This document shows, one piece after another, positions 1 to 64,000 of a stretch of 64,000 nucleotides of DNA (its first letter is position 1; each line of letters begins with the position of its first letter). Made by a program: the position numbers and the translations under genes. The notes beneath the pieces were generated by a model that worked only from the letters and a program-made list of their open reading frames with translations, made no database searches and was not told the DNA's origin. Origin of the DNA: Somniosus microcephalus (taxonomy: Eukaryota); NCBI GenBank assembly GCA_052327205.1, contig CM126215.1:109120001-109184000 (forward strand), given 5' to 3'.

Positions 1-649
1 CGGGAGTCGGTGCAAGACCCACCGGTCCCCGCCACCAGTACAGTGAAGTTGCCCCGGCGCACTAAATGGTTTCACATCAATCAGTGCAAACTGTTTAAGC
101 CGGGTGCAAAAGAGCCAACAACCGAGGCCAGGTCTGAGGGTAAAGATCCTCAGCCTGAGGCGTGCAATAAGTCACAGACCACACAGGCTGGAACCGCAAC
201 CTGCTTGAGGGGAGAAGCTGTCCCGCCCACCTGGGAGGTTTCCCCATTGGCCTGGGACTCGGACGAGGAGGAGCCCGAAGACCAAGGCCCTCCTCCTGAT
301 CCGAACGCCATCGGGGGGGGAGCCCGAACAGCTAGGCCCCGCCCTTGACACGATTCTGGAGGAGGTGGAGTCGGAGGACGGAGATCCCGCCCTCGACTCA
401 AGTTTGAGGGAGGTAGAATTTGGGGGCGGAGATTCTCCACCTGTAGGGACAGGTAGGGAGAAGTCGTCTGCCACAGACCCAAATCCCAAAGGGGCGGAGC
501 CTGAGGGAAGGGAGCCGAAGCCGGCAGTCGTGGAGGAGCCATGGGCTGTGAGGGCTAAAGTCCCACCCAAAGGTCCACTCGCTAAGGGAGCCTCACCAAA
601 GGTACCCCCTCGCAGTTCGGCTCGGACGCCTCAGCCAAGGAAACTCTGA
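1..649 (+). pseudogene. pol: ERV pol C-terminus (integrase tail) with acidic/Pro-rich extension, frameshifted at G8 run 313-320
   Basis: VKLPRRTKWFHINQCKLF resembles the WxHxxxxK end of integrases; the acidic tract continues in the next frame (EPEQLGPALDTILEEVESED) after the G run. Confidence 0.55.
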
Positions 650-802
650 CCAGATTCCCCCTACGTCAGCAGACACCGACTTGGCAAACCCCTGGAAAAA
701 CGCAGTCCCCAATTGGCAGCAAAAGGCTGCGAGGGACCCAAGCTACAGGTCAGTGCAGCCCCGCCACAGGGAGCGGTGAGCTGCAGTCCAAACAGGGATT
801 AG

Positions 803-3169
803 GCAAGCCGCCCGGGGACGGGCGGCGCTGTACATAAGTTAAGTTTAAGTTTATGTAGCTGGGCCTATCGGGGCCACACCAAGGACTCCATAGTTTATGG
901 ATGTTCCGGAGACACAGCCCCCATCGCGACCGATGGGATGGGAAGACGTGACGTCGAGGAGACAGCCACCTATTTCCACGAAGGGAGGTGGCCAGGATGG
1001 CTGGGGTCGAACTCTACGGAATACTCCAGCCAGTTCGGTTTTAAGTACAGAGAGACTTCTCTAATGTGTCCCAGGGTGAGGATCACCGCACCCAGAGCCA
1101 GCGTCACTGTCGGGAAGAAGATCTGTTTAGAATGTACGGGACATGTTCCTTTGGACTGATGGTGGTGGTTGCGCAAGTTGAGCAAAACCATGAAGAACTC
1201 CACGGTCGAGTGGGAGAGACTGGGTAACAATACCCATCGGACTATTACGGGGACTCATGGGGGATTGAGTGTCTGTTGGGACAAATGGTGGGAACCAGAT
1301 GAGGGGATTTACATCTGTATGTGGGGTTCAGAACGCGTCTGCCCCACAGGCGTCTCCATCTTTTTCCAAAGGCAATGGCAGGATGCTGGGAAAGGGATGA
1401 GGTGGGACGTCAGCACATGGGCGTGCGGAGTCCCATACTCTCAGATCCCAGTAAACGCCACTGAGCTCATCACCCGCCCCCGCAAGCCCCTGCCCACGAT
1501 TCCGGTAGCCAAAGCCCGCAAGGAAGGGTGCCCCACCACTACCAAAGGACCCGGGAACGGATTGGTATTAGTGCCCACAGGTCAGGTGCTATACCAAGGG
1601 GTGCACTACGCGGTGGCCTCGGTGATTTTAAACCTCACCGAGATGCGATTGCCAGAGTGGTGCCCCGAGGAAACGGAGCAATTGTACCAGGTCCTGTTAA
1701 CAAACATGTTCAGACAGTTTTATGAATTTGACTTTGCAGATGTAGACATAGCCGGGTTGTACACCACACCACATGAGGTTTTGGACAGGGTAGGGAGAAA
1801 AAGAAGGGGTACAGTAAATGATATTTTTACAGCTTTTAACACAGGGACTTCTGTCATCAACACTCTGGATGATGTGCAGCTGCAGACCCAGATCAATGAT
1901 TTAAAAGGGCGGTGAAGAAAGATACTGACGGATGAGAATAAGGTAGTGGGTTCTGAGTTACATGAGGACCAGGCCATGACACTACACTTAAAAGAAATTA
2001 TAGCTGAGCTGGAGAGACACGCTAAAACGGTACATGCTCTCATCAGGGAGGATCGGAATGCGTCAGATCAGGCTGCACAGAACGAGGCGTGCGTGCTGTA
2101 TGGGGCGTGGTTACTGGGTGAGGGCCGCAGTAATCTGGAGGATTTAAAACAAGGTTTGGCCCCCTCCTGGATCAGCAACAAGCACCTCGCAGCCCTCCAC
2201 CCTTTTGAGAACGCATTGAGTCCGTGCCAGCTCAGACTAGCTTCAGAGGTCTACCCAGTCCCAGTGGACTGTGGACGGTCTAATGACACCATCATAGGTA
2301 TAGTGGTAAGAATGCCGGTGATGGGAAAGACAGCTAAACCCGCCCCGGTATACAGGGTGGAGAACATTGGAGTCATTCAAGGGGGTGCACACATTCGCTA
2401 TACAGCGGTCCCACCGTACGTCATTCGATGGGAGCATGCAATGACGGGTACCGACCTCTCGGGGTGCCGGAGCCGGGGAGCACACATCATCCTGTGTCCC
2501 CAGCACTTGAATGCCTATTCGAAACCACAGTGTGGGTTCAGAACTGCTGGCGCGAAGCCTATAAATTGCACCATGGAGGCAATGGCACAAGGCCATGTGC
2601 CCCCGCAGGTGGCATATATAGGAGGTGGGACATACTGTGTCACCACTGCAGCACCCCACTACCAACATGGACAGCACGGCTGGTGTCCGGTGAGTGACAG
2701 CAGTTTCTGCTTCAAACCCAAGGCAGAAGTTCAAGTGGCCCAAGAGCGAATTGTCCCCATTCCTGAACCTTCCACTGTTCACCTCACTGTCAAAGAGAAT
2801 TTCACCGATCTGCAATGATTCGTTGCACGTTTTGGGTATATCATTCCCCCTCTCCCTGAACACCTCACCAAGATACTAAAAGCCGTTGTCGTTTCACAGA
2901 AACATTTTTACACGCTGGAGCAGAAGACGTTAGAAATAGGGGCAGACATACTAGATATAGTGACCCCACAGTGGTGGGATCTGTTCACTAGTATAGAAGT
3001 CCCTTCTTGGATTAGGATAGCCTCCCACATTCTTGTAGTGTGCCAGATTGTCATTGTAGTTTATTTACTGTTTGTACACTGTAAAATGGTCAGGCATTCG
3101 CAGAAGTATGAGAACAGAGGAGAATGGAGGGAGCATTATGTATGGGTAGATGAGGAGACACCCGTTTAG
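803..3169 (+). pseudogene. env: ERV envelope (class I fusion glycoprotein) pseudogene
   Basis: ORFs 938-1159, 1169-1915, 1946-2818 and 2960-3169 are all in one frame, separated by TGA stops at 1157, 1913 and 2816; RKRR furin site 1796-1807; heptad-like and Cys-rich regions; hydrophobic TM near 3008-3082; true start not resolved. Confidence 0.85.
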
Positions 3170-3558
3170 ATTTTTGCTGCTATGTATAAAGTTAAAGTTT
3201 CCCTCCCTCCTCTATGTTTGATGGTTGTTCATGTGTAATTTTGTGTGTACTTTATTTTTATTATTGAAGTTCATTAAGTGAGTTGTTGTTAATAAAAGAT
3301 AATATGTACGAACCAGGTGGTGTAGGGGTATTAGGCCCCCCTCGACGCCTGGAAATGAATGTGTCAGGTTTTAAATCCAATGTATTGCCATCTATAGATG
3401 CTTAATGTACACTGTAGGTTTTCTGAAATGGGAAATACATGTGTCGTGGGATCATAGATAGGTAATTACAGGGGATGGTTTGATTGTGGAGAGTCAGAAA
3501 ATTTTGCTCACCCAGAATTATGATACTTCAAGCAAGTTATGGTATCATCAGGGGGGAC

Positions 3559-4998
3559 TGTAAGATTTGCAAAATTAATATTGTCAGATAAGGGTCCTTT
3601 GGCAGAAGAGGCCTTTACTTTTAAAAACTGTTTAAAAGAAGCCCAGAAAAGGGGCATACAAAATGGCCGCCAGACCCCGTGACTAGCTTTTGGACACTTT
3701 AAAATGGTTCCTGCAGTCCCCAGACAGCCTTTCTGGATTCAGCCCACAGTAAGTTCTGGAAGGCCATTTCGGAGAAAACAAAACCAGACAGAACCACATA
3801 CATATGGATTGGATGCAGATCCAGTCAGATCGGCCTGTAGATAAAGGCCATCTAAATGTTTACCCAGCCAAAGGGAAACAGTTTTATATTCATAAGGGGA
3901 GCATCAAAGACCCATTAAAGACATCAAGAAGACATTCAAAACAATACAAGGTCATTCCAGACCAGAGATGGCCATCACCGGCCATCCCGAAAGCAGTTTA
4001 AATATAATAACTACCCTGTTGCGATACAAGCCCGCCAAAAGTTAAACAAAGACTAACCTTGATTTGGCAGGAGATAATTGCTTCTTTGAGAAGTATAACT
4101 GGAGTCCCGGGGTAGCCATCGGTAGCTTTTGCAGCTTTTGCTTTTACTTCATGCAGCTTTTTGGAGCTTGGAGCTTTTACAGCTTTCGGTAGCCAGCGTG
4201 TTCTTTTAAGAGCCATGGAGGAACGTCGATGCAGAGACCAAGAAGGTGATTCGAGTCTACGTCCCGCCCCGGGGTAACCATCGGGAGATCATCGACAAAC
4301 CCTGGGCCGTTGACGAGACAAAGGACAGCAGCCCTACAGAAGAAATCTAGCTGAAAATGGTAATCAGCTAGGCTCTGCGAAGAGACCTCTTTAACCATGG
4401 TCAAACAGGTGGTCGCCGTCCCCACCGACGTCCAGGCTTGCCAGTGTCCAGCCTGTCCATGACCTTCACCTCGAGGAAGAAGAGAGAGTGTCGCAGCCCG
4501 CAGCATTGACCACGTGGAGACAGGACGCCTGAAAGGATCAAAACGCAGACCTGTTTCAAAACTCTATACTTTCCAACTGGATTGGTGAGCATGTTTCTGG
4601 CCCCTCACAATCTGATCTAGATAGGGTGGGCATTTAAGGGGTAATTTTAACAATGAGTTGTTGTCCCTCGATGTTCCGTGTGCTTCCCCATTTCATGATG
4701 ACTTTTGTAAAGTATAATATGCCTGTATCTATCTCAGTTAGTAATGTATTATGAATTTGTTTTTCCCTCCCATGTACCTTTTATTGACTTGCATTTGATT
4801 TGTTTTTCTCTATGCAATAAAATTTCATTTCATTTCCATTAAACCTGGCCTATCGAGTATTCTCTACATTGTAGTTCCTGCATCAAAGTCCAGTGTCTAG
4901 AACCTAAGGGGCGAGTGGGTCGAACCACTCAAGGTTTTACTGTGCAAGAGAGAGAGGCCTCTAGAGGGAGAAACCTCTGCGATCGAAAACTCCTTACA
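3559..4998 (+). repeat. ERV 3' LTR (1440 bp)
   Basis: Starts TGTAAG right after the PPT, ends CTTACA (6-bp inverted termini); AATAAA at 4816-4821; CR1 sequence resumes after 4998. Confidence 0.8.
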
Positions 4999-5615
4999 AG
5001 ACCTCCATCAGGTCATCCCTCAATCTTCAAAGCTCCAATGAAGAAAGTCCCAATTTCTTAAATCTCTCTTCATAAATGTGACTTCACATCCCTGCTAACA
5101 TCCCAGTGAATCTGCTCTATATCTTTCTTATTGCTCTTATATTCTTTATATAAGGTGCCCTACACAACACTCCACTGGTGCCCCTATTAAGGCCGTGCAC
5201 ATGTTCAATATAACCTTCTTGCTTTTGTATTCTACATCTCTGGATACAAAACAAAAGATCCCATTTGCCTTTTTAATGGCCTTATCTACTTGCACTGTCA
5301 TCTTCAGTGACCTGTGTATCTGCATATCAAGGATCATCTGCTTCTCTACTAAATTTAAAATCTTACCATTTAAGGTGCATGTCCTTCCTCTATTCTTACT
5401 TTCAAAATGCATGACTTCACATTTCTCAACTTTGAACTGTATCTGCCACATATCTGCCTAACCTGCTAGCCTATCTATGTCCTCCTGCAGTCTTCAACAT
5501 GATTTGCCATACCCCAGATTGGTGTTGGAAGCAAATTGTGATATTGTTCCCTCATTTTCTAAGTCCAGATTATTTATGTAAATAGTAAATAACAGCAGCC
5601 TCAATAAAGATCGTT
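4999..5615 (-). mobile_element. Degraded CR1 LINE ORF2 fragment (ERV integration target)
   Basis: WQIQFKVEKCEVMHF and VDKAIKKANG are CR1 RT C-terminal motifs. Confidence 0.75.
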
Positions 5616-6779
5616 GTAAGTACGTGTCTTTATTACAGCTACCACTGCTCCCTTTATTCTTTTTCTATCCTTTCTGAAATGATGGAAATACCCAGGACTA
5701 CTTCAATGTCAATCCTGACCCAGCTGCAGATGCATTGCAATTATCACTATTATGTTGTGCTTTTCCATTTTAATCAATAAGTCTAATTTCCCAATGTTGC
5801 TTCTTGTACTCTGTGCATTAACATATATACATTTTTGTTTTGATTCCCTTTGTTTAGCAATTTCTTTTTTTGCCTTCCTCTATCCTGATTTTTTCTTTTT
5901 TATTATCTTATCTTGTTTAACCTCTTTTAATCTATTTAACTCCTTATTTCCTATACAACTAAAGTCTACTTTCCTTTCCAAGCTGCCCACTCTACTTTCT
6001 AGCTTTTCCCTTGTCCCTGCTAGTTTAAACACTGCCGCACAGCTTCAGTTAATCTCCCTGTGAGAATATAGGCCCCAGCAGGTTGTCCCATCGGCACAGC
6101 TCACTCCTACCAATGCCCTAGGAATCAGAACCCTTCCTGAGCTTAATCTGGAGGGGTTGGGTGGTACAGCTTGGCGATATCATCAAGTTATGATCTCAGC
6201 TAAACCTGAATCTATGCCAAAAAGCAGGCATAAATGTCTCATTCAAACTTGCATTTTGAATCATCATTAACATATAGTTCATGCTGAAACCTAGTTTAAT
6301 ATTACAGTGCCTGTATATTTCAGCAATAATAAATAGTTAAACTGTGTGTGGCGACGTATTGTTTACAGATCGCTCATAAAACTTTCACCCTTGACTTGCC
6401 CTTCTGGTTCTTGAGAACAGTTACTGTAAACTAACAAAAATGTTTAAAGTTAGAGTTAACCATTTCTCTCCCAGACAGAAACCAGCTGTTGGTTTGCAGT
6501 TCGATATAGCAAAATGCCTCGACTCTGTAAATGAGAAAGAGGTCAACTGAAATCATACTGCAACATAGAGAGGAATGGAGCAGTGTAAACTGGTTCTATT
6601 ATCTCCTGGAGCCTCAAGCTGCTCAATGGTGCAAAGTTTCCCCTGATGGCCCAGCTAGTTTAGACATTGAAAGAAAGACTCGCAATTGTATAAAGCTTTT
6701 TCACATCCCTCAGAAACATCCGACAATGTTGGTAATACAGTGACTACGTTAAAATGCAGTCAGTCTTGTTATATAGGCT

Positions 6780-7147
6780 AATTAAAGGTTTTGATAGAGT
6801 AGATACAGAGAGAGTGTTTCCACTTGTGGGGAAGAGCAAAACCAGAGGTCATTAATATAAGATAGTCACCAAGAAATCCAATAGGGAATTCAGAAGAAAC
6901 TTCTTTACCCAGAGTGTGGTGAAAATGTGGAACTCGCTACCACAGGGAGTGGTTGAGGCGAATAGTATAGATGCATTTAAGGGGAGGGCTAGATAAGCAT
7001 ATGAGGGAGAAGGGAATAGAGGGTTATGCTGATAGAGTTAGATGAGGAAAGACAGGAGGAGGCTCAGGTGGAGCATAAACGCTGGCATGGACAGATTGGG
7101 CTGAATGGCCTGTTTCTGAGCTGTATATCCGATGTAATCCTATGTAT
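6780..7147 (+). mobile_element. CR1 LINE 3' end
   Basis: RRNFFTQSVVKMWNSLPQ-type coding remnant followed by CR1 3' UTR and short tandem tail. Confidence 0.75.
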
Positions 7148-7765
7148 ACAGCCCAAGAAAGCCCTATGTTTGATGCCTTGTCTATGTTAAGTTGGCTGAT
7201 CGCAGCTGAAACAGCAGTAGGGCCATTACAATTACCTTCAGCGTCCCAGCTTTAGGGAAGGAAAAATCTGCCAGCATTAGCAATCCCTGCTGGAAGTACT
7301 GGGCAAATCCGATCAGGGTCAGGTTTCTTCTGGGTCTCCTCTCCTCCTCTAGCCTAATAGTTTTCTCACACTCCCCGTCAAGCCTCACACATGAATCATG
7401 GCCACTTGAACAAATACCAGAGGACATCCCGCCTTCATGGGCTGTATGTAACCCTAGCAAGGAGTTAATTTCTTCAGGAAAAGGACGGAAATTTTTTTGG
7501 CTCACAGACACTTAATGGCTACTTGAGTGAGGTCCACAGGCCTGCTAACACCAGTGGAACTCTGGCCCTGTATGAGCTGAGTTGATGTAGGAACAGAAAG
7601 GCAGGAAATTAGAAGAAAAAAAATGAAATAAGTTAAATTATATTAAGACTTTTGTAAGTGCCATCCACATTCTTTTGAGCTTTTAAAAGAAACAAATGCT
7701 GCTTCGCCCCCGCAACATTCCTCTATGCTAATGTCTAGTTAAAAACAATGCCAGCAAAGCAGATA

Positions 7766-8652
7766 GGGGGAAAAATTCAGTTGGTTTGTGCCTCCCGTTA
7801 GCGCCTTAAGAGGGCGCTAATGGATCACAAAGCAACTAGCGCCTGCGTGCGGCGATATTTGCGCCGCTCACAAAATTAACTAGACATTTTGCGGCAGCGC
7901 TAAACACTACCGCCCCGATCTCCTGCTCCGGCAGATCGTGATGTCAGTCGAGTGTGCAACGCCCCGGTAGCGCCCCGGACCGGATATTGAGTGGCGCCCG
8001 TGTCTTACCGCCTGCCGCTAGCAACGACAGGTTGAGGGGAGCGTTTTGCAGTCAGGAAGGGACTGGGGGAGCGCTATTTAAAGGCGACCGCTTCCTGCCT
8101 TTTTCTGTTGGTGACATTTTTGCACCATGCATTCTGAGAGAGAGAGACTTCTGGAGAGATTCAACGCTGTGTGAAGGAGTTTTGGGTACTGAGCAGCACT
8201 TTGCAGGTTCATTTTGATTTGCCCTTCCTTGTATCGATTTAGAAGAGACTGTGGGGGCTGCACTCTGAGCTCTTTCCCTGGGTCTCTCCATTGTTCTTTC
8301 CAGCAGATTTGATGTACAGGTCTCTCCAGGCCGAGATTCAAGGCTGCAATGAGCAGGATGTGGATGGAGAGCAAGATCAACCCTCCCCTTTAAGAACTGG
8401 CTGGCGCCAATGTGTCTGTGTTCCATTGCTGACTAACATCACATGAGCTTCGCCAGCGCTCTGAGGTAGCGCCTCGCTCCTCGGCCTTTGCGCCTTAAGG
8501 CAGTTGTGAAGCGCCTGATTTAGCGCTCCAATCACCTCCAGGGGTGATAAAAGCTAAGTTTGCAGTCGGAGGCAATAATTAGCGCCAGGCGCTAATCTTT
8601 GCGCCCGGCCAATAATTGCGCCCCAAATGGGGCGATACTGAATTTCTCCCCC
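7766..8652. mobile_element. Non-autonomous Harbinger element (MITE), copy 1
   Basis: TIR GGGGGAAAAATTCAGT / ACTGAATTTCTCCCCC; 3-bp TSD ATA; close paralog at 53773-54654. Confidence 0.85.
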
Positions 8653-8899
8653 ATAAACTTTTGTCTCTGTATGGCTGAAAAGTTTATCAAAGATTCCCCC
8701 TTGTACGCACGTCTCATTCTATTGTCTGCCAACTCATGACTTTGACTACATCAGAGTTTAGAGTGAAGGGCCTCAAAATTCCAGTGACTGGGGAGAGTGG
8801 AGAGAAGGAGGATCGGCCACCAAGAGGTTGGGAAAGCATTCCTTGTGGCAAAGCTTCCCAGGCTTCAAGATCCCCCCGCCCCCGCACCCCCCCCCACCC

Positions 8900-9240
8900 G
8901 TGTAAAGACATTTCTCTTAACCTCTCTCTTTAGTGACAGGTTTAAATTGATGATCCCTTGTCACTGACATCTCAGCCAGGGGGAATAGTCTTTCCCTTTA
9001 CACAATCAAAATCCTTCATAATTTTAAACACCTCTATTAAAGCTCTTCCTGGCTTTTTCCTCTCTAATGGTTTTAGTCCCAGTATCTCAAATCTCTCCTT
9101 GTATAGTTTTCCATTGCTATAATCATCCTGGTGAATCTATGCTGTATGTTCTCCATGGTTTCATTTTTCTATATTGGGGCACCCAAAACTGCACACAGTA
9201 TTCTGGGTCCCAATCAATTTACAGATTTAACATTACTATC
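8900..9240 (-). mobile_element. Highly degraded CR1 fragment
   Basis: Remnant CCCAAAACTGCACACAGTATTC and ATTTTAAACACCTCTAT motifs match other CR1 copies in the window. Confidence 0.5.
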
Positions 9241-9358
9241 CTTAGGTCTCTCTATTCATCCACATCCTTCCGCATCTTTCCAGTAACTGTATAATCCCGT
9301 TCCTTGTTCCCTTCCCACCAACCCCACACTTAATGCACATTATTTAATTATGCACGGT

Positions 9359-9470
9359 GTTAGCTGTGGCTCACTGGGAGCACTCTCGCTGCTGAGTCAG
9401 AATGTTGTGGGTTCAAGTCCCACTCCAGAAACGTGAGCACATAATCTAGGCTGACACTTCAGTGCAGTAC
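9359..9470 (+). mobile_element. tRNA-derived head of a Deu-SINE (SacSINE1-like)
   Basis: AGCTGTGGCTCA...GGTTCAAGTCCCACTCCAG A/B boxes; matches the start of 22090-22558. Confidence 0.6.
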
Positions 9471-9596
9471 CTGCAGTGCACAGTTACATTGTTCAGGTAC
9501 AGATGCCTTGTTTCCCTGTGCAAGGCCATATATCTATTTCACCATGGAAAACACGCAGGAACACGAGAGATACCTGTACTTTTACCATCTTTTACC

Positions 9597-10090
9597 AAGG
9601 TTCGCCAGACTGGTTCCTGGGATGGGGGGGATTGTCCTATGAGGAGAGATTGAGTAGACTAGGCCTATATTCTCTGGAGTTTAGAAGAATGAGAGGCGAT
9701 CTCATTGAAACATACACAATTCTTACAGGGCTTGACAGGGTAGATGCAGGGAGGATGTTTCCCCTGGCTGGGGAGTCTAGAACCAGGGGTCACAGTCTCA
9801 AAAAAGGAGTCGGCCACTTAGGACTGAGATGAGGGGAAATTTCTTCATTCAGAGGGTGGTGAATCTTTGGAATTCTCTACCCCAGAGAGCTGTGGAGGCT
9901 CAGTCATTGAGTATATTCAAGACAGAGATCGATAGATTTTTGGATATTAAGGGAATCAAGGGATATGGGGATAGTGCAGGATAGTGGAGATGAGGTAGAA
10001 GATCAGCCATGATCTTATTGAATGGCAGAGCAGGCTCGAGGGGCCAAATGGCCGACTCCTGCTCCTACTTCTTATGTTCTTATGTTTCTT
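9597..10090 (+). mobile_element. CR1 LINE 3' end
   Basis: LSYEERLSRLGLYSLEFRRMRGDLIETY; tail of CTTATGTT repeats. Confidence 0.9.
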
Positions 10091-10130
10091 ATCTGGCTGG
10101 ATTCCCCATTGATGACATGAATATGGCCAT

Positions 10131-10358
10131 ATAGGAACATAATGAACAGGAGTAGGCCATTCAGCCCCTTGAGCCTGCTCCAACATTCAATTAGATTATG
10201 GCTGATTTGCACCACAACTCCATTTTCCCACCTTTGCTCCCTATTCCTTGATATCCTTACCTAACAAAAATCTATCCATCTCACTTTTGAAAACTCCAGT
10301 TGTGTTAGCATCCACTGCCTTTTGGGGGAAGAGTTCCAAATATCTACTACCCTTTGTA
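10131..10358 (-). mobile_element. CR1 LINE 3' tail
   Basis: AACAGGAGTAGGCCATTCAGCCC is the reverse CR1 3' UTR. Confidence 0.75.
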
Positions 10359-10877
10359 TCTTTGCCCACTTTAAATTTTGCATCACTGCTGAATTGATGT
10401 CAGTACTGCACTGGAAGGTGATTGCATGGACCTTTGGCACCTCATTTGGGGAAAGGCATCCAATTCCTAGTGGTATAATGATGGGAATATGTCTGTGTCT
10501 GGTGATGTCTGCATCTGAACCCTGCAGTCTAGAGGTGAATGTCTGTTGCTTTTGCATCAACCTTGTTAGATTTGAAGTTTGAATTTGAATTTAAAGCTTG
10601 AATTCAGATTCAGATAATCTGAATTTCAAAATGTTCTTACTGAAAAGGAAATGCATACTGATTATTTTTTAAAAAAATGGACCATTTGTGTTCATAACGC
10701 TGCTACAGAATTCAACATTTTGGAGTGGGGCGATGAGTGATTTTTCACTGCTGGGATCTGGCAAAAAACCTAAGGCCAGACAGATAGAGGACAGTCTTTT
10801 CCCTCAATGGTTATTAAAACTCTTCAACAAAAGGAGATTGGGTCAAACCAAAGCCAATTCAAAATTAATTTGAGTCC

Positions 10878-11296
10878 ATATTGGGGTTGTTTTCGTTAGA
10901 ACTGAGGAGATTAGAGGGCAATTTAATAAAGGTTTTTAAAATTATGAAGGGATGGGACAGGGTAGATAGAAACAGACTGATTCCAGTGGTTGAGGGTTTA
11001 GAACTTGGGGACAAAACATGATTAAAAGTTAGAGATTTAGGACAGAGAGTAGGATGAACTTTTCTGTACATGTATGCAGGGTTGTGAGGATGCAGATTGC
11101 ACAGTGATTGCAGCAGAGACCATATCAACATTTAAGAATAGGTTATAAAGGTGGCTGAAGGAAGGGAGGGTTAAATCAATATGGGTAAGAATATTGGATC
11201 AGAACCACAAAATGCATGGAAGATAAACACTAACACGGACTGGTTGAGCTGAATGGCCCCTTACCATGTTATAATTTCTCTGTAATTCTATGTAAT
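10878..11296 (+). mobile_element. Old CR1 LINE 3' end
   Basis: Degraded GLFSLELRRLRG / GWDRVD remnant with a CTATGTAAT-type tail. Confidence 0.6.
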
Positions 11297-11459
11297 GTCA
11301 GAAAATTGTTGGCAACAGTGAATCATTTGGGAAATATCCTCCAGAAAGTGTAAAATTGGAAATGCCACATTGGTACAGTGTGGGGGCAAGGGTGGAATTA
11401 GTGCAGAGACAGACCTTCCATGCATCTCACCCATCTTTTACGCAACCAAGGAATACTTA

Positions 11460-12115
11460 ATAACAACAGAAGACGCTGGAAAAACTCAGCAGGCCAGGCA
11501 ACATCCGTGGAGAGAGAAATAGAGTCAACATTTCAGGTCGAAACCCTTCTTCAGAACTGAGAAAAAAAGTCAGGAAATGAAACAGATTAAAAGGCAGTTT
11601 GGGGGCTGGGAAATGGGGGAGGGGATGAAAGAAGAGACATTAAGAGATATTCGAGGTGAGACGAGGTGGTAATAGGACAGATAAAGAAACAAACAATGGC
11701 TCTAGATGAAGTGTGAAATGCGCTGGCAGAGTGAGAGACAGCTGCCGTGTGGGAGAGAGAAAAAAAAGGAAAAGGCACAAACCAAAAGTGTGGATAAAAA
11801 ATATGAAAATATAATAGGGGCCGAGGTTATGATCTGAAATTGTTGAACTCGATATCGAGTCCGGAAGGCTGCAAAGTGCCTAATCGGAAGATGAGGTGCT
11901 GTTCCTCGAGCTTACGCTGAGCTTCCGTGGAACAATGCAAGAGGCCGCGGACGGTGAGGTCCGAGTGGGAATGGAGCGGTGAATTGAAATGACAGGCGAC
12001 CGGAAGCTCGGGGTCACCCTTACGGACTGAACGGAGGTGTTCCACAAAGCGGTCACCCAATCTGCGTTCGGTCTCCCCAATGTAGAAGAGACCACATCGT
12101 GAGCAAGGAATACTT
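11460..12115 (-). mobile_element. Penelope-like retroelement 3' fragment (GIY-YIG endonuclease plus pseudo-LTR tail)
   Basis: CSRCGLFYIGETERRLGDRFVEH...VACHFN...EQHLIFRLGTLQPSGLD at 11827-12110; hammerhead-like core at 11531-11554. Confidence 0.9.
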
Positions 12116-12597
12116 GATGTAGACACTGTAAAAAGTGGTAAAAATATTTATTCCATTCTCCTTTGATGAGATGTTACCACTATATACTAAATGAAAAAAA
12201 TAGGTGATTGTAAATATATTATTAGCAAATTACAAATAAAATAAATATGAAATATTTTGTCAGATTGTTGTTTGATATGTCTGATCACTTTTACTCTGCT
12301 GATAACAGTGGATGGCGTTCTCCTTGCTGAAGTAACTATGGTTGTGTTACAGCACACCCAACAGGCAGTGCCAAATAACACACAGCACTACTTCACTGCT
12401 GACCTTACTATGTAACACACAGAGACTTCCACAGATCAGCTTTGAAAAGGTAAACATAACTTTGTTCATTTCATTCCTTTAAAGCAGGGTTGAGTCAAAA
12501 GCCAAGTTACATTTTGCAAGGTTGGTAATTAATGCTGGAATTGGGATTTTTTGTCACATGAAAACATTCAATAGAGTAGGAGGAGAATGCTTTTACA

Positions 12598-12870
12598 CTG
12601 AAAGACATACTTAGATTTATATAGCACCAGATAACATTGTTAAAGTGTCTCAAAGTGCTTCACACATGATTTACGCTTGGCGTACAGTGAGTGCTGTTGT
12701 ATAGGCAACCACAACAACCAGCAACATTTCACAAGAACCAATGAGATGAATGATATGTTAACATTTTTTTGGTGATGTTGGTTGAGGGAGAAAATTTGGC
12801 TAGGGCACTGGGAGATGTCCCTGCCCTTCTTTGAAATACCAGCGTGAGATCTTGACGTCTACCTGAACTA
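12598..12870 (-). mobile_element. Degraded Deu-SINE
   Basis: Similar to the reverse complement of the 22090-22558 element. Confidence 0.5.
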
Positions 12871-13587
12871 GCAGGCAGGCTCTCTCCGCACGGATTACGT
12901 TAAACCACCTCCTCCCCCGGATCCCAACTATTCTACATGTTGCAGATGCAGGGTCTCAGAGCCAACCAGAGCGCTTGTTCACATCTGGCCCAGTATTTAT
13001 TTCAGTTTACATAGTTACACACACTGGGAATTAAGCTCAAGCACTCTACTTAGCCTTAGATTCTCAGCAAGTGTCAACTTGTATTGTGTTCATTCTCTCT
13101 TTCAAAACAGTTACTTAAAAAAAGAAACAAGATCTGCAAATAGTTTGCATTTGGCAGATTACATCAATGATATTTAGTGTTAGTAGGCTGTTTCTTTTCA
13201 TATCAATATTCAATTAAGTGCCGTGTTTTGATATTTTCACTTCTAAGAGAGTGAATCACATATGACTTGGGTTAACCACATTTTTTAATACACAAAAGCA
13301 GAAAATGTTTGAAATATATAGCAGGTCGATCATTTGAAAGGGAAAACTAGCTTATGCTTCAGGTGTAACCCTTCAAGAACTGGCATGGTCAGGCAATTTT
13401 TTTCGAATTGACACTTGCCTCCTAATTTTTCCCCTGCTTTATTTCCCCTCTCTTCATGGTGGGGTATGGTTCCATGGGTCCTAGCAGCCCTTTGGCACCT
13501 CATCTATCGTTTGTGACTGTCATTAGTGAATATGGGCAAAGTGTTTTGGGGGTTTACCACAGCCACGACTGATCCTGACTTTATGCA

Positions 13588-13712
13588 ACATAAGAAATAG
13601 GAGCAGGAGTCGGCCATTCAGCCCTTCGCACCTGCTTCGCCATTCAATAAGACCATGGCTCATCTTCTACCTCAACTCCACTTTCCCGCATTATCCCCAT
13701 ATCCCTTGGCTT
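13588..13712 (-). mobile_element. CR1 3' tail
   Basis: AACATAAGAAATAGGAGCAGGAGTCGGCCATTC. Confidence 0.75.
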
Positions 13713-13897
13713 CCAAGGACAGTCAACATGCTTACCGAGCTCTTTCAAAGCGTTTCATAGGCATGATGGGCTTCAAGCCTCTTTCTGTGCTGTAAGATTG
13801 ATTCTATAGAACTTTACATTTATAGCCAAGTGTGGCAGCCATTTTGCACACAGGAAGATTTTGCCAAGAACAATTAGATAGATGACCAGTTAATAGT

Positions 13898-14543
13898 ATA
13901 TTGGCCTTTATTACAAAAGGATTTGCGTATAAGAGTAAAGACGTCTTACTGCAATTATACAGGGCCCTGGTGAGACCACACCTGGAGTATTGTGTACAGT
14001 TTTGGTCTCCTTACCTAAGGAAGGATATACTTGCCATAGAGGGAGTGCAACAAAGGTTCGCTAGACTGATTTCTAGGATGGGGGGATTGTCCTATCAGGA
14101 GAGATTGAGTAGACTAAGCCTATATTCTCTGGATTTAGAAGAATGAGGGGTGATCTCACTGAAACATACAAAATTCTTACAGGGCTTGACAGGGTAGATG
14201 CAGGGAGGATGTTTCCCCTGGCTGGGGAGTCTAGAACCAGGGGTCACAGTCTCAGAATAAGGGGTCAGCCATTTCGGACTGAGATGAGGAGAAATTTCTT
14301 CACTCAGAGGAGTGAATCTTTGGAATTCTCTACCACAGAGGGCTGTGGAGGCTCAGTCGTTGAGTATATTCAAGACAGAGATCGATAGATTTTTGGATAT
14401 TAAGGGAATCAACGGATATGGGGATAGTGCAGGAAAGTGGGGTTGTGGTAGAAGATCAGCCATGGTCTTATTGAATGGCAGAGTAGGCTCGAGGGGACGA
14501 ATGGCCTACACCTGCTCCTATTTCTTATTTTCTTATGTTCTTA
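13898..14543 (+). mobile_element. CR1 LINE 3' portion
   Basis: LYRALVRPHLEYCVQFWSP and RRNFFTQR motifs; CR1 tail. Confidence 0.9.
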
Positions 14544-15778
14544 TTGACAGGGCAGTACTACCTCTGTACTGTACTGGAGTATCAGTCTAGTTTCTATGTT
14601 CTATGAGTGGACTTTGATGTGTAACGAGAGTGAAACTAACCAGAAATTTGGATGTTTGATGCTCAATGAACTTAGTCATCACTCATTTCAAGTATTAATC
14701 ACTCAGATTGCCCTCTTGTTATTGATTCATTGGGCTGGTATCAATTGTCATTAACTTTCAGCAGACTGTGTCTAAAGTTTGATTATGTGTAGCAGCTGAA
14801 TGTTTTTTTTGGATATGTGTAGTTCCCTCTAGAAAGGTTAACAACATGGCGAGTGGCCAACAAGGCGACACAATTCAGGATGTTTAATGGTCACTGGAAG
14901 AGATACCTTGTTAGTCTCAGATATCCTTGGACAGTTCTGCAGGAGGTTTGCATGTCTGCTCACATTCTCTGGCCTTGATTTTTAGCTGAATGCTTGATGC
15001 AAAGCCTTGGGGAGAGGGCAGATGAAGGAAGAAGAATGATTGTTCTCGCTCAATGTGTCTTTTGTCTACTTGGAGGAGTATGGATGGACATCTCTGTTTT
15101 GCAAGGTGAGAAAGATGATAAATAATCTCCACCACCCACCAAACGTTAAGGAGGACACTTATATGTTTTGACTTTGGTTTGAGATGTATTTGCTAAATCT
15201 GAATCAGATTTCCTCTCACCAGCACACTACACTAATAGAAAATCATTAATTGCAATGGGAATTGAATCTATATTGTCCATAGGTCACTAATTTACAAAAG
15301 AATTAGATGCATGCATTTACTAAATCAGCAATCGACTTTGAGAGAATTGGATGCAAGCCAGTCCACAAAGCCACCAGATATAAAGAAATCAACCACATCA
15401 AAATTGCCATTGAACACCAGGGAATGGCAGATATTCTGCCTCGCTAGATTGCGAGCAGACTCCAGGGAGTTAGACACGTGCAACTACCCAGCACTGGACC
15501 CCACAGATTGAACTGATTTCCCCACAGAGAGATAAAATAAAACAATGCTAACAATAAACTTGCAGAACCAAATGATACTGTGACCTCAGCCATGCAGAAG
15601 CTTCTCAGTAGGTTGTCCGTGCACACGTGCTGTGGAAAGATGGACGAGGTGGTAAGTGGCACACGCACAATTTGTCCCCACGTGGTCATGAATCACTATT
15701 TTATTTAGTACCTGAATGTAGTCCAAATTGGAATTCAGCCAGAGTCAGGCAGCTCTGGATTTTCATTAAATAATCCAA

Positions 15779-16091
15779 AGTGGTTAGCACTGTTGCCTCA
15801 CAGCGCCAGGGACCCGGGTTCGAATCCGGCCTCGGGTGACTGTCTGTGTGGAGTTTGCACATTCTCCCCGTGTTTGCGTGGGTTTCCTCCGGGTGCTCCG
15901 GTTTCCTCCCACAGTCCAAAGATGTGCGGGTTAGGTTGATTGGCTGTGATAAATTGACCCTTAGTGTTAGGGGGATTAAATACATGGGGTTACGGGGATC
16001 GGGTGGGATATGTGTCGGTGCAGGCTCGATGGGCCGAAATGGCCTCTATCTGCACTGTGGGGTTTCTGTGATTTCTGTGATTTCTGTGATT
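15779..16091 (+). mobile_element. HE1 (V-SINE) element, 5'-clipped
   Basis: tRNA B box GGTTCGAATCC; V-domain GGGTTTCCTCCGGGTGCTCCGGTTTCCTCCCAC; CR1-like tail with GATTTCTGT repeats; near-identical to 32081-32438. Confidence 0.9.
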
Positions 16092-16852
16092 GGGATCGGT
16101 TTGCATCTGACCTTCCGATCCGACACTCATCCCAAATGCCTCCTTTAGTAAGCCCACAATCATTAAGAAACATAAAACTGAAGCACTCGCAGTAAATTTA
16201 AGCCTGTATCAGAACTTGCCATTTCACTTATTCCAAGTGCAGGGAACATCACCATAGCTGGTACTCTTGCAATCACGTCTGTACATGTGCAGTGGCGTAT
16301 GTTCAAGAATGTGCAGCAGGATATATTACGATAATAAATTCTGTTTTGATGGCTTATAAATCCAGTCGGTGCCGATCCAAAACGCGATACCTTGCCTTTA
16401 TTGGGTACAGCTAAAATCAATTCAAAAAATCATATTTCTTTTAATGCTGGGGCTGTATGGCTTTATTTTATTGGGGCCCATTTCTTGCGTGGCGTCCCCG
16501 AAGTTCCATAAAGTTGAGGGAGTCTCCTAAAATCTTTGCCAAACACTTCAATGCAATTTATTGGGTCCCTTTCAACTGCACGCTAAAAATATGCAGTCTG
16601 AAAAATGTACGATGCTGGCCGAAGACTTCACCTGGTACAATTCCCACTGCTTCCACAAAGACGCCAGATGGCGTCATTACTGTACCTGTGGAGAGCTGGT
16701 GCATGCTCTAGCATGTGAGATCATCGTGACGGCTCTAGCAAGGAATGTTTTCAAGAGCGAGCACCACTCCCATTTTTTTCTCATAAAAATAGAAAATGCT
16801 GGAAACACTCAGCAGGTCAGGCAGCATCTGTGGAGAGAGAAACAGAGTTAAC

Positions 16853-17430
16853 GGGGGTAACTGTAACCACAAAATATGGGTGGGCCATTAAAATTTTTAA
16901 AAATCTCAAACCTGACCCCAACCCGCCCACTTCTGGTTTTAACGGAGGTGGGTCAGAGGGGCAGGTGACCAACCCACTCCCAGGAGGCGGGTTGGCCATT
17001 TAGATATTAGATTGAGGCTGGGAGCCTCACATTTAACCTGTCCTCCAGGTTTAACCCTGGCTGGCCGGGTTTCCCAGGCTTTGGAAAACCCGGCAGCTAA
17101 AGGGAGGCGAGGACTGCTTCATGGAAAAGGTAAGTGCCTTTACAGCACTGCTTGTGGGCCAAGAGGGGCAGGAGTGCTTCCTCCCGGCCCACCAAGCTTG
17201 CCATCTGCCCCTGCCCACCATCGGACACACCCCCACCCCCATCCAAAGCCCCCCCGGGATCGGGATTCGAACCCCCCCTCCGTCAGGGTTCCGGAACCCC
17301 CCGCCACGCCACACTAACGCAGCGGCAAACTCCCTACCTGCTCCTGGGGCTGCCAACTCCTCCAGAGCCTTCCCCGCCCGACCGGGAGCCAAGGCTGTCA
17401 ATCCGAACCTGTGAGTGCAAATGCCACTAA
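16853..17430. mobile_element. Probable non-autonomous DNA transposon fragment
   Basis: G-rich terminus GGGGGTAACTGTAAC and GC-rich subterminal motifs; other end not found. Confidence 0.3.
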
Positions 17431-17493
17431 AAAGTCAACTCGCACGTGCACACCACATTTCCTAAAATGCAGCAATCGAAAACAGGACTTTTA

Positions 17494-18110
17494 GGCCTGG
17501 ATTTTCCTAGGGTTTATTTTTTTTCCCCACCAGATGTGCAGCGAGCTGGATTTTGACCGGCCGCTATGAACCAGCAGTCGCCTCCGCGTCACTTTCCTGG
17601 GTTGTGGTCGATTACATGTGTAGGATAGGCTCCCAGCGCTTTCTCCACACTGCAGAGGGAGTCCGCCACTGCACAGAGGAAACTGTTCTGGTATTGGGTC
17701 CGACCAATGTAAAAAGGGCATAAAGCCTCCTCAATATGCTAACAGTACAGTGTAACATTGCTCTTAACGAGCCCTTCTGTAACTGAGCTGCCAGGGACGA
17801 TTTCTGCCCCCACCTGCCGCAACAGTTCCCCACCACCACCTCCTTCTTACTGCCCTTGTTCTCCCTGGGTGGCACAGAAGTGGGAAGGAAGGACAAATCG
17901 GCTGGAGGTAGAAGTCCTACCCTTTCAACACCATTAACATGTGTCAGGGCAGGCAAAGGGTGGGCAACTGACATCGGTGCCAGTGGGCTGGGGAGGGAGT
18001 GAGGAAAATGTTGCCGGTTCATTTTACAGGTGGCGATGTGCCAGTTGGCTTCCCTGCCCCATTTTCCTCCGCTCGGAAATGGGGCAGTTTCCTAAAGGAA
18101 AATCCAGCCC
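17494..18110. mobile_element. Harbinger/Tourist-like MITE
   Basis: TIR GGCCTGGATTTTCC / GGAAAATCCAGCCC flanked by TTA on both sides. Confidence 0.7.
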
Positions 18111-19020
18111 TTACCATCAATGATTGATTATCAAAGTTAGTGGGCAGCCACTTCCAAAACCAGAGAGGTGCTCACCCTAGTCGGCAGTCCTGTAACGTTG
18201 ATGCAGAAATTGCTGTCAAAGGTCGATTGGAATCACTTTTACTTCAAGTGCCGATAGAGATCAGGAAAGGTTCCTATAATCGTGCCTCTTTTCTGCCCAC
18301 TTTTATACCGATTTCTGGTTTGTGCCCAGTTCACAAGATCGCAAAACAACCCACTTTGGCTCATCAATCCGGAAAAATAAACTAGAATCATACACCATAG
18401 AAGGAGGCCACTCGGCCCAGCGTGCCTGTGCCGACTTTCTGAAAGAGCTGTCCAATTAGTCCCACTCCCTCTGCTCTTTCCCCAGAGCCCTGTAGCCCCA
18501 TCACCTGTCCCAATCCCGTACTGTGCCATCTAACCATAGATTGAATGAATGTACCGTTTTAGCTTCTGCTACCCTGCCCTGCAGAATTGGGCAGAACTTA
18601 CCTTTCACTGGATTCCCATTTGGAAGCTCTGAAGGCGCTCGGAGTCTCTGTTCTGTAAGTTAGTGCCTCCGAGGTCACGTGCGGCCGAAAATCAGCTGAA
18701 ACCCAGGCATTCCTATTTAAAAAAGAAACGGACCTTTGCTACCAAATTTAAGATAAAAAAAAGAAACAAGCAGTCCATTAAAAAAAGCACAGTCTTGCCA
18801 AAAAAAAGGATGGGTGGCAACCCCATAATTGCATAATAGGCCGCCTTATTATTTTTAGTGCTGCATATTCTAAGTGGCATTGTGGGCCTTGGAAGCCAGA
18901 AATTCTTGAATGCAAACAGAGGCCTACCCAGGGGGTATTGAACTTGGCAGAGGCCATGCAAAACAGTCATAATAATCCCAGTAGCAACGTAAGGCAACTC
19001 TTGAGTTTTAGTACAAAAAG

Positions 19021-19185
19021 AAAATACTGCAGATGCTGGAAATCTGAAATAAAAACAGAAAATGCTGGAGATACTCAGCAGGTCAGGCAGCGTCTGAGGT
19101 CATCTACCTGAAACGTTAACTCTGTTTTTCTCTTCACAGACGCTGCCTGGCCTGCTGAGTATCTCCAGCATTTTCTGTTTTTATT
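19021..19185. repeat. Palindromic element made of two inverted Penelope pseudo-LTR tails
   Basis: 49-bp arms 19048-19096 and 19137-19185 with one mismatch; same sequence as the Penelope tail at 11460-11530. Confidence 0.8.
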
Positions 19186-19960
19186 ACTTGAGTTTTAGTG
19201 TTCTTTTCTCTGCATTTTCTTACGCCATGTTTACACCGATGGTAACCCTGGCTTTGCTGTAACGTAAATGAGGCCGAGTTGCTGCCTCCAGGTGAACCAC
19301 GAAGGAGGTGTTTATCGCTGGTAATTTGGAGATGGTAGTACTCCTATTAGTCAAAATAAACACTGCGGACGGAGATAAGGGTGGCCATCTTTACTGCCCA
19401 CCAACAGGTCATTTCATTCGGCCAGTATGGCTTTTCTGTCGCTGGCCTGTAAGGGTTCTTCATGTCCCTTGTACACCAAGCTGTACACCAAAATTCACCA
19501 TAACGCTGATGCTGCTAACACCTGATACTGACTCACAAGCAGCAAAGCTTGAATGAGAACGCTCAGCTACAAAAGAAGCTGATGACAGTATATGGACTTT
19601 GATAAAACCATGTTTACGGCAGGTGGGAGATGAATAAATACTGTACGTGAATAGTTATGGATTCTCTCATCGCGCAGTGGGTAAAGGAACTGGCTGGAGC
19701 GATGCTGACATACAGAATGGGAGCTGCTGCCACTGGGAAATGCTGGACCAGCAAGTAAGATGAGGTTGAGAATTGTGGAGGTGATTTATAATCCTGCTCT
19801 CCCAGTTGGGATCCGCACTTGCAAGGATCATGGGTCGGAGAACTGGGGCTAGAGTGGGAGCGCGAGATTGTGTAATCACCCCATGTGACTTTAGAACAGC
19901 GTGACTATACAAATGATTGTGTTGTTTTTGAAGCAGTTCTGTGGTATAAATAGGCATCAT

Positions 19961-20500
19961 GGGGGAAAAATTCGATTGCTTTGCGCCTCCCGTTAGTGCC
20001 CTAAGAAATTCAGTGGGAGGTTAGCGACGGTGGTAACCGGTAGCGCCCCGCGGTGCTGCGCCACCGGTGATTACGTCATTGCCGTGCACAGCACACCGCT
20101 CGCGCCCCGGCCGCAATCTTCGGGAGCACCCCCTGACTTATCGCCGGACGCTATGTCTGACGGGGATAGGGGGGGCCTACCTGCGGCCGGGGTGGCGCTA
20201 TTTAAAGGCGAGGTGCCGGGTGGCCATTTTTGTTGCTGGCCGCCTGCCAGCATCTGCCTCCGCTCCCGTCCCCGGCCTCCTTACCTGCCCCCCCCCCGCG
20301 GAGTGCCGGCTGCGCTCCAAGAGACCGGCACTTCTCTTGAGTGCCGGGCGCTTTTGCCAGCACTCCTGATCCGCGGGGGCCCAGCTGGGCCCCGGGTCGT
20401 GCTGCGCAAGGCCCCTCCCCTTTAAGAAGGGGAGGAAGGCCTGCAATACCGCAGCACATAGTGCCGCGATATTCCCTCGCAGCGCCCCAAGAGGGAAGTG
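19961..20500. mobile_element. Truncated Harbinger MITE relative
   Basis: Starts GGGGGAAAAATTCGATTGCTTTGCGCCTCCCGTTAG like 7766; CTATTTAAAGGC and CCCCTTTAAG motifs; right TIR not found. Confidence 0.6.
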
Positions 20501-21719
20501 GGCCGCTTCCAGTAGCCATATGTCTTACACCGTTCTCTGACCAATGAAGTAAATGAGCACCCAGCTTTCAGTCCCCTTTAAGTAGTTGGTTGCTAGGAGG
20601 TAGATGGAAGCTGGATTGCTTGACTCTCTAATTTTCCCTCCTTCTTTCTGTCTGAATATGTATCTCGTTTCTGCTGGGTGCCTGTTAGACAGTGTGCCCA
20701 AGATCAGGAACGCAGTGCATGGAAACTCTGTGGGCCCCCTAAATTAGTGTGCTAACATCCTGCACCAGTGGTCTAAAATTTGCAGTTATTCTAAGCCCAC
20801 AAATCTCAAACACAATGATCCCTGGGATGATGCGCTGTCTGATTTTACCCATCTCCCTGTGAAGGAGCATCTAGCTTGAACTGAGCACCTCCCCATATAA
20901 CTGCCCAACCCTCTCAATCAGGAAGTGGCTGTTTTGGAGATCATGAGTGTACTCTTTTGCCACTTCACCTTTCAATTTTCTTTTCTTCCCACCGTTCCTG
21001 AAGGAGCTGAGTCTTGCTGGGCTACAGTCCTAAGGACATTGGTAACCTTTGGCACTTCACTCAAGGCCATTCTGATTTCTCAGCAGGGGTCACTGAATAG
21101 CAATCAGGAGGGGGCTAATTGCCCTTTCCCTAGCCTTGTGGTGTTGAAGCCAATTGCGGTACTCCTACTGCCAGTCAGGCGGAGATCTTTTAATGGGCAT
21201 TGTTCTGAAGTTGTGTATCAATGTTTGGAATCATATAACACATGTGTAGTGACTATCCTAATAAAAAATGCACTTTTAAAAAGTTAAAACGTCTCATCTT
21301 ATCACAGGAGGAGTATTTTATTACCTGCGAAGATTTGCTCTCCCTGTCATGAGTCCAAGCTGAATGTCAAACCACACCTGGCATAATGGTGCTGGTAATA
21401 AATTTCATGATCCCAACAGCAAAACTTTGAATGGGGAAGTTTGCCAACAGTATAAGCTGATGATAGCATATAGAGTAAGCTTTGCAAGGTTGTGCTGCTG
21501 GCACGGAGCCTCACTCAAAGATAGCGCAGATTGTAGGATTAGGCCTGGAGACCACGTTGCTGCCGATTTTCTAGTGATTCATTTTAAAGATGGGGAAGTC
21601 ATAAACACTGCGAATTGGCCATGCTGAGCTCTCTGCCTGGTTCTCTGATCAGCATTTGCAGAGGTTAAGGCTCTCGTCAGGTGTGAGGCTTCCAAACTAC
21701 ACCCTTATATATTTAGTTA

Positions 21720-22015
21720 CCACTGCCCTGAGGGCTCACTGGGTGAATGCACAGCCTGCTGTGATACTTAACCACATGGAGCTGAAAGGTGTAGATTCAA
21801 AACCTTGCTCTGTGCTGGATTAGCTAAACTGTACCATGGCACCAGTACGGGCATTCCCTATTAGTGTCCATGGTCTTAAGCCTAGTTCCTGATCTCTGTC
21901 GAATGGTGCCTGCTGGAAAGTGTGCATGTTATGGAGCATAAGTGAGGACAACATCGGTTTCTTCTGTGATGCCTCATGGCCAAATAGCCTGCCAACATTC
22001 ACGTGTAAATAAAAC
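21720..22015 (+). repeat. Ancient dispersed SINE-like repeat (unassigned)
   Basis: CTGCTGGAAAGTG...GTGAGGAC...CTGTGATG...AATAGCCTGCC motif recurs in degraded form near 28750-28860 (+) and 46060-46150 (-). Confidence 0.35.
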
Positions 22016-22089
22016 CCACTCGGCTGAGGGACCAGAGGACTGGCGATGTTGTGGAATCTTACCCCAGTATATATTGCTGTCTTCAGGAT

Positions 22090-22558
22090 GTCAGCCATGG
22101 CTCAGTGGGTAGTACACTCACCTCTGAGTCAGAAGGTTGTGGGTTTAAGTCCCACTCCAGAGACTTGAGCACAAAAATCTAGGCTGACACTCCAGTGAAG
22201 TACTGAGGGAGCGCTGCACTGTCGGAGGTGCTGCCTTTTGGATGAGACGTTAAACCGAGGCCCCGTCTGCCCTCTCAGGTGGACGTGAAAGATCCCATGG
22301 CACAATTTCGAAGAAGAGTAGGGGAGTTATCCCCGGTGTCCTGGCCAATATTTATCCCTTAATCAACATCGCTAAAAAAACAGATTATCTGGTCATTATC
22401 ACATTGCTGTTTGTGGGACCTTGCTGTGTGCAATTTGGCTGTAGTGTTTCCCGCATTACAACAGTGACTACACTTCAAAATGTACTTCATTGGCTGTAAG
22501 GCACTTTGGGATGTCCGATGGTCGTGAAAGGTGCTATATAAATGCAAGTCTTTCTTTC
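22090..22558 (+). mobile_element. Deu-SINE (SacSINE1-like), full length
   Basis: tRNA head; Deu-type domain (AAAGATCCCATGGCAC...GTGTCCTGGCCAATATTTATCCC); tail AAATGCAAGTCTTTCTTTC. Confidence 0.85.
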
Positions 22559-23524
22559 AAGAGTGGAGAAAATTGGGAGGGAAAGAAGGGATCAGTTACT
22601 TCCTTAGACATACAAGAGCAGTAACTATAAGACTCTGCTTTTGGGATGGAGCCTGACGGCTTCTACCCTATAATAGCTAAGTTAACAATAGACCAGAAAT
22701 GTGATAATCCAAGTTAAACATAAACACCCGATTATAACAGTTAGTGACAGTTAAGGGGGATGGGGCTTCCGGAGTACAATTGGTCGTGTGGCAGAGGTGA
22801 TTAGTTCCTGGAAAAACTTGCCCCAGCTTAGAACGATATAGTCAGCTTCGACTAGCAGAGTAGCAGTGAGTATTACGGCTGAAGTCACAATGAATCTGAT
22901 CTGGCAGATCTACAGTACAGCCACTTTATTTTTTATTAAACCTGTAGATTAGATTTGATTCCTCATTTATGAGTGAAACACTCATCACGTTAGTTTCAAA
23001 AATCTGGAGAGTAGGTTACAGCTTGATGAATGTATAAATTACTTTTGCAGTTTAAATTATCATCTGAATCCCACGATTGTGCGAGACCCATCCACCTTCC
23101 TGCACTCCACATAAAATGTGCAGTATTTGAACCACATCCACACTGCATTCCTTTGTACTTCCTGTTCAGGAGTGCCACGCAGATGTAAGCTTTCATCTAT
23201 TTCACAAAAGGATTAGATAGTGACTCAACAGAAAGCTCGGACTAGTGCCAGACAAGCAATACTATCATAGATTTATTTGAGTGTACGTCTAAAATTTTAT
23301 TGCTTGGCTCTACAGTCTCTTTTTGCAAAATGCACAAAATCTAATAGGTATTTTCTTCAGGTCAGTACAATAACTGAACCTTATTGGTTTCAGAGACACT
23401 TAATTTCTTCCCCTTCATCCCCCCCCCCACCCATTATTAGAAATTAGAGGGATGCTCTCCATCTGTTTATGAATATTACATTGTTGAGGATTTTAAGATG
23501 GCTCACCAGTTCCTTCAGATATCT

Positions 23525-23935
23525 GGTAGCATTCTCACCTCTTGAGTCAGGAGATTGTGCATTCAAGTCCCACTCCCGACACTTGAGCACATACTTTAGG
23601 CTGACACTTCATTGGAGTCATGAGGGACTGTCTTTCAGATGAGATGTTAAACTGAGGCCCTGTCAGCCCTTTCAGGTGAATGTAAAAGATTCCATGGCAC
23701 TATTTGAAGAATAGCAGGGAAGTTATCCTAGTGTCCTTGCCAATATTCATCCCTCAACCACTATCACTAAAACAGATTTTCGAGTCATTTATCTCATGGG
23801 ACCTTGCTGTGAGCAAATTGGCTGCTGCATTTCCAGACATTACAATGACTACAGTTCAAAAAAATCTGTGAATTGCTTTGGGATGTCTTCAGTGCTTGAA
23901 TGGTGCTATATAAATGGAAGTTCTTTCATTCTTTT
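23525..23935 (+). mobile_element. Deu-SINE, older copy
   Basis: Diverged match to 22090-22558. Confidence 0.75.
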
Positions 23936-24562
23936 CTTTACATTAGCATCCAGAAAAACTTCAATAATTAAAAGATAACTTGCATAGATATTAAACAAAC
24001 TTTATTTTTCTCCCATCAGAAACAAGCTAATTAGGGCTTGTATGTATAAGTCTACGGCCTAGAAATTCAGTTGGCTGCGCCAGCCGTTAGCGCCTTAGGA
24101 GGAGCAGATCTCGAGCGCTAGGCGCTTAGCGCCCGGGCACAGCGCGATCTGCGCCTCGCCCCAACTTCAGTAGACATTTAGCGCCGACGCAAAGTCTTTG
24201 CGCGCGCTCATCTGCGCGCGCAGATCATGACGTCATTTTGTCGTGCAACGCCCTTTGTGCGCCCGGAACCGGAACTTCACTCGCGCCGCCCCATTGTGCG
24301 CCGGGCGGCCCTAACGACTGTTGAGTGGAACGGTACACAGCCGAGGCGGGCCGCGGGGAGCGCAAATTAAAGGGCACTTACCCTGCACTATAAAGGGCAG
24401 CCATTTTGCAGCATTCACTCTTGTGCAACGGATTTTTGGAGAGAGACCAAGGAAGAGAGCTTACTGCTTTGGCCCAACACTAGGACAGGTATTTTTGGCT
24501 TCAGGCCAGAGCTTTGCAATTATCTTTGCCTTCATTGAGATCTCAGTGTTTGCCAGCATATT

Positions 24563-25702
24563 ATGGGGGCTGCATTGGGTGCCAACGCTGAGTTTCAGCC
24601 TTATGTCGGAAGGGCTTACAGACGCCGTGAGAGAGTGGCAGCCCTGGCTAGACGCAGAGGGGGCAACAGGCGTCGCCAAGTAAGGCCTTACCCACCCAGG
24701 GTATACCGCCAGCAGTTCTCCTATCTCAACATGTCTGCCGCGCAGTGTGTTAGGAGGCTGCGATTCAGAAGGGAGGTGGTTGCAGACATTTGCCAGCTGC
24801 TTCACAGAGATCTGCGTCCACAGCTGATGCGCAGGACGTCTCTGTCGGTGGCAGTGAAGGTGACGGTGGCTCTCAACTTCTATGCCACCGGCTCCTTCCA
24901 ATCCGCTGCTGGGGACATCGCTAACATCTCCCAGTTCGCCGTGCATTGCTGCATCCGCCAGGTGACCAATGCCCTTTTCAGAAGGAGACGTCAATTCATC
25001 TCCTTCCCCATGACCCTGGACAAGCAGCAGCAGCGTGCAGTGGGATTTGCAAGAATAGCGGGCTTCCCCATGGTGCAGGGCGCCATTGACTGCACGCATG
25101 TGGCTTTGCGGGCACCTCTGGAGCATGCCGAGGATTACTGCAACCGGAAGGGCTACCATTCCCTCAACGTACAGCTGGTGTGTGACCACAGGCAGCGCAT
25201 CCTAGCTGTCAATGCCCGCTTTCCAGGCAGCAGCCACGATGCCTTTATCCTGCGACAGACAACTGTGGCTGACATGTTCCAGGCACAGCCTCACCCAAGA
25301 GGATGGCTTATCGGGGACAAAGGCTATCCTTTGTGTACCTGGCTCATGACCCCGCTCCGCGCGCCCACGACCCCTGCTGAAGAGGCATACAACGAGAGCC
25401 ATCAAGCGACCAGGAACCTCATTGAACAAACAATCGGTGTCCTGAAGCAACGGTTCCGCTGTCTGGATCGCTCCGGGGGAGCCCTCCAGTATTCGCAGGA
25501 GCGAGTCTCCCAATTCGTCGTCGTTTGCTGCATGCTGCACAACCTGGCTATCCGCAGGACTCAGGCACTGCCACCTCACGTTGGACCACCACCTCAGGAG
25601 GAGGAGCAGGAGGAGCATGAGGAGGAGGAGGAGTACCAGCCCAGGAGGGAGGCAGAAGGTCCAAGGGCCGCCCGTCGGCAGCTTATTGAACGTCACTTCT
25701 AG
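24563..25702 (+). CDS. Harbinger DDE transposase (HARBI1-like), 379 aa
   Basis: GAIDCTH, NRKGYHSLNVQLVCD, PGSSHDA, GDKGY, IEQTIG and CCMLHN motifs; TATA box CTATAAAG near 24387. Confidence 0.95.
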   Translation: MGAALGANAEFQPYVGRAYRRRERVAALARRRGGNRRRQVRPYPPRVYRQQFSYLNMSAAQCVRRLRFRREVVADICQLLHRDLRPQLMRRTSLSVAVKVTVALNFYATGSFQSAAGDIANISQFAVHCCIRQVTNALFRRRRQFISFPMTLDKQQQRAVGFARIAGFPMVQGAIDCTHVALRAPLEHAEDYCNRKGYHSLNVQLVCDHRQRILAVNARFPGSSHDAFILRQTTVADMFQAQPHPRGWLIGDKGYPLCTWLMTPLRAPTTPAEEAYNESHQATRNLIEQTIGVLKQRFRCLDRSGGALQYSQERVSQFVVVCCMLHNLAIRRTQALPPHVGPPPQEEEQEEHEEEEEYQPRREAEGPRAARRQLIERHF

Positions 25703-26019
25703 GCCCCCTGTCAGGGAATGGCTTGTGCCAATGAAAGAACATGATTGCAGCTGCTCCGCAAGCCCTCAGCCGGTTAAGGCAACAAACACTTCAAAGATCA
25801 AACATGGACAATGTGAATAAATAAAATTGTTTATTGTACAAACTCAGGGCCCTTCCCACATGAAAACCAAAAACACACGAAACCCCCAAAAAACACTCAC
25901 ACACATGACTCACTCCCACAACCTGGGGAGGATTAACAAAAGATGTAAACAAAAATGGCCTTCATCCTCGGCCTTCACAAAACACCCATTCCAAAAAACA
26001 AAACATTTGGACACACCCT

Positions 26020-27942
26020 CTACTTAGTGGCCCGCGAGGGCAATGCCTTCTGCAAACTTTGGCGGACCCTGCACACCCTGCTGCTCCTCCTCAAAGTGAG
26101 GCCAGTGGCTGCTGCAAGGCTGGGGGAAGGCTCCTGAGGGGCACATGTCGTGACGGCAGATGCCCTTGGGGGTCGGCCTAGACGAGGTCTGGCCATCGAG
26201 GGGCCGGCTGGTGAATGCTGCAGCTGTGGCTGGGCAGCATCAGTCACTGCAGCAGCTCGTGGCAGCTCCACTGGGGGAGTGGCAGTGGCGGCTGGAGGAA
26301 TGGGGGCAAGCTGGCGGATGGCAGGTGCTTGCTGGTCGCCTGAGACACTGGCACTCGCCCGGGCCAGCACTGCAGCATGCGCAGCAATCTGCCGAGGGAC
26401 AGACCGCTGTGCTGCTGCAGCGCGCCGGGTGCCCTGGCGATGCCTGGCTGACACAGCGAGTGTGGCAGCAGTGAGTGCCCGTGTTGCCCTGTTCTGTGAC
26501 CGCATCAGAGCAGCCAGTGACTGCACGGCACCACTGATCACCTGGCCAGTCGCTGCCTGAGCTGCCCCGAATTCCGCCAAACTGGTGGCCTGTGAGGCCC
26601 CGAATTCGGTCACACTCCGAGACAGGGACTCGATGGCCTCAGGCATCCATGCCACTACCCCCATGAGCTCCGTGTGCCGGCGCTCCGAGTCCGCGGACAT
26701 GTCCTCGAGGCGGCGCATCTCCTCGGCGTTGACCGTCTCCGGACTGGAGGCCGGACTCTCCCTCTGGGGAGAAGGCCGCCGAGCTGGCCGACCCTTCCTG
26801 CGTTGCTGGACGCCGCTGGGCCCAGCAATTGGACTCCCCTCCGACCCTTCCCCCCTCTGGGGAGAAGGCCACTGAGCTTCCACCCCCCTCCCGCGTTTCT
26901 GCAGGCCGCTGGTCCCAGGAGCTACACTCCCCTCCGACACTTCCCCCAGGCTCCCCTCCAGGGAAGACGTCTCCCCTACATTGGCATGGCTTGCCGCGGC
27001 TGAGGGTTCCCCTGATGGGCCGCCTTCCTCTTGCTCCTCCTCCTTCTCCTCTTCTGAGGGGCTGTCACTGGCAACTTCAGGGACCTCCTCCTCACCATCT
27101 GAAAGCAGGAAGGCACAAGAGTAGCTTTAGAGTGAGGAGAGGGCGTCAGCGAGGGATGCATGAGTGGTGGCATTCAGCGCATTGGTCGGACAGTGGCAAA
27201 GGATGTAGATCTGATGCGCAAGTGGCACGAGAGAGGTCCAAAAGGTGATGCCCTTACCATTGGTGCCCAGAACAGGGTCGGCATCTCCAGATGCAACGGG
27301 GCCAATCACCCGGCCACCCATGATGCGCTCCATGCGCTGTTGCAGCTCGGTGAGCGGCTGGATCTGGGGTCCGCCTCCCCCGGTCTCAGTCCGGCTCATC
27401 TTATTATTGGCCAGCTTGGCCTGCAAGAGAAAGGACGGCCTCTAAGTACAGTGTGTAGCCCTGATCTTCTGTGCACTGCCTCCCATGGTGGAATAGCCTG
27501 GCCAGTGTGTAGCCCTGATCTTGTGTGCACTGCCTCCCATGGTCGAATAGCCTGGCCAGTGTGTTAAGTGCACAATGTGCAATTGATGTTCATGACTGTC
27601 CCATAGCTGCTGCATGAGGGCTGGCCATTTGGGCTTTCAGGTCCCTTTGCCCATAATGTGAGGTGCACATGCAAGGATGAGGAGGATACTGGAAAGGGTA
27701 CTCACCCTGACAATCCTGGCGAGGTCATTTAGCTTTTTGCGGCATTGTACAGTGCTCCTGGGGACCTCACTGTTGGATGTCACCCTGGTGGCGACATGCC
27801 TCCAGGCTTTCCGGTAGAGGCGGGCCGCCGGCTTCTTCCCATTGTTCGGAAACAAAATATGGCGTCTCTTCTCCACAGCGCCAACCAGCACCCTCAGATC
27901 ATGCTCTGAGAAGCGCTGCGCTCGTTCACGGGCCTTCTCCAT
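26020..27942 (-). CDS. Harbinger Myb/SANT-like (trihelix) DNA-binding protein, 3 exons, about 492 aa
   Basis: Exons 27942-27706, 27420-27258 and 27098-26020 with GT..AG introns in phases 0 and 1 give one open frame; RFSEHDL...AWRHVA...RSTVQCRKKLNDL...TGGG motif. Confidence 0.85.
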
Positions 27943-28439
27943 CCTTTCAGGCGCTATTTGGGTCCAGCAGCAGTGTTCAGGCCTAGCTGGAGGGCTGCAG
28001 TGTCCAGGGCGTGGCAGCAGACCAACTCGACCCTTCCCCCTTAAGAGCTGGCCGGCGCCAGGGTGTCTGCTGTCAATCAAGAAATGGCCGCACATGCGCT
28101 GCGCCCGGCCTCGGCAGTATCGCTCAGCACCTCCGGCTTAGCGCCTAAAGAGAGCCGTGCGTCGCCAGTTTTAGCGCTCGAGCAAACTCTTAGGGCGAAG
28201 CTAATGAAGATCGGCGAAGTGGCCTCGAATTTGCGCCGGGCGCAAACTTTAGCGGCCGCCCGACTTTACCGCCCCAAAAGTGGCTATAATGAATTTCTAG
28301 GCCTACATCTATAAACACTGGTGTACTGGTTTAGTAAACTTCATGGGGATTCAGCTTGACAATTTTGTCCAGTGAGTAAACGAGTTATACAGACCAGGAT
28401 GCTCTCAGGTTTGAGCCCAATCTGGGGTGAATGCTGATT

Positions 28440-28615
28440 AAAAAGTCAATTGAAAATTTCAAAATGGAGATCGATAGATTTTTGTTCGGTAAGGGTATCA
28501 TGGGATATGGAACCAAGGCGGGTAAATGGAGTTAAGATACAGATCAGCCATGATCTCATTCAATGGCGGAATAGGCTTGAGGGGCTGCATGGCCTACTCC
28601 TGTTCCCATGTTCTG
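28440..28615 (+). mobile_element. CR1 3' tail
   Basis: GATCAGCCATGATCTC...GGCCTACTCCTGTTCC. Confidence 0.7.
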
Positions 28616-29558
28616 ATGATTTCAACTGGTGGTGGGTGGGGTGGGGTGGGGGGAGGGAGCAGTGCTGGTGCAACAATTGGCTTCAGTGCCCTTGAGTAGG
28701 AGAGGGAACCCCTTTCAAGGATTTCCACTCCTGATTACTATCCAATGACCTCTATTGGAAGTGCATATTGATGTGGACTTCAGGTGAGGACTGAATTGGG
28801 CTTGGCAGTGATCCCCAACAGTTGAATTGTCTGTCGACAGTCACCGTCAAGTTTCACACATGACTACCAGCCACTTGGGTGGCACATATAGGGTTGATGC
28901 CAACTAAACAGCGGCAGACTTTTTGGACCAAATGGCCTATTCCTAGTCCAGAAATTCTGCTCTTTTATGTAGGGGCAGAACTTAGCTGTTATGCCATAGA
29001 TAGGCTGGAAACTGGTATGGAACCCATCTCCACCAGATTTCTACCCCTTGATAGCTGCCATGTAAATTTCAATGGGGGCACAGACCCTTTCCATCTCCCA
29101 CTCCAGTTCGGGTTGCATGTCGAAGGGTTTTTCTGGGCTCCCTCGAAAATTCCACATGATACATTTGCAACACGGCCAGTAAGAACCAGATGTACTTAGT
29201 GTTTTGGGCTGCACGTGGAGCCCACTATGCCAAGTCAAACAGCAATTGATTCCAAACAGTTTGAATTTGGGCCCTACCATCTTGTGAGCAGCAGTGGTAG
29301 AGGTATGGCCAGCAGAACTCCTCCAGCAGACCGACCTTATAAATCACCAACGAAACAGCGGGTCATTGCACCGAAAACCTATTGAGTTCATGGGGTGGGC
29401 ACCCACATTGTGCCCTTAAGATGTAAGTGACCCTATACCTGTGGATTTGGGAGGGATCATGGCTTGGACTACAAGGTGAGTGAAGCTTCTATCAGAACTT
29501 CTATCCTCCTTATGTCTATCATATGTGTTGGATCATAAAATCAAGGGGCAGCCTTCAC

Positions 29559-30978
29559 TCATAGAATTATAGAATGGTTACAGCATTCGGCCCGTTGAGC
29601 CCGTGTCGGCTCTCTAAGGGCACCTCAGCTGGTCCCACTCTCCCGCCCTTTCCCTGTAGCCCTGTAATTTTTTTTCCTTCAACTCCCTTTTGAAAGATAA
29701 GATTGAGTCTGCCTCCACCACCCTTTCAAAAAGTGCATTCCAGATCTTAACCACTCGCTGTGTAAAAAAGTTTTTTCTTATGTCGCCTTTGGTTCTTTTG
29801 CCAATCACCTTAAATCTGTGTCCTCTGGTTCTTGACCCTTCTGCCAATGGGAACAGTTTCCCTCTATCTACTCTGTCCAGACCCCTCATGATTTTGAACA
29901 CCTCTATCAAATCTCCTCTCAATCTTCTCTGCTCCAAGGAGAACAACCCCAGCTTCTCCAGTCTATCAACGTAACTGAAGCCCCTCATCCCTGGAATTAT
30001 TCTCAGAAATCTTTTCTGCACCTTCTCTAAGGCCTTCACATCCTTTCTAAAGTGCGGTGCCCAGAATTGGACAAAATACTCCAGTGGCTGCTGAACCAGT
30101 GTTTTATACAGGTTCAGCATAATTTCCACACTTTTGTACTCTATACCTCTATTTATGAAGCCCAGGATCCCGTAAGCCTTTTTAACTGCTTTGTCAACCT
30201 GCCCTGCCACCTTCAACGATTTGTGCACATTTACCCCCAGGTCTCTCTGTTTGTGCACCCCCTTTAGGATTGTACCCTTTAGATTATATATCCTCACCAT
30301 TCGTTCTACCAAAGTGTATCACTTCACACTTTTCTGCGTTAAATTTCATCTGCCACGTGTCCGCCCATTTCACCAGCCTGTCTATGTCTTCCTGAAGTCT
30401 ATCACTCTCCTCCTCACTGTTCACTATACTTCCAAGTTTTGTGTCATCTGCAAATTTTGAAATTGTGCCCTGTACACCAAAGTCCAAGTCATTAATATAT
30501 ATCAAGAAAAACAGTGGTCCTAGAACCGACCCCTGGGAAACACCACTGTATACCTTCCTCCAGTCCGAAAAACAACCGTTCACCACTACTCTGTTTCCTG
30601 TCACTTAGCCAATTTCGTATCCATGCTGCCACTGTCCCTTTTATTCTATGGGCTTCAACTTTGCTGGCAAGCCTATTATGTGGCACTTTGTCGAACGCCT
30701 TTTGGAAATCCAGGTACACTACGTCAACCGCATTACCCTCATCAACCCTCTCTGTTACCACATCAAAGAACTCAATCAAGTTAGTTAAACACGATTTGCC
30801 TTTAACAAATCCGTGCTGGCTTTCCTTAATTAATCCACACCTATCCAAGTGACTGTTAATTTTGTCCCTGATTACTGTTTCTAAAAGCTTCCCCACCACC
30901 GAGGTTAAACTGACTGGCCTGTAGTTGCTGGGTTTATCTTTATACCCTTTGTTGAACAATGGCGTAATATTTGCCAGG
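29559..30978 (-). mobile_element. CR1 LINE, 5'-truncated, frameshifted RT
   Basis: NYRPVSLTS, DFQKAFDKVPH, SQGSVLGP, KFADDTKL motifs; CR1 tail. Confidence 0.95.
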
Positions 30979-32080
30979 TGTAGCTTTGGGGCAATCAGAA
31001 GTAAGTTTGAGATAGAGCAGACACTGCTGAAAAGAGCATGATTTTCTTGAAATGGTTAGTTCTTTAGAAAGTTGTGCAGTATTGCAGTGTACGATACAGC
31101 AGGCCAGTTGTGATGAAATTATCCCAAAAAGCATTAATTGTGCATGACATGATTTTCAAACCTGGTAAAAATATTTTCCATGATACTTCATCAGAAGACA
31201 GGAAAAATTATTATAAGATACATGTTATAATCATGGACATGAGTATGGACACAGTTAGATGGGTGCCTGACCCATGCAAGAGAAATTAACTATCAAACTC
31301 TCTGGCACAGAAAGTGGCACAGACATGCAGGAACGTCTGATGTCTGAGGAGGTCTCTTTCCAGCTCCTTGCACCACAAAGTGTGACTGGATCAATGAGAC
31401 AGATGACCTTAGCTGCCTCTTCTATTTTTCTGCTCATCTCTCCCATCCTCCTTCTACTTTATTGGCCTCCATTTTGCGGTTGTGTTTACCCCTATTTTGT
31501 CCTTTTAGTGCATTTTTACTGCCTGTCTGCAATGTATTCACAAGCTATTAAACTGAGTCACCAAAGTTGAGACTTGACTTTTACCCGTGTTTTCCCCTCC
31601 CTCTCTGCTTTGATCAGTTCTTTCAAGGAGCTTCCTCGTCTCCCAGAAATGTTAAACTATTATTTCTGGTCACAGGTGCTGACTGACCTGCTGTTCATTC
31701 CCAGTATTTGCAGTTATTTCTTTCTATTTCAGCAGTATAGTTGTTGGGACAAAAATCACTTTCCTAAAGTAGGTGTGTTTCTGATGAAAATAATTCCAGT
31801 AAGGACAATGTTGAAAATTTCCAAAAAGTTTTGAGGAGAAATTTGCAAAGTTGAGCTTGTTTTGTTGGTGAAAGGAAGATTGAGTAGAACATGATCCAGG
31901 TTGTTAAATGTGGAGGCATGATGATGGAAATGGGAGTAAACTATTTGACTCGAGGTCTCCTCTGAGATAACTCAGATGTCTCAAGCTAGATATCAGTGTG
32001 GTTGCCCTTTTCAGCATTGCCTCAAGTACCTGGGTATCTCCGCTATAGTATGTTGGCCAGAATTGTTCATATTGCAACTG

Positions 32081-32438
32081 GGGCAGCACGGTGGCATAGT
32101 GGTTAGCACTGTTGCCTCACAGCGCCAGGGACCCGGGTTCGAATCCGGCCTCGGGTGACTGTCTGTGTGGAGTTTGCACATTCTCCCCGTGTTTGCGTGG
32201 GTTTCCTCCGGGTGCTCCGGTTTCCTCCCACAGTCCAAAGATGTGCGGGTTAGGTTGATTGGCTATGATAAATTGACCCTTAGTGTTAGGGGGATTAAAT
32301 ACGTGGGGTTACAGGGATAGGGTGGGATATGTGTTGGTGTAGGGGTTACGGGGATCGGGTGGGATATGTGTCGGTGCAGGCTCGATGGGCTGAAATGGCC
32401 TCTATCTGCACTGTGGGGTTTCTGTGATTTCTGTGATT
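32081..32438 (+). mobile_element. HE1 (V-SINE), full length
   Basis: tRNA head GGGCAGCACGGTGGCATAGTGG...GGTTCGAATCC, V-domain, CR1-derived tail. Confidence 0.9.
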
Positions 32439-32840
32439 GTACTCCAGATGTGGCTGTACCAATGCTTCCTGGAATTTTACTCTATTCCTGTGGCTATATA
32501 TCCCAAGACTCAGTCAGCTTTCATTCCTCTTGCTGTGCACTGCGCTGTTGGTTTCAGTGAGCTATCTGTCAATACCTACAGATCCCGCTCCTGTATTGTG
32601 TCCTGAGCTATTTATTTAATATTCCTTGTTTATTTCCTTTCCAAATTTCATTACCTTATGTTTGTCCACAATAAATGACATTTGCCACTTATCAGCCCAC
32701 CCTTTCAAACCTCTCCTTTTATTTGATTTGCTTGTTCCCAATTGATTGAACCTCAACCCCACCATCTTTTCTAACCCAGCTCTCTTTATTTTCCCTCTCT
32801 CTAGGTCTGCTCTGTTTGTTTCCCTCCTGCCTTAGTAGTT

Positions 32841-33278
32841 TAACATAGAAACATAGAAGATAGGAGCAGGAGTAGGCCATTCGGCCCTTCGAGCCTGCTC
32901 CGCCATTCAATGAGATCATGGCTGATCATCCAATTTCAGTACCCTGTCCCTGCCTTCTCCCCATATCCCTTGATCCCTTTAGCCTCAAGAAATATATCCA
33001 ACTCTTTCTTGAATATATTTAATGAACTGGCCTCCACCGCCCTCTGTGGTAGAGAATTCCACAGGTTCACCACTCTCTGGGTGAAGAAATTCCTCCTCAT
33101 TTCAGTCCTAAATGGCTTACCCCTTATCCTTAGACTATGACCCCTGGTTCTGGACTCCCCGGCCATCAGAAACATCCTTCCTGCATCTAGTCTGTCCAGA
33201 CCTGACAGAATTTTATAGGTTTCGATGAGATCCCCTCTCAATCTTCTAAACTCCAGTGAGTATAAGCCCAATCGACAC
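32841..33278 (-). mobile_element. CR1 LINE 3' end (continuation of 38357-40816, split by Gypsy)
   Basis: GLYSLEFRRLRGDLIE; AACATAG-repeat tail; joins 38357 when the Gypsy element is removed. Confidence 0.9.
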
Positions 33279-33459
33279 TGTTGTGTATGTACCTTTAAGG
33301 GAATAACTGGTCTCAGACTGCAGTACCGGCAGTGACCACCCCTGTATAAAAGGCACTAACAGCCTTCTGTAGTTTCAGTTTCCCGTTTGTCTCCATTCAG
33401 TAAAGACTTGTTATGATCAACTCCTGCTGTCCGTGTCTCAATTATACACGGACATAATA
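33279..33459 (+). repeat. Gypsy 5' LTR
   Basis: Direct repeat of 38176-38356; TATAAAA box; AGTAAA signal; U5 hairpin 33428-33454. Confidence 0.95.
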
Positions 33460-33460
33460 T

Positions 33461-33470
33461 TGGCGATGAG
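33461..33470 (+). promoter_or_regulatory. Primer binding site (tRNA-Ser-like)
   Basis: TGGCGATGAG is one change from TGGCGACGAG, complementary to the tRNA-Ser(GCU) 3' end. Confidence 0.6.
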
Positions 33471-33988
33471 CAAATACGAACTTACCTACAGTCTGCACCA
33501 CCTCCTGGGATCCATTCCTGAAGCGAAGTGAGCAGAGGTCGAGGTCAGAAGGAGGAAAGAAGCAGTAGAAACGGGCGTCGACCGTGGGCATCCACCCCTG
33601 AGTCAGCGGAGTTGAAGATTGCAGGAGAGGCTGTCGAGAGCGGGGCTTGGTTCCTGTCGACGGTGCTTCAGCTAATCGGGCTGGTGGCAGGTAGTACACT
33701 GATCCTTCCTGGGCTGCGGCGGTTTAGAACTCGAGCGGGTGGCTTGCAATGGGGCCGAGCAGCGTTGTCGGGAAGAGGAGAGAGAGAGAGGGTGGAGCAC
33801 ACAGGGCGCGGCCGGTGCTATGAAGCCGGGCAGCGTACAGACCCGAGAAGAGGGAGGCAAGAGTCCCACAGGGTTGTTCCACGACGGGAAAATAATAAAA
33901 TAACAAAAAAATATATATTAAATGCGCAGAAAGCCGCGAGGAGCTGCAGGTTGCAACGGAAACTGCGGAAAGCAGCGCTAGCAACAGC

Positions 33989-34103
33989 GGGGAAGAAGGC
34001 AAAGCGCGGGAGGCGCCATCGTAATCCAGTGGGGAAGAAGGCAAAGCGCGGGAGGCGCCATTTTGTTAAATCGGGGAAGAAGGCAAAGCGCGGGAGGCGC
34101 CAT
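33989..34103 (+). repeat. Three copies of a 31-bp motif in the Gypsy 5' UTR
   Basis: GGGGAAGAAGGCAAAGCGCGGGAGGCGCCAT x3 with short spacers. Confidence 0.9.
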
Positions 34104-34117
34104 TTTAGATTTCCAAG

Positions 34118-34858
34118 ATGCCGAAGACTGGCTGTATCACTGCCTTTGATAATGCAATAGAGGACTGGACCACGTATGTGGAAAGAGTCGAGGTATATTG
34201 CGAGGCAAACGAAATAGCCGATGAGAAAAAGGCATCGGTACTGCTAAACTTAATGGGCGCAAGAACGTACGGCCTATTGCGGGACCTGATTGCTCCAGCC
34301 AAACTGAAGGCGAAGAGTTTTAACGAAATTGTTGCTATCCTACAGGAACACCTAAACCCTGCACCGCTGCTGATAGCAGAAAGATTTAAATTCCACAGGA
34401 GAACTCAGCATAAAGATGAGAGCAATGCTGAGTACCTTACGGAATTACGCAAGCTATCAAAGCACTGCCAGTTCGGAGCAGGACTGGCAGATACCCTACG
34501 GGACAAATTTGTCTGTGGACTCCTGAGTGAAGGAACCCAGAAGAGGTTACTCTCAGAGAAAGAGCTGACGCTAGATAAGGCTTTCAGTGTGGCAGTATCG
34601 TACGAAGCAGCAGCCAGGGGAGCTGCGGAAATACAACAAAAGCCACAGGAATACGGCACTCACGAAATGACACAGGGATTTGCAAAATGTTATCGCTGCG
34701 GCAGAACTAACCATGACCAGAAGGACTGCTGGTCCAAGGACAAAATATGCAGGCAATGCGGAAAGGTGGGACACATTGCACGAGGTTGCAGGTCTGGGAA
34801 GAAGACCAACAACAACAAAAAGGCTACTAAGGAACCGTACAGAAAGTACAAAAGATGA
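34118..34858 (+). CDS. gag: Gypsy Gag
   Basis: WTTYVER, ERFKFHRRTQ, LRDKFVCG; two CCHC zinc knuckles. Confidence 0.9.
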   Translation: MPKTGCITAFDNAIEDWTTYVERVEVYCEANEIADEKKASVLLNLMGARTYGLLRDLIAPAKLKAKSFNEIVAILQEHLNPAPLLIAERFKFHRRTQHKDESNAEYLTELRKLSKHCQFGAGLADTLRDKFVCGLLSEGTQKRLLSEKELTLDKAFSVAVSYEAAARGAAEIQQKPQEYGTHEMTQGFAKCYRCGRTNHDQKDCWSKDKICRQCGKVGHIARGCRSGKKTNNNKKATKEPYRKYKR

Positions 34859-37800
34859 CGGACAGTAGTTCCGAAGACCAGATGAGCGATAGTGAATCCG
34901 GGAACAAGAGACTAAGCTGTCTCAAACTTCACAACGTAATCGCAAAAGAGGATCACCGAACCATTTGGGTCACCCTCACGATAGCAGGGTCCCAAGTCAA
35001 AATGGAATTGGATACAGGATCAGCTCTAACCGTCATGAATCGACGCGACTATGAGCGGCTATTCTCACACATACCCTTGAGAGAGACATCCATTGTCTTG
35101 AGGATATATACGGGGCAAAAAGTATACCCCAGAGGAAAAATAAGGGTGCCTGTCGAATACAACGGCAAGAAAATACGGAAATTGTATCTCTACATTCTGC
35201 AAGATGGTGGACCACCGTTATTGGGACGTGAATGGATCAGAAAGATAAGTTTAGACTGGCACTCCATTCAGGCACTGACGGTGGCGGATAAAAAAGATGA
35301 CGACGTCACTCCTGGACGATTGTCAACAATCTTAGCTGACGCCAAAGAGGTATTTCAACAAGAACTGGGCACTCTTAAAGGCGTAACCGCCTCGATAAAA
35401 ATAGAGGAGAATGCAATTCCCAAGTTTTTCAAAGCAAGACCGGTACCATATGCAATTCGCCCAGCCGTCGAGGCAGAGCTGGAGAATCTGGAGCATGCAG
35501 GCGTGTTATCTAAGGTAGACTGGAGCGAGTGGGCGACACCCATCGTTCCTGTCATGAAGAAAACGTTAAGCAATAAGTCTGAGGAGCCAAGGAAGGTTCG
35601 CATCTGTGGGGACCTCAAGGTGACGGTGAACCCAGTCCTTCACACAGTACAATATCCTCTTCCAAAGATAGAAGATATCTTCGCCTCACTATCTGGAGGG
35701 AAGCGTTTTACAAAAATTGACCTAGCACAAGCATATTTGCAGATGGAGGTTGAAGAATCCTCTAGGAAATATCTCACGATAAACACTCACAAAGGTCTTT
35801 ACCAGTATAATCGACTGGTATTCGGAGTAGCATCAGCGCCGGCGATCTGGCAAAGAGCGATGGAACAAGTCCTGCAAGGGATTCCGGGGACTCAGTGTTA
35901 CTTGGACGACATCCTAGTGACAGGTGAAGATGACAGTGAACACCTTGCCAACCTAGAGCAGGTGCTCACTAGACTACGTGAACATGGGCTGCGAGCCAAT
36001 CGCCCCAAGTGTGAGTTTTTTAAGAAACAGATATCGTATTGTGGCCACGTGATTGATGAAGAGGGGTTGCATAAGTCCCCTGACAAAATTGAAGCGGTAG
36101 TTATGGCTCCGGTGCCTGAAAATGTGTCACAACTGAGGTCATTCCTCGGATTGGTGAATTACTACCATAAGTTTTTGCCGAATTTGTCCACAATTCTGAA
36201 TCCACTGAACACCCTACTACGAACGGGAGTAGCATGGAAATGGAGCGATGAATGTAAGCGGGCCTTTCAGGAGAGTAAGGACCTAATCACTTCAAGAAAA
36301 GTATTGGCTCACTACAACCCATCACTACCGATAAGGCTGGCGTGTGATGCGTCTCCCTACGGCATTGGGGCGGTACTGTCACATAAATTCCTTGATGGTT
36401 CAGAGAGGCCGATAGCTTTTGCGTCACGCTCGTTAACTTCAGCCGAGCGTAACTACGCTCAGATTGACAGAGAGGCCCTCAGCCTGGTGTGGGGGGTGAA
36501 GAAGTTCAATCACTACCTGCACGGTCAGAAATTTACTCTACTAACGGATCATCAACCTCTCGTCTCCATTTTCAACCCTCAGAAGGGCGTACCGATAATG
36601 ACGGCACAACGGCTGCAGAGGTGGTCCCTTTTCCTAGGGGCACACCACTATGACATCGAGTACAAGGGAACTAAACAGCATGGGAATGCTGATGGATTGT
36701 CGCGCCTACCGTTACCGATGGTGGAAGAAGAACTGGCGGTGGATCCAGTGGAGTTATTCCACTCGACTATAGTCGAATATCTCCCTGTGACGAATGCAAA
36801 CATAGAAAAGGAAACATGAAATGACCCGACACTCTCCAGGGTCTATGATTTAACGGTGAAGGGATGGCCAGCACATGGCCAACCACTGCTGCCAGCATTC
36901 TCGCCGAGAAGAGAACAGCTGTCAGTGTGCAGGGGGACCTTGATGTGTGGATCCAGAGTAGTAATTCCACCTAAATTGACGGATAGAGTGCTCAATGAGC
37001 TTCATGAGGGTCATCTGGGTGGGGTAAAAATGAAGAACTTAGCCAGAGCGTTTGTGTGGTGGCCGGGAATCGATAGAGAAATCGAAGAGATGACCAAGAG
37101 CTGTACAGGATGCCAGAAGGTCCAAAACGCCCCACCATAAGCTCCTCTACATCCATGGGAGTGGCCCTCATCTCCATGGCAAAGGGTGCACATTGATTTT
37201 GCTGGTCCCTTTATGGACTCGATGTTTTTAATTGCAGTGGATGCACATTCAAAGTGGCCAGAGGTAATAAAAATGTCCTCAACCACCACAGAAAAAACCA
37301 TCACAGTCTTACGAACCATATTCGCCAGAAATGGGCTGCCTGAACAGATTTGCTCTGACAATGGACCACAGTTTGTGCCTGAAGAGTTCCGGAGGTTCTT
37401 AAAGAACAATGGTGTTAAGCATTACACATCCGCCCCATATCATCCAGCCACTAATGGATTGGCCGAGAGGTTTGTTCAAACATTCAAGAAGGCTATCAAG
37501 GCAATGTGTAATGAAGATATACCCCTACAACACAAGGTGGATAACTTCTTGTTTGCCTACCAGAATGCGACACATGCGGTTACCAACCAAACTCCAGCCA
37601 TGATGTTCTTCAATCGAAGACTACGATGCCGCTTGGATTTGGTTAAGCCAAACGTCCGAAGAGATGTGGAGAACAGGCAGTTTCAGAATATGAATGAAAG
37701 GCCGACCAGGAGTTTTAAGATAGGCCAACCAGTTTTGGCCCGGGACTACCGCACAGAGAAATGGCAGCCAGGAACGATCTGCACACGGCAAGGACCTCTA

Positions 37801-38073
37801 ATGTATACCGTGGACGTTGGAGAGAGTATTGTAAGACGCCATGCTGACCAGATTCTAGAGTCACTGGAAAACATCAACTCCACACCACGATCTGATACAC
37901 CTGGCGATGAAACCGAAGTACCAATTGCATCTACCGCAGAATCGGTGATATTGGAAGCAGATGAACCAAACAACGACATTGATCCCGATTCAACCTCACC
38001 AGAAGAACCTAATACCCCAAAGAGGCGTTATCCAGACAGAATCAGGAAGCCTCCTCAAAGACTGAACTTATAA
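34855..38073 (+). pseudogene. pol: Gypsy Pol (PR-RT-RNaseH-IN) with two in-frame stops
   Basis: LDTGS, YLDD, CDASPYG, HEGH..CTGC, HIDFAG, SDNGPQF, NGLAERF; stops at 36817 and 37138. Confidence 0.9.
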
Positions 38074-38175
38074 TTGCTTAACCTCAACCAATGTATCTAG
38101 CAACCGTAATTGTAGTTAGTTATTATTTAGTTGTTAAATGAATGTTATGTACTGTTTAGCTAAAAGGGGAGGAAT

Positions 38176-38356
38176 TGTTGTGTATGTACCTTTAAGGGAA
38201 TAACTGGTCTCAGACTGCAGTACCGGCAGTGACCACCCCTGTATAAAAGGCACTAACAGCCTTCTGTAGTTTCAGTTTCCCGTTTGTCTCCATTCAGTAA
38301 AGACTTGTTATGATCAACTCCTGCTGTCCGTGTCTCAATTATACACGGACATAATA
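38176..38356 (+). repeat. Gypsy 3' LTR
   Basis: Identical to 33279-33459, preceded by the PPT. Confidence 0.95.
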
Positions 38357-40816
38357 GGCACAATCTCTCCTCATACATCATTCCTGCCATCCCAGGTATC
38401 AGCCTGATGAATCTTCGCTGCACTCCCTCCATGGTAAGAACGTCCTTCCTCATGTAAGGTGACCAAAACTGCACACAATACTCAAGGTGCGGTGTCACCA
38501 AGGCCCTGTACAACTGTAGCAAGACATCCTTGTTCCTGTACTCGAATCCTCTTGCTACGAAGGCCAACATACCATTTGCCTTCTTAACCGCCTGCTGCAC
38601 CTGCATGCTTACCTTCAGCGACTGGTGCACAATAGCACCCAGGTCTCTTTGCACTTTCCCTTCTCTCAATCTATTGCCATTCAGATAATAATCTGCCTTC
38701 CTGTTTTTGCCACCAAAGTGGATAACCTCACATTTATCCACATTATAGTGCATTTGCCATGTTTCTGCCCAATCACCCAACCTGTCCAAATCGTACTGGA
38801 GTTTCACGACATCCTCCTCACAGCTTACCCTCCCACCCAGCTTTGTGTCGTCTGCAAATTTGGAGATATTACATCCAATTCCCTCGTCCAGATCATTAAT
38901 ATATATTGTGAACAGCTGGGGTCCTAGGACCGATCCTTGCGGTACCCCACTAGTCACTGCCTGCCACTCGGAAAATGACCCGTTTATTCCAACTCTTTGC
39001 TTTCTGTCCGCCAACCAGTTCTCTATCCAAGTCAATACCTTGCCCCCAATCCCATGTGCCTTAATTTTGCACGCTAATCTCTTATGTGGGACCTTATCGA
39101 AAGCCTTCTGAAAGTCCAAATACACCACATCCACTGGTTCTCCCTTATCTATTTTACCAGTTACATCTTAAAAAAATTCCAGTAGATTAGTCCAGCATGA
39201 TTTACCTTTTGTAAATCCATGTTGACTTTGTCCGATCTTGTCACTGCTTTCCAAGTGCTCTGCTATTACATCTTTTATGATAGACTCTAGCATTTTCCCC
39301 ACTACTGATGTCAGGCTTACTGGTCGATAATTCCCTGCATTTTCTCTACCACCTTTTTTGAATAGTGGGGTAACATTAGCTACCCTCCAATCCATGGGCA
39401 CCGTTCCAGAGTCTATCGAGTTCTGGAAGATGACCAGCAATGCATCTACTATCTCTAGGGCCACTTCCTTAAGTACCCTGGGATGTAGGCCATCAGGCCC
39501 TGGGGATTTATCGGCCTTCAGTCCCATCAATTTTCCTAACACCATTTCCCTACAAATACTGATTTCTTTCAGTTCCTCCCTTTCATCAGACCCTATGTTC
39601 CCCAGCATCTCTGGGAGGTTATTTGTGTCCTCCTTTGTGAAGACAGAACCAAAGTATGTATTTAGTTGGTCTGCCATTTCCTTGTTTCCCATTATAAATT
39701 CCCCTGATTCTGACTGTAAGGGACCTATGCTTGACTTCACCAATCTTTTTCTCTTCACATATCTATAAAAGCTTTTACAGTCAGTTTTTATGTTCCATGC
39801 TAGCTTACTCTCATATTCTATTTTCCCTTTCTTAATTAATCCCTTTGTCCTCCTTTGTTGAATCCTAAACTGCTCCCAATCCTCAGGATTATTGCTTTTT
39901 CTAGCCAATTTATATGTCCTCTCCTTGGATCTTATGCTGTCCCTAATTTCCCTTGTTAGCCACGGTTGAGTCACCTTTTTTGTTTTATTTTTATGCCAAA
40001 CTGGGATGAACAAATTCTGTAGCTCATCCATTTGGTCTTTGAATGTTTGCCATTGCCTATCCACCGTCAACCCTTTGAGTGCCATTCCCCAATCAATCCT
40101 ACCCAACTCGCTCCTCAGACCATCGTAGTTTCCTTTATTTAAATTGAGGACCCTTGTCTCTGAGTCAACTACTTCATTCTCCATCTTAATGAAGAATTCG
40201 ATCATATTATGATCGCTCCGACCCAAGGGGCCTCGTACAACAAGATTGCTAATTAATCCTTTCTTGTTACATAATACCCAGTCTAAGATGGCCTGATCTC
40301 TGGTTGGTTCCTCGACATATTGGTCCAGGAAACCATCCCATAAACACTCCAGGAATTCCTCCTCCACAGTATTGTTACTAATTTGGTTGGCCCAATCTAT
40401 ATGTAGATTAAAGTCACCCATGATGACTGCTGTGCCCTTATTGCACGCTTCTTTAATTTCCCTTTTAATGCCATCCCCAACCTCCGCCTTACTGTTTGGA
40501 GATCTATATACCACTCCCACTAATGTTTTTTTCCCCTTAGTATTTCTCAATTCTACCCATACAGATTCCACATCATCAGAGCTAATATCCTTCATTACAA
40601 TTGTATTAATCCCTTCTTTAACCAGTAATGCTACCCCACCTCCCTTTCCTTTTTGCCTATCTTTCCTGAATATCGAATACCCCTGGATGTTGAGTTCCCA
40701 GTCTTGGCCATCCTTGAGCCACGTTTCCGTAATCCCAACCAAATCATATTAGTTTACCTCTATTTGCGCAGCCAATTCATCCACCTTATTACAAATGCTT
40801 CTCGCATTAAGACACA
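38357..40816 (-). mobile_element. CR1 LINE ORF2 (APE endonuclease plus RT)
   Basis: GITETW, GDFN, SDHN endonuclease motifs; PGPDG, NYRPVSLTS, PQGSVLGP, FADD. Confidence 0.95.
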
Positions 40817-40859
40817 AATCTGCCCACACTGCTTTATTTTCCCTCTCTGCAAAGACATT

Positions 40860-42950
40860 GGCCTAGAAATTGGCCCACTTACCGCCACGAGTCACTGCCG
40901 CGATCAGATCTAAAAATGGCGGCTGCCACTCTAGTGCCATTCTGTGTTGTGGGACTTGGCGGCCGCCATTTTGCTGAGGGCCTTAGCACTTATCGGCACC
41001 GTTGGCCCTGGAAATGTAAATTAAGAGAGGGTGCAGGCCAACTCAATGTCACCTCAGTGAACTTGGACCTTAGCGCTGAGTTCAGCGCTGGCTCCTAAGC
41101 TTGCCATGAAGACCCAGTGTTCAGCAGACTGAGGGACACACACATCTTTCAAGTAAGTTTGCATTTAAGCTTTTGGACTGGATTTTTTTTATTGCAGTAG
41201 TGGCTTGGTGCAATACATGTTAAAAGCAGGGAGTGCTGCTGGATGCTTGCAAGGTCTCAGATGGCAAAGGAAGGCCTCTGAAAAGACAGAAAATGCTGGA
41301 AATGCTCAGCAGGTCAGGCAGCATCCATGGGGAGAGAAACATAGTTGACGTCTCAGGTTGAGATGCTGCCTGACCTGCTGAGTATTTCTAGCATTTTATG
41401 CTTTTATTTCAGATTTACAGCATCTGCTCGCAGATGGAAAAGGACGACGCAGAAAAGGAGGAAACAGCAGAAGGATGCAACCCAGACAGCCCCTTTCAGG
41501 CTGGGATATCCGGGATGGAATCATCCACCACTGGTACCAGTGACCACAACCCCAATTCCCCTTTCAACATTTGTCCCATACCTTACTTTCCCTCTGTTAC
41601 TGACCATCACAGTGTCCTCTTGGCCATGATGCTGAAATAAAAGCCACCACAAAGCAAACTTTTCAATTCAACTTTATACACCTATCCATCCAATATGACA
41701 TCAATAAATCAACTCTTCGCCCTTATGCATTTCCTTGGTGACTGTCTTGTGTGTGCCTTTGCCTACCGTACTGATGTCACGCTGTGTTACCCCAGTGGCT
41801 GCAGCATGGCTGGTAGAAGGCTGCTGACTTTCAGTGGGGGACATTGCAAATGGCCTTGCTGGTCAACTTTGAGGAGCTAGAAGCTGGGAATGTCAAATCG
41901 AGTGATGGTGTTTCGTCTTCTTCTTCACTCTCCTCTCCCTCTTCTTGGTCAACCACTGGCTGGGCAGGCTGCATTTCTTGGGTGTGTGAAATGAGGAAGA
42001 CATAAGGGTGGAGTTGTGGTGAGGGGAGGGCGGGAAAGCGAAAGGTGCATGCAAGAATGAGGATAATGTATGAGGATACCAGGATCTTGTAGCCTTTCAG
42101 CCCTTCTTCTAGCCAAGGGTACAACCATGCCCCTGCCAAGAATGGCCTGCAGCGTCTCCTCCAAGGGGGTGAGGTTAAGCTAAGAGTGGAAGGTGTGCTT
42201 CTTATTAGTAGGTAAGTGAGTGGGGGAGGTGGGTGGTCGTGTATTGAGCAGTGTGTGAGGCTAGTGGTGCAGTTGGTAGCAGACGGCTCTTGAAGATGCA
42301 TTCACTGACCTTGACCACTGGTCTGTGGTCATGAAGCTTCTTTGGCCACTGGAGCCAGGTGGTGGGGACAACACTGTTGGTTGGCAGTGAGGGCCTTGGT
42401 GATCTGGTTCCACATCGTTCTTTCTTGAGGGCTTCCTGGCTCCTGTGGGTAGAGGAGCTTTCTTGCAGTGTTGACCCCCTGTACAAAGTTGGACTGCACG
42501 TCTGAGATCCTGGGTGCCCCTTTCCTGGCTTGCTGAGCCACTTTTCCCATTTTTTTTAGGTGCGGAAGGCAATTCAGCTTTAAGAGCTGAAGACTCCCAT
42601 TTGGGAATTCTTTTTAATGTTAATTTTTTTCCAGAAGGCAGTTGAGCTGTAAGAGCTGAACACTACATATTTTTACATCATTTTTATTTTAACATTTCAG
42701 AAGGCATTGCCCTTTTAAGATCCCATAATGCTTTGCGAAATCACAGCCTACTTTTCAGAGGCTGTTGAAGTTGCAACGCCGCTTGGGCACACCACATTGG
42801 GGCCTGATACCAGGACCAACGCCACCAGGAGGGCGTTAGTGAATTTAGCACTGGGCTAATAACCATTAGTCCCCAGTGCCAATTTTTCAGTCCTGCTAGC
42901 GCCACCATTTTTGGCGGCTGCTAACCCCCGGCTGCGGTGGCACCGGCAGC
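40860..42950. mobile_element. Decayed internally deleted Harbinger element
   Basis: Left end GGCCTAGAAATT; minus-strand Myb-like remnant ARKGAPRISD...TMWNQITKALT (42329-42550) and an acidic exon remnant; right boundary uncertain. Confidence 0.55.
41283..41427. repeat. Palindromic Penelope-tail element
   Basis: AAAATGCTGGAAATGCTCAGCAGGTCAGGCAGCATC ... GATGCTGCCTGACCTGCTGAGTATTTCTAGCATTTT. Confidence 0.75.
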
Positions 42951-43456
42951 TTTCGTGATGGCCACTGGTACCAGCTCGCATCAGCTGAGGTCCATCCAAT
43001 CTGTACAGGTTTCCCAATACAGAAGCTGTCCTAATGTCCTAGGAATCTGAAGCCCTCTTTCTAGTCAAGGATTGACATGTCTAGTCTGCTTCTCCCTAAA
43101 TTGTCCAACATGTGCCACTGGGAATAATTCTGAGATTACTATCATTGAGGTCTTACACTTTAGACGAGAATTAACTCCTTATATTCCTCTACAAAACTGC
43201 TATCCTTTCTTAGCTCATTGTGAACCACATCTTCTAGCTATTTTCCCTCAATTTTCCGATGTTCTTCCCCACCCACTCTTATATGCTTTACCTTGGCACC
43301 GGAGAGGCAACACATCATTTGGGACTCTGAGTCATGTATGCAAAGCAAACTATCTATCTAAATAATTATCAAATCCTCCACAACTACCGCTCTCCCATTC
43401 TCTTGGCCAATGTTTCTCTATTCCCCATGGTTTTGCTTTTGATTATCCTGCCCTGT

Positions 43457-43880
43457 AGAACATAAGAATTAGGAGCAGGAGTAGGCCATACAGCCTGCTC
43501 TGCCATTCAATAAGATCATGGCTGATCTTCGATCTCAACTCCACTTTCCTGACCTATCCCCATATCTCTTAATTCCACTGGAGTCCAGAAATCTATCTAC
43601 CTTAGCCTTGAATATACTCAACGACTGAGCATCCACAGCACTTTGGGGTAGAGACTTCCAAAGATTCACAACCCTGTGAGTGAAGAAATGTCGCCGTATC
43701 TCAGTCCTAAAGGGCTGGTCCCTTATCCTGAGACTATACCTCCTAGTTTTAGACTCTCCAGCCAGGGGAAACAATCTCTCAGCATCTACCCTGTCAATCC
43801 CCCTCAGAATTTTATTTGTTTCAATGAGATCACCTCTCATTCTTCTAAACTCCAGTGAGTATAGGCCCAATCTACTCAAT
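43457..43880 (-). mobile_element. CR1 3' end
   Basis: LSRLGLYSLEFRRMRGDLIE; CR1 tail. Confidence 0.85.
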
Positions 43881-44489
43881 GGCTTGGTGATGAAGAAAAA
43901 ATATATATTTTTATTTTTTAAAAGAGTTTCTTTCACTGTCAGGAACTGGACAATGCCTCCTTGTTTCCCTCTCTCATTTCAATTCACTAGACAATATCTT
44001 CCTGATCTTAGATATTCTATATCTTGGGAGCATCTGAGCAGATTCCAGGCTTTTTCCAAAGGGAGTGAGTCACCCCTGGAATCACTCCTATTGAGTGGGT
44101 TATACAGCCAAAGAGCTAGAAGCAAGTTGAATAGCTTGAGGAAGGGTGAGTGTTGGGAGGAGCCCGAAAGAAAATTGATTTAACCCCTTCCCCACCCCCA
44201 ATTTTTTTGTTTTTCAATTTTCTCTCCACTTTCCCAACAGTGCTGACTCTTGCTGTGGCCTGGTTCCTTGAAGGCCACCTGCCCTTCAGTGCTTTGTTCA
44301 AGTGGCAATTCTAAATTAATAAACATAAATGGTGAGCAAGGGCAGATGACTTGACTGTAAGGACATCGCAGTTGAATCAATCCTATCTTCACCCAATGCC
44401 CAAATGCAAGCACTTTTTCAACAGGGGTCACAGGACAATAATCAGGGCTTCTGCACCTGCCCTGTATTTTCCTTTCCTCTGGGGCACTG

Positions 44490-44950
44490 AAAGAAAGACT
44501 TGCATTTCTATAGCGCCTTTAACAACCTCAGGACATCCCAAAGCACTTTACAGCAAATGAAGTACTTTTGAAGTGTAGTCACTGTTGTAATGTAGGAAAA
44601 GCGGCAGCCAATTTGCGCACAGCAAGCTCCCACAAATATCAATGATAATGACCAGATAATCTGTTTTTTTTAGTGATGTTGGTTGAGGGATAAATATTGG
44701 CCAGGACACCAGGGAGAACTCCCCTGCTCTTCAAAATAGTGCCATGGGATCTTTTACGTCCACCTGAGAGGGCAGACGCTACCTGGGTGTAACGTCTCAT
44801 CCGAAATATGGCACCTCTGACCCTGCAGCACTCCCTCGGTACTGCACCGAACTGCCAGCCCAGATTTTTGAGCTCAAGTTTCTGCAGTGGGACTTGAACA
44901 CACGACCTTCGGACTCGAAGGCGAGAGTGGTACCAAGTGGGCCACGGCTG
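44490..44950 (-). mobile_element. Deu-SINE (SacSINE1-like)
   Basis: Reverse-complement match to 22090-22558. Confidence 0.85.
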
Positions 44951-45650
44951 ATGCGGCTGAGGTCAACTGCCGTCTAAACATCCGCCCTAATTCAGAATTC
45001 AAATTGTGCTGAAGGATTTCATGGAGGGGCAGAAGGGGTTGCAGAGAGAGCAATATCCAAAATGTTAGGGGCTTTGCGTCAAAAGTGTACAGATGCCATC
45101 TGCTGGTGCAACGTCATCAAGCTCCACAGCAAACCAAATAGGGGTACTTCTGGAAATGCTACTCCCTCAGGCAGGGGGGCGCCAATCAACACAGAATTAA
45201 TGCTTACAAATTAGAATTGATTCCTCAAAATTACTTCCCTGGTGAGGTGCGTGCTGAAATACATAACAGAGCACTGTTGAAAAAACCCAACTGTAAAAAG
45301 GGTCTTGATTCACTTGTAATTATTTTTGGCAAAAGGAGCAAGGTGAGGGGCAGATTGACACTTGGCCACAAAGAGCACTGGAGAGAACTTGTTCTAGTAC
45401 TTGGCGTGAATCGGGTGCAAGAATTTAAACATTAATTTAATCCTACTGCAGGGTTATTTTACTGTATTCAGTTTTTGTATTAACAGCCCCCCCTCGTGTT
45501 ATATTTGGCTAAAAATGGGGGTGGGGGTGGGGGGAAATAACCCAAGTAGGTAGCACATTTCATTTCAATGTAATCAGGACTTTTCAAATGTCATATTTTC
45601 CTGCCTCTCTAACAGAGGCTGTGTTTCACTGACAAGTGCCCATCAGCCTA

Positions 45651-45814
45651 GCCCCGATTTTAACCTAACCTACTCAGAGGAAATGGGTCGAACATCCGTT
45701 TTATACCCCACCCAATTTTACGCACTGACTTCAATGGAGCGCAAAATGGCGTTTAAATGGGCCTCCGACCACAACCCATCCTGTTTGCCGAATGGATTAG
45801 GATAAATTCGGGTC
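45651..45814. mobile_element. Small putative MITE
   Basis: Imperfect TIR GCCCCGATTTTAACCTAA / TTAGGATAAATTCGGGTC. Confidence 0.35.
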
Positions 45815-46294
45815 TCATATTTTTTTTTCCCCCCACGATTTTCTCTGACTCTCCCTTCCTTTCCTCATGACCCTGGGAACTGACTTGCGGAAAAGCTCTG
45901 CACTCAGCAGAGGCTGGGATTCCGTCTCCAAACTGCTGATGACCTGGGGTTTGGAAGGCTAGCCGGGGTCAGCAGTGGCACATCTCTGTGGCAGGCAGAA
46001 GTCCCACCCCCTCATCTCCCGGCGATGCACTCCAATCAAAGCGGGGCAGAAGATCCTGGCTGGCGTATCGGCAGACTATTTAACCACAGTGGCATCACAA
46101 TCCTGTCCTTACCCAATCTGCATATTGCAGCGGGGGGTCACTGAACAATGTGTGAACCTTAGCTGACCTTTGCCCTCACTAACCCAGAGGTATTAAGGTT
46201 AGTTGTAGCAGTTCTGATGCCACCCCCGCTGCAATCAGCTAGCCCTGACCGAGGTTTGAAACTGGAATTTTCAACATCTCCTACACACATTAAA

Positions 46295-46985
46295 AAAAGA
46301 GCTTGCATTTATATAACACTTTATCATGTCCACAGGATCTCCCAAAGAACATGACATTCAGCAGTTGCTGTTGTCATAGTTGCAAATGTGGCAGCCAATC
46401 TGCCCACAGCAAGATCCCACAAACAGAAAATTAATGAATGAGGGCATAATTTCAGAATAAGGGGGCACCCTTTTAAATCGGAAATGAGGAGCAATTTCTT
46501 CTCTCAGAGGGTCGTGAATCTTTGGAATTCTCTTACCCAGAGAGCTGTGGAGGCTGAGTCATTAAGGTGGAGATAGACAAATGTTTGAACGATAAGGGAG
46601 TCAAGGGTTATGGGGAGCGGGCAGGGAAGTGGAGTTGAGACCAAGATGAGATCAGCCATGATCTTATTGAATTTATGTCAGTAAATAAATAAATAGAGCA
46701 GGCTCGAGGGGCCAAATGACCTACTCCTGCTCCTATGTCTTATGTTCTTATAATCTGTTGAGTGAGGAAGGAATGTTGGCTAGAACACCGGGAGAACTCC
46801 TGTCCTTCTTTGAATAGTGCCATGGGAGCTTTTATACCCACCTGAGCAGATTGATAGAGCCTTGGTTTAACATTGCATTCAAGTGATGAGGCCTCTGACA
46901 ATACAGCACTCCTTCAGTAGTACCTTGCACAGTGTCCGGTTAAATTATGTGGTGAAGTCTATGGTGGGCCTTGAACCAAAATTCT
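46295..46985 (-). mobile_element. Deu-SINE interrupted by a plus-strand CR1 3' end (46441-46750)
   Basis: SINE halves flank CR1 sequence (RSNFFSQRVVNLWNS plus tail). Confidence 0.7.
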
Positions 46986-47154
46986 TCAGAGCTAACAGTG
47001 TTATCAATTGGCAAAAAATCCAAAGCAGTGCACCCACAATCTCGTGACATGTGCTCCCAGCGGGTGAGGCTCCCAGCTGCGAGCACACTCTTTCAAATCA
47101 TCGCTTTTGTCACAAAACCTAACATGTGATGTCTTAAACTGAAAAAGAACTCTT

Positions 47155-48217
47155 GGGGTAGAGTTTCCGCTTCGGGCACAATCAGCAATCCGGGCGCAAA
47201 TTGAGAAGTTTTTTTTTCTCAAGTTTCCCTCAAACTTCGCCGAACGCAAAATCTGCCATGAACCGGTGCAATAAGGCAGCGTTTTTAGAACATAATACTT
47301 CTAAAAAATATATTCCTTGATGTATTTAAGAGTACTAACCTGGTGCAATTTGATTAATACAGCTGAAAACTGGTTTATCACAAAAACGAAGCATTTCCAC
47401 CCATAAGTAACCTGATTTTAAATAACTGAAAATTACTTTAAAAAAACTATACAGAACCATTTGCTAGTTATATTGGTGGACAGTAGTCAGTTTCTCAGTA
47501 AATTAAAAAAAAAATTTACGCACTGTGTACACACCTTTAGGGACATCGGAAATGCAAGTTTCAGGCATGCGCTGAAAACCGGCATTTCCGTTCTGTTAAG
47601 AATGCTCTTGACAGATCGGACGCCTGCCCTGGAGAAAGGCCTCTGCGGGTGGAGAGTTCCGCTTTCTGCACAACCTCCGCCCGCAGAAATCTTACGCCTG
47701 GTGAAAGCAGGCGTACGGCCGCCAGCATAAGAGGTTAAAAAAGTATTTTAAAAATGTTCACTCATTTATAATTCTAAAATACATACTTTTAAAAAAGGTA
47801 AGTTTATTTTTAGCCCTGTAAAAAACTTTAATGTTTTTTCAAAAAATTAAATTTTTGTTTAAAATATTTAATTTAATGTAATTTTAACTCATTTTAAAAA
47901 CATGATGGTTTCTTAAAAATGTATTCACTGTTTTAGTGTCTTTTTGGGGTGATCTCCATTCATATATTTGACAGGTCTATCTGTCAAAAGTATGAAGGGA
48001 GGTTCCCTTCTCCTATTGGCTGGCCTGGCCCACGTGATCCCAGGGACGCTTGCGAACCGCCTACGCCCCTGGGATACGTGGGCCCTGCGCATTTCGAGTT
48101 TGGAGAGGCCCAGGAGCGGAAGTGTCCAGACCTCGGGAGCCCTCAGGTAAGTTCGTAGATTTTTTCCCGATAGGAGGCCTCCGCACGCAGGAAGCCTCCT
48201 ATCGGAAATTACAGGCC
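47155..48217. mobile_element. Probable non-autonomous DNA transposon or composite
   Basis: Ends GGGGTAGAGTTTCCG and CGGAAATTACAGGCC are only partly complementary; GC-rich subterminal blocks around an AT-rich core. Confidence 0.3.
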
Positions 48218-48562
48218 AATATTTGATACCAAGTATAGCATGCCAAATGCATAGATTATAATATAAATGTGGATAGAATCCTGACTGGTCATAGGGGTCT
48301 ATGTTACAATGGGGAACAGGAAGCTTATTAAAGCAAGTAATCAGTGGACCGTTGGGTCCTGATCCCTTTAAGGACATGCGTGACACAATTTTTAAAAATT
48401 GGCGGCACTCAACTTGTTTGCCACAGGCTCCATCCAGGCAACAAATCACAATGAAGCACGTTAGAGAGGCAGGAACATCAATCAGACAGTTAGCGTGCTT
48501 TATACACAGCAAGTACTGTATACATCGATTTCGTACCGCTAATTTGATCAAGTACCAACATC

Positions 48563-51500
48563 ATGCCTGAAGACGGAAGTAGTCGTCGATGTCAGAAACA
48601 CGGGTCTTTTTCAAGACCGGCATTGACTGTTATATCTGCTAATGTTGAAGGGTTCTCTATAGCTAAACAAAACATCCTCGCTACATTATGCAATGAGTTG
48701 GAGTGTGATGTCCTCTGCCTGCAGGAGACACATAGAGGAAGTGAGAACAACCGCCCAAAAATACCAGGAATGGTCCTGGCTATTGAAAGACCTCATCGAC
48801 AATATGGCAGTGCTGTATTTGTTAGAGCTGGTTCAGTTGTAGAAGCCACTTCTAAAACAGAGGAGGACAACATCGAAATTCTAACCGTAGAGCTGAGCAA
48901 AGTAGTAGTGACCTCAGTGTACAAGCCACCTGGCACAGATTTCAGCTTCTCTAACCCTGTACCCAACCTGCACAATAAACCACAGATCATCATTGGAGAC
49001 TTTAATAGCCACAGTACCCAATGGGGGTACAAGGAGACTAACAACGATGGAGAAGCAGTCGAAGAATGGATGGACGCTAACCAGCTTAGTCTCATCCACG
49101 ATCCTAAATTGCCAGCCTCCTTCCACAGTGCCCACTGGAAGTGTAGATATAATCCAGATCTTGCCATTGCCAGCAACGACATCGCTGGCCTCTGCAAGAA
49201 GCTTGTCACAGACCCAATACCACAGACACAACACCGTCCTATTGGTATCCAGGTAAATGCAGCAGTGTTACCAACCGTCATACCATTCAAAAGGCGCTTC
49301 AACTTCAAGAAGGCCAATTGGAACGGTTTCACACGAGCACTTAACCGCAAGGTTAAATGCATTAAACCACTACCTGAGCACTACAACCTCTTTGCAAAAG
49401 CTGTCCAAAAAACAGCTAGAAGGAAGATCCCCGAGGTTGCAGAGTACACTACATCCCTGGTCTCACCAAGGAGAATGCTGAACTCTACTGGGAGTATGTC
49501 TCAATGTTTGAATCTGACCCCTTCTCAGAGGAAACAATATCTACTGGTGAGAGGGTGATGTTAAGTATTTCTCAAGAACGTCAAAACACCTGGAACACCT
49601 TGATAGAGACAACAGATCTTACAAAAAACAGCAAGAAGGCATGGTCTCTCATACGCAAACTTGGAGGTGATCCCAAGAAAGCTGCCCAACATCCAAATGT
49701 GTCTGCTAACCAAGTTGCACACCAGTTGCTCCTAAATGGAAAAATCAACAAGAAACAACCAAGAGCACAACTAGATAGGAAGAAGTACAGCGATGATCCT
49801 GGCTTCACTAGACCATTCACCATGGAAGAGCTGGAAACTGGTACATCTAATCTAAAACACGGGAAAGCAATTGGTCTTGACAACATAGCAACGGAGCAGA
49901 TAAAGCATTTTGGACAGCAAGCAAAGAAGTGGCTCCTACAATTGTTCAACCACTGTCTGGCAACACACAAGCCACCTAATATCTGGCAGAAGGCACATGT
50001 AATAGCACTATTAAAGCCTGGAAAAGATCCCTCAGACCCTAAGAGTTTTCGGCCAATTTCACTGCTTTGCCACACCTATAAGCTGTTTGAACGCCTGATA
50101 CTCAATAGGATAGCACCAACTGTAGATGAGAAGATCATTCCAGAGCAAGCAGGTTTCCGCCCCGGCAAATCAACAACAAGCCAACTGCTCAACCTCACAC
50201 AACACATCGAAGATGGTTTTGAACAATGGATGGTAACTGGTGCTGTTTTTGTAGACCTGTCAGCAGCATACGATACAGTGAACCATAGACGTCTCCTATG
50301 CAAGATTCTAGAGATGACAAAAGAGATTCACTTAACAGAGCTGTTAGAAAGCATGCTTCAGAATCGCCGGTTCTATGTTGAACTAGGTGGGAAGCGCAGC
50401 AGGTGGCGTATTCAGAAGAATGGTCTTCCTCAGGGAAGTGTGCTTGCACCGCTGCTGTACAACATCTACACGAATGACCAACCTATAGACGGTGTCACAC
50501 GCCGTTTTATATATGCTGATGACTTATGTGTCACTGCCCAAAGCACTGATTTTAACACCGTGGGTGTTAAGTCCGTGAATGATTGAGACACGGACTAGCA
50601 GGAGAGAAAACAAACAGATCTTTACTGGTGGAAGTCCATAACGAAACTAAACAACAGAGGCTCTCTAGCGCCTTTTATACAGGGGTGGTCACTGCCGGTA
50701 CTGCAGTCTGAGACCAGTTATTCTCTTAAAGGTACATACAAAACAGTGGAGAAAACGCTTTCTGAGGCCTTGGAGGGACTAAAATCCTACTATGAAGAAA
50801 ACCACCTTCGCGCAATCCCATCAAAGACGCAAGTTTGTGCATTCCACCTCAGAAACCGTGAAGCCAAACGCCAGTTGAAAGTAACCTGGTGTGGAGCAAC
50901 ACTGACGCATTGCGAGCACCCTATCTACTTAGGAGTCACCCTTGACCGATGCCTCACCTTCAAGAACCACATCGAGAAGACAAAGGCAAAAGCGAGCGCA
51001 CGAAACAACATCCTGAATAAGCTCACTAACACAAGATGGGGAGCAAGCCCGAAAACATTGCAAACCAGTGCACTTGCTCTTTGCTATTCCACTGCCGAAT
51101 ACGCCTGCCCTGCATGGGAAAGGTCTACTCATGCCAAGAAGATGGATGCCGTTCTGAATGTAAGCTGCCGATTTATCACAGGTTGCTTAAAACCAACAAA
51201 CACCAACAGCCTGTATATCCTGGCGGGTATCGCTCCCCCTGATATAAGAAGAACAGTAGCCAGCAAGAAAGAGCGACTCCGTCAAACATCAGATGAGAGG
51301 CACCCTCTGCATTGTCATACACCTACACCCAGCCACCTAAAGTCAAGGAAGAGCTTCATGAACAGTGTTGTTCCATTACAATCAACCTCATCTGAAGCCC
51401 GCATCGCCTTGTGGAAAGACCGGCTCGCCAGTCTTGAACAACCCCCAGCGATGGAAATTTTACCTGATGAAAGCCTTCCCCCAGGAGCTAATTGCAACTG

Positions 51501-51735
51501 GGCAATCTGGAAGTGCCTTAACAGACTTAGGACCGGTGTAGGTTGCTCAAAGGTGTCACTAAGCAAATGGGGATATTCAACCAGCCCGACAACTTGTGAA
51601 TGTGGAACTGAGGCACAGACTATGCAACATCTCCTGCAATGCCCATCATTAGAGGAACCCTGAACTGTTGCAGATCTTGCCGAATCCAACAACAAGGCGC
51701 AAAAATGTGTCCAGTTCTGGCTGGGCTATGTATAG
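48563..51735 (+). pseudogene. LINE ORF: APE endonuclease, RT and C-terminal zinc knuckle
   Basis: LQETH, GDFNSH, FRPISLL, QAGFRPG, DLSAAYD, PQGSVLAP, YADD, LNRLRTG, CECG..QTMQHLLQCP; frameshift near 49430, solo LTR insertion, TGA at 51661. Confidence 0.9.
50565..50745 (-). repeat. Solo LTR related to the 33279 Gypsy
   Basis: 181 bp, TG...CA ends, TSD GTGGG/GTGGA; removing it restores the LINE frame (FNTVEKTL). Confidence 0.9.
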
Positions 51736-52226
51736 ACTGTCCGTGGACACGATAAGAAGAAGCGTGCTTTAAACAACAGTCTGAAGTTTGGCTCTACATG
51801 ACAATATGGCCCGGATAGAATTGGCAAAATAGTGCACTCTGCATAACATAGGCATGGAACGAGGCAGAGGGTGCGTTTGTGTAAACAGAATTCCAACAAG
51901 CCATGGAACAGGAGGAGGTGGTGGATAAGGATGAACAGGAGCTAGCACAAGCTGAACAATTGGCCCTGGGCTCCCCCCCCACACCCCACCACCCCCACCA
52001 CGATCGATCACTCCCAACCCCCCCCCCCCACTCCTTGCTAGCTGCCCAATATTGTGCCACTTGGAGCTGGTGAGCAGCAGCGGGATGCCCGTTTGGCTCC
52101 GGAGCTTGCCGGTGGCATGGTAATGAGTCCCAAACTCGAATTTGGTTCAGACCTCATGCCTCCATGAATGGGCTGGCAAAGCAACTACGCCGCCAACTTT
52201 GTGCCCATTCAGGTAGAAGTTGAATT

Positions 52227-53032
52227 TCATAAAATCATAGAATAGTAGAGTACAAAAGGAGGCCATTCGGCCCATCAAATCTGTGCCGGCTCTTTCGAAG
52301 AGCAATCCAGTTAGTCCCACTCCCCCGCTCTTTCCCCATATCCCTGCAATTTTTTTCTCCTCCAAGTATTCGCCCAATTCCCTTTTGAAGGCTACTATTG
52401 AATCTGTATCCACCACCCAATCAGGCAGCGCATTCCAAATCCTAACCACTCGCTGCGTAAAAAGTTTTTTCTCATGTCACCTCTGGTTTTGCCAATCACC
52501 TTAAATCTATGCCCTCTTGTTATTGACCCTTTAGCCATTGGAAACAGCTTCTCTATCTAAACCCTTCATGATTTTAAACACCTCTATCAAATCTCCTCTT
52601 AGCCTTCTCTGCTCCAAGGGGAACAACCCCAGCTTCTCCAGTCTATCCACGCAACTGTAATCCCTCATCCCTGGAACCATTCTAGTAAATCTCTTCTGTA
52701 CCGTCTCGAAAGCCTTCACGTCCTTCCTAAAGTGTGGTGCCCAGAATTGGACACAATACTCCAGCTGGGGCCGAACTAATGTTTTATATAGGTTTAACAT
52801 AACTTCTTGGCTTTTGTACCCTATGCCTCTATTTATAAAGCCCAGAATCCCATATGCTTTATTAACTGCTTTGTTAACCTGTCCTGCGACCTTCAAAGGT
52901 TTGTGCACAAACACCCCCCCAGGTCTCACTGTTCCTGCACCCCCTTTAAAATTGTACCATTTAGTGTGTATGGTCACTCCTCATTCTTCCTAACAAAATG
53001 TATCACCTCACACTTCTCTATGTTACATTTCA
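52227..53032 (-). mobile_element. CR1 LINE 3' portion
   Basis: LYKTLVRPQLEYCVQFWAP, RRLRGDLIEVFK; CR1 tail. Confidence 0.9.
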
Positions 53033-53772
53033 TCCCCTGTATCTCTGGGCTGGTGATTGCATTGAATGGTGATGTCGCTGAGTGCTGTGTGGTGTTGCTG
53101 GTTGTGTCTGCCTTGCTGTTTTTCGGGTTCTGATGTATTTGCGACAAGGTGAAAAGTAAGGTAGGTTTTCTGGTCCCGGAGCAGGGAATGACTAGATGCT
53201 GACACAAACCCAGCCAAAGATGTAGTAAGCTGACTGCCTCCGATTGTCTGGGGTCAACTCATTTACAGAATTATCCTGAGCTGCCTGACTAGCGTTGGCA
53301 CTCTGCGGGTAGCTAGCCCAATGGATGGAGTGGAAAATCACACTGTAGCTGAAATTTAAAGGGATGTGGCTACTTAACCATTGTACCAAACTGCTCTTAT
53401 GTTGTCTCCTTTCTCTGTCACTCCCACAGAGGTGTAAACACAACTACACAAACCTCACACACAGTATCTTGCAATGAAAGCTCAGCTTGAAATTATGTCT
53501 TGCAGCCAGCATTCTAAAATGTGTTTCTATTCTGTCATGGCCCAGAACAAGACACATTGCAGATGCCCTGCCTCACCCTCATGAAAGCTACATACATCTC
53601 AGTTGATGCAGCTAGTAAGACTGAGAAAATAGAACTGTATGAGGCATGGTGTACAGGTGAGGAGCAAGTGGTGGTAGCAGAGAGGGAGCAGAGACCTGCT
53701 GGACAGATTGCCATATGGGTCCCATTGATGAGCCCGCTTCATTTGAGAAACCAGCCACCCCAAAGAGACAAA

Positions 53773-54654
53773 GGGGCAAAAATTCAGTTGCTTTGCGCCT
53801 CCCGTCAGCGTCCTAAGAGGGCGCTAATGGGGCGCAAAGCAACTAGCGCCTGGGCGCGGCGATGTTTGCGCCGCTTGCGAAATTGACCAGACATTTTGTG
53901 GCGGTGCTAAACACTACCGCCACGATCTCCTGTGCCGGCAGATCGTGACGTTAGTCGAGTGTGCAATGCCCCGGTAGCGCCCCAGACCGGATATTGAGTG
54001 GCGCCCCCTGCCTTACCGCCTGCTGCTAGCAACAACAGGTTGAGGGGAGCGTTTTGCATTTGGGAAGGGATTGGGGGAGCACTATTTAAAGGCGACCGCT
54101 TCCTGCCTTTTTTTGTTGCCGACATTTTTGCACCACGCATTCTGAGTGAGAGAGAGAGACTTCTGGAGATATTCAACGCTGTGTTGAGGAGTTTTGGGTA
54201 CTGAGCAGCACTTGGCAGGTTCATTTTGATTTGATCTTCCTTGCATCGATTTAGAAGAGAATATGGGGGCTGCACTCTGAGCTCTTTCCCTGGGCCTCTC
54301 CATTGTTCTTTCCAGCAGATTTGATGTACAGGCCGAGATTCAAGGCTGCAATGAGCAGGGTGTGGATGGAGAGCAAGATCGACCCTCCCCTTTAAGAACT
54401 GGCCAGCACCAGTGTGTCTGTGTTCCATTGCTGACTGACATCATCTGAGCTTCGCCAGTGCTCTGAGGTAGTGCCTCGCTCCTCGGCGTTAGTGCCTTAA
54501 GAGAGGTGTGTAGCACCTGATTTAGTGCTCCAATCACCTCCAGGGGTGATAGAAGCCAAGTTTGCAGTCGGAGGCGATAATTAGCGCCAGGCGCTAAACT
54601 TTGGGCCCAGCCGATAATTGCCCCCCAAACAGGGCGATACCGAATTTCTCCCCC
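53773..54654. mobile_element. Non-autonomous Harbinger element (MITE), copy 2
   Basis: TIR GGGGCAAAAATTC / GAATTTCTCCCCC; TSD AAA; colinear with 7766-8652. Confidence 0.85.
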
Positions 54655-55692
54655 AAAGTGGCCTGCCCTGCTGCTGGTGGCTTTCCATTGGAAAAGGTAA
54701 GAAATCATTTGTCCTGGCAACCAAGGGCTCAGGGACCATTTATATGAACCAGTGCACTGTAGACTGGCTGAAGTGAAATATCTCACTTGATAATCTGTGC
54801 AACAATAATCTATTAAACAGCAGTCAGCATGGTTTCAGAAGGGGAAGACCCGAGTACCTAGGAGAAGGTACTCTGAAAATAAAAATCATGAGGAAGGCAA
54901 CAGGGAACCACCTCAGTTACTCATATTAATGATTTCAGGGAGTTAATGCAAGGTATCCTCAACCTGGCTAAAGTTGCATTGCAAGCTCTGTGATGTGACA
55001 CCATGCAGTTTCATATTTTTGGGGGACTTTTTTTCAGTTACTCAAGTCCTTTAACATAAAATTGCTATAAAGAAATTGATGCACTCATTGGTACCTACAA
55101 GCGTGAAAATTCCAATTTGTACTCCGGCTAGAAATCCCGCAAAAACGTCTCTGTTGCCTTTTTTGAGCACCTTCACCATGGTAGCCAAAGCTGAGAATCT
55201 CATCATCCGGCTTTCCAACAAGTAAGTCAGGATTGACCAGGCTCTGTATTCAGTTCTCATAAAACTTTCTGAGTGCTGGATACAGGATGTGAATTTGAAG
55301 AGTTTCAGACTACTGCAGGGTACTAGAATGCTATAACTATCTAAGGTTGGTAGAGAGCTTCCAAGAATGAAAGGTAACGCTTGGTGATTGGAATCTTGAA
55401 ACGCTCAACTAAGCTTTCTTCTGTTTACATTTATTTCTTACTTTTCTTTGATCCCTTTTGCCCTCCTATTTGTCATGGTTGGTAAGGAAGCAGACTTTGA
55501 GACAGTCTCATTTTAACAGTACCCGATTGGTGCATCCACTTTGACTTAACCACCTCGTAGATCTATGCACAAAAACCTTTCTCACATCTTCATGCTGGAA
55601 TTCCATGAAGTCCCTGAGGTGCTGATTTCTTTTAGATGATTTATCGAAATGGTATATAACATCAGTGAGGAGGTCTATCACTGGGGAAGATA

Positions 55693-56555
55693 AATCAATG
55701 ACCTTCCCTCCATCATAAGGTCAGAAGTGGGGATGTTCGCTGATGATTGCACAGTGTTCAGTGCCATTCACAACTCCTCAGATAATGAAGCAGTCCGTGC
55801 CTGCATGCAACAAGACCTGGACAACATTCAGGCTTGGACTGATAAGTTGCAAGTAACATTTCCGCCACACAAGTGCCGGACAATGATCATCTCCGAGAAG
55901 AGAAGATCTAACCACCTCCCCATGACATTCAATGGCATTATCATCATCGAATCCCCCACCATCAACATCCTGGGGGTCACCATTGACCAGAAACTTAACT
56001 GGACCAGCCACATAAATACTGTGGCAACAAGAGCAGATCAGAGGCTGGGTATTCTGTGACTCACCTCCTGACTCCCCGAAGCCTTTCCACCATCTACAAA
56101 GCACAAGTCAGGAGTGTGTTGGAATATTCTCGACTTGCTTGGATGAGTGCAGCTCCAACAATACTCAAGAAGCTCGACACCATCTAGGACAAAGCAACCT
56201 GCTTGATTGGTACCCCATCCACCACCTTAAACATTCACTCCCTCCACCACCAGTGTACCGTGTCTGCAATGTGTACCATCTACAAGGTGCACTGCAGCAA
56301 CTTGCCAAAGCATCTCCGACAACACCTCCCAAACCCACGACCTCTACCACCTAGAAGGACAAGGGTAGCAGGTGCATGGGAACACCACCACCTCCAAGTT
56401 CCCCTCCAAGTCACACACCACCCTGACTTGGACATATATCGCTGTTCCTTCATCGTCGCTGGGTCAAAATCCTGGAACATCCTACCTAATAGCACTGTGG
56501 GAGTACCTTCACCACATGGACTGCACCGGTTCAGAAAGCAGCTCACCACTACATT
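55693..56555 (+). mobile_element. CR1/L2-group LINE RT fragment (different family from the other CR1s)
   Basis: INDLP...MFADDCTVF...QQDLDNIQAW...ILGVTIDQKLNWTSHI. Confidence 0.8.
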
Positions 56556-57919
56556 CCCACATCGATTGAATGAATAATTAAAATGCTTTTGTTGAAGAGC
56601 TAGTCATAAGATGCAATCTATGGCATAGACATTCTATAGCAAACATTTTGGGCTGCTCTTGTCCTTACAATCTGCACAATGACGGAATTGTTTGCATCGT
56701 AAGCAACACAATGCGGACACTTTTAACTTGCCAAAATCAGTGTTAATGGAACGGTAGTGACCTCAAAATAGGGTCAGTAGACTTAATGCTCCGTTAAAAC
56801 TGACCCTTTGTAGGCTGCTGTTTTTAAAGGGGCCTACAGCTAGTCTGCTGAAGCGCCTGCCTGCTTCAGGCGGTCGGCCTCTTTTAAAATGCAAATCGTG
56901 GTCTTATGATGAACATAGGGCCCTGATTGCCATTTTGGGACAGAACTGGTTGGAGCGTATGCTGGGCACTCTCCCGTTTTATCAGTGATACAGCCAAATA
57001 GGGCTATAAAAGTAAGTTTTAAATTATTGTTGTGGGACCAGAAGCAGGAGTGCCCCACAAAAATAACCTGGGTTGCTCATGCCATGGGCTCCTCCCCCCT
57101 ACAACTGTGATTCACCCCCACCCCACCTCAGGAACTTACCTTGCCGCTGGCTAGGCAATCTCCGGGCCACTTTTAACGTTGGCAGGGACATAAAACAGGT
57201 GATATCAGATTGGCCGCCCGCTCTACATCCTTCCTGATTGTCCTTTCCATTGATGATGCCCCTTTTAAGCTCCCGCCGAAGTTGAAAGGTCAGGCGAATG
57301 GTTCCAAGACATGCATAATTGGTGAGAGATTCAGCGATAGCATTAAAGATCCCAATCCTATAATATTGTTTAGCGGTAGCATGCCAAGGAATTTGCTTTG
57401 CATTAATTATTGCTCATTTTAATGAGCTAGTAATAGTGGGAAAAGCTTATCTTCCCCATGGTTTCTGCTCTCTGTAGACAACATGGACCATCCTGATTGT
57501 GGTGCTGCTGGTTTCTTGGACATGGGGGCTACAGCTCTATTCTCAATATGGCTTGTTTTTTTCCTCTTGCAGACCGAAGCTTTGGCAAATGTTGGAACCA
57601 AATAGCTTAACTACATGAGACTGTGCTCAGTCAAAAACCTGTGAAAAACATGCATGTTATTGTAGATTCGATATAATAGGTCACGACAAAATATCCTCAT
57701 TGCCCAGGTTCCAGAACGACATCACACCTTTCGCAAAAGCAATGATAGTTGTGTGGTCTGCTGTCCTTTATGAATGGATGTTTTGTGCTCCACTTGTGGT
57801 TAAAATTGAATACACAGTCTGTTTTTTTCATGATGCGAGAAAAGCAGATACTATCTATTTGTGCAAACAAAACTAATCTCAAGAAAGCTGCTGCTCTTCT
57901 GACAAGAAAATTTCACCAG

Positions 57920-58390
57920 AGAAAAAAAGACTTATATATTTATATTGCACCTTTCACGACCACCGGATGTCCCAAAGCACTTTACAGCCAATGAATTTCT
58001 TTTGAAGCGTAGTCACTGTTGTAATGTAGGAAACGCGGCAGCCATTTTGTGCACAGCAAGCTCCCACAAACAGCGGTGTGATAATGACCGGATAATCTGT
58101 TTTTAGTGATGTTGATTGAGGGATAAACATTGGCCAGGATACCAGGGATAACTTCCCTGCTATTCTTCGAAATAGTGCCGTGGGATCTTTTACGGCCAGC
58201 TGAGAGGGAAGACAGGGCCTCAGTTTAACATCTCATCTGAAAGACAGCACCTCCGACAGTGCAGCATTTCCTCAGTACTGCACTGGAGTGTCAACCTAGA
58301 TTTTTGTACTCAAGTCTCTGGAGTGGGATTGGAACGCCACAACCTTCTTGACTCACAGGTGAGGGTGGTACCAACTGAGCCACAGCTGAC
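57920..58390 (-). mobile_element. Deu-SINE (SacSINE1-like)
   Basis: Reverse-complement match to 22090-22558. Confidence 0.85.
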
Positions 58391-59696
58391 AGAGAGCAAC
58401 TTTTAAATTTGATATTACTGGTGGGATTGTTTTGCTCGACTTAAAACAAGCAGTGTTGAAAAGGGAAGTCCCAACTTTAAATCTATACAGTTGAAAGGAC
58501 CACGCCAATTATGTGATTCTGCAAGTTTCATTCAGTACATTAAATAAATTAATTTACCAACCTGATCTGTTCGTGGCAAAACATTTTAGGCAAGATCTGG
58601 CAGAAGAGGAATCGATGTCTACATGCAGAATAGAGCCAGGCAGGGTATGCTGTTAGAGGGAGACTGCAGAGCGATCTTGGGCTAGAGGATGGGGGAGAGG
58701 TACGGCAGTAGTATTAGCTGTGGTACGGGGGGCAGGGGGGCTACTATTTTGTTGTAAAGTAGGGTTTAGCAGCTCAGGCAGGAGGAGTCTTCAGAGGCTA
58801 GAGTCAGTTGTTTGGGAAAGGGCGAATCCCTCGATGGGGAAGGGATCTCAGTCCTATGTCAGCTCCTGGAACCAGACGGAGCCAAGCAGCATCATCCAGT
58901 CAGCTACCTCAGTGGAAGTGAAAGTGAGCACTGCACAAATCCTCAATGCCACAGGTGGCTTCCAGGCACCTACAAGAGACAGTATGCTGTTCACTGCTGC
59001 ATCACTGAGGTAACAGATGTTCTCTTTTGTCTCTCATTGGCCTACGTCAAGTACACTAGCTGGAACCACAGACCTAATTGTTTCAGTTCCTGAGAGCACT
59101 CGTATTCCCATTCATGAACCTGCAGGTTACTGCTGAAGAATCCATGACTATTCAACTGTTTGAAGCAGAGGCAGAATACATGGTCGGTTCCTGCAAAAGC
59201 AATATTACTCACTGCAAACATGGCTAATGATAGTTCTGTGGAAGCATTCGACCTCTTGAAATGTTTCCAATGTCTGGACTGCTCAGGTGGTGCCTTGCAG
59301 TGTAGCCTAGAGCAATGTCGTCATTGAACGAGGCATACAGGTGCATGCCAAAGGAGAGTTGCAGCAAGACAGTCCCAAGAGGAGGATGATGGGAACATGA
59401 CCTCTCAGTGCTCCAGGTAGCACAGGTGCAATGGGCACTTATCAACAATTTATTTCTCCAACTTGGACACAACCTATTCTGTAAGCGGAAGGACAGAATG
59501 CAGAATGTTGTAAATACATTTTAATTAGAGTTGCCTGGCCATTGTTTTTGCACGAGTAGGTGCCTTTTCCCATTATAATGCATAAATCAACTTTTTCCCT
59601 TAATATATATAATTCAATCTCTCAACACTAGTGCACATTTGTTACATGTTAAAGTGTCACATATGCACCATGTTTTTCACATTATACATTGCACTT

Positions 59697-60222
59697 AGGA
59701 ACATAGAGACAGGAGGAGGCCATGCAGCCTCTCAAGCCTGTTCCACCATTCAATTAGATCATGGCTGATCTGTATCTTAACTCCATTTACCCTTGGTTCC
59801 GTAACCCTTAATACCCTTGCCTAACAAAAATCTAGCAATCTCAGTTTTGACATTTCCAATTGACCCCCCGGCCTCAACAGTTTTTTTGGGGAGAGATGTG
59901 CTGATTTCCACTCTTCTCTTCTCTTCTTGGGCAGTCCCTCGGAACCGAGGATGACTTGCTTCCACATTAAAGATGAGTTCACAGGTGACTGATGAGTCCA
60001 ATGCGGGACCTACAGTCTCTGTCACAGGTGGGGCAGACGGTGGTTGAAGGGGCGGGTGGGTGGGGTGCTTGGGTTGACGTGCGCTCCTTGCGCTGCCTGC
60101 GCTTGGCTACACTTCCACTAGCTCTAAGTTTAAGGTTATGCCCCATTATTCTGGACTCCCCCACCAAGGAATTGGTTTCTCTCCATCTACCTTATCAAAT
60201 CCTTTAATTATCTGAAACACCT
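59697..60222 (-). mobile_element. CR1 3' fragment containing a nested RTE LINE 3' end
   Basis: CR1 tail at 59697-59912; CR1 remnant again at 60113-60222. Confidence 0.65.
59913..60112 (-). mobile_element. RTE (BovB-like) LINE 3' end
   Basis: AKRRQRKER...CPTCDRDCRSRIGLISHL; GAAGA-repeat tail; possible TSD TTCCACT. Confidence 0.8.
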
Positions 60223-61560
60223 CACCTGCTTAATTGGCTTAAATATCATCATATCCATTAAGAATCAACAAATTGTAACAAATCCCAGTTGACTGAATGA
60301 TGCTCATTTCCTGAAATATCACTGAACACGTTAGAAACTAAGTAGAAAAATTAACAATGAAGAATCAGCAAACAAGGAAGAGAACACAACCAATGAAATT
60401 ACTCCAAATATTTTTTTAAATGCCTTCAGCCAGTATCTCACTTTGTCAATAACCTGATGATACAGTACTAAACATTTCTATCATAACAAACGCATAAAAA
60501 CTTATCATTTGCAAAATAAATCTTCAAATTTACTTATAAAATTCTTCAAGCCCTGTTCGAAAGGACTACCCTTCATAGAGGTCTGGGACTTCAGGTTTTT
60601 TTTCCCTTTCTTGAAGATTGGTTTGTCCAACTGATGATATTTTTCAGGTTTCTACACATACATGAATTCCAGGCCTCTGTGGATGGTGATCTCAATGCCC
60701 AGCAAAGTGTCGACCCCATAGTGATCATTCCAGCTTATGTTATTATTATACCACTATGCTTGTTTCCTCAATGCTTACCTCAGAAACATACCTTTTTCCA
60801 GTGGCAATATTGTATAGCATGCTCGGACTCTAACCCTGCCATAAATGAGCTCGCAGCTCTCTTTTCAACCCAGACGCCCACCTGAGTCTTCCCACTATGC
60901 TCCTGGTCCAGCTGGTCACCTCGAGTCCTTTGACCCTGCCCTTAGACAGGCAGACACCACCCCCCCCAAAGATTTCCAGCTCCACTCCAAGATGGTGCCT
61001 GTTACCAATGCCACAGAAGATGCCCTCGTTTTACAGAAAAAAGTATTGACTGTAATCTTCATGGTGTTGAACATTATCAATGCAAGACTGCATGTGTGCA
61101 ATATGTTTACCATAGTGAGCCACTGTGCGGCCCCCAGTGTGTCAATGACACGTTTTTCCTCTTAAGTGATGCCCAACTGGAAGGAGTAGGTGTGGAGGAT
61201 TGCTGAGGGGTTCTTCTCAGGACCTGCTTGAAATTCTGCCGCATGCCTATCTTCACGAGTTTCTCACAGCCTTGCCTGTGTGTCAGGAATAGACGGTCCT
61301 ATTCTGGCTGTGGGAGCCTGCTTCTTCTGTTAGTTGTCCAGAAGCAGGTGCTAGCAAAGGACTGGTAGTGAGCTGAGAGGCCATCTGGGCTTTTTCATGA
61401 AAGCTGCTACTGGAGGCTGCACTGATCTGTGCGCAGATACTGTTGCTTTTCTGCAAGGTCTCTGAATCCCTCCCTGCTGGGTGTGTTTTCAAGTGCATCA
61501 AAACTGTACTGTACTGCGTCTTCGACTATGGATCTTAATACTTCAACATTATTTCCTCCT

Positions 61561-61795
61561 TGTGGTAAACCACTGTTATACCTGTCTGTATGTGTATGTG
61601 TATTCCACTAGGTACAGGTCTGGACATGCCTCGGCTGACTCCTCCCACTATTCCAGGTATATAAGTGACTACCTCCCAGTCCCTTAGTATTCTGGATGGG
61701 TCGACCACTCGAGACTAGACCTTCATTCTTTAGTTAATAAAAGCCTGGTTGTTACTCGCTTAACCTCAGTCTTTTGAGTAATTGATGGCGCATCA
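61561..61795 (+). repeat. Putative 5' LTR of the second Gypsy
   Basis: TATATAAG 61658-61665; AATAAA 61736-61741; ends GCATCA; left boundary inferred because the 3' LTR is outside the window. Confidence 0.6.
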
Positions 61796-61819
61796 ATTTT
61801 ATTAACTAAATTTTTTATA

Positions 61820-62842
61820 ATGGAGAAGATCCTCACACCAGCATGCCTGGACCTGGACAGTCGGGAAGCGGACGCTTCCACCAAGTTTGCTCACTGGCTC
61901 ATGTGCTTCGAGGCATTCCTGACTGCCTCCACTGCGGTCGTAACGGATGCGAACAAACTGTCTGTCCTGATCTCCAAGGTGAACCACCGAGTGTACTCAA
62001 TCATCCGGGACGCGACCTCGTACACAGCCGCCCTCCAGCTCCTCAAGACCCAGTACACGCGCCCTGTGAACGAAGTATACGCCAGGCACCTCCTGGGGAG
62101 TTGCAAGCAACAACCTGGGGAATCGACTGAGGAATACCTCCAAGCACTGTCCGTGCTTGGCCGGGCCTGTGGGTGTAAGGCGGTAACGCCCACTAAGTAC
62201 ACGGAGGAACTGATCCGGGATGCCTTCGTAGCGGGCCACAGGTCCAACTACACCCGACAACGACTGCTGGAGCAGAGTGACCTCACCCTCGGCAAAGCCT
62301 CCGAAATCGCACTAACGCTGGATGCAGCCTACCGGGGCATGGATGCCTACTCCTCTGCACCGTGGACGCCGCGGGGAACGACAACCTGGGACACGGTAGG
62401 ACAGCCCCATAGCACCGTGCCACCCCAGCCACAGCCCAACAATGGCCCAACCACCGCAGCAGTGTCCCAAAGCCAGACAGCAGTATCCCAAGGCCAGAAA
62501 TGCTACTTCTGTGGCCAGGCCAAACACCCCAGAGCGCGCTGCCCGGCGAAGAATGCGACCTGCTCGGGCTGTGGGAAAAAGGGACACTACGCTAGCGTCT
62601 GCAAGGCCAAAGCCACCCCGAATGCCAGCAGCACCGCGTGTGGGCCGTGCGAGCCGCCATCTTGGGCCCCCAACAGCGCCGCGTGTGGGCCGTGCGGGCC
62701 GCCATCTTGGGCCTCCCCAGCCATGTGCGAACCACCGCAGCAGCAGCCATCTTGGACGACTCCAGCCACATGGGAATCATGGACGCCGCCATCTTGGACG
62801 CCAGCCGGGACGCAGCAGGTCGCCAACCCCCCCCCCATCTGA
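61820..62842 (+). CDS. gag: Gypsy Gag
   Basis: YARHLL..KQQPGES, IRDAFVAG, CYFCGQAKHPRARCP, CSGCGKKGHYASVC; tandem ACGPCxPPSW repeats. Confidence 0.85.
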   Translation: MEKILTPACLDLDSREADASTKFAHWLMCFEAFLTASTAVVTDANKLSVLISKVNHRVYSIIRDATSYTAALQLLKTQYTRPVNEVYARHLLGSCKQQPGESTEEYLQALSVLGRACGCKAVTPTKYTEELIRDAFVAGHRSNYTRQRLLEQSDLTLGKASEIALTLDAAYRGMDAYSSAPWTPRGTTTWDTVGQPHSTVPPQPQPNNGPTTAAVSQSQTAVSQGQKCYFCGQAKHPRARCPAKNATCSGCGKKGHYASVCKAKATPNASSTACGPCEPPSWAPNSAACGPCGPPSWASPAMCEPPQQQPSWTTPATWESWTPPSWTPAGTQQVANPPPI

Positions 62843-64000
62843 TACCCGCAGCGACACACCGACCCCTACGCTGGCCTCTGTTACGCTGGACCAAACGAGA
62901 CCGCACCAACTAGCTCGGTCCAAAATGGATGTTAAGGTAAACGGCCATGCAATAAACTGCCTTTTTGACTCCGGGAGCACAGAGAGCTTCATCCACCCCG
63001 ACACGGTGCGGCGTTGCTCTCTCCCAGTCCTGCCTGCGCACCAGCGGATTTCTATGGCCGCCGAGTCCCAGTCAGCGGACATTGGCGGCTACTGCGTGGT
63101 GACACTAGTAGTAGACGGGACTGTGTTCAATAATTTTAAACTCCTGGTCCTGCCCCAACTTTGCGCTGCCGTTCTACTGGGGTTGGATTTCCAGTGCCAC
63201 CTCAAAAGCGTTACGATGGCGTACGGTGGCCCCCTCCCCCCACTCACAGTCCGCAGCCAGCAGCCTCCAAATTGCCCGCCGCGCACCAGATGCAACCTCT
63301 CCACACTCAGAGTCCCACCCCCCCCCACTGTTTGCTAACCTCACCCCCGACTGTAAGCCCATCGCCACAAAGAGCAGGCGATACAGTGCTGGGGACAGGG
63401 TTTTCATCAAAACCGAAGTGGAGCGGCTCCTGAAGGAGGGGATTATTGAGGGCAGCTCCAGCCCCTGGCGAGCCCAGGTTGTGGTCGTTAAGACCGGCGA
63501 GAAACAACGCCTGGTCATCGACTACAGCCAAACAATAAACCGCTACACCCTGCTGGACGCCTACCCACTCCCCCGCATAGCTGAAATGGTCAACCAGACC
63601 GCGCAGTACCGCGTCTTTTCGACCATTGACCTGAAATCAGCGTACCACCAGCTCCCTATCCGCCCCGAAGACCGCCAGTATACTGCTTTTGAGGCAAACG
63701 GCCGCCTCTATCATTTCCTTAGGGTTCCCTTTGGCGTTACCAACGGGGTCTCCGTCTTCCAAAGGGAGATGGACCGGATGGTCGATCAAAACGCGCTGCA
63801 GGCCACTTTCCCTTACCTAGACAATGTGACCATCTGCGGCCATGACTTGCAGGACCATGACGCAAACCTCGAGAAATTCCTCCGCACCGCCCAACTCCTG
63901 AACCTGACATATAACAAGGAGAAGTGAATATTCCGCACAGACTGCCTCACCATCCTTGGCTGTGTTGTGGAACACGGGGTCATCGGTCCCGACCCGGACC
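62843..64000 (+). pseudogene. pol: Gypsy protease plus RT, frameshifted at poly-C runs, stop at 63925
   Basis: CLFDSGSTES, LLGLDF, SPWRAQVVVV, DAYPLP, IDLKSAYHQ, VPFGVTNG, YLDN. Confidence 0.85.

Follow-up and report, generated by a model that had tools for sequence, protein, structure and literature searches.

Introduction

The closest described parallels to the element reported here are retrotransposons that prime reverse transcription with a piece of their own RNA. In the available text on Tf1, the primer site is paired with bases 1-11, and RNase H cleaves the RNA between bases 11 and 12 (PMC7175516); the primer site takes part in a three-duplex structure (available text of bioRxiv 10.1101/2022.12.06.519325). 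In the accessible parts of the literature, self-priming has so far been described in Tf1/sushi chromoviruses and predicted in two plant lineages, the criterion in plants being at least 10 bp of LTR complementarity starting 0-5 bp past the 5' LTR (available text of PMC6317226).

Here we analyse a Gypsy element in a 64,000-nucleotide stretch of Somniosus microcephalus DNA (the whole stretch is hereafter called the window). A preliminary description had noted that a site complementary to the element's own LTR lies where a tRNA primer site would be expected, and had read it as self-priming, as a switch that masks the poly(A) signal in the 5' LTR only, or as both.

Results

A site complementary to the LTR lies at the primer-binding position

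The complementarity is exactly as described: TTTAGTTAATAAAA (61729-61742) is the perfect reverse complement of TTTTATTAACTAAA (61797-61810), forming 14 bp around a 54-nt loop, with an AATAAA inside the LTR arm, and the run cannot be extended on either side. For a 235-nt LTR of the same composition, 1.7e-6 exact complements are expected by chance, or 1e-5 over six start offsets. Perfect inverted repeats of at least 14 nt with a short loop occur at four places in the 64 kb, the arm/primer-site pair included; the other three lie at 19048-19186, 41305-41382 and 53786-53844, the first two within a dispersed repeat family.

Both LTR ends were located with reads of an RNA run from a related organism (X19): 145 reads have mixed loose ends behind 61795 and 159 before 61561 (agreement 0.46 in each case), and the loose ends before 61561 show a purine run, as expected of a 3' copy. 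With the LTR thus fixed at 61561-61795, the primer site falls outside it, at the primer-binding position. In relatives, the LTR ends are fixed by the 3' LTR as well, and both the reads and the relatives with two LTRs place the partner strand behind the 5' LTR only, in agreement with the preliminary description. Its two further observations, that no tRNA-type TGG follows the LTR end of the window copy and that the gag ATG (at 61820) stands 24 nt past the LTR, hold as well.

Table 1. Features of the self-complementary element in the window.
Feature	Position	Strand	Support or remark
5' LTR, 235 bp, TG...CA	61561-61795	+	mixed loose read ends on both sides; sequence
TATA-like box TATATAAG	61658-61665	+	sequence; suggested RNA start near 61686-61689
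LTR arm, complement of the primer site; 3' part of the predicted self-primer	61729-61742	+	
AATAAA hexamer within the arm	61736-61741	+	sequence
GCCT directly after the arm	61743-61746	+	cut predicted at 61742/61743
Inner stems TTACTC/GAGTAA and ATTGATG/CATCAAT	61752-61797	+	not conserved
Primer-binding position, self-complementary site without TGG	61797-61810	+	1 nt beyond the LTR end
gag, 340 aa, two CCHC-type knuckles	61820-62842	+	stop-terminated
Aspartic protease region	62844-63338	+	out of frame with gag; Pfam PF13975, E 3.9e-13
Reverse transcriptase	63334-64000	+	third frame; element leaves the window; Pfam RVT_1, E 1.2e-19

The two inner stems of the loop fared less well. They are present as sequence, but the loop folds no better than its shuffles (z -0.95 in the window copy; mean z -0.51 over 25 families). 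The two stems share bases, A61781 belonging to both, and T61797 belongs to the hairpin and to the primer site; G61787, in the innermost pair of the ATTGATG/CATCAAT stem, is A in most related reads. Folding of the whole 61686-61830 RNA gave z -1.73, and no Rfam family was found in the window.

The element belongs to a compact Ty3/gypsy clade

The gag ORF of the window copy halts at a stop, whereas intact relatives continue into pol, and the RT carries an in-frame stop at 63925-63927; with these frameshifts and this stop the window copy is defective. There were 74 gag matches; among the closest listed, the named ones are sharks and rays (39-50%), and further relatives come from a crab, a coral, a whipworm, a crinoid and Hydra. 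The RT shares 80% identity with a Narcine protein, and its best match among solved structures is the RT of Ty3. The RT catalytic motif reads YLDN/YMDN, not YxDD, in the window copy (63334-63924) and in the intact relatives L018, L030, L034 and L078.

A conserved gag motif pattern retrieved at least 120 metagenome loci, 80 of them with full flanks, and 8 loci in prokaryote assemblies; viral contigs searched for relatives yielded nothing. Three clade elements (L122, L124 and L126) are on contigs filed under bacterial metagenome-assembled genomes, likely as eukaryotic contamination. The comparisons below draw on 76 loci, the window included, in which gag was confirmed and 600 nt upstream were available. 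Complete relatives are 3975-4533 bp long (7 measured), with a 5-bp target duplication in 5 of 7, LTRs of about 160-310 bp and one ORF of 1187-1238 aa. All four intact relatives have the pol order PR-RT-RH-IN (the window copy is cut by the window end), and this order, TG...CA LTRs, a polypurine tract, a target-site duplication and an RT closest to Ty3 are features of Ty3/gypsy elements. A search of the four full polyproteins at E 0.1 found no chromodomain, and none is among the precomputed domains of the 120 homologues listed out of 1510. Where relatives have both LTRs, a T-rich site again follows directly after the LTR end. In a tree of RTs, built without named references or a chromovirus row and with mostly open inner forks, a 100/98 split separates two unrelated Gypsy RTs from the window copy together with the pairing loci.

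The site covaries with the LTR across families

We aligned the loci on an anchor, CA-[AT]-TT, which was chosen without regard to pairing and is present in 55 of the 76 loci and absent from 21. Clustering at 80% identity gave 35 families, each represented by its first copy. Among the anchored loci, 36 of 55 pair with their own LTR at 11 of 11 positions and 42 at 10 or more. By family, pairing at 11/11 was found in 23/35, as against 8 of 1190 cross-family tests, and pairing at 10/11 or better in 27/35, as against 68 of 1190. A TGG occurs within 7 nt of the anchor at a single locus in 55, the anchor itself requiring TT.

The preliminary description had proposed looking for covariation between the post-LTR motif and the AATAAA region, and it is plainly there. 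Among 25 families selected because they pair at 11/11, both sides have changed in 14 of 16 pairs, with 82 double-change cells and 3 one-sided, a result reached by 0 of 500 shuffles; the families are related, so that these cells are not independent events, and the choice by pairing makes positions 1-11 a biased test and leaves 12-16 an unbiased one. At positions 12-16, 93 of 125 cells pair (51 +/- 4.6 when permuted), whereas positions 17-22 stay at the background level (38/150, against 40.6). The inner edge is sharp, with pairing at position 0 in 1/25 and at position -1 in 0/25 families, and in slid registers pairing drops to 31-50%. The duplex is 11-18 bp long and stops abruptly at ...AAA|RCC. 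Composition at positions 12-16 is 165 Watson-Crick pairs, 8 G-U and 52 mismatches.

Covariation is also seen at finer scale. In four of four runs, 61732 A>T is matched by 61807 T>A, which turns an A-T into a T-A pair: 61732 is T in 64/87, 96/135, 282/401 and 119/207 reads and 61807 is A in 16/30, 43/57, 110/185 and 72/164, the reads being from related copies and the two sites unphased. Both variants occur in contig sets. Compensatory changes within a family were found between L034 and L069 at position 7 and between L041 and L050 at position 14.

These observations bear on whether a host tRNA fragment or other small RNA could prime, the LTR match being incidental. Half-tRNA priming does exist in copia lineages, according to the available text of PMC6317226, but a shared host RNA sits badly with 25 distinct 11-mers in 28 families, each following its own LTR, and with the compensatory changes within single families; we regard this explanation as barely credible. 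No tRNA genes were found in the window.

Pairing is not universal. Seven of the 35 families fail, and a perfect inverted repeat of at least 10 nt is missing from the scanned range in 30 of 76 loci. Among the 34 loci that are unanchored or pair below 10/11, six reach 14/16 in a lenient test in which controls reach 10-14. We take the non-pairing loci to be decayed or truncated copies. On this comparative evidence, the self-complementary site is real, clade-wide and strongly covarying.

The register of the duplex is fixed relative to the LTR end

A duplex so close to the start of gag might instead be a packaging, dimerisation or translation-control structure, apart from priming. The primer site indeed lies close to gag, its first base being 15-51 nt ahead of the ATG in 20 families and the site extending as far as the ATG in some; the distance that is held constant, however, is that to the LTR end and not that to the ATG, G-U pairs are scarce, and such a structure would leave the element with no alternative primer site beside the LTR. 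We consider this function highly improbable.

The arm itself consists of a T-rich run followed by A/T-G-T-T, with the G present in 26 of 28 families, and ends in three nearly invariant A's; the A/T-G-T-T resembles an initiator element. After the AAA come G (21 of 28 families), C (26), C (20) and T (22). Across families, a second short stem tends to open directly behind the arm, where its score is 274, against 202 +/- 12 and a maximum of 247 in 1000 shuffles and against 191-211 at offsets 2-9. Its self score is modestly above the cross-family score (9.8 vs 8.3), and in the window copy it is weak (3 bp, p 0.47). We found no counterpart of the Tf1 "pretzel" duplex downstream of this site (mean z +0.39; below -1.65 in 1 of 25). 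At L001:532-648 (-), the arm ends in GAGAAAA, without a poly(A) hexamer, and is followed by a TCTA/TAGA stem, the duplex of 11-12 bp being kept.

Does the duplex chiefly hide the poly(A) signal of the 5' LTR, with some other primer in use? A canonical hexamer (AATAAA or ATTAAA) lies in the arm of 18 of 28 families, the terminal A's are nearly invariant, and behind the 5' LTR alone is there a partner strand, all of which such a switch would explain. It does not explain the 10 of 28 pairing families whose arm has no canonical hexamer, nor the 5 of 28 in which a hexamer is left unpaired in the loop; it has no need of a register held at 1 nt from the LTR end, and it would leave the element primerless; and an RNA-only helix would tolerate G-U pairs, which are rare against Watson-Crick pairs at positions 12-16 (8 vs 165). 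The switch proposed in the preliminary description is therefore a side effect at most: the pairing may occlude the poly(A) signal as a by-product, which cannot be its general purpose, and as the main function it seems to us very unlikely.

Where the RNA begins

Two features point to different start sites. The TATA-like box at 61658 suggests an RNA start about 40 nt upstream of the arm in the window's family, and the loose end at 61648 marks related copies that carry a TATA-like variant at the same place as this box; across the clade, a TATA-like box within 150 nt upstream is present in 3 of 28 families, at differing distances. The fixed outer limit of pairing at 16 bp, on the other hand, suggests a start at the edge of the arm. 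Read starts do not pile up in the LTR at any of the listed places (4 of 6). From about 61697, ahead of the arm, sense depth increases (123, 177, 224 in X19; 91, 118, 142 in X18), an increase that we set aside because diverged subfamilies enter and leave the mapping there. Over 61561-61800, run X19 has far more reads in one orientation (about 500-700) than in the other (about 110-170), and the more abundant orientation would be antisense RNA if the library is of the usual stranded type.

Two narrower models of the primer were considered and rejected. An 11-nt primer beginning at the A of a conserved AGT fails as a general rule, since covariation reaches position 16 and this A is T in 5/28 families. 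A splice acceptor (...TTTAG|) that would build the primer fails because pairing spans the AG and the A is T in those 5/28 families and in most related reads; no LTR joint was seen.

A tRNA-primed Gypsy element and other repeats of the window

The window contains a second, unrelated Gypsy element at 33279-38356 (+), which serves as a control. Its LTRs are identical over 181 bp, indicating a young copy, and end in TA rather than CA; its motifs suggest that it is of Mag type. Like the element described above, it has the Gypsy domain order, short LTRs and a CCHC-knuckle ORF upstream of pol. Unlike that element, it is TGG-primed, its RT-RNase H is only 29% identical, and it falls outside the clade in the RT tree. 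Its TGG-type primer site is at 33461, its 5-bp target duplication is near-perfect, and after its LTR there is no self-complement (longest 3 nt).

Other repeats include an ORF with a DDE_Tnp_4 (Harbinger-type) transposase domain at 24539-25702 (+; E 2e-38) in a GC-rich stretch, an ORF on the opposite strand at 26020-27126 without a Pfam match, LINE remnants with endonuclease and RT domains at 38253-40748 (-) and 48548-51663 (+), and many dispersed SINE/LINE-like repeats across the window.

Discussion

A site that occupies the primer-binding position and is complementary to the element's own LTR makes it likely that the element primes with a piece of its own RNA. Of the readings offered in the preliminary description, tRNA-independent self-priming is thus the one that comparative evidence (covariation, LTR boundary, pairing families) strongly supports. 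Judged by sequence comparison, Tf1-like self-priming is probable in a Gypsy clade of aquatic animals whose members are compact (4.0-4.5 kb), have a single ORF and lack a chromodomain.

The self-priming we propose would proceed as follows. The leader would fold and bring the arm into a duplex with the primer site; RNase H, presumably that of the element, would then cleave the RNA at ...AAA|RCC, the point where the second short stem begins; and the freed 3' end would be extended through U5/R. Plus-strand synthesis would copy the primer, so that the primer site is rewritten from the LTR. tRNA primer sites are likewise rewritten each cycle through primer copying, and rewriting of this kind would account for a nearly pure Watson-Crick match with few G-U pairs.

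Given self-priming, the chances are about even that the RNA starts at the outer edge of the arm, yielding a primer of 13-16 nt. A start further upstream, with a fragment of about 55 nt in the window's family, is possible, though it would not be our first choice, and use of the 3'-LTR copy of the arm appears improbable. We advance a broader proposal as a speculation that may well not hold: self-priming in this animal Gypsy clade would be independent of Tf1/sushi, with a primer cut from inside the RNA (as a capped fragment of about 55 nt, or as a genome-circularising 3'-LTR copy), the A-rich hexamer acting as both poly(A) signal and primer terminus and the duplex both priming and silencing the 5' poly(A) signal.

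If the clade does prime itself, this large chromodomain-less group, whose gag or RT relatives occur in cnidarians, nematodes, crustaceans, echinoderms and cartilaginous fishes, would represent a further, probably independent, origin of self-priming. The case is relevant to which of the two modes, tRNA priming or self-priming, is the older and to how often elements switch, questions raised in the available text of PMC3601003. Such elements would be independent of host tRNA and would offer no tRNA-complementary target for silencing by tRNA fragments, and annotation tools that require a tRNA primer site would overlook or mis-call them.

Among named groups, the intact relatives resemble Cigr-1 in size and layout: Cigr-1 is about 4.2 kb long, its LTRs measure 245 bp, and it has a single ORF of about 1200 codons. 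The Cigr-1 clade is present in Ciona intestinalis and has also been reported in molluscs and annelids. The window clade may be the Cigr-1 clade, and it could also be one of the MolGy/PolGy groups. The name of the Cigr-1 clade appears in PMC6238403 and PMC8556966, whose available text makes no mention of a PBS or of self-priming, and no match to the motif turned up in the readable supplements to PMC6238403. A term search of the accessible text of PMC2774666 gave no relevant match. We found no report of self-priming in such a clade in sources available in part, which describe it for Tf1/sushi, Tcn1, Tj1 and plant TAR copia elements (PMC6317226, PMC4600332, PMC5341516, PMC7175516, PMC7472051, PMC3601003); most of the subscription literature lay outside this search, and Repbase or GyDB may already note the pairing.

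By the LTR-complementarity rule under which Tcn1 (gypsy) and TAR (copia) were classed as predicted plant self-primers, as given in the available text, the window element is a predicted self-primer too. Tcn1 and TAR belong to other lineages and hosts, Tcn1 grouping with Tf1/sushi and TAR being a copia element. The closest likeness is to Tf1/Tf2 of Schizosaccharomyces pombe, to Tj1 and to Tf1/sushi elements at large, which share with the window element a primer site after the 5' LTR that matches their own LTR, a short duplex and the Ty3/gypsy order. In Tf1 the arm is the 5' end of the transcript, and in the window clade it may lie there or further inside the RNA. This clade further differs from Tf1/sushi in the absence of a chromodomain and of the downstream "pretzel" duplex, in place of which it has another short stem after the arm; in a duplex of 11-18 bp, with covariation to position 16 and an arm that mostly ends in a poly(A) hexamer; and in a two-knuckle gag and aquatic animal hosts from several phyla.
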